Origin: a virus
Lineage: Duplodnaviria > Caudoviricetes
Length of the DNA: 34,143 nucleotides
Reading direction: 5' to 3' (one strand)
IMG/VR virus record: IMGVR_UViG_3300046778_000344
Coordinates: 1-34,143 of that record
The translations under genes were made by a program, and so were the position numbers. Shown piece by piece: positions 1-34,143 of the stretch; the stretch's first letter is position 1, and each line of letters starts with the position of its first letter. The notes under the pieces were generated by a model. The model did not search any database and was not told the DNA's origin. It worked only from the letters and a program-made list of their open reading frames with translations.

Positions 1-1221
1 ATGTATATTTCTCCAAAAAACAGTATTCACGTCCCACTAAACTACCCAATAGAAATGAGTGGGGAGTATAATAGTAAATTGACAGCAAAAATTGTAATCA
101 AAGAAGATCACATCCGCACAGACGGTACCTGTGCAATTTATATGCAGATATTTTTGAATAAAATCAGAAAAAAAATACCAATGAAGTTATCTGTAAAGCC
201 ATGTGATTTTGACAAGGTAAAGCAGCGTATAAAACCAAAATCACCAAATTCTAAGGATCATAATTTGATAATAGAAAAAGCACTCGCCGATATTAATACT
301 ATAGAAGTAAATTATAGACTTTCTAATGAAGTCTTAACTATGGAAAAATTAATATATGAATATTGCAATCCTACCTCCAGAATTGATTTTTTAAAATTTT
401 GGGAAATTGAATTGGAGCATCAAAAACTAATATTAGACGGATCAACTTATGATCAACAGACGAGTACACTTCGAAAAGTAAAAAAGTATACCAATCATTT
501 ATTTTTTTATGAAATAGATGCTGTTTTTTTTGATAAAATGATTGGCCATTTTCAAAAAGTTGAGAAAAATAGCGGACACACAATTTTCACTTTAAAAAAG
601 AATTTTAAAAAGTATTTACGCATCGCGAATGATAAAGGAATTAAAACACCTATGAATTATAAACTTATAAAAACTCCAAGGCCTGTAAGTAAACGAACTT
701 TTCTAGATGGAAGAGAAATAACAAAATTAGACGAATATTATGAATCAAGTTTTATTAATGAAAATTTAAAAGGAATACTTGGCCAGTTTCTTTTTTCCTG
801 TTTCACAGGATTACGAATCTCAGATAGCCAAGCAATAACAATTAATAATATAATAAATGATGTTTTAGCTTTTACATCAAAAAAAACGGGGAAATTCCAA
901 CGGATCCAACTTAATGCTTCAGCATTGTCTTATATTGGTACAGATAAGCTTTTTCTAAGACAATATTCCGAAAAGCATATTAATGAAGAGTTGAAAAACA
1001 TAATGAAAACTTGTGGCATCACAAAGCACGTTACATTTCATGTTGCTCGTCATTCATTTGCTACTAATTTTATTTTATGTGGTGGTCAGGCTGAAGTTCT
1101 ACAAAAATTATTAGGACATAGTGATATGAGAGAAACTATGGTTTATGTCCATATTGCACAAAGCGTCATGGATGATCAAATTTTTAGACTAGATAATCTA
1201 ATAATGACTAAAACCGCTTAA
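1..1221 (+). CDS. int: Tyrosine recombinase / phage integrase (Bacteroidota type, N-terminal arm-binding and SAM-like domains)
   Basis: Catalytic motifs FTGLRISD, HVARHSFAT, LLGHS and YVH; N-terminal RTDGTCAIYMQI resembles the Bacteroidota arm-binding domain. The true start may be the second Met at nt 55. Confidence 0.95.
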   Translation: MYISPKNSIHVPLNYPIEMSGEYNSKLTAKIVIKEDHIRTDGTCAIYMQIFLNKIRKKIPMKLSVKPCDFDKVKQRIKPKSPNSKDHNLIIEKALADINTIEVNYRLSNEVLTMEKLIYEYCNPTSRIDFLKFWEIELEHQKLILDGSTYDQQTSTLRKVKKYTNHLFFYEIDAVFFDKMIGHFQKVEKNSGHTIFTLKKNFKKYLRIANDKGIKTPMNYKLIKTPRPVSKRTFLDGREITKLDEYYESSFINENLKGILGQFLFSCFTGLRISDSQAITINNIINDVLAFTSKKTGKFQRIQLNASALSYIGTDKLFLRQYSEKHINEELKNIMKTCGITKHVTFHVARHSFATNFILCGGQAEVLQKLLGHSDMRETMVYVHIAQSVMDDQIFRLDNLIMTKTA

Positions 1222-1233
1222 TAAAGCGGTTTT
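1210..1233. terminator. Bidirectional intrinsic terminator between integrase and last tail gene
   Basis: AAAACCGCTT-AATA-AAGCGGTTTT hairpin between convergent ORFs. Confidence 0.8.
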
Positions 1234-1236
1234 CTT

Positions 1237-3153
1237 TTACAACAAACTTTCTGTTTTGGCAGTAACTCGCAGATTTAAACGATTCAAACGTTCTTTTTCT
1301 ATATCGGTAAAAATGTGATAATTTTTATAAGCATAAACAAGAGTTCTAACCGTGATTTCCCGCATTTTTTCAACGGGAATGATAAAATCCCAATTCCAAC
1401 CAACGGACTTAATCCTGAAATTCAACCAATCTTTATACTCCGCTTCATGAATAGCCGGAATAGCCATATTCTCATTCCAAAAAGTATTGGGAATCCCTCC
1501 TTCAGGAACGGGAAGCATAAAAACCAAACGAAGCTTTGAACTGGCTTCTTCAAATGAATAAGCGGTTGTAATTCCTGTTTTAGTGGTTACAGGCAAAGGC
1601 AAAGCATCAATTTTTATAGAACTATCCGAATCTTTTACTGTATAATTATTTACAACCGTACCCGATTTAGAGATTAACATCGAATCATATTTATACTTCT
1701 CGTTGCTTTTTCCATCAGTAAAAGTCAACTCAAATACACGATCTTCGTGAATAATACGTAACGGTTCATCTATATCAAATTCAGACAAATCCACAGCATC
1801 TGAACGGCTTAATTGTTTTGCAACACGATTCATCTGGATCACATTGCCTACAGAATCAAAACTGTAATTTTTCCAGTTTTTAATAATCGTTATTAACTCC
1901 CTGAAAGTCATGTCAGGAACGCATCGCGTCAAATCTATTTCTTTAAGATTCTGCACCGACAAAATGGGAGAACCATCAGGATTCCTGTAACGTATTGGGA
2001 TTAATTTTAACGAAATTGCTTCGGGATAATCAGGCGTTATGGACGGGAAATAATCTCTTTTAGGTTCGGTTTTAGTAATTTTTAAAATATCACCTACTTC
2101 GAAAGAAACAGGAATGTCATACGAAAAATCATTGACCTCCGCCCATAGATTAGTAGTACCGCTGCCTACAAATATTGAAGAATCGGTAGTTGCTAAAACA
2201 GTAGTGATTCCTCCGGATATTTTCTCAATCTTAATACTATATTTTGAACATTGGTAACGATTATGACTCCATGCCGGATTTTTTCGAGCTGAATAAACAA
2301 GCGTATGCAGTGAACCTAATAAAATATAATCTCCCTTTTTTTCAATAGTTACCAATTTGCTAAAAGTAACATATTGAAAACTGTTGTGCTGATAAGCCAA
2401 TGCATCATATTCATTATTCTTGTAGCTGATAGGCAATTCTTCTTCAGACAAACGGTTATAGTAATTGCCATCCCTGAAAATAAGTGCTTTATTCAAATCA
2501 GGATCGGTCATAATATCACCTTCTAACGTATAACCAGCAGCTTCAATCCCTGATTTAACAACATGCATTAAATGGGGTAAGGGCTGGATGATGTTTTTTA
2601 TTAAATCGATATTAGTGCCTAAATCCAATTGGTTTTCAATAAAAGTCAGTCCGTCATGCTTATTGATTGTTCCCTCAAATCCCCGCCAATCATCCGTAGT
2701 GGCATCATACTTATCGGTATGCACCATTCCAAAATTATAATTAGTATCAGGATACCCTTTTCGTAATACTGAATTAGCATTATCGACAAGACTGGAAACT
2801 GTTTTTTGTTCCAGGGGAAGTTCAGAAAGTTTTTTATCGAAACTAGGAAAATTATCCTGACCGAGATTGAGCACGGCCGAAATGATTTTTCCTTTTATTT
2901 CCTGAAACTTCAAGACAGCCGAAACCAGAATACCATCTTTATCCAAATACCCTTCGTAAATAGTCTGATTCAAATTGGCGTTATAATGCGTGGAGAAATT
3001 GGTGTGTTTGACCATTTCTTCATCTAAAATGATATCAAAAGGCAAAGAGGATTCGGTCGAAAAATCATCTTTAAACCATTGGTTAATCTCGGTCAACGTC
3101 ACTTTAAAGTGCGTAATATCTAGCTTGAAATTATCGTGGATAAATGTTAGCAT
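1237..3153 (-). CDS. Phage tail/baseplate hub-like structural protein
   Basis: 638 aa, beta-rich, second gene after the tape measure, overlaps the upstream gene; positional inference. Confidence 0.55.
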   Translation of the reverse strand: MLTFIHDNFKLDITHFKVTLTEINQWFKDDFSTESSLPFDIILDEEMVKHTNFSTHYNANLNQTIYEGYLDKDGILVSAVLKFQEIKGKIISAVLNLGQDNFPSFDKKLSELPLEQKTVSSLVDNANSVLRKGYPDTNYNFGMVHTDKYDATTDDWRGFEGTINKHDGLTFIENQLDLGTNIDLIKNIIQPLPHLMHVVKSGIEAAGYTLEGDIMTDPDLNKALIFRDGNYYNRLSEEELPISYKNNEYDALAYQHNSFQYVTFSKLVTIEKKGDYILLGSLHTLVYSARKNPAWSHNRYQCSKYSIKIEKISGGITTVLATTDSSIFVGSGTTNLWAEVNDFSYDIPVSFEVGDILKITKTEPKRDYFPSITPDYPEAISLKLIPIRYRNPDGSPILSVQNLKEIDLTRCVPDMTFRELITIIKNWKNYSFDSVGNVIQMNRVAKQLSRSDAVDLSEFDIDEPLRIIHEDRVFELTFTDGKSNEKYKYDSMLISKSGTVVNNYTVKDSDSSIKIDALPLPVTTKTGITTAYSFEEASSKLRLVFMLPVPEGGIPNTFWNENMAIPAIHEAEYKDWLNFRIKSVGWNWDFIIPVEKMREITVRTLVYAYKNYHIFTDIEKERLNRLNLRVTAKTESLL

Positions 3154-4864
3154 TGGCTTTTTCTAAAATATTAAATTCAATAGGCATTGATTCGTCTGAA
3201 GAAGAAGTATCCTCATTCTGTACTTTGTTAGTGATTGCATCTACTTTAAAATAAGGGCCTTCCGGAGTATCTAAAGAACACCACACATTAGTACTCAAAC
3301 ACAAAGCGGTAAGGATGCGATGTTCGGTTTTTGTTAACTGGCCACTATCGACAATCATAGACTGCAAGTTGTTAGCAAACGCCTTAGTATCGTAGGTTTT
3401 TAACTTGTTAACGACTGTTTTTTTAGTCGATGAGATATTGGAACCAATTCTTCTTCGACCAGTGAATTCAAAAGGTTCCAACATTTGGTTGTTGTTTTCG
3501 AAAAAGAAAAACGTGCGTTCCAAGCCAATAGGCATTACCAAAAAACGTTGACTTCTTGTTTCCAGATCATTCACCACAATCAATTCAATGCTATCACCCG
3601 GCTTTAAATCGTCGACAAAGCGGAAATAAGAATAAATATGATTTCCTGCCACTTCAGGGATTTCGAAATCATCTATTTTTTTGTTGTTTTTCATCACTAT
3701 AATCCTTGGAGTTCCAAAAAACACAAAAGAAGTGGCAATAGGAGATCCCGGAGTAATCCTAATTACTTCCTGTTGGGCAACGGTAAGCAAACACAATTGG
3801 TTTTCGGTGGTAAAAGGCTGGCTTCCGCGTGCCATTTTAAAAACAGGAAAACTACCTGAAGATAAAATACCTGTATAAGCACCATACGCTTTCTCTTCGA
3901 AACTAATAGCCACCTGAGCAGGACGATATTGATTTACAAAATAATTTGAGGTAAAAGAATTCACAATTTGAGCCAATTCTTTAATTGAATCAAAGAGGTC
4001 ATGAACAATCGTCCCCACATGAAATTCGGTTTTTCCTTTAAACAAAGGCAATGAATAACTTCTATTGTACACCACAGGCGCATTAGTAGTGTAATTATAA
4101 GCCGTGATAGCAATATCCATCTGAATATAGGTATTAGCCGTATCCATTTCAAACTGAATATAATCTTCAGCTTCAGTAAAATAAATATTCCCTTCTTTGA
4201 ACGGCGTTGTAATGTTTGAAACTACATTAAAAGTCACTAAAATGGTAAAAACATCAGTCCCTATGGTAATTACTAAATTATAGTAATAAGTACCTGTAAA
4301 CATGTCACCATAATTTATAGGCGAAATAATCACATCGGTGGTAGAACTACCAATCATGGCAGAAGCTTGTAGCCAAGAAGGTAATGTGTTAGCAATAGTC
4401 CAGGAATCGGATCCGGTTACAATGCTAAGTATTTTAGAAGAAGCGCCTGGTACCTGTGCATCTACATTAAACGTTAGCGCAGCAGGATAAACACCATTAG
4501 GCGGAGGTACTACAATATTATTGATTGTAACGGTAGCAAATGCAGGAAGATTAGGAACAGAAAAAACCGCGTTAGGATAATTAGCCGTGATGGTAACGGC
4601 ACCAAGTCCAGTTCCGGGAGTACCATTTACATTGACAATTGTGAACTGAGATAATGCGTTATAATCTTGATCGATAGCAAAAGCATAATTTTGAGATATA
4701 AAATCAGTTGCTAAATTAGCAGGAATTTCGGCCTCGACAGCTCCAGTTCTTAGCGTTTTAAAAACCTCGTTCAAGGCAAAACCACTAAGAGTTTCGTCTA
4801 CTCCTAAATATTCAAGGTCTACCGGAATAGCTGTAAATTCTATTGTAATATATGAGTTGGCCAT
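3131..4864 (-). CDS. Distal tail (Dit-like) protein with Ig/BACON-like insertion
   Basis: 577 aa directly after the tape measure; segment SWTIANTLPSWLQASAMIGSSTTDVIIS is BACON-like. Confidence 0.5.
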   Translation of the reverse strand: MANSYITIEFTAIPVDLEYLGVDETLSGFALNEVFKTLRTGAVEAEIPANLATDFISQNYAFAIDQDYNALSQFTIVNVNGTPGTGLGAVTITANYPNAVFSVPNLPAFATVTINNIVVPPPNGVYPAALTFNVDAQVPGASSKILSIVTGSDSWTIANTLPSWLQASAMIGSSTTDVIISPINYGDMFTGTYYYNLVITIGTDVFTILVTFNVVSNITTPFKEGNIYFTEAEDYIQFEMDTANTYIQMDIAITAYNYTTNAPVVYNRSYSLPLFKGKTEFHVGTIVHDLFDSIKELAQIVNSFTSNYFVNQYRPAQVAISFEEKAYGAYTGILSSGSFPVFKMARGSQPFTTENQLCLLTVAQQEVIRITPGSPIATSFVFFGTPRIIVMKNNKKIDDFEIPEVAGNHIYSYFRFVDDLKPGDSIELIVVNDLETRSQRFLVMPIGLERTFFFFENNNQMLEPFEFTGRRRIGSNISSTKKTVVNKLKTYDTKAFANNLQSMIVDSGQLTKTEHRILTALCLSTNVWCSLDTPEGPYFKVDAITNKVQNEDTSSSDESMPIEFNILEKANANIYPR

Positions 4865-4868
4865 AAGG

Positions 4869-7800
4869 TTAAGCTTTAGCGTTTTTTTCTAGTTTTTCTA
4901 ATTCTTTGATTTTGTCTCTCATTTTTCGGGCGGTTTTGATGTCGTTTTCTATAAAACCAACAAACCCGTCTTTTTCCAGTTTGTCAAAAATTTGGAATAT
5001 TCGAGCCATAAAACTCAACATTGCAGGAGAATCCTGAGAAGCAACCGATGTTGTTTGTTGAGCTGAAGATGTGGTACCTTCTTCCTGATTAGAAGAATTG
5101 GTTTTTCCTTGTCTTTTATTTTCCAGATACCCAACAATATTAGGAACTACAGGATCATTAGAAAATAAGACATCACTAGGAACAACATATTCTGATTTAT
5201 GATAGGTATAATTTTTATTCCCTAATGCAGTTGATACAGAACTCGGATTTCCATCACCTGTATAACCACCTTTTTGAAAACCATTTTTATCCGGTAATGG
5301 CTGAGCCAAAGCTAAAGCCAATTGAACACCACCCAAAGCAGCAACAATACCAGCAAAAGGAACTCCAAAAAGCATCCCCCCCTGAGCTAATGCTTTAGAA
5401 ACTCCCACTGCTGTATTGGCAATAATACCCGTAATATTCATCAGCTTTTCACGCTTAGCTTGCTTGTATTCAATCTCAGCTTTTTTCTTAGCCAAATCCT
5501 GGTCTAATTTAGCAGTACGAGCATTATACACTTCCTGAGTGATAAAACCTTTTTCTAACTGATCAGATAAAGCCGCTTTCTTCTTGTTTGTATTGGATTC
5601 AAATTTTTGCAAAGTTCTTTTATCGCCCGCTTCCAGAAATTGAAAATAACTGCCAAAAGCATTTTGAACAGCACCAATAACCATTTCAACAGCTGCTATC
5701 TTTTCGGAAAAAGTATCTAAACTATCAAAGGTGTTTTGCCATTGCTCAGGAGTAAAGCCAAGAATATCTAACCCTGATAATGATTTTATGTCTTTTGAGG
5801 CATCAACCTTATCTGGAGAATTCTCGGATTTTTGACCTCCAAGATTAGCCAGTTTTGAGGCTGCATCATCTAAAAATTTAAGAATAGTTTCTCTTTCTTC
5901 AGTACTAATTAACGGAATACCAAACTGGTCCACTTCTCCCAGTTTGGTTTTCATTTGAGCGATCATCTCAGTAAGATGCTTTTGCTGTAAGGTCAATTCC
6001 TCGTTTTGGAATTGCTGTTTTACTTTTTTCTTAGCCTCTTCGAGCGAATGAATTTCTTTTAATTCTTCAGATGATAAAGTACCGTAAAGAATAGCTTTAG
6101 CATCTTGCAGGGTTTTTACAGCTGTAAGCTCATTAGCATGCTTAGTTTGTAAATTTTGCAACTCACGCGCATTGGCATCCTGCTTTTTTTGAATTTCTTT
6201 TTGCAGAAATTTTTCGTGAAGCGCGCCCAATTTCAAATCACGGGTTTGATCCGTAAGAAGCATCGTCTGGTTGTAATTCTCCTGAATTTGCTGACGCTCT
6301 TTTAACTGTTTTTTGAAAGACTTAAGATCTTCATCAGACGTTTTAGGCGAAGCAATTCCCGTTTTCAACTTGTCAATTGCCTGCTGTTCTTTCTTGATAT
6401 TGAGTTCTAAATCCTCAATTTTTTTATCGTATTCGGCATTAATCAGGGCTTTTTCACGAGTGTATTCATCCTTAATTAACCCAAATTTCAATTCGTTAGC
6501 CTTAGCCCTGGATTCATTTAAAGCATTTTGAAGATCATTTTCTTCTTTTAGTAAATCTTCCGAATGTTTTTTAGCATCCGAAAGCTCTTTTTCTCTTTTT
6601 TTGGCCGCCTTATCAGCGTCTTTAGTATCTTCTTCAGAAGGACCGTCAACGGATTGTTTTACAACAGGTTTTTTAGCTCTTTTTATGACTTCAATTTCGG
6701 TGTAATAAGCTTTCTTTTCAGGTGCCGATAGCTGTTTATTACTTTTCATGGTAGCTACCACATCGGCCAGATGTTCAGCGCGTTCTTTTTCCCAATTAAA
6801 ATCGTCACCCAAACGTTTTTTTCGACGATTCATATAATCGTTAAACATATTTTCTTTGTCTTTCAAAAGATTGGCATCGGCTTCTTTTTTTACTTTGGCT
6901 TTAATATCATCCTCATTGTTTACTAAACCTGAAATAAAACTGTACCATGCCGTTTTGACCCAGTTGATAGCTAACAGCGCATTGTTTTTCCAGCGATTGT
7001 AACCGTCTAACCTCAAAGCTTCATCCTGTGCTTTGGCTACTTCAATATTAGATTCAGCCAGTTTTTTAGCTTGTTTTTGTGTTTCGGTCAAAGCCTGTGT
7101 TTGCTTCTTTTGGGCTGCCGAAACATTACCCAAAATCATTTCGTAGCCACCTGCAGCAATAGCCGATTTTCCGAATAATTCACGCGCTAACTGCGCCTGT
7201 TTTTGGTTAGAAAGACCTATTTCTTCTCCTTTTTTATGGATACGGTCGAGAGCCTCATAATAGGTGATTTCTCCCGTTTTTACTTGTGAAAGTAACTCAG
7301 ACGTAAAAGCAGAACCAAAGGAGTTTTCGAGTGCTTTTTTTAATTTAGGCGATTGCAGAATAAGGGTAGAGCTCGATTTTTGCAAAGCACCAAAAACAGC
7401 ATCGGCATTAGCACCGGTAGCCTCAAAACTTTCATTTAAAGAAATAACATCTTTTAATTGCAAGCCCAGATTTTTAGCAGCCACTCCATTAGCATCCAAC
7501 ATAGACAAAAACGCATTTTTATCCGGAGCTTTGACCAAACCTTCTTTAATTTGTTCTAAGGCTTCAAACTCATCTTTTACCAAACCTAAATCGACCATAT
7601 TATCAACCGCATTGGCAATTGATTCAAACCCTACCTTATAAGTATCGGCAATTGCCTGAATAGCCGGACGTAACTTAGTATCTACCCCTAGATTGTCCAA
7701 TAAAGCATTTGATTCTTTAATTTCTTCATTAAAATCGGCCACTTGTTTAGCCGCCAGTCCCAGTCCTGCAAAAACAGCTATAAATGCCCCTACCGGAGTA

Positions 7801-8171
7801 GCTACAAAAGCCCAAGCCGCCTGAGTGGTAGCAACGATAGAACCCCGAATGGCTAACATTCCTGTTTGAATTGCCTTTAAATCGCCCGAGACTAAACCTC
7901 CTAATAAATTAGCGAAGTTCTCCCGAGCAGCACCAAGTTCTTTATTATTGAGCTGCAATTCTTCCCTAAACTCAGCCTGACTGTCTCTTAATTGCGCCAT
8001 TCTATCAGTCAAGCGCTTCACCTCCGAATCATAATCGGCCTGATCTTTTTTAAGACGGCCTAATTCATTTCGAGTTTTATTTATAGCACTGGTTACTCCA
8101 GTAAGTGAGTTCTCAACTTCCTTACCGTTGATGTAGATATTTAACCGTCTGTTTATGTTTTCTCCAGCCAT
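4869..8171 (-). CDS. Tail tape measure protein
   Basis: 1100 aa, long coiled-coil, Ala/Gly-rich hydrophobic segments, C-terminal GFQKGGYTG...HKSEYVVP motif typical of TMPs. Confidence 0.9.
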   Translation of the reverse strand: MAGENINRRLNIYINGKEVENSLTGVTSAINKTRNELGRLKKDQADYDSEVKRLTDRMAQLRDSQAEFREELQLNNKELGAARENFANLLGGLVSGDLKAIQTGMLAIRGSIVATTQAAWAFVATPVGAFIAVFAGLGLAAKQVADFNEEIKESNALLDNLGVDTKLRPAIQAIADTYKVGFESIANAVDNMVDLGLVKDEFEALEQIKEGLVKAPDKNAFLSMLDANGVAAKNLGLQLKDVISLNESFEATGANADAVFGALQKSSSTLILQSPKLKKALENSFGSAFTSELLSQVKTGEITYYEALDRIHKKGEEIGLSNQKQAQLARELFGKSAIAAGGYEMILGNVSAAQKKQTQALTETQKQAKKLAESNIEVAKAQDEALRLDGYNRWKNNALLAINWVKTAWYSFISGLVNNEDDIKAKVKKEADANLLKDKENMFNDYMNRRKKRLGDDFNWEKERAEHLADVVATMKSNKQLSAPEKKAYYTEIEVIKRAKKPVVKQSVDGPSEEDTKDADKAAKKREKELSDAKKHSEDLLKEENDLQNALNESRAKANELKFGLIKDEYTREKALINAEYDKKIEDLELNIKKEQQAIDKLKTGIASPKTSDEDLKSFKKQLKERQQIQENYNQTMLLTDQTRDLKLGALHEKFLQKEIQKKQDANARELQNLQTKHANELTAVKTLQDAKAILYGTLSSEELKEIHSLEEAKKKVKQQFQNEELTLQQKHLTEMIAQMKTKLGEVDQFGIPLISTEERETILKFLDDAASKLANLGGQKSENSPDKVDASKDIKSLSGLDILGFTPEQWQNTFDSLDTFSEKIAAVEMVIGAVQNAFGSYFQFLEAGDKRTLQKFESNTNKKKAALSDQLEKGFITQEVYNARTAKLDQDLAKKKAEIEYKQAKREKLMNITGIIANTAVGVSKALAQGGMLFGVPFAGIVAALGGVQLALALAQPLPDKNGFQKGGYTGDGNPSSVSTALGNKNYTYHKSEYVVPSDVLFSNDPVVPNIVGYLENKRQGKTNSSNQEEGTTSSAQQTTSVASQDSPAMLSFMARIFQIFDKLEKDGFVGFIENDIKTARKMRDKIKELEKLEKNAKA

Positions 8172-8647
8172 TAGAAATCTATTTGTGAAGTGATTTGAAC
8201 TGCTCTGTTATTACCTAAAGACGTAGCGAGGTTGTCTAAGGCCTTGGTTTGTTGTAATGCCCGGGCGATATGATTGTAGGCTTTGTAGCTTCGGTTTTTG
8301 TTGAATGCCTGTACCGTTCCGCCGGCTCTTTGATGTGCGGCTACTTCGACGGTTTTCCCTTTGAGATGGCGTTGAAATGATTTTACAGCACCTCCCTGAC
8401 GCTGTGATGCTTTTTGAGTACCAGTCTTAGCAGAACCAAAGTGCGACTGGAAAGAATAGCGTGGCATGTTAAGCACTAAACGATCTAAAAGCCCGGCTTT
8501 GTAACGTGCATTAACGTTAGATTTTTCTAAATCGCCACTACGTTTGTGAAAAGTTCGTTTGATTTGGCTAAGCACCGATGTTTTAAGTTCGGTTCTGGCA
8601 GTATTGCCCGCTTTGCGTTCTAATGATTCAATATCTACTTTATCCAT
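8171..8647 (-). CDS. Basic phage protein, possible neck/tail-completion protein
   Basis: 158 aa, Arg/Lys-rich, stop overlaps the TMP start; has its own late-type promoter motif. Confidence 0.45.
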   Translation of the reverse strand: MDKVDIESLERKAGNTARTELKTSVLSQIKRTFHKRSGDLEKSNVNARYKAGLLDRLVLNMPRYSFQSHFGSAKTGTQKASQRQGGAVKSFQRHLKGKTVEVAAHQRAGGTVQAFNKNRSYKAYNHIARALQQTKALDNLATSLGNNRAVQITSQIDF

Positions 8648-8664
8648 TTCCCTGAATTTTGATG

Positions 8665-8699
8665 CAAATTCGGGGAATTAAGACAGTAGGAAAAGGACA
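8665..8699 (-). promoter_or_regulatory. Putative phage late promoter (TMP operon)
   Basis: Minus strand TGTCCTTTT-N17-CCGAATTTG; one of six copies with the same spacing. Confidence 0.7.
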
Positions 8700-8700
8700 T

Positions 8701-8729
8701 AAAAAAACCATCAGCCGCGGCTGATGGTT
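8701..8729 (-). terminator. Intrinsic terminator of the 81-aa moron gene
   Basis: AACCATCAGC-CGCG-GCTGATGGTT stem followed by a T run on the minus strand. Confidence 0.8.
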
Positions 8730-8737
8730 GAAGTAAT

Positions 8738-8983
8738 TTATATATCAGTTTTTCGTTTAAAGTACCAGTAATATTCTAAGGTAGCTTCTTCTTCAGGCTT
8801 AAAACCTAATTCGACAAGAGCTTCATAAACATCATTATCGTCTATCCGGGGAAGAATGTTCATGAGTTTTAAAGTCAATTCCATAGTTGTGAAACGAAAC
8901 TCCTTATTGAGCATATTAGCCGGCTCATACATTTGAGTAATAAGCTGTTTGACTTCGTCTTTAGGAAATAAAATAAGACCCAT
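8738..8983 (-). CDS. Small hypothetical protein, possibly winged-helix-like
   Basis: 81 aa ORF with A-rich leader, own promoter, structured leader and terminator; helix pattern followed by LGF and a W-containing strand. Confidence 0.6.
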   Translation of the reverse strand: MGLILFPKDEVKQLITQMYEPANMLNKEFRFTTMELTLKLMNILPRIDDNDVYEALVELGFKPEEEATLEYYWYFKRKTDI

Positions 8984-9028
8984 AGTTTGTTGATTTAAAA
9001 TCCAGAACAGGGGAACACTCTTTACGGT

Positions 9029-9149
9029 TGACCAATCATCACGAGGAATGAAACTCGGACGGTTTTTTTTCCCGCAACCCGAATCCTGAATGCTCCCGTG
9101 TTAAGAATCTTAACTGGGAGCATTCCTCGTGTTTTAAAATGATTGGTCA
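9029..9149 (-). ncRNA. Structured leader / C4- or CI-like antisense RNA candidate
   Basis: Closing stems 9029-9039/9139-9149 and 9040-9050/9121-9131 (11 bp each, perfect) enclose two hairpins; begins right after a TATATTTG promoter. Confidence 0.7.
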
Positions 9150-9152
9150 GGG

Positions 9153-9184
9153 CAAATATACATTAATTTATGTAAAATTTTCAA
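9153..9184 (-). promoter_or_regulatory. Bacteroidota primary-sigma promoter (-7 TATATTTG, -33 TTG)
   Basis: Minus strand TTG-N21-TATATTTG matches the TTTG/TAnnTTTG consensus. Confidence 0.7.
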
Positions 9185-9190
9185 CCATAA

Positions 9191-9219
9191 AAAAAACCAC
9201 TCATATTGAGTGGTTTTTT
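9191..9219. terminator. Intrinsic terminator after the HIRAN gene
   Basis: AAAAAACCACTCA-TAT-TGAGTGGTTTTTT perfect 13-bp stem. Confidence 0.85.
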
Positions 9220-9220
9220 A

Positions 9221-9673
9221 TTAATCATTATATTCAATCATTAAATAAACGGTTAGATGGATTGAACCAGGATTAGTATAACTATCTTCTTCCTCCATAG
9301 AATCAAACCGAGCCTCATGTGGTTTTTCTAATATAGGATGAACCAAATAGGTTTTATCTGAAGGAATATAACCTATTAATTTACCTTCATGCTTAACCGA
9401 AATAGCATATTTATCATGTTTATTACCAGGATCAGAACTCAATTCAACAGGCATTGTATCCCATCCGTTTTTTAAAATATAATTTTTACGAGAAGCAACA
9501 TGTACACCAGAAAGAAAAACTCGTAAGCTATTATTATATACAGGCTGTGAATCTATTTTAACAGTCTTTATTTCTGAATAAAACACGGAGTCTTTACTTA
9601 TTATTGAATTATTTCTGAAAAAGAAGTAATAAATGCCGTAACCTACAAGTAAAATTAAAATTATACCTAACAT
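9221..9673 (-). CDS. Membrane-anchored HIRAN-domain protein (moron)
   Basis: N-terminal hydrophobic helix; LSGV...DPGNKHDKYAISV...LIGYIP fits the HIRAN E/D-P-x-N-x-x-D-x-x-A-I-x-V...GY-P pattern. Confidence 0.75.
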   Translation of the reverse strand: MLGIILILLVGYGIYYFFFRNNSIISKDSVFYSEIKTVKIDSQPVYNNSLRVFLSGVHVASRKNYILKNGWDTMPVELSSDPGNKHDKYAISVKHEGKLIGYIPSDKTYLVHPILEKPHEARFDSMEEEDSYTNPGSIHLTVYLMIEYND

Positions 9674-9676
9674 AAA

Positions 9677-10174
9677 TTAATTGTTTTCATTAAGTAATTT
9701 CTTTTTCTCTACATCATATTCTTCCTGTGTTAAAGTACCATCTGCTAAAAGTTCTTTCAATTTTTTTAGTTTGTCGAACTTATCCGATTGTGTAATAACC
9801 GCTCCTTGAGTTTGTTGACAATCTTTGACCTCACAGGTAGCAATCGCCTCTTCGATTTCTAAGGAGTAGTTTGTGATATTCCCACCACCTACAGTGAAAT
9901 ATACTTTTTCAGCACCTTTAAAAGTTGCTTTCTTGATTTTTTTAATCACAACGTTTAAACCGCTATAAGCTGAGCCTATTTGAGTTGTACCACCAGCCAT
10001 CCAACCTGCAATTTTTAAATAAACAAAAGTCCCCTGTCCGCCAGAACCCCTGCCTAGTTGGATAGCATCTCCTACTTTGTAAGTGATATTGTTTGAAGCC
10101 TTGTATTCGGTTATTTTATCCTGAGCATTTGCAAAACCTGAGATAAAAAGCAATACTAAAATAATTTTTCTCAT
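9677..10174 (-). CDS. Exported protein with C-terminal SHOCT domain (moron)
   Basis: Signal peptide MRKIILVLLFISGFANA (start at 10174 preferred over 10186); C-terminal LKKLKELLADGTLTQEEYDVEKKKLL is a SHOCT motif. Confidence 0.8.
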   Translation of the reverse strand: MRKIILVLLFISGFANAQDKITEYKASNNITYKVGDAIQLGRGSGGQGTFVYLKIAGWMAGGTTQIGSAYSGLNVVIKKIKKATFKGAEKVYFTVGGGNITNYSLEIEEAIATCEVKDCQQTQGAVITQSDKFDKLKKLKELLADGTLTQEEYDVEKKKLLNENN

Positions 10175-10206
10175 ATTAATTTCCATTTAGTGAACTGTAA
10201 ATATAT

Positions 10207-10229
10207 AAAAAAACCTACACGAATGTAGG
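10207..10229 (-). terminator. Intrinsic terminator
   Basis: CCTACA-CGAA-TGTAGG stem with a T run on the minus strand. Confidence 0.6.
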
Positions 10230-10275
10230 CTGTGGTATTTTTATAGGATTTTGTTTTTGGAAATTCAATTAAAAT

Positions 10276-10482
10276 TTAGTGCGTTTCGGGCACATTTTCA
10301 AGAACACCACACAAGGCCAAATAAGCCGGCATGAGTTCTCTAGCGGTAAAATTGTCGGTTTCATTTTCCGGAGCATTGGCCACGGCCAAAGCAAACATTT
10401 TGTGCAACGCCATTCGGAGTTCGGAAATAGAACATTCACAGTGTATCAGGGGGCTGATAACTTTAAGTAACTCTTCATTCAT
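10276..10482 (-). CDS. Hypothetical protein
   Basis: 68 aa helical ORF in operon orientation with A-rich leader, followed by a terminator. Confidence 0.55.
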   Translation of the reverse strand: MNEELLKVISPLIHCECSISELRMALHKMFALAVANAPENETDNFTARELMPAYLALCGVLENVPETH

Positions 10483-10549
10483 AAGTTTCGTGTTTAATTG
10501 ATCAATGAATAAAATAAAAAATATTTTACACTTTTACGGCATCCCTCAA

Positions 10550-11065
10550 TTAAGTGCAAAAGATATTTCCATCACTCCATTTTACAGGATCAACCACAAG
10601 AGGTTCGAGTGTTTTTAATTCAAAATGAAAGTCCATGCCATAATAACCGTCAGAACCTTCAGCATCGACTTCGTCATAAGTCACGGTTTCTTTATCAAAA
10701 TTTTTATAGAGCCAACCGCTTTCAGGCATTTTGCTCCAAACGTTTATCCTGGACAATACTTCGAGGCCTATTTCCTCGGCTTTTTCTTTAGCATCCCGTT
10801 GTCCAGGGAAATCATCGGCTTTTACACCTGTCACCAAAATAGAAAAAGCAACAGATCGGTTATTGAACGTGCGCTGTTCATTACCGGAAAGTTTTGAAAA
10901 GTAATCGTAAAAAACCAAAATAGGGCTTTGTACGCCGTCTACTGAGCTTATTCTATCAGCCAGTTCCTGTGCTGATGTACTGCAATAATCTTTAATATCG
11001 ACATGTTTAGTGGCTAAATCCCCGAAAAATTCGTTTACTTTTTTGAATGATAATAGTCTGGCCAT
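10550..11065 (-). CDS. Putative tail terminator-like protein
   Basis: 171 aa alpha/beta pattern consistent with tail-terminator folds; position in the tail module. Confidence 0.45.
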   Translation of the reverse strand: MARLLSFKKVNEFFGDLATKHVDIKDYCSTSAQELADRISSVDGVQSPILVFYDYFSKLSGNEQRTFNNRSVAFSILVTGVKADDFPGQRDAKEKAEEIGLEVLSRINVWSKMPESGWLYKNFDKETVTYDEVDAEGSDGYYGMDFHFELKTLEPLVVDPVKWSDGNIFCT

Positions 11066-11067
11066 GA

Positions 11068-11208
11068 TTATTTTATTTTATGTTTCTTTTTCCTTTTTGG
11101 CGGCGGAGGTGGCGGGTATTTATAATGAGGTATTCCCGAACGAGAACCTAAACCACTGAATAAAGCCGAAAACCACAAAATGCCTAAAATCCAAAATACA
11201 TACTCCAT
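11068..11208 (-). CDS. Small membrane protein missing from ORF track (46 aa)
   Basis: Manual translation MEYVFWILGILWFSALFSGLGSRSGIPHYKYPPPPPPKRKKKHKIK; fills the gap with 2-nt spacers on each side. Confidence 0.7.
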   Translation of the reverse strand: MEYVFWILGILWFSALFSGLGSRSGIPHYKYPPPPPPKRKKKHKIK

Positions 11209-11210
11209 AA

Positions 11211-12038
11211 TTATTTGTTTTTACGTTCTTTTTCTCTTTGTCTCACAATGCTTTCGTCATAAATAGAAAGGAATTTTGAAGCCAAAACTTTTTCGACCTG
11301 CTGATGATTGCCGAAAATTTGAACTTCGTCCATAGCAAAGGCATCTATAATTTTAGAGAAAGGGTAGTAGGGTTTTGGTTTTGCCGGAGTTTTATCCTCT
11401 TCTCCTTCTACTTTCTTTTTTTGCGGAAAAACGTTTGGATTCCGATTAATAAAATTTTGACGACAACCAGAATAAGCATGAGCAATCATAAATTTAACCG
11501 GAAATGAAATTTTATCGGTAATATGAGAATTTGACTCTAACAATAAATTAGAGAAGGGTTCGCGTAGATCTTCTTTTTTGGACTTTTCGCCTTTTGGACG
11601 GTACAAAATAGCCGTGAGGCGATGCAAATCGTCAGTGTTTTTTTCGATAGTCCATTTATAATAAAAAGTATCCGCATAAGACAACTCTTCGATGGTGCAA
11701 TTAGCCATACGCATTGCAGGACCATAAACTACTTTGCGGAACGGCCATCGACCAATTTTTATTTTGGCAGGAAACCGAGTCAGCAATTCTTTTTCGTCAA
11801 AGACAAAAGCGGTGTATTGCTCCAGTTCCGAAAAAGGCACATTAGACAACACAATCACTGATTTTATGATATTCCGGAAAGTAAACTTTGGCACCAGCAG
11901 CACCGACAGAATTACCCTCTTGAAAAATTTAGTTTCTACCTGCTCATTCCTGGCATTGAACATGAATTTTCCAATGGCATTGACTTGGAACTCAGTTAAA
12001 TCGTTCCATTTTTGAGCAACATTGATATTAATTCTCAT
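11211..12038 (-). CDS. Conserved phage protein, possible tail assembly chaperone
   Basis: 275 aa; WNDLTE-type N-terminus and RLTAILYRP segment; position in the tail module. Confidence 0.4.
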   Translation of the reverse strand: MRININVAQKWNDLTEFQVNAIGKFMFNARNEQVETKFFKRVILSVLLVPKFTFRNIIKSVIVLSNVPFSELEQYTAFVFDEKELLTRFPAKIKIGRWPFRKVVYGPAMRMANCTIEELSYADTFYYKWTIEKNTDDLHRLTAILYRPKGEKSKKEDLREPFSNLLLESNSHITDKISFPVKFMIAHAYSGCRQNFINRNPNVFPQKKKVEGEEDKTPAKPKPYYPFSKIIDAFAMDEVQIFGNHQQVEKVLASKFLSIYDESIVRQREKERKNK

Positions 12039-12204
12039 CGAACGAATTTTTAGTTTCCCGAAGGATTTGTTTTTCGAGTTTCATGATATCAGCTTCAAGC
12101 TTACCAAATTCCAAAAAAGTGGAATCATTGATTTCAGAAAGCATTTCGATGTTAGAAAATAATCGGGCTTTTTTTAGTTTTAAGGATCGTAGTTTTTGTT
12201 CCAT
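12028..12204 (-). CDS. Small coiled-coil protein missing from ORF track (58 aa)
   Basis: Manual translation MEQKLRSLKLKKARLFSNIEMLSEINDSTFLEFGKLEADIMKLEKQILRETKNSFDEN; TAATG coupling upstream, 11-nt overlap downstream. Confidence 0.7.
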   Translation of the reverse strand: MEQKLRSLKLKKARLFSNIEMLSEINDSTFLEFGKLEADIMKLEKQILRETKNSFDEN

Positions 12205-12713
12205 TATTTTATGACGTTTTGAAGTAAAGCGTTAGTGGTGGCGGTTTGGCTTTTTACATAAAAAAAGATTAACAGCAACCCAAACAGAAAAATCACAACC
12301 ACACCACCCACTATATAGAGTATAAATGTAGGGTTGAAGTTTTCGGTTTTAGTAGAATATTTTTGTTTTACCAGTTGTTCGAGTGCCGAATTACGACGGG
12401 TTAATTCTTCTATTTGTGCAGCATAACAATTGATATCGCGAATGTTTCCGTTAGAATCATAGACGGTTTCGAGGCGCATATTGTTTTTTGTGACGCGGTA
12501 AATGGTTGTATCGCGATAAACAACCCCAGACGGACGAAAAGAAACGCTATCACCTGGACGAAAGCTGTAGTTTTCGAAATTGTCTTTATACGAAAAATCG
12601 GTTTTAGTTTTGGAAGCGGTTTTTTGAATATCACAGGAAGAAAACAGCACGATCATTGAAATGATAAGCAACGTCGCCAGTAACTTGAAAATGGTGTTGA
12701 GATTGATTTGCAT
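12204..12713 (-). CDS. Putative unimolecular spanin (lipoprotein with C-terminal TM helix)
   Basis: Lipobox LFSSC after a hydrophobic stretch; C-terminal FILYIVGGVVVIFLFGLLLIFFYV; follows the endolysin. Confidence 0.7.
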   Translation of the reverse strand: MQINLNTIFKLLATLLIISMIVLFSSCDIQKTASKTKTDFSYKDNFENYSFRPGDSVSFRPSGVVYRDTTIYRVTKNNMRLETVYDSNGNIRDINCYAAQIEELTRRNSALEQLVKQKYSTKTENFNPTFILYIVGGVVVIFLFGLLLIFFYVKSQTATTNALLQNVIK

Positions 12714-12817
12714 AGGTTTTGTTTTTAGAGAGGAACATTATTGTCCCTCTGTGGTTATTTTTGAAAGGGCCAAAAAAGGGCGTGAAATTCTGGTCTTTTT
12801 CTGGCCCTTAGGATTTT

Positions 12818-13192
12818 TTACCATCTTGCTTTTGTTCCCCGAATATCGTAATGAACAAAATTTGGATAAATGCCAATTCCACCTTGTTTCATTTTGCCTT
12901 CAGCGATTAATTCTTCAATTACTGCCGCAAGTTGTTTTGGTGTGTGTCCTTTCGCGTTTATATCGGCCGCTGAAGCTGTTAAGTGCTGGCTGAATTTTGC
13001 GCCTCCAACTTTTTTATTATGAGCAGGAGTTCGGTAGCCTGAACCTGTCACCGTTACCGGAACACCTAAGTGATTTCTAAGAATCTGCAGGTTTTCTGCA
13101 ACTTGTTTGCAGTTACTCATAAACATTGCAGGAACAGGAGCACCATCCTTGCAATCAAATTCTTTACTATTAAAATTTTCTGTTAGTTTCAT
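12818..13192 (-). CDS. Endolysin, peptidase M15A (Zn D-Ala-D-Ala peptidase) family
   Basis: SGYRTPAHN, SQHLTASAADI and FVHYD motifs; probable start MKLTENF at 13192, just after the holin stop. Confidence 0.9.
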   Translation of the reverse strand: MKLTENFNSKEFDCKDGAPVPAMFMSNCKQVAENLQILRNHLGVPVTVTGSGYRTPAHNKKVGGAKFSQHLTASAADINAKGHTPKQLAAVIEELIAEGKMKQGGIGIYPNFVHYDIRGTKARW

Positions 13193-13193
13193 A

Positions 13194-13733
13194 TTATTCA
13201 TCTTTAAATTCATTTTTAATTTCTTTGTACACGCCAATCATTTTTTTAACCGATTTCCAAAGGTCAAACCCGCATTTTGGAAGGTTTTCGTGAAATATCG
13301 AAAAACCTTCAATCAGGCAAAAAAACAATACTACACATGTCGCTAATTCAAATTCGGCATCCGAAATTCTAGAGTATTTAAAATTTTTAAGTAATAATGT
13401 TGTTTGAAGATTAATTAACAACTGAGGTACCAAAAGATAAACGGCTAACTTCACACCCATTTTTTTTGCTTTATCAGAAGTAAACCCTTCACCTTTTCCA
13501 AAAAACCAACGGTCTTTATGATCACTTTCTTTCCATTGGTAATAAGAAGCCAATAATCCAGTTACCAAATCAGACACGAAAAACCATACTAATAAATACC
13601 AAACAGATTCGTAACTTATCACCTTAGAAACCGCAATAGTAGCTGGCATTACAATCACTAAGGAAACTGGATTTTTTATCATTATAGCTAATAATGTAAA
13701 TTTCGGCAGTGCTATGTCTAGTAATTCTTTCAT
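13194..13733 (-). CDS. Holin
   Basis: Several TM helices, DLVTGLLAS and IEGFSIFHENL motifs of phage holin-4-like proteins, charged C-terminus, directly upstream of the endolysin. Confidence 0.75.
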   Translation of the reverse strand: MKELLDIALPKFTLLAIMIKNPVSLVIVMPATIAVSKVISYESVWYLLVWFFVSDLVTGLLASYYQWKESDHKDRWFFGKGEGFTSDKAKKMGVKLAVYLLVPQLLINLQTTLLLKNFKYSRISDAEFELATCVVLFFCLIEGFSIFHENLPKCGFDLWKSVKKMIGVYKEIKNEFKDE

Positions 13734-13814
13734 GGTTAATTTGGGTTTTTGTTATTATAAAAGCAACCTCGCTCTCTCCAGCCAGCCTCCTAACAGGCAG
13801 TTGCTTTTAGTTTA

Positions 13815-16241
13815 TTATATTCCTCCATCAGTTACAGTCCATCCGTAACCAGTTATTAAAGTTCCCGCACTTGAATAAGTATTGGTAAATGTGCTACTAT
13901 TCAAATCAATTGTATTAGCATCTACAACTGTAACTATCCAAGAACCATTCGCTTCGGTTGTTCCTACAACTCCTGAAATAAAACATTTGTTTCCTGTTGA
14001 TAATCCGTGAGCAGTAGCAGATATACGAATTAATCCACTACCATTATTTACAGCATTGGTAATTGATTTAGTTGAATTAGTACGAGTTAATAGAGCACGT
14101 CCTTCTGTTGCAGCAGCAGTATATTTAATAGTTGCAAATGTTGTTGTCAAAGCAGCGATAGCAATTCTGTTTGTCCATCCGTTATAAATTGCATCAAGGT
14201 TTGTAGACGAATAATTAGCAGCAGCTTTTCCATTCATGAAATTTGTAAAATTTGTAACAGCAGATACATTCCATGAACCAATATTTTGATTGAAAGCAAC
14301 TGTTCCGTTAAACATTCCACTCATATTTGTAACAGCAATAGTATTCCAAGAACTTATGTCTTGGTTAAATGCAGTTCCAGCAAATACGCTACTTAAATCT
14401 AATGTGCCTGTTGTTTTTAAAGTCCATGAATTTATACCGGAACCACCACCATTATTATATTTAGTTGCTGCTCCAAAAAGATTTATCAACGTACTACAAT
14501 TTGATAAATTCCACACACCTAAATTTTGATTGAAAGCGGTCGCACCGTTAAACATTGAATAGATAGTTGTCATATTAGTTCCAACACTCCAAACCATATT
14601 CCCTGCAACTCCATTAGCTAATCCATTGTTAAAAGCCGAAGCACTTTGAAACATTGCGGACATATTAGTACAAGCTGCTACATTCCAACTACTAATATTC
14701 TGATTGAAAGCATTTGCGCTTTGAAACATTGAAGCGGTTGAAGTCGCTTTAGATATATTCCATGAGTTTAAAGGTTGATTAAATAAAACAGCACTTTGAA
14801 ACATACTAGCCAAAGTAATAGAAGTAGTTGTATTTAAAGTCCAAGTGTCTACGTTAGTGCTTCCACCATTATTAAATTTAGAAGCACTTTGAAACATACT
14901 AGCCAAATTAGTACAGCTAGTCAAAACTAAACTTCCTAAATCTTGGTTAAAATTAGTTGCACTTGAAAACATACTATTTGCTGTAGTAATAGCAGCCATA
15001 TTCCAAGCCATTGTTCCAGCTACTCCATTAGCATAACCATTATTAAATTGTGTAGCAGAATTAAACATTGATGCCATTGTAGTAACTGCAACTGTGTTCC
15101 AAGAATAAATTGGTTGGTTAAACGAAGAAGCACTTTGGAACATATTTCTCATAGTAATTGTGCCAGTAGTTTTAATAGACCAGTTATTTATAGTATTGCT
15201 TGATCCATTATTAAATACAGTAGCACTTTGAAACATGGATAAAAATGAAGTTACAGCAGATACATTCCAAGATCCTATGTTTTGATTGAAAGCTGATGCA
15301 CTTTGGAACATACTAGACATGCTAGTTGCATTACTAGTATTCCAATTGTTAATACTTGAGCTTCCACCATTATTAAAAGCTGTAGCACCTTGGAACATAC
15401 CATTAAAATTAGTGCCATTAACAACGTTCCAACCTCCTATATCTTGATTAAAAATAGTTGCCCCAGAAAACATATTAAGAAAAACACTTGCTCCACTAAC
15501 GTTCCAATTTCCTAATGGTTGATTGAAACTTGTACACCCTGCAAAAGTGCCCTGACCAGATGAACCAAAAGAACCTACATTAGATACATTCCAATTATTT
15601 ATACTACTACTCCCTCCATTATTAAACGCGGTACAATTCATAAAAAATGAATCTATGTTACCAGCACCGGATACATTTAAGGCACCTACATTTTGATTAA
15701 AGTTTGTGCATCCCAAAAACATCTCTCTAAAGTTTATTATAAGACCAGTGTTCCAATCTGTGAATTTATTTACAGATGTAATTGAGGTGCAGCCTCTAAA
15801 AGTTCTTAATAAATCAGTAGTTCCAGTTAAATTCAAGGTGTCGCTAACTGACGATAAATTTAAATTAGAACATCCATAGAAGTAACCCCCTTGTGTAGTT
15901 CCTAATTTAAAATTAGTTCCCCAAGAACTAATGGATAATATTTTTAATCTATCTCCAGTATTGTTAAATTGCCATCCTGTACAAGTACCAGTAGCTATAA
16001 TAGTATAAGTTCCGGAAGAGGAATAAGTATGTGTTACGGCAGCTGCATTATAGGCAGTTATAGTGTCTGAATTTCCATCGCCCCAATTAACAACAAAATT
16101 GTAAGTGCCTGATGAAATCAAAGGCAACTTAATCTGAGTGGATGTGCTTGAACCAGTTGAAGTATTGGCAGTGTTCCATGACGAAACAAACGGCAATTGT
16201 CCATCATACATCATTCCTATTATTTTGTTATATCTCAACAT
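13815..16241 (-). CDS. Fibre/receptor-binding protein with PKD domain, DUF285 (BspA-like surface) repeats and C-terminal E1-FCCH-like domain
   Basis: VNWGDG...THTYSSSGTYTI (PKD); about 20 FNQxIxxWNVxxxTxMxxMF-type repeats; ITNAVNN...AHGLSTG...ISGVVGTTEANGSW. Confidence 0.8.
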   Translation of the reverse strand: MLRYNKIIGMMYDGQLPFVSSWNTANTSTGSSTSTQIKLPLISSGTYNFVVNWGDGNSDTITAYNAAAVTHTYSSSGTYTIIATGTCTGWQFNNTGDRLKILSISSWGTNFKLGTTQGGYFYGCSNLNLSSVSDTLNLTGTTDLLRTFRGCTSITSVNKFTDWNTGLIINFREMFLGCTNFNQNVGALNVSGAGNIDSFFMNCTAFNNGGSSSINNWNVSNVGSFGSSGQGTFAGCTSFNQPLGNWNVSGASVFLNMFSGATIFNQDIGGWNVVNGTNFNGMFQGATAFNNGGSSSINNWNTSNATSMSSMFQSASAFNQNIGSWNVSAVTSFLSMFQSATVFNNGSSNTINNWSIKTTGTITMRNMFQSASSFNQPIYSWNTVAVTTMASMFNSATQFNNGYANGVAGTMAWNMAAITTANSMFSSATNFNQDLGSLVLTSCTNLASMFQSASKFNNGGSTNVDTWTLNTTTSITLASMFQSAVLFNQPLNSWNISKATSTASMFQSANAFNQNISSWNVAACTNMSAMFQSASAFNNGLANGVAGNMVWSVGTNMTTIYSMFNGATAFNQNLGVWNLSNCSTLINLFGAATKYNNGGGSGINSWTLKTTGTLDLSSVFAGTAFNQDISSWNTIAVTNMSGMFNGTVAFNQNIGSWNVSAVTNFTNFMNGKAAANYSSTNLDAIYNGWTNRIAIAALTTTFATIKYTAAATEGRALLTRTNSTKSITNAVNNGSGLIRISATAHGLSTGNKCFISGVVGTTEANGSWIVTVVDANTIDLNSSTFTNTYSSAGTLITGYGWTVTDGGI

Positions 16242-16243
16242 AA

Positions 16244-18001
16244 TTAAGCTTCCAATCTAGTTCCTACAACATCCCATTTAGAATCGGTGTTGTTATATAT
16301 AATCGCTAAGTACATGGTTTTACTTACAGTAGTAGCCGTTGGCAACGTAACACCTATTGCTCTATAGTTAGAACCAAATGTTATTGTTCGAGAAGTTCCG
16401 TTGTCTTTTATTCTAACAATTAAAGCTTGTCCTTCTGCAAAAGTTCCTGTTGGATTTCCCAATGTTAAATTGGCTGCCTGAGCAGTTATAATTACTTCGT
16501 CGTTTGTTGAAACAGGTGTTACAGTTGCACTACTAGAAACTGATTGCACATTTGGAGTGATATTTTCATACAATCCATCAAAATAAAGTTTCAAAAACGC
16601 CTTCACATTTGTCCAGGTAATTTTCTTTAAAACTCCTCCACTTGTTAAAGCAGTCGCAACATAATCAGAATCGTTTGGCGTGGCATCGGCTGCACCACCT
16701 ATTAACGCACCTAATGTAGTGGTGGTTTCATCGCCTGTGTTTGTACCGCTGGTATTTCCTAATACTGTTTGTTGAGCATCAGAAACATATCTTTTATTTG
16801 CAGAATCAGCAACATCGGCAGTAGTAGCATCAGCTCCAGCGGTAACTAATCCTTTAGAATCGTAAGTTACTTTTGTTTTTGTTGCTCCTGTAATTGCTGT
16901 GTTTTTAACAACTAAGTTGCTTAAATCTTGGTCACCTGTATTATCACCTGATAAAACGGTAATTCCTAAAATTGATTTTATATTAGCGGTTGTAAAACCA
17001 TCAGTTAACTGTTTTTGAATTTTTCCAAAAGCTACCAAAACAGAATCGGTAGAAACAATTGCTCCACCAGTAACAAATGAAATCCCTGTCAATACAGTAG
17101 CTAAAACCCGAGCCGCAGTAAAATAAAGATTAGAACTACCTTCTGGCAAAGCATCGGTATCAGTTGCTCCACTCCCTGAACCGCCTTCAATCCATCCTTC
17201 TTCTACGTCATAATTATAATTCACAACATCAGAACCTGAGCCGGCATCTACTTGCGCATAATCCCCTGAATTAGCCGTTGGATGCGCAGTTGTTAAAGCT
17301 CCAAAAGAAGTGTATTTACCTTTGTATCTATCGTTGTAATCCGCTGTATCCAGTTTTAACGCTAATCCAGTATCAGCATAATCTTTAGCATCTTGCAAAA
17401 CATCTGCATCGGCGGCAGCTTGTAAGGTTGAAACTGGTTTGTCGATGTCGGAAGTAGAATCAAGAATACCTAACTTTTCTTTTTCGGCTAGTGTATAAAT
17501 TTCTGTAACTATAGGCTCCGTAGTTTCGGTTATATCAGTTCCTAAAACATAAATATCAGTCAAGCGCAAATATCCTGTAGGCATAACTGGAGGAATGGCC
17601 ACACTGGTTTCGTCTACTTCTTCACCAGAAAACAATACTATTGTGTTTTCGGAAGAAGCCGCTAGCGAATCGATTCTATTTAAATCAGGTGTAGTAGTTG
17701 CTGCAATGGTAGTATTGAACGCACCTACATTAGCGTAGGGATTGAGTTGGATGCGCCATTTAAATTCATTGGCAGCAATAGTTATTTCGTTACCCACACG
17801 CTGGATAATTCCTGTTTTTGTAAACCCATCCGGATACACAATGCCATCAATTCTATTATTGACTTTGGCTAATATGGAAGGAAGTGGTACCGCACAAACT
17901 TCATCGTCTTTATCCAGCATTAAAAAGTAGTCCACTTTCTCATTTCGAGACGGAGCAGTAATTTTTAATTTTTCAAAAATAGTGGTTATTAAATTAGCCA
18001 T
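16244..18001 (-). CDS. Phage fibre protein
   Basis: 585 aa Thr/Gly/Ala-rich; fibre motifs TDALPEGSSNLYFT, SGxNTGD (twice), TKVTYDSKGLVT; C-terminal beta-sandwich. Confidence 0.7.
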   Translation of the reverse strand: MANLITTIFEKLKITAPSRNEKVDYFLMLDKDDEVCAVPLPSILAKVNNRIDGIVYPDGFTKTGIIQRVGNEITIAANEFKWRIQLNPYANVGAFNTTIAATTTPDLNRIDSLAASSENTIVLFSGEEVDETSVAIPPVMPTGYLRLTDIYVLGTDITETTEPIVTEIYTLAEKEKLGILDSTSDIDKPVSTLQAAADADVLQDAKDYADTGLALKLDTADYNDRYKGKYTSFGALTTAHPTANSGDYAQVDAGSGSDVVNYNYDVEEGWIEGGSGSGATDTDALPEGSSNLYFTAARVLATVLTGISFVTGGAIVSTDSVLVAFGKIQKQLTDGFTTANIKSILGITVLSGDNTGDQDLSNLVVKNTAITGATKTKVTYDSKGLVTAGADATTADVADSANKRYVSDAQQTVLGNTSGTNTGDETTTTLGALIGGAADATPNDSDYVATALTSGGVLKKITWTNVKAFLKLYFDGLYENITPNVQSVSSSATVTPVSTNDEVIITAQAANLTLGNPTGTFAEGQALIVRIKDNGTSRTITFGSNYRAIGVTLPTATTVSKTMYLAIIYNNTDSKWDVVGTRLEA

Positions 18002-18006
18002 TTCTG

Positions 18007-18402
18007 CTAGTTTTTAGGGTAAATAGCCCATTCAAAATCTAAATCCTGTGCATTAGACGAAACTTCTCTCAGGCATAATTTAAACGATGTCCCTGTCTTG
18101 TCTTTTATAGTTTCAAAAGCATCATTGTCATTATTGTAATTGGCCCCTTTTGAAACTAATGATCCTTCGACACGATAATTCGAAGTACCTACATCATAAG
18201 GTAAAATAACTGTTCTAATTTCATCAGAACCACTAACATCACCAATAGGAAAAGTTCCCGAAGCTAACGGGCTTGTTTTTTTAAGAAAAAGAGTCAGCTT
18301 ATTAAAACAAAATCTTAAATCAACTGCCGGGATAGCCTGACCACTATCTAGTTTTGTTGCCACTTCAGTTTCAATATCTAGTATTTCCTGTATGTAATTC
18401 AT
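18007..18402 (-). CDS. Hypothetical structural protein (H-type-lectin-like C-terminus)
   Basis: 131 aa; KTGTSFKL...FEWAI terminal pattern; located in the fibre cluster. Confidence 0.45.
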   Translation of the reverse strand: MNYIQEILDIETEVATKLDSGQAIPAVDLRFCFNKLTLFLKKTSPLASGTFPIGDVSGSDEIRTVILPYDVGTSNYRVEGSLVSKGANYNNDNDAFETIKDKTGTSFKLCLREVSSNAQDLDFEWAIYPKN

Positions 18403-18407
18403 AATCT

Positions 18408-18830
18408 TTATATTTTGAAATCATTAATTAAAAAATCTACTGCTAAAAAATCAGGTGTTCCTGGCGCGGGTGGAGTTGGTGGAGGATTAGGATTTGGTAT
18501 GTTTGGAACTACAGGCGTAATGATAGATGCCCCAACCGGCTGCCAACTACTTATTAAAGCAGGATTACCTCCTAAATAGTAAGCTGCGTTCCAGTAAGTA
18601 TTAGCATCAAAAAAACCACGTACTACGTCGTTTATTTCTAAAGTTCCCGCTGTATTAGGTATTCCGTTTTGATTGCCTTTATCGATGAGTTTTAAACTCA
18701 GAAAAGGATTAGGACCCGAAAGAATATAATACTCTTTGGTTTTCTCATAATAGAATCTGGCCGACTCAGCGAAATCTTTCTCGATGTAGATTTCGATTAT
18801 TGGTTTTTTATTTCCTACTTCTATTTCCAT
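18408..18830 (-). CDS. Hypothetical protein with Pro-rich linker
   Basis: 140 aa, translationally coupled to the upstream gene. Confidence 0.6.
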   Translation of the reverse strand: MEIEVGNKKPIIEIYIEKDFAESARFYYEKTKEYYILSGPNPFLSLKLIDKGNQNGIPNTAGTLEINDVVRGFFDANTYWNAAYYLGGNPALISSWQPVGASIITPVVPNIPNPNPPPTPPAPGTPDFLAVDFLINDFKI

Positions 18831-19372
18831 TACCTGGTTATTGATTGTTTAACAGTAATTTTTCCCTCCAGATAGTATTCGTTTTTACCATCTTTAACCA
18901 TCATTACGTCGTAATAATAGATTTGGCAGTTTAATGACTTGGTTTGATCTGCAGTAAAACTCACGCCCAACACATTGTCATCATCTCCTTTAATTTCTAA
19001 TCCGCTTCCTATTGAGAAATCCAATAAAGCAGGAGCAGACCTGCTGTATTTTACCTGAAGTTTTATTGCAGAAAACGCGGTTAAATCAATAGGCAAGGCG
19101 TCTTTTATAAATGTCAAATCCATGTTATGAAACTCGTTTTGACGAATAGAAAAATCATATTTCCCGATATTGCTCTCACTCGATTCTTTTCGCTCCAAAT
19201 CGGAAAGCGTAGAAATAGGTCTGAACAAAGCAGCATTTGAAACTTCACGATTCATACAGGAAAGCGTTCCCGCCTCTGCCAGTTGTTTAATAAACATATT
19301 TTCCAAATCATTTTCACCAATGAGTTTTATATCGTCTATTCCGTTTGCTGTAGGTATTCTTTCTATAAACAT
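18830..19372 (-). CDS. Structural protein with BppU-like Ig/adaptor domain
   Basis: PIDLT...QVK...YYYDV...LEGKITV pattern typical of fibre-attachment domains. Confidence 0.55.
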   Translation of the reverse strand: MFIERIPTANGIDDIKLIGENDLENMFIKQLAEAGTLSCMNREVSNAALFRPISTLSDLERKESSESNIGKYDFSIRQNEFHNMDLTFIKDALPIDLTAFSAIKLQVKYSRSAPALLDFSIGSGLEIKGDDDNVLGVSFTADQTKSLNCQIYYYDVMMVKDGKNEYYLEGKITVKQSITR

Positions 19373-19388
19373 CTGCTTTGTTTTTTAT

Positions 19389-19424
19389 CAAAATTCGGGT
19401 TATCACTCAATTTTAAAAAGGACA
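19389..19424 (-). promoter_or_regulatory. Putative phage late promoter (fibre/lysis operon)
   Basis: TGTCCTTTT-N17-CCGAATTTTG. Confidence 0.7.
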
Positions 19425-19429
19425 TCTTT

Positions 19430-20383
19430 TTAAAGAAATAAGCCCGATTTCTTTTTGATTATTTTATCAGTGATTCCTTTTTCGACTTTGTCCTGGTAAC
19501 ACGTAAAAACGAGTGGATTAGCCATAATTAATTTCTTGAGCGACTTTAGATATTCCTCGCCCGCTTTTTGACGGGCAGCTTTTAAATCGTTGCGATCTTC
19601 TTTTGAGAGTTCGCTTTGTTTTTCCCATGGCAGCTGATCAGAAGCCACAGTAAAAGAACTATCAGAAAAAATAAAGGTTCCGGTAATAGCAGCTTTGGCC
19701 ACCGTAAAAGCCACAACAGCTTTTCGAGCGATTTCCTGAGCTTCTAAAACAATTGCATTTGTTGACGTTGTTTTAAGAAAATCCAGTGTACAAGAACCCA
19801 ACATCGATTTTAAATATTGATCTTCGACTTCACGCATGTATGGCTTTAATGCCAGGAACGTTTGACGGTTTTTTTGTATCGAAAAATGATCATTGAAAAG
19901 CGAAGTTTGCGACACTATAAAGTCCTTAAAAACCGTGTAGTACTTTGAATCACGCCATTCAGGAAACCCCTGAATATTTTCTTCCATGATTTGGAAAGCG
20001 TCATCGATAGCTTCGTTGTATATTTTGAAAAGCGAACGGTTAAGATCTCGCTTTTCTTTCCAGTCGGTATTTACAGCTTCTTTGTTTTCGGAAGTTTTAG
20101 TACCTGAATTGGTTACCAAAACATTGATCGTTGGCAGAGCCAAAAGCAAAGAAGAGTTAGCAATTGCTTCCTCAAACAATTCTCTTACCTGATTGATTGG
20201 ATCAGTATTTCCCTCCTGAAAAGCATGAGCGACAATATTATTGTATTGCGGGCGACCAATTAAGTCCAGTATTATTTTACGCTCGACACGTTTTGAAAAA
20301 GGTAGAACCTTAGCAAAATCGAATGTTGCTGAAACAATAATGTGACGTTTTAAGTCGGCGATGTTGTTGATTATTCTAGGCAT
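19430..20383 (-). CDS. Putative head-tail adaptor (DUF6712-like)
   Basis: 317 aa helical protein with an apparent internal two-fold repeat, immediately after the portal. Confidence 0.5.
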   Translation of the reverse strand: MPRIINNIADLKRHIIVSATFDFAKVLPFSKRVERKIILDLIGRPQYNNIVAHAFQEGNTDPINQVRELFEEAIANSSLLLALPTINVLVTNSGTKTSENKEAVNTDWKEKRDLNRSLFKIYNEAIDDAFQIMEENIQGFPEWRDSKYYTVFKDFIVSQTSLFNDHFSIQKNRQTFLALKPYMREVEDQYLKSMLGSCTLDFLKTTSTNAIVLEAQEIARKAVVAFTVAKAAITGTFIFSDSSFTVASDQLPWEKQSELSKEDRNDLKAARQKAGEEYLKSLKKLIMANPLVFTCYQDKVEKGITDKIIKKKSGLFL

Positions 20384-20386
20384 GGT

Positions 20387-21718
20387 TTATTTGTGTATTA
20401 CGTTTTCCTGTCCGTTAGGGTTTTTATCTAAAGTGGTCAGGTTTACTCCAGAGAACACTCCGATTAATCTTCTGTCCCAACCGTTAAAAGAGCGGAGAAA
20501 GTTCCAGTCATCGGTAACATAAACTCTTTTAGGCACTAATGAAGCCGAAAGCACTGTGTAAGCTTCACGGATATTAGAACCTGAACCTCCTAAATTTGAA
20601 CCACCCGGAGTTCCCGCACCAATAATGGCAGGATTAACTCCAATAGCGAAAAGAATTTCAGAGTTGGCCGCTGAAGCATCAGGCAAATAAGAGCCGTCTT
20701 TGAGCTTGTTATCTACTGGTTCAATTTTAATACCTTCTACAAATTTTCCGTTTTCTTCGATGATTGGCGCAACGAGAGAACGGCCACTAGCTTTATTACC
20801 TGACATGTGATCATCAATTGCTTCAGACAATTGCTCTCTCATTTTCTGACGTTTATCAGCGTCAAAGTCATCCCATTCTTCTTTGTAAAAAGACTCGAAA
20901 TACAAGTCGGAAACGTAAACAATGTATTTGAAGTGCATTTGGTTTTCAAACAACGCCTGTTTTAGTTCCGGTACCGAATTAGCCACATCCATCCAGCCAT
21001 TACGATCCACAGCATGCCAACCTGGTTTAGGATAGTAATTTTCGTCTGTGTAGGCGTAATTTGATTTGGTACAAAAATTATAGATTGCTTTTTCTTTACA
21101 GATTTCTTTAATTTCCAGAGCAGTTAACCTGTCTTTATCGAAATATGTAATTGGAATATTAAATTTAGGATTAGCAGTTGACCAGTCTGTATTGATAATA
21201 ACTCGCGGAATATCACCCGCTTCATTCATTTTTTCAAAACGACAATGTGCTGCTTGCTGACGAACTACTTTAGTTAATTTATCGCCATTAGCAGATACAA
21301 CCCATTCGGTAAATGCTATTTGAAAGAGAGATAGATCAGATATTTTTGCAATCCAATATTTATCTAAGACATTATTTTCTACGAAGTCGTCAATTTCAGG
21401 GTAATCTTCAAGAAGTTCCTCCTGAAGCTGAACTTTTCCATCTTTGTCTTTTACTTTTATATAAAGAGAAAAACCGTTGCCGTAAGTGGTAGAAGCCAGT
21501 GTATTAATACCTCCAACAGCAGCACCATTTTTAAGAAATTTTTTGTTGTAGAAATTTTGCGGATAAAGATTATCAGAACCCCATTGAACTATTTCAGCAG
21601 CAGTATCTTCATTTGAATTATCTATTTTTATTTTAAGAGACGGAGGAACTACTGACTTACCTAAGCCAGTTAAAGCAACCGATGATTTCCCAACATGTAT
21701 ATTTTTAAAATGCTTCAT
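20387..21718 (-). CDS. Portal protein
   Basis: 443 aa; WGSDNLYP N-terminal motif, YYPKPGW, ILFAIGVNPAIIG...GSGSNIREA; downstream of terminase. Confidence 0.8.
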   Translation of the reverse strand: MKHFKNIHVGKSSVALTGLGKSVVPPSLKIKIDNSNEDTAAEIVQWGSDNLYPQNFYNKKFLKNGAAVGGINTLASTTYGNGFSLYIKVKDKDGKVQLQEELLEDYPEIDDFVENNVLDKYWIAKISDLSLFQIAFTEWVVSANGDKLTKVVRQQAAHCRFEKMNEAGDIPRVIINTDWSTANPKFNIPITYFDKDRLTALEIKEICKEKAIYNFCTKSNYAYTDENYYPKPGWHAVDRNGWMDVANSVPELKQALFENQMHFKYIVYVSDLYFESFYKEEWDDFDADKRQKMREQLSEAIDDHMSGNKASGRSLVAPIIEENGKFVEGIKIEPVDNKLKDGSYLPDASAANSEILFAIGVNPAIIGAGTPGGSNLGGSGSNIREAYTVLSASLVPKRVYVTDDWNFLRSFNGWDRRLIGVFSGVNLTTLDKNPNGQENVIHK

Positions 21719-21719
21719 A

Positions 21720-22061
21720 CTAATAAATAACTTCTAGGTTATTGAATTTTGTGATAAACAGGATATTTATTTTTTTAATCTGACCGCCTGTCAACTCTAT
21801 GTTTCTTGTTTTGTTTTCCCAGTGGTTAGGATTTTTCCTCACCCGAACTGGTCTGTAAAAATGTTCAACATCGATAAATGGTTTTCCTTTTAATTTTTTA
21901 CCAATTAGCAGTTTTGCATTTTGATATTTTTTTAAAACACCACCCATTTTATTATTTCGGTTAAATGTCCTGAATTCGATATCAAAAGAAATCGCATTTC
22001 CATTTGCATCCGTTTTTTTCATCTCCTCCAAAACTTGTCTCAAAAAAATTCTGTTAACCAT
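21720..22061 (-). CDS. Conserved small basic phage protein upstream of portal
   Basis: 113 aa; NPNHWENKTRNI...ITKFNNLEV. Confidence 0.65.
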   Translation of the reverse strand: MVNRIFLRQVLEEMKKTDANGNAISFDIEFRTFNRNNKMGGVLKKYQNAKLLIGKKLKGKPFIDVEHFYRPVRVRKNPNHWENKTRNIELTGGQIKKINILFITKFNNLEVIY

Positions 22062-22065
22062 AATT

Positions 22066-22101
22066 CAAAATTCGGTTTATAAACTATTTTTAAAAAGGAC
22101 A
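22066..22101 (-). promoter_or_regulatory. Putative phage late promoter (portal operon)
   Basis: TGTCCTTTT-N17-CCGAATTTTG, ending 4 nt before the ATG. Confidence 0.7.
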
Positions 22102-22307
22102 CACTTTTTATGTGTCATTTTGTACGCTCAGTATCATAAATAAAAATTCAAACAATTGTTTTTCAATATTTTAAATCTATAAAAGCATTTTTCATTCTCT
22201 TTTTGCATCCATGGATAGCGGCCTGCCCCTAACCTGAATCTACACTTGCCGTTTAAAAAAAAAAGCGATATATGAAGGGCTCGCTGGTTTGAAATCCAGC
22301 AAACCCC

Positions 22308-23900
22308 CTATTTAGTCATCGTATGCCCTTTAAATAATGGAATGAATCCTTTGTCATCTCGTTGAGAGATCAACCTCATGACCTGCTTGTGGTATCTCCA
22401 GTAGAGTGGGATGTCGAACGTATCACTGAAGTGAGTGGCATGCTCAGGTCGGATAGTCTTAGACTTCTCACTTCGCTTATCTTTGATTATTGTGTTAGGT
22501 TTATTACCAGGAATAGCTGGAGCATTCTCCAATGATATAATCAAGTCCGGGCAATTGTTCTCGTTGATCTCTATTGCTGGCAACCCCATAGTACCACCGT
22601 GCTTAAGTAAATAGTTCACAACAATAAACTTCTGATTGTGAGGAGGATTCTCCGAACCCTTACGAACTTTAACTATAACCTTCCAACCATTCCGTTTTAG
22701 ACAAGCAATCGCCTGCTCAGCAAACGTAACTCGTGAGTTAGCCTGAGTGTTATTACCGTTACGGTCATAGTAGAACTCAATGATATTGTTATATTGTTTC
22801 TTATCTTCATAGTAAGGAGAGAACTCTTCATCGATAAGATCATCAATGATCTTAGGCGATATGACAGAGAAAGTCTTAAGCTTACGATAACGTTCGCCCT
22901 GGTCCTGAGACACAGTCATCGAGTTGAAGTTACCCCAGTCAATAGTAATAATCAAAGGCTTAGACTTCATGTAGTCAGTGTCCTGCTTACAATTGAAATC
23001 TTTCTTCTTAGCATTCACTCCTTTAGATCTCAGATACTCGTTATCATAAGCATAACGATAGTAGTGCTTTTTTGGATCTAATGATGGATAGAAACCATTA
23101 GTAACCTTACTCGGTCTAATGTTACGTATCTCAGCATCATAATGCACTTTGGATGGTGCATTGTCCCACATACGTTCAAACCAGTCTTTAGATAGGTTGT
23201 GTTTGTTTACAGCTGCAGGAGCTTTCACAAACAATACCTTCCAAGGTTTCTTTTTAGCCAGAGCTTCTAAATCAGTAAACCATTGGCCTTTCTCGGTCAT
23301 TGCAACTGAAGAAGCATATATCTCAGCATTACAAAGAGGTTGATCTTCATAGAGCCCGCCACAGGTCGAACGGTTACAGGTTTGAACGTTATTAAACAAA
23401 CGCTCTTTATCTAACAAAACCGCCTCATCACCAATAACGATAGAACAGTTAATTCCACGTCCTGAATTCTCCTGATCATTACTAACCAGAATAAATATAA
23501 AACCGTTAGAAAAGTGAATTACATTATCCCATTTATCAGGAGATTGAAAAGACATATCAAAGCCAAGAGACTTTCCGCATTTCCCAACTACATAATCAAT
23601 CCCTTCATAAATACCGAACATCTCCAGTCCGGCTTTTGTAGACGGAAGTGTCCTGGATAAAATTTGCTGGTAAGTTTCCCCAACAATAATCCCCGTGGCT
23701 TTAGGCATTTGCTTAACAGCTTCTTTCACAAACCAACCAAGTATCGTTGATTTACCAGAACCACGAGCCCATTCTAAAACAATGGTTTTTATCCAAACAT
23801 TACATAAGTCAATCGGATTCCAAACCTTTTTACTGGTCGCATGAATAACACTGATTTGAGCAATGTTTAAATAAATTTCATTATGCTTCTTCATCGTCAT
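22308..23900 (-). CDS. terL: Terminase large subunit
   Basis: Walker A ARGSGKST, Walker B VIGDEA, RNase H-like nuclease ITIDWG ... THFSDTFD. Confidence 0.9.
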   Translation of the reverse strand: MTMKKHNEIYLNIAQISVIHATSKKVWNPIDLCNVWIKTIVLEWARGSGKSTILGWFVKEAVKQMPKATGIIVGETYQQILSRTLPSTKAGLEMFGIYEGIDYVVGKCGKSLGFDMSFQSPDKWDNVIHFSNGFIFILVSNDQENSGRGINCSIVIGDEAVLLDKERLFNNVQTCNRSTCGGLYEDQPLCNAEIYASSVAMTEKGQWFTDLEALAKKKPWKVLFVKAPAAVNKHNLSKDWFERMWDNAPSKVHYDAEIRNIRPSKVTNGFYPSLDPKKHYYRYAYDNEYLRSKGVNAKKKDFNCKQDTDYMKSKPLIITIDWGNFNSMTVSQDQGERYRKLKTFSVISPKIIDDLIDEEFSPYYEDKKQYNNIIEFYYDRNGNNTQANSRVTFAEQAIACLKRNGWKVIVKVRKGSENPPHNQKFIVVNYLLKHGGTMGLPAIEINENNCPDLIISLENAPAIPGNKPNTIIKDKRSEKSKTIRPEHATHFSDTFDIPLYWRYHKQVMRLISQRDDKGFIPLFKGHTMTK

Positions 23901-24465
23901 CCTCCTTTACTTCCTGAAAGTCGATGTCTTCAGTATCCAGATTATTAAAATCTATTGAGCCACCATCCTGATGCGCTTCTATAGATTTTAAAACCGATGG
24001 ATGAGTTTTTAAAACATAAGTCTGAGCTTTTAATTTCTCTGGATCAAAGTTTTGAAGTGTTTCTTTATCATAACTACCCAACTTGATACGTAAAGCCATT
24101 GCTTTTAAGTAAGCAGCTTCATCTTTATTTTTTATCGAACGTTGCTGAGATTTAATTAAATCTTCGCCAATGAGGTATTTTTCGGCTTCTTTTTGGTTGG
24201 CAATTGGATTACCAAAAACAGACATCGCATCACTTACATAACGATACGATTGCGCTCTGGAACAACCATACTCAGTCATTATAACCGCCATTGCCTGTTC
24301 TTTTGAATGATAATTAATTAATAAATTCCATGCTTTATAGATACGAATACGGATTTCATCCTGCTTATCACTAAGAGTGACACTATCTTCCCCCTTGAGA
24401 TAATACTTCCGTATCTTATCCAGAGTGGTTATTGTTTTACGTACTACAACAGCGTTAGAACTCAT
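23881..24465 (-). CDS. Terminase small subunit (probable)
   Basis: 194 aa overlapping the terL start; HTH-like YGCSRAQSYRYV; acidic tail. Confidence 0.65.
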   Translation of the reverse strand: MSSNAVVVRKTITTLDKIRKYYLKGEDSVTLSDKQDEIRIRIYKAWNLLINYHSKEQAMAVIMTEYGCSRAQSYRYVSDAMSVFGNPIANQKEAEKYLIGEDLIKSQQRSIKNKDEAAYLKAMALRIKLGSYDKETLQNFDPEKLKAQTYVLKTHPSVLKSIEAHQDGGSIDFNNLDTEDIDFQEVKEDDDEEA

Positions 24466-24483
24466 AAATATTGAATTTTAACG

Positions 24484-24518
24484 CAATTTCAGTAAAGGGA
24501 AAGTGTAGAAAAAGGACA
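24484..24518 (-). promoter_or_regulatory. Putative phage late promoter (terminase operon)
   Basis: TGTCCTTTT-N17-CTGAAATTG, directly after a terminator. Confidence 0.65.
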
Positions 24519-24522
24519 AATA

Positions 24523-24549
24523 AAAAACCCGCTAGAGTAGCGGGTTTTT
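24523..24549. terminator. Intrinsic terminator
   Basis: AAAAACCCGCTA-GAG-TAGCGGGTTTTT. Confidence 0.85.
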
Positions 24550-24571
24550 ACATTTAAAAATCATTAATTTA

Positions 24572-24805
24572 TTAATACTCTACATCAGTAAAATCTACAT
24601 AATAAGCTTTACCTATTTCAAAAGCATTGCTAGCTTCAGTACCATAAGAAACGCTTAAGTGTATTTGACCGTTTGGAGTGTATTTAGAAAATGATTCATT
24701 TTCTTGACTTCCAGCTATAACTGGAACTAATGAAACTGATTTAGTTTCGGATTCCGGAGCATCCACAACCCCGATACAAACAAATTTAGCTCTTACTTTT
24801 GGCAT
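24572..24805 (-). CDS. Small conserved-looking phage protein
   Basis: 77 aa; VRAKFVC...ENESFSKYTPNG...GKAYYVDF; flanked by its own promoter motif and terminator. Confidence 0.7.
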   Translation of the reverse strand: MPKVRAKFVCIGVVDAPESETKSVSLVPVIAGSQENESFSKYTPNGQIHLSVSYGTEASNAFEIGKAYYVDFTDVEY

Positions 24806-24838
24806 AATTTTACATTTTAGTTATTATTAAAGTGACCG

Positions 24839-24873
24839 CAATTTTCAACAATCTGAAGGTTTAAAAAAGGACT
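24839..24873 (-). promoter_or_regulatory. Variant late promoter
   Basis: AGTCCTTTT-N17-TGAAAATTG, overlapping the TS stop codon. Confidence 0.55.
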
Positions 24874-25513
24874 AAGAAACTACATTCAAATTAAACTTCG
24901 AATTCCTTCCAACCAACAACTCTTTCGTTCCTTCTATATTGTTTTCATAAACATGAACATTACCCAGAAACAAAGTAATACTTTTCAGTTGAATATCTAT
25001 TTTTTTGCTAATGAGGTACAAATGATAGATATCTGAGGGCAATCCAAGATTAGCATCGGAACTTCGTTGGTATGCGCTTATGACTAGTTTTCCATTATCT
25101 ATTTGAAATTGAATCAAACTCAAACAAGGCTGTTGATTGCTTTCGGTATTATTGGATCCAAGAAACAATACATAATTTTTTGAAGTTCTTTTCTCTTTGT
25201 TGATTTTTTCAATAAGCTTCGGCAATTGTTCAAAGTAAGTTGGATAACTGTTAACCAAAATAGGTCCGCAATAATCCCACCAGGTAACACCAATTTCGCG
25301 ATATGCTTCTGTGGATCTTTCTCCAGCCATAAACAACAGCAGCTCATCCTTTAATTTCTTTTTAGCCACTGTATGACCTTCAAATAATTCAAGTAAATCA
25401 ATTGGTTTTAACTCCAGTGTTTCATTTAAAAGAAATGTTATTGACCCTTTTTTGTTCTTTTGAACCTTACCTTTTACAAGGATTTTACTTAATATTTTAT
25501 GATATTTATTCAT
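24872..25513 (-). CDS. Thymidylate synthase superfamily protein, dCMP-type specificity residue
   Basis: QPC (Cys130), YQRSSDANLGLPSD, GNVHVY; Asp161 aligns with E. coli ThyA Asn177. Confidence 0.85.
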   Translation of the reverse strand: MNKYHKILSKILVKGKVQKNKKGSITFLLNETLELKPIDLLELFEGHTVAKKKLKDELLLFMAGERSTEAYREIGVTWWDYCGPILVNSYPTYFEQLPKLIEKINKEKRTSKNYVLFLGSNNTESNQQPCLSLIQFQIDNGKLVISAYQRSSDANLGLPSDIYHLYLISKKIDIQLKSITLFLGNVHVYENNIEGTKELLVGRNSKFNLNVVS

Positions 25514-25527
25514 CTGATTTATGTTTT

Positions 25528-26808
25528 TTATTTGAAATAAGTTTCAATTTCATCATTAGACAAAACCTGTCCATTTTTCAGCAATTCAAACTCCAGATGG
25601 TTTTCACGCATGTATTTCACCCATCTTTTTACATCCACATCAACATATCTTGGATCTAGTTCTATTCCTCTACATTGTCTCCAACTCATCTCGCAAGCAA
25701 TCAAAGTAGTGCCAGAACCAAGGAACGAATCCCCAACGATATCATATTGCTTACTACTATTTTTAATTAAATAAACAAACATCAAAACAGGCTTCATTGT
25801 TGGATGATCTTCGCTTCGTAATGGTTTATCAAATTCTATAACAGTAGTTTGTTTTCTGTCCGAATACCATTTATGAGCAGCACCTTCTTTCCATCCGTAA
25901 AGTATTGGCTCATGTTTCCATTGATAATCCTGACGCCCCATTACAATTCCGTTTTTCAACCATACAAGGCATTGAGCTAATTTAAATCCAGCATCTTTTA
26001 AAGCATTCCGGAAGTTAGCACCTTCACTATCCGCATGAAATACATAAATCCCACTTCCTGGCTCCGTATGATCACAAGCCGCTTTATAAAATTCAAAAAG
26101 AAAAGTGTAAAAGTCAGCACTCGACATATTATCATTTTCAATCTGCAACTTGTCTTTAGTACCACCGGTATAATTCACATTGTACGGAGGATCCGTAAGC
26201 AGCAGTTTGAAAAGCAAACCATCAAGTAACTTTTCATAAACATCAGATAATCTACTGTCACCGCAAATAACTTTATGCGTTAATTTCTTTTGAACCGAAC
26301 GCATTTCATACACATCTCCCAAAATCGTAATTGGTTCTTTTGGTAATTTAGGTTCAAAATCCGATTCTTCCTCGCTTTGCAATTCCATCGGTAAACCCAA
26401 ATCAGGAAGAGGAATGTCGTCAACATTTAAACCAAAAGACAATAAATCAACATCATCAAAAATTGCGTTCAAAATATCAACATCCCATTCACCAACAGAA
26501 ACATTCGAACGGATATTATATTCTTTAAACTCCAGTTCCGTAAGCTCACGGTTAGGAACTCGTACATCAATTAAATCTTCACCACGGCCAATTTCCATTA
26601 AAACCACAACACGCTGATGTCCGGCAATAATTATATCATTGGTATTTATAGCAGGAATTTCGGCAAGATTGTACTTTTCTAAACTTTCTCTAAGTTTTTG
26701 TTTTTTGTCTTCAGATAATTTTCTAGGATTGTATTCATACGGAATTAAATCCTTTACTTTTCTTTTTTCGGTTGACCACTCCAAAGGAGCTAATACTAAA
26801 TCATTCAT
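25528..26808 (-). CDS. ParB-like domain fused to N6-adenine/N4-cytosine DNA methyltransferase (beta class)
   Basis: YEYNPR...IIAGHQRV (ParB/Srx); TDPPY precedes HPTMKP and DSFLGSGTT. Confidence 0.9.
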   Translation of the reverse strand: MNDLVLAPLEWSTEKRKVKDLIPYEYNPRKLSEDKKQKLRESLEKYNLAEIPAINTNDIIIAGHQRVVVLMEIGRGEDLIDVRVPNRELTELEFKEYNIRSNVSVGEWDVDILNAIFDDVDLLSFGLNVDDIPLPDLGLPMELQSEEESDFEPKLPKEPITILGDVYEMRSVQKKLTHKVICGDSRLSDVYEKLLDGLLFKLLLTDPPYNVNYTGGTKDKLQIENDNMSSADFYTFLFEFYKAACDHTEPGSGIYVFHADSEGANFRNALKDAGFKLAQCLVWLKNGIVMGRQDYQWKHEPILYGWKEGAAHKWYSDRKQTTVIEFDKPLRSEDHPTMKPVLMFVYLIKNSSKQYDIVGDSFLGSGTTLIACEMSWRQCRGIELDPRYVDVDVKRWVKYMRENHLEFELLKNGQVLSNDEIETYFK

Positions 26809-27541
26809 CTTTTAATAGTTTTCTAATGGTTTCTAAATCAATTTTTAGTTGCTCCAGCTGCTCCAGTTTCCTATTGTACAAATTGAGTAAACCACGATCT
26901 TCAGGAGACGCTTTTACACGCTCGAGCATTGATATTAAGGTTTTTTCTCTTTTGCTAATATTCGACTGCAGGTTATTGCGTCGCATCCATAATTGTTTTT
27001 CAGATAACGCATTGAAGTCCTCGCTTTCTTCAGTAGGCATTATTCTATTGTGGGTTTTCCAATGCCCGAGAATTATCCAAGCACGATCAATCCTGGTCCA
27101 CAGATCATCGAGTTGAATAATAATTTTAAGCGCTTCTTTTTCGTCATCTTCAGCAATAGAGTTCAATTGGAATTTCAACTCACAGGCTAAATAAAAATCA
27201 CTCACACGCTGACGATACGTGGAGTGCAGTTCCATAGGAAAATCAGCCATGGTTTCATTTTGAAAAGAAGCCGCTGCCGACTGCTGTATAATTTCCTTAA
27301 GTAACGGCTCTGGTTTGACCACTTTTTTAGGCTCAGGAGCAATATTTTCCTTTTTTGGTATAATTGCACTACTGCCCGATAAAGAGGCTTTTTTTAGCTC
27401 GTATTTCAGTTTAAGAAAATTAGCAGTGTTTTCTTTAGCAAAGTTTCTTAACACATTAGCATTACACGATGGTAATTGACTGTAAAGCTTCACACCATCA
27501 GCATAAGAACCTTGAGAAGCAAACCACGACTGTATATCCAT
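26801..27541 (-). CDS. Hypothetical coiled-coil phage protein
   Basis: 246 aa, overlaps the methyltransferase start. Confidence 0.7.
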   Translation of the reverse strand: MDIQSWFASQGSYADGVKLYSQLPSCNANVLRNFAKENTANFLKLKYELKKASLSGSSAIIPKKENIAPEPKKVVKPEPLLKEIIQQSAAASFQNETMADFPMELHSTYRQRVSDFYLACELKFQLNSIAEDDEKEALKIIIQLDDLWTRIDRAWIILGHWKTHNRIMPTEESEDFNALSEKQLWMRRNNLQSNISKREKTLISMLERVKASPEDRGLLNLYNRKLEQLEQLKIDLETIRKLLKDE

Positions 27542-27552
27542 ACTAAAACTTT

Positions 27553-27584
27553 AAAAAAAACTCCGAACAAATGCCCGGAGTTTT
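27553..27584 (-). terminator. Probable intrinsic terminator/attenuator after the capsid-tube operon
   Basis: AAAACTCCG-N10-CGGAGTTTT with a T8 run on the minus strand. Confidence 0.6.
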
Positions 27585-27606
27585 ACACAAATCAACTAAA
27601 CACAAA

Positions 27607-27912
27607 CTATTTAAATTCCGCTAATTTTTTCTTTACTTCTTCCTGAATCGTTACGTTATCAGGTTTTACCAAAGCTAAAATTTCAACATCTTCCGTGCGT
27701 TTTGCTTTTCTGATCAGTTCGATAATTACCGAATCTGGTTCTTTTTTGAAAAGCTTTTCAGCACCAGGCTTTAATCCTAAATGCTTAAAACCAGTTTTAA
27801 AAACTTCGTAAGCATTGTTCGGGATTCCGGTACGCAAATCAAACCTAGTCCAATCATTTAAAATAAAAGAACAAAGAATAGTAAGACCTACAACTTCAAA
27901 ACACTTATTCAT
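27607..27912 (-). CDS. Hypothetical protein
   Basis: 101 aa, 1 nt after the tube gene stop. Confidence 0.6.
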   Translation of the reverse strand: MNKCFEVVGLTILCSFILNDWTRFDLRTGIPNNAYEVFKTGFKHLGLKPGAEKLFKKEPDSVIIELIRKAKRTEDVEILALVKPDNVTIQEEVKKKLAEFK

Positions 27913-27913
27913 A

Positions 27914-28483
27914 TTAAGGAATTACAACTGGTTCCTGGATTACTCCAGAGTAAACAATCGGAATACAAAAAGCTTCAAATGTGAAGTTGACAAGTTTATC
28001 ATCTTCACCACCTTTACCAGTTGTTCCTTTAGCTTCTACAACATAAGCTGCATTGAACTTATCTCCTACTAAACGTTTTTGCCCATCACGCTCTGCAACA
28101 CAAAAAACCATCGGAGTATTTTTATGCGTTCTCAGGAAACCTAATGTTTTTTTGTCGTTTCCTGCAACTGAAAAAGGGAAAGAACTTTTTGTTTTCTTGT
28201 TTCCTTTGTTTCCAACCAAATCGACTAAAACTTCTCCTGAGTCAGGCATAATTGCTATTTTCCCCCAACCTTTAGCTTCGAAAAAAGTAATATCCGTAGT
28301 AACCGCCACAGCAGTTTCATAAGAATACCCAACTTCTCCAAAATTTTTAGGCATTGGAAAAACATTTATATGCGGATGAACCGCATAGTAAACATTCACT
28401 TCTGAGACTCCCGCCTGTACTTCGTTATTAATACAAGCTCCTAAGTCTTCTACTGGTAAATCATCAAAACATCCGTCAGCCAT
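27914..28483 (-). CDS. Probable major tail tube protein
   Basis: 189 aa beta-rich; N-terminal Cys/AGV segment and VGD...TTGK...VNFTF pattern seen in Bacteroidota siphovirus tube proteins. Confidence 0.55.
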   Translation of the reverse strand: MADGCFDDLPVEDLGACINNEVQAGVSEVNVYYAVHPHINVFPMPKNFGEVGYSYETAVAVTTDITFFEAKGWGKIAIMPDSGEVLVDLVGNKGNKKTKSSFPFSVAGNDKKTLGFLRTHKNTPMVFCVAERDGQKRLVGDKFNAAYVVEAKGTTGKGGEDDKLVNFTFEAFCIPIVYSGVIQEPVVIP

Positions 28484-28487
28484 GATT

Positions 28488-29150
28488 TTATTTTTTTAAG
28501 GTTAAAAACGATAATTTCCCCGCAACCATCAACTCCAGAGCATCGCTATCAGCAATCCATTCTTTTTGAGTTCTACGTTGACCTAAATATCGGAACGCTT
28601 CTGGAGCATCGTCAGCAAAAACATAAACTGTACTATTTACAGTAAAGCTTTCATTGCTTTTGCCTTCTTCTGATTTTTCGACAACAACTTCAATTCCTGC
28701 TGCTTTCTCAACTTCTTTTTTAGCCAATAAACCTTTGATTTCCTCTTTTGACAAATAATAAACATCATCAACTCCTAAAAATTCCGACAGCATTTCGGAC
28801 AACTCAGCTTCCCTTGCTTCTTCATTAGCAATTGCTTTGTATTTTTCAATGTATGCAACAATAATTTCTAGATTTTCATCTGAAAGAGATTCAACATTTT
28901 CTACACCCAGTTTAACAGCTTTTTCTCGTAAAGATTTGGAATTTTCCAAATTTTCAATTTCTTCACTCAACTCAGCATCTGTTTTTTCTGCTGTAATTAT
29001 GCCCAGAGAAACAGCCTTCTCCTTTAAATTAGCAGTGTCTACTAATTTCTTTTCAGCTGCATCAATTGCTTTTTTCAATTGTGCAGGAGTAAGAGTCTCG
29101 GCATTCTCAATGCCGAGCTCTATTGCTTTACTTATAAGTTCTTTACTCAT
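28488..29150 (-). CDS. Acidic protein with 3-4 Rho-N/HeH-like helical repeats
   Basis: KAIELGIENAETLTPAQL, KAVSLGIITAEKTDAEL, KAVKLGVENVESLSDENL, EFLGVDDVYYLSKEEI. Confidence 0.65.
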   Translation of the reverse strand: MSKELISKAIELGIENAETLTPAQLKKAIDAAEKKLVDTANLKEKAVSLGIITAEKTDAELSEEIENLENSKSLREKAVKLGVENVESLSDENLEIIVAYIEKYKAIANEEAREAELSEMLSEFLGVDDVYYLSKEEIKGLLAKKEVEKAAGIEVVVEKSEEGKSNESFTVNSTVYVFADDAPEAFRYLGQRRTQKEWIADSDALELMVAGKLSFLTLKK

Positions 29151-29159
29151 TGTTTAGAA

Positions 29160-30161
29160 TTAAGGAGTATAAATGAATTCTTCTTCAGGATAGTACAAAG
29201 CATCCAATGCAGGATTACCAAGACCTCTGTTTACTGCCGTAGAATCATTAAGCATTACCAATTCATTTACGGCATAGTCATAACCAAGCGTAAATTCTCC
29301 AAAAACTTTGATTTTGTAATCTTGTTTTTGTACATCTGTAATAGTGCCAGGATTCTCAATCAAGTCGACCATTCTCACAAGATTACCGTCAATAGTGGCT
29401 TCTATACGTGCTTTATTCATTTTTGGAACTCCAATAATAGCACGTTCTCCTAATCGAGTAATAGCTCCTTTTCCGGCTGAAAAATTTGTGTTCTTTCCGA
29501 AAATATCTTCATAGGCTAATTTGTAATTCTGAGCGTTTTTGGTACTCATTTTCACGCCTGTAATTGCATCCGAGAATTCTTCAGGAATACCTTTTTCGAA
29601 CTCCAATACCACATCCAATATATTAGTATCATCAATGGCATCAGTTGGAATTTTGAAACAAGGATTGTCTGTATTCGCTAACAATTTGGTATGAATCTCA
29701 TTCAAACCGTCCATTGAGAAACCGAAAACTGTAGGTTTGGTAGCGTCAAACTTCCCTTTTACTGAAAGAATATTCACGTCACTAATGATTTTTGCAGTAA
29801 GCATTGTCATCAAGTGTTTAGAGATAGTTTTATCTTTTAACTCAACACCTTCATCGTATTTTTGCTCAATCCAAGAACCAAGAATCTCGGCTGGAGTAAA
29901 AGCAAAGTTTACTTTTTGGTGATAGTTTTTCAATTGTTTCCCTCTAAATTGAGCATCACCCATTTCAGTCCATGTAGCAGAAAACTGTTGAACCACATGT
30001 CCCATAACCGAATTAACAGAAGCAAATTCGCCTCTAATTCGCGGAATCAATCGCGCATATCTATTCAAAATAATTTCTTTTGACATTATAGCTGCGTTTA
30101 AAACGGTAGGATTCTGATCCTTAAACCTTTTTACTTCTTCTAAAATCTGATCTATATTCAT
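29160..30161 (-). CDS. Major capsid protein
   Basis: 333 aa directly after the protease/scaffold gene; size and motifs (FSMDGL) fit an HK97-fold capsid. Confidence 0.75.
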   Translation of the reverse strand: MNIDQILEEVKRFKDQNPTVLNAAIMSKEIILNRYARLIPRIRGEFASVNSVMGHVVQQFSATWTEMGDAQFRGKQLKNYHQKVNFAFTPAEILGSWIEQKYDEGVELKDKTISKHLMTMLTAKIISDVNILSVKGKFDATKPTVFGFSMDGLNEIHTKLLANTDNPCFKIPTDAIDDTNILDVVLEFEKGIPEEFSDAITGVKMSTKNAQNYKLAYEDIFGKNTNFSAGKGAITRLGERAIIGVPKMNKARIEATIDGNLVRMVDLIENPGTITDVQKQDYKIKVFGEFTLGYDYAVNELVMLNDSTAVNRGLGNPALDALYYPEEEFIYTP

Positions 30162-30173
30162 AGTTTTGAAAAA

Positions 30174-31517
30174 TTACGCTTTGTTATAAAATTCATTGTG
30201 ACTGTCAGAGGCATTCACAATGCTATCTTCTTCCTCAAAAGAATCACCTTCAGCTTTTGGCTTAGTGATTTTTGTTCCTGGAACCGCTCCCAGTCTTGTC
30301 ACTTCAGATCCTAAAGTCGCAATTTGACTTTCGATACTTGCATCAGGAGCTACAGTAACCTTTGCACCTTTAACAGCGGTTTTTACAGCGGTTTCTAATA
30401 CAGTGACTTTGCCTTCAGCTTCCGTCACTTTGCCATTAGCAGCAGTAACTGCATTGTCTTTTTCAACCAAAGCGTTTTCTAACGCCTCCAGTTGCGCTTC
30501 CGTGATTTGTACTCCTTTATTCCCCAGAACCGTCGAAATGGTAGCAATACCACTTCCTTCAATTCCTAGAATTCCCTGAAGCACAGGAAAGCCCTTAGTC
30601 TTTTTTGACATAGTCTTATTTGTTTTTGAATTATTATTTGAATTTGAATTTCCTTTTTTTGAACGTGACCACACTTCAGCAATGGCATCATTGAGAGATC
30701 CGTTTAAATCTATTAACCCCATAGCAATAGATTCTTCACCGGACCAGGTACCACCCTTAAAAACTTCTGGGTTTAATTGCGGTCTTACTCCTTTCATATC
30801 TCCATGAAAAATCAAAACATTTGGATTCAGTTCTGTAGAAATGTAGTTTTTACCACCCTCATCAGTTCCGTCCATCACACCTCGATGACCTTTGTTTTTA
30901 TCTGGAGATAAATCCGAATAAAGTGTATTTACGGTCGCCCCATATTTTTCGAGTATACCATTGTAATTGATAAGCACAGCATAACCACCAATAGAACCAA
31001 TGGCATCAGCACGCCTGTTCGCCATTATAAAAGTGGCAGGAGCTGCTACATAATAAGCAGCAGAACATAGATACCCACTAGTGTAAAATCCGATGATTTT
31101 TACTTCAGCAAAAGCTTTAACAGCGTCATACATTTCAGGTGTACCATAAAGTTGGCCACCACCCGAATCCGTATCAACCACAACCCCCAGAACTGAAGGA
31201 TCATTCTTTAAAGTTTCAAGAATAGAGATATAGGATTGAGTACCTAACCAGTCATAAGTACTGTATTTTACAACAGGTTGTTTAAGGTCCAGAACCACAA
31301 CCTTTTTAGATGAATCACTTAAAGAAGAATTGACTTCCGAAGCAGAAGAATTTACATTCAAACTTATTTTAGTAATCCCCTTAATTTTATCAGCTTCCGA
31401 TTTTACGACAGCATTTTTACCTGTAAAAATCGAAATCAAAGAAGGAACAAGACCAAGCCCATAAGACTGATCTATATAAAATTTACCTGAAAAAAGAGTG
31501 TCAAGATTTTGGCTCAA
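30174..31517 (-). CDS. S49 (SppA/ClpP-like) prohead protease with C-terminal scaffold
   Basis: DSGGG, LCSAAYYVA, IGSIGGY motifs; coiled-coil C-terminus; TTG start. Confidence 0.9.
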   Translation of the reverse strand: MSQNLDTLFSGKFYIDQSYGLGLVPSLISIFTGKNAVVKSEADKIKGITKISLNVNSSASEVNSSLSDSSKKVVVLDLKQPVVKYSTYDWLGTQSYISILETLKNDPSVLGVVVDTDSGGGQLYGTPEMYDAVKAFAEVKIIGFYTSGYLCSAAYYVAAPATFIMANRRADAIGSIGGYAVLINYNGILEKYGATVNTLYSDLSPDKNKGHRGVMDGTDEGGKNYISTELNPNVLIFHGDMKGVRPQLNPEVFKGGTWSGEESIAMGLIDLNGSLNDAIAEVWSRSKKGNSNSNNNSKTNKTMSKKTKGFPVLQGILGIEGSGIATISTVLGNKGVQITEAQLEALENALVEKDNAVTAANGKVTEAEGKVTVLETAVKTAVKGAKVTVAPDASIESQIATLGSEVTRLGAVPGTKITKPKAEGDSFEEEDSIVNASDSHNEFYNKA

Positions 31518-31523
31518 AATAAA

Positions 31524-31560
31524 AAAATTGTATCGTTACTATTATTAACGATACAATTTT
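31524..31560 (-). terminator. 15-bp inverted repeat, terminator-like, overlapping the capsid promoter
   Basis: AAAATTGTATCGTTA-CTATTAT-TAACGATACAATTTT; ends in a T7 run on the minus strand. Confidence 0.65.
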
Positions 31561-31589
31561 ACGGCTGTAATCCCCCTTTAAAAAGGACA
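31554..31589 (-). promoter_or_regulatory. Putative phage late promoter (capsid operon)
   Basis: TGTCCTTTT-N17-CGTAAAATTG. Confidence 0.65.
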
Positions 31590-31593
31590 GTAA

Positions 31594-32043
31594 TTAAAGT
31601 GAAACCTTTAAAAAATAAGCATTTCCACGGCATGTAACCGTAAATCCATTATCCTGTTGTGGATTGACAGTATTGTCATCATTAAACAAATATTCCAGTG
31701 GCATTTCATTACAACCAAAGATTATTTTACCATAAGGATGATACAACACCACTAAAACTTTTCGATTTTGTAAACTTTCTAACTTTTCTATTGTTTCCGG
31801 TAATTGATTATTTATTGATATTTCTATCTTATAATCACGCAATAGTCCCGAGTCAGTCAGCTTGCTAGTAGCAGGAAATTTTATATCTTCAGGAAGCAAC
31901 TTAATTTTTACCGCTAAATCATCATCAAAAACAATATCCCGTTTTTCTAAAACGTATTTCATTGGGTAAAATACCTTTTTAGCGTCCAAAATAGAAGCCG
32001 AATTAATGTTTATATAATTTCCTGAAACCCTTGCATCAATCAT
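31594..32043 (-). CDS. Hypothetical phage protein (possible head-closure/structural)
   Basis: 149 aa beta-rich ORF upstream of the protease gene. Confidence 0.6.
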   Translation of the reverse strand: MIDARVSGNYININSASILDAKKVFYPMKYVLEKRDIVFDDDLAVKIKLLPEDIKFPATSKLTDSGLLRDYKIEISINNQLPETIEKLESLQNRKVLVVLYHPYGKIIFGCNEMPLEYLFNDDNTVNPQQDNGFTVTCRGNAYFLKVSL

Positions 32044-32119
32044 AGCTATAAAATATCAATTAATTTATGTATAAACTTACAATAACGGGGGACAAATCCG
32101 TCAAATTTTTATATGTCCC

Positions 32120-32557
32120 CTAGTACTTAATATTTCGTTTAAAATCCTTTACTAAAGTTTCAAATTTTATATCGTCTTCGTAAATATCATAAGTCGTTAA
32201 AAACTGAGCTAAAGAAGTTTCCTTCGGAATATTATTTGCTAAAAAGTTAGTAGTGACAAATCCTCTCATTTCCTCCCTGAACATAGAATCTACACGGGAA
32301 TTGAATTTCTTAGCAACTCGATTATCAATATATATTCCCATTTTTTCCATGTAGCTAAATGATATCTCAACTGGAAAAGTATATGTGTCATTAATAACTT
32401 CCAGATCAGAGTATTTTTTTGTCAAAATATCTAAAACCATCCCTCCAAAAAAGCAAAATTTAGTTACCACTAATTTTTCACCCACTTTTTTTTGTAAATA
32501 CTTGTAAATATGTGGTTTTACAGGAAAATTTATCACTACGGCTGATTTACTACTCAT
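32120..32557 (-). CDS. Hypothetical protein, candidate late transcription regulator
   Basis: 145 aa, first gene of the minus-strand block with a host-type promoter; helical C-terminus FLTTYDIYEDDIKFETLVKDFKR. Function is inferred. Confidence 0.5.
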   Translation of the reverse strand: MSSKSAVVINFPVKPHIYKYLQKKVGEKLVVTKFCFFGGMVLDILTKKYSDLEVINDTYTFPVEISFSYMEKMGIYIDNRVAKKFNSRVDSMFREEMRGFVTTNFLANNIPKETSLAQFLTTYDIYEDDIKFETLVKDFKRNIKY

Positions 32558-32586
32558 AGAAAAATATTTTACAGTTTTTTTTAAAA

Positions 32587-32594
32587 CAAATATA
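32587..32594 (-). promoter_or_regulatory. Bacteroidota -7 promoter element
   Basis: TATATTTG on the minus strand about 30 nt upstream of the ATG at 32557. Confidence 0.6.
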
Positions 32595-32626
32595 CATAGA
32601 TTAATGTAGTTTTTTCAGGAATTTTC

Positions 32627-32814
32627 GTTCCACAGTTCCACATTTTGAAAATCAACAACTTACAGCGTTGAACCTTGTGGAACTATCATAAAAATGTAGG
32701 AACTATAAAAAACAGTTCCACAAGTTCCACAATTTTAAAAGCTTTGAAAATTGATTTAATGATTTGATATATAAATAATTATAATATATATGTGGAACTG
32801 TTGAACTGTGGAAC
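32627..32814. repeat. Iteron-like GTTCCACA array with AT-rich core (candidate replication origin)
   Basis: GTTCCACA at 32627, 32635, 32715, 32724; reverse TGTGGAAC at 32676, 32791, 32807; variants at 32695 and 32799. Confidence 0.75.
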
Positions 32815-32950
32815 TATTTACTTCTCAACTTTTCGCCCTCGCTACTTTATAACACTTTTTAAAATTAGGGGGAGCGGGGGAAATCTCAAAAAAAAAATTT
32901 TTGAGATTTATTGTAGATCATTATTTAGTTCATATTGGCCGTTGCGTGCA

Positions 32951-33102
32951 TAATTACCGCCCCACAACTCCACTAGTCCACATCTTTGGGGATTTTTAGA
33001 ATCTGGGGGTTTGGGGGAGGGTTTAATTACCGTCCCGGGGCGGAATATTGGACTAGTGTTTTACGCACCAGGATTGCGATTATAATTACCGTCCGGGGCG
33101 GA
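32951..33102. repeat. GC-rich repeat/structured element
   Basis: TAATTACCG three times (32951, 33024, 33083), two extended to TAATTACCGTCC(C)GGGGCGGA; 10-bp inverted repeat 32971-32980/33049-33058. Confidence 0.65.
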
Positions 33103-33118
33103 TTGAAACGTAAAAAAG

Positions 33119-33394
33119 ATGATGTATTTTAAAGACGAAGAAGTCGATGCTATGAAATCCATTTTTAAGCGATTAGACACGTCAACACTCAACAGCTTGC
33201 AATACTTTACTAAAGAGAATAAACTTCGGACAGGATGCACCATGGCCATCTACAACAAGTGGAATAAACCCATTTTTGTATTCCAAAACTTCCAGAACCT
33301 ATCGCCCTACCGAATGAAGCTCCTGAAGCGTTTAGCTGCCAAAATTACTTATCCGTTATACATAACGCAGCCACGTGAAGATATCGGCGGATGA
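33119..33394 (+). CDS. Hypothetical protein
   Basis: 91 aa basic ORF with A-rich leader; no recognisable motif. Confidence 0.45.
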   Translation: MMYFKDEEVDAMKSIFKRLDTSTLNSLQYFTKENKLRTGCTMAIYNKWNKPIFVFQNFQNLSPYRMKLLKRLAAKITYPLYITQPREDIGG

Positions 33395-33558
33395 TACACG
33401 CAGGCTGAAAAAGCAAACCTTATGTTTCAGTTTAAAACTAATTTTCCAAACACAAAATCATCTTTAAATTTAGCCTAAAGTCAGCTTGCTTGTATCATAT
33501 GTTAATGGCTGTTTTTTCTTCCGATTTAGAAAATAATTTAAATATTTTATAAAAACGC

Positions 33559-33588
33559 TTGTTTATTAGAAAATAAGTCATATATTTG
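33559..33588 (+). promoter_or_regulatory. Near-consensus Bacteroidota promoter with operator-like repeats
   Basis: TTG-N19-TATATTTG; AGAAAATAA at 33528, 33568 and 33593. Confidence 0.75.
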
Positions 33589-33635
33589 CTAAAGAAAATA
33601 ACAACGAAGTTATTCTCACTGTAAAAACAAACATT

Positions 33636-33938
33636 ATGAAAACTAAAGTAATCAACACAGAAAACGGAGAATTTATCAACGAATTTGCAACATTAGAATT
33701 AGCAAATGAATTTATTGCAACTGAAAAATTAGAAGATGCAGAATTAGAACTTATTGCAGTTCCTGTAATGTATGTAATTGCAGATGGAAGTGGAGATTTC
33801 CCAAAATGGTATGATGAAAACGAAAGTAGATTCGGAGGGGATATTTCTAACGCAACTACTTTCAAAACAGAACAAGAAGCAAAGGATTTTATTGTTTCAA
33901 GTGATTGGTCAGAATGGGCTTACGTAGAAGAAAACTAA
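33636..33938 (+). CDS. Small acidic hypothetical protein
   Basis: 100 aa, about 23 D/E versus 7 K/R; A-rich leader behind a consensus promoter. Confidence 0.8.
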   Translation: MKTKVINTENGEFINEFATLELANEFIATEKLEDAELELIAVPVMYVIADGSGDFPKWYDENESRFGGDISNATTFKTEQEAKDFIVSSDWSEWAYVEEN

Positions 33939-33939
33939 A

Positions 33940-34143
33940 ATGCCATTCATTTTGAAAACTAAAGAAACCGAGCAATACAGGTTGTTCGGTTCTTTACCTA
34001 TCCTTTGCCGTAGCATTGGATTTGACGAAAAACAAGAGAAAAACCTTCTTTATAATTTCTCTCAAAAAAAAGAGGTTCAATTTGAAAATGATGCTTTTCT
34101 AATAGTGAGGGTTGAACTTGAACGTGGTGGTTCTGCAAAATAG
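33940..34143 (+). CDS. Small protein, possible HTH/NUMOD1-like DNA binder
   Basis: 67 aa, 1 nt after the upstream stop; FGSLPILCRSIGF...LLY pattern. Confidence 0.55.
   Translation: MPFILKTKETEQYRLFGSLPILCRSIGFDEKQEKNLLYNFSQKKEVQFENDAFLIVRVELERGGSAK

Follow-up and report, generated by a model that had tools for sequence, protein, structure and literature searches.

A compact thymidylate synthase homolog with cytosine-type residues in the DNA-modification gene slot of Bacteroidota temperate phages

The locus and its thymidylate synthase homolog

The stretch of viral DNA analysed here (the window, 34,143 nt) is a prophage of Flavobacterium type, judging from its named homologs, with an integrase gene at 1-1221 and a structural operon on the minus strand. 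Upstream of its putative terminase genes, a compact member of the thymidylate synthase (TS) family lies behind the gene for an amino-methyltransferase with a ParB-like N-terminus (Table 1). The close spacing of these two genes, part of the original prediction, was confirmed by the open reading frames, and the nature of the upstream protein by PF01555 and phrog_620, the latter covering residues 13-131 (E 1.2e-19). The DPPY motif of this methylase (206) precedes FLGSGTT (362), as in the beta class. The labels capsid and terminase were assigned from position and motifs; these ORFs gave no match in Pfam or PHROGs, the terminase ORF gave none in NCBIfam either, and a terminase search returned one close locus. 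Elsewhere in the window, an 808-aa DUF285 repeat protein (seven stretches; 13815-16241), likely a receptor-binding or surface protein, is encoded amid lysis and tail genes, and accessory genes with HIRAN and SHOCT domains and N-terminal hydrophobic segments (9221-10186) lie within the tail region.

Table 1. Features of the locus, with positions in the window
Feature	Position	Strand	Basis or remark
Compact TS-family gene, 213 aa, cytosine-type (Asp161)	24872-25513	minus	PF00303 (E 1.7e-21), TS fold, conservation, dN/dS
Asp161 codon GAT, equivalent of ThyA Asn177	25031-25033	minus	Alignments; Asp in 80/80 viral loci and 118/118 proteins
Catalytic Cys130 (ThyA Cys146)	25124-25126	minus	Alignments
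14-nt spacer, methylase stop to TS start	25514-25527	minus	Usual structured leader of the compact TS family not found
ParB-like domain fused to beta-class amino-methyltransferase, 426 aa; backbone gene of the phage group	25528-26808	minus	PF01555 (2.8e-24), phrog_498, phrog_620
246-aa backbone ORF, stop overlapping the methylase start	26801-27541	minus	ORF list, sister loci
77-aa ORF (phrog_6978, no assigned function) in the variable slot	24572-24805	minus	PHROGs
Terminator-like hairpin at the end of the variable slot	24523-24549	minus	Consensus match only
Putative genes for the small and large terminase subunits, forming the slot's conserved downstream border	22308-24465	minus	Conserved in sisters; position and P-loop motif

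Alignments with ThyA chains from the PDB and with the host's own ThyA bore out the catalytic frame and the GLPSD motif (with its GAT codon) that had been read from the sequence. E57, C130, R150, S151, D153, H187 and Y189 are all in place, and among them are the equivalents of the catalytic Cys, Arg166, Ser167, Asp169, His207 and Tyr209 of ThyA. Asp161 falls opposite the Asn in the G[LV]PFN motif, and Phe176 of ThyA is replaced by Ser or Ala. The substitutions at the phosphate ligands and at His147 are as originally described: L131 stands at the position of His147, and K112 and N113 of S111-K112-N113 at those of Arg126 and Arg127. The alignment adds that N20-K21-K22-G23 corresponds to D-R-T-G of ThyA, with K21 as the equivalent of Arg21. 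Gln127 occupies the position of Leu143, which is taken by Asn in the Xp12 dCMP methylase and by Asp in T4 gp42.

The top sequence and fold matches of the protein are ThyA, and an ESM Atlas search returned TS clusters only; against the NCBIfam ThyA models it falls far below the cut-off in 8 of 8 cases (e.g. 62 vs 327 bits). The predicted structure, called for as a check, has the TS fold. The AlphaFold model (alignment of 33 sequences) has a pLDDT of 80.8, falling to low-confidence block values of 53-61 at residues 71-90 and 121-130, which form active-site loops. Above Z 5 it matches TS-fold chains only (VIA), with Z scores of 16.3-17.3 for ThyA (17.3 for 6auj), 16.3 for a flavin dCMP monooxygenase, 15.1 for MilA and 14.6 for T4 dCH. 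The host's own ThyA is encoded on another contig, beside DHFR. The 213-aa protein is about 60 aa shorter than this host ThyA, and the compact family is basic, with a median pI of 9.1 as against 5.8-6.4 for host ThyA, Xp12 and T4 gp42.

A homolog search gave at least 8000 scored homologs, and we analysed the TS loci of the best 80 of 112 IMG/VR matches (viral loci) and the best 80 of 513 GTDB matches (genome loci), 160 in all. Identity within the compact family stays at 68% or more even between Flavobacterium and gut Bacteroides; among isolated phages, Hankyphage-type Bacteroides phages match at 68-71% and the next at only about 30%. Asp161, Cys130, Glu57, Tyr90, Arg150, Ser151 and Asp153, along with Gln127 and S111-K112-N113, are invariant in the 80 best viral loci and in 118 of 118 proteins, and His187 and Tyr189 are present in 79 of those 80 loci (the exception is truncated) and in all 118 proteins. 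Leu131 is likewise invariant in the family, as are K22, K53, R66, R109 and K112, and the Asp is retained in 18 of 18 distant full-length relatives chosen from 150 listed. Compared with six relatives, the TS gene shows dN of 0.06-0.09 with dS saturated or nearly so, and is under purifying selection. With Asp161 invariant and a ThyA encoded elsewhere in the host, the original assignment to a cytosine type, rather than to dTMP supply, is supported; loss of Asp161 among homologs, named at the outset as a refuting result, did not occur. The gene is an accessory, mobile gene of Bacteroidota temperate phages.

An RNA leader shared with DNA-modifying genes

Baseplate-like tail genes precede TS in 57 of the 80 best viral and 56 of the 80 best genome loci, and the TS gene is often the last of its prophage. 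It usually occupies the position of mom in phage Mu, which in Mu-like prophages is also filled with methylases (PMC3299994; PMC7761591). Upstream of the TS cassette, a covarying element of about 140 nt was recovered by nhmmer or a covariance model at 157 of the 160 loci. This count includes some duplicate loci as well as the 44 from which the model was built; one of the misses is cut off upstream, and the weakest match has E 0.005. Examples lie at L013:5830-5975, L152:3575-3712 and L383:40532-40703, with about 150 others. Within the window nhmmer found no leader and the covariance model, with filters off, gave a best E of 0.44; nor was one found elsewhere in the window's own genome, which is 92% complete. 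Searched against Rfam, the leader gave no match at gathering score in 12 sources, and further search gave only chance-level matches. In Hankyphage-like prophages, the RT-3 RNA of Rfam is present next to the DGR reverse transcriptase and upstream of the TS cassette with its leader (L071:3508-3660, L073:3476-3625).

When 44 copies of the leader were aligned by sequence only, compensatory changes were seen in 9 of 10 pairs of its outer helix and in 8 of 10 pairs of an alternative long-range helix, both far above slid controls. The G-U pairs of the apical hairpin favour the sense strand (84 vs 11), and those of the long-range helix favour the antisense strand (40 vs 4), on which that helix ends in a U-run. 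The antisense strand also carries TAnnTTTG, which we take to be the Bacteroidota -7 promoter element, in 42 of the 44 copies, and the folding z-scores of two copies are -9 (sense) and -6 (antisense). These features suggest a leader hairpin paired with an antisense RNA. When four RNA runs were compared with the leader on all contigs, three had zero cover there and the fourth had cover throughout the region.

A search with the leader alone gave 120 loci, 80 with flanks and 76 with at least 700 nt downstream. At every one of these 76 the leader heads a TS, methylase, Mom or ABC-ATPase/GNAT/formyltransferase cassette: D12 methylase only (26), the ABC/GNAT/formyltransferase cassette (15), TS (14), D12 with TS (8), an N6/N4 methylase (6), a C5-containing cassette (5) or Mom (PF25680; 2). 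TS and DNA-modifying enzymes thus replace one another in a single slot, an exchange that supports the DNA-marking role originally proposed. TS and a C5 methylase occur together at none of the 160 loci (80 best viral and 80 best genome), many of which are kin and so not independent; since TS is likewise never found with Mom or the GNAT cassette, this exclusion is not specific to C5 methylases. The counts by which a single leader is linked to TS, to Mom and to four types of methylase or GNAT cassette are new, and we found no paper that tests the compact TS family or describes the leader, though supplements or candidate-RNA catalogues may hold an earlier mention.

Several features of individual cassettes are worth recording. 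At L174:2636-4546 the leader is followed by a 42-43-aa peptide, a 231-aa ABC-ATPase-like ORF, a GNAT ORF in another frame and a formyltransferase; the same cassette is present in L181, L188, L190, L197, L212, L216 and L247, in several loci the GNAT and ABC ORFs overlap, a possible programmed frameshift, and one tally puts the cassette at 17 of the 76 leader loci. In some of the TS copies that follow the leader, the usual start position holds AAA, ATC, ACA or ACG in place of ATG (L018, L034, L046, L052, and L025 at 6001), and these may have a non-standard or shifted start. Several leader-methylase-TS cassettes occur per genome in L095, L100 and L102 (one genome) and in L088 and L101, as expected of transposable prophages. 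The Hankyphage genome has the leader once, before its hp44-TS-methylase cassette. Its TS ortholog rises by log2 1.5-4.4 after induction, below the structural genes at 1-6 h (PMC12135933, supplement 9); a search of the main text of that paper found no mention of it.

The ParB-methylase and its variable slot

The original prediction joined the TS gene and the ParB-methylase into a two-enzyme module, and this was rejected by the neighbourhood counts. Relatives of the methylase are found at none of the 80 best viral TS loci and at one of the 80 best genome loci (Mesonia, L152); seen from the methylase, none of its 80 viral loci carries TS. The methylase is kept without TS in eleven distinct sister backbones (orf246, methylase, terminase; one truncated locus excluded), the TS position being empty or holding unrelated genes. 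The survey of homologs points instead to a different neighbour or to none: D12-class methylases of two subfamilies adjoin TS, upstream or downstream, at 81 of the 160 loci, and 78 have no tested modifier within 2.5 kb, many viral contigs ending soon after TS. Where genome loci from the best 80 of 513 extend at least 1.5 kb downstream, 34 of 63 have none of the tested modifiers.

The interval between methylase and terminase (23881-25527 in the window) is hypervariable, being empty in L294, L296, L325 and L376 and holding unrelated ORFs of 94-421 aa in others (slot examples are L084, L293-L296, L378 and L381). The 77-aa ORF was not found beside TS in other TS loci. In Mesonia L152 and in L375 the leader stands between the 246-aa ORF and methylase genes, and L375 has the layout of L152 minus TS; in both, the terminase genes point the opposite way to the head operon (L152:6073-8655, L375:3197-4264). 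In the TS tree the window copy nests among copies from Mu-like prophages (distance 0.20) and lies 0.68 from that of L152, which indicates that it arrived behind the ParB-methylase independently. The two genes thus stand together here through a rare insertion and do not form a fixed pair. We suggest that a mobile TS gene entered the variable slot between the methylase and terminase genes without its usual leader; having no leader of its own, it would be co-transcribed with the methylase and not depend on it.

Substrate and product

We suggest that the 213-aa enzyme methylates dCMP at C5 using methylene-tetrahydrofolate, and that some 5-methylcytosine (5mC) would then enter replicating phage DNA through the kinases and polymerase of the host, where it would likely protect against restriction. 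We hold this reading tentatively, at a little under an even chance. Aspartate at position 177 marks dCMP enzymes (PMC13326640; PMC8670742), and position 147 is a second marker (PMC8670742). The D169N change of flavin hydroxylases (PMC13326640) is absent, Asp153 being invariant, which argues against a flavin 5-hydroxy-dCMP synthase of the RB69 gp48 type. Hydroxymethylases such as T4 gp42 and MilA typically have Asp or Glu at 143 (PMC13326640); the invariant Gln127 found here resembles the Asn of the Xp12 methylase and so favours methylation, though weakly.

The enzyme most likely works like the Xp12 dCMP methylase (5mdCMP synthase, QNN97214.1), with which it shares the TS fold, the catalytic Cys, Asp at 177 and 169, an amide at 143 and a residue other than His at 147. 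The two differ in that they are only 27% identical over 115 aa, that Xp12 has 289 aa and keeps Arg126/127 where the compact family has K/N, and that Xp12 is lytic, replaces all its cytosine and carries dCMP deaminase, DHFR and RNR genes, whereas the compact family is temperate, basic and travels without such partners. In the tree, which includes one mistranslated row (the host ThyA), Xp12 forms a long unresolved branch outside the clade of the compact family. T4 gp42 and MilA share the Asp at 177; by sequence, similarity to T4 gp42 is barely detectable (E 0.06), and T4, unlike these phages, has a dCTPase, kinase, polymerase and glucosyltransferases. The original prediction took the altered phosphate pocket as a sign of a substrate other than a free mononucleotide, and this argument is weakened by both enzymes: T4 gp42 has Lys at Arg21 (DKTG), and MilA has Lys at Arg126' (PMC5175136). 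Moreover, the His/Tyr pair and the Ser167 equivalent, whose counterparts in TS and T4 CH bind the free 3'-OH and the deoxyribose (PMC5175136), are kept here, so that the phosphate changes need no polymer substrate.

The supply of modified nucleotide bears directly on this model. A scan of 36 window ORFs turned up no kinase, dCTPase or polymerase, in agreement with the original prediction. Just past the right end of the window, where the contig ends, the early region of the prophage is broken by a two-gene transposase-like insertion, apparently of IS3 type (L384:555-1906), and the absence therefore holds for the window only. None of the three was found in the annotation of the complete Hankyphage jmh43_hp, and neither a kinase nor a dCTPase is among the recurring neighbours of TS loci, where no glycosyl- or carbamoyltransferase or deaminase was seen either. 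With no dCTPase, kinase or polymerase of phage origin, 5mC substitution would be partial. In E. coli with the T4 kinase, 5mdC was formed by five of the seven N177D homologs tested (bioRxiv 2024.12.05.627091). Related enzymes without a kinase still gave modified cytosine detectable in DNA by mass spectrometry, and without a dCTPase or cognate kinase incorporation was at trace level only (PMC13326640). Such a trace may be too little to protect, and flux is the weak point of the dCMP-methylase model. In bacteria, dCMP lies off the main route to dCTP. Other points also count against the model. The known slot-mates all act on DNA after replication, whereas the model acts on the nucleotide; a hydrophobic residue at 143 is said to favour methyl transfer (PMC13326640) and Gln127 is not hydrophobic; the family is basic and has no Xp12-like deaminase, DHFR or RNR partners; confidence in the structural model is low over the active-site loops; and the Hankyphage TS is induced less than the structural genes at 1-6 h.

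An enzyme on the same nucleotide route could instead yield 5-hydroxymethyl-dCMP, as T4 gp42 does. A polar Gln at 143 could admit water, the VNSY of the protein resembles INSNY of T4, and the gene travels without DHFR; the amide at 143 is nevertheless that of a methylase rather than the acidic residue of hydroxymethylases, the recurring neighbours include no glycosyl- or carbamoyltransferase, and the fold is, weakly, less like T4 dCH than ThyA, all of which makes this product fairly unlikely. Somewhat less probable still is a folate-dependent C5 methyl- or hydroxymethyltransferase that acts on cytosine in DNA after replication. The basic family and its post-replicative slot-mates keep a DNA-level reaction in play: all identified alternatives in the slot (Mom, D12, N6/N4, C5, GNAT) are DNA-acting families, C5 methylases never accompany TS, kinase and dCTPase partners are absent, and the protein is short, with invariant K22, K53, R66, R109 and K112. 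The conserved holders of the 3'-OH and deoxyribose (His187, Tyr189, Ser151) speak against it, the Lys substitutions have precedents in mononucleotide enzymes, and the exclusion extends to Mom and the GNAT cassette. To our knowledge, no TS-fold enzyme acts on a polymer. The fullest form of this idea, for which we would give only a small chance, is that the family modifies cytosine in DNA with folate as a SAM-independent counterpart of Mom, under a two-strand RNA switch (leader hairpin and antisense RNA) common to the mom slot, in Hankyphage and hundreds of Bacteroidota prophages.

Three further readings are less probable. The enzyme may serve the nucleotide pool, with the host deaminating 5mdCMP to dTMP or with dCMP diverted against host defence; dT is made from 5mdC in Xp12-type phages (bioRxiv 2024.12.05.627091) and flux into DNA may be low, but recurring neighbours include no deaminase, the host has ThyA beside DHFR, and slot and leader are common with DNA modifiers, so that we regard this as improbable. 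That TS and the ParB-methylase form an obligate marking module is suggested by their close spacing, by the same gene order in Mesonia L152, by two separate arrivals of TS behind this methylase and by the activation of phage DNA-modifying enzymes by some ParBs (PMC13229309). The neighbourhood counts (1/160 TS loci, 0/80 methylase loci), the sister backbones and the L375 layout without TS, together with the many TS loci lacking any tested modifier, make it very improbable. An ordinary dUMP thymidylate synthase, as the family is annotated, is just as hard to credit: ThyA is the closest match in sequence and fold and shares the catalytic frame with the compact protein, and yet Asn177 is changed to Asp, His147 to Leu, Phe176 to Ser/Ala, Arg21/126/127 to K/K/N and Leu143 to Gln relative to host (L081) and E. 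coli ThyA, scores fall below every NCBIfam ThyA cut-off, and the host carries its own enzyme.

The dCMP-methylase reading would extend a type of enzyme known from lytic phages that replace all of their cytosine with the help of supporting genes; the compact family lacks such support and yet is highly conserved. Should the family mark DNA, a single gene would suffice for temperate Mu-like phages, among them the common gut Hankyphage, to modify cytosine at the level of the nucleotide or of DNA, and the standard ThyA annotations in those phages would be wrong. An example is the "thymidylate synthase" of Hankyphage p00 (DAC76694.1), which belongs to the same family (69% identity), has the signature residues and lies in a cassette with the leader upstream; this phage differs from that of the window in being Mu-like, with TS followed by a D12-type methylase at its right end. 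Mu mom and the genes that replace it, Hia5, Hin1523 and Nma1821, occupy the same genomic slot, and the leader also heads Mom genes and methylases, but their fold and chemistry are unrelated and they modify adenine in DNA. The shared leader offers a handle for finding further DNA-modifying genes. Beyond the compact family, a set of distant short TS relatives (P0130-P0257, 30-49% identity) shares the Asp at 177 and, for the most part, Gln143 and S[KR]N.
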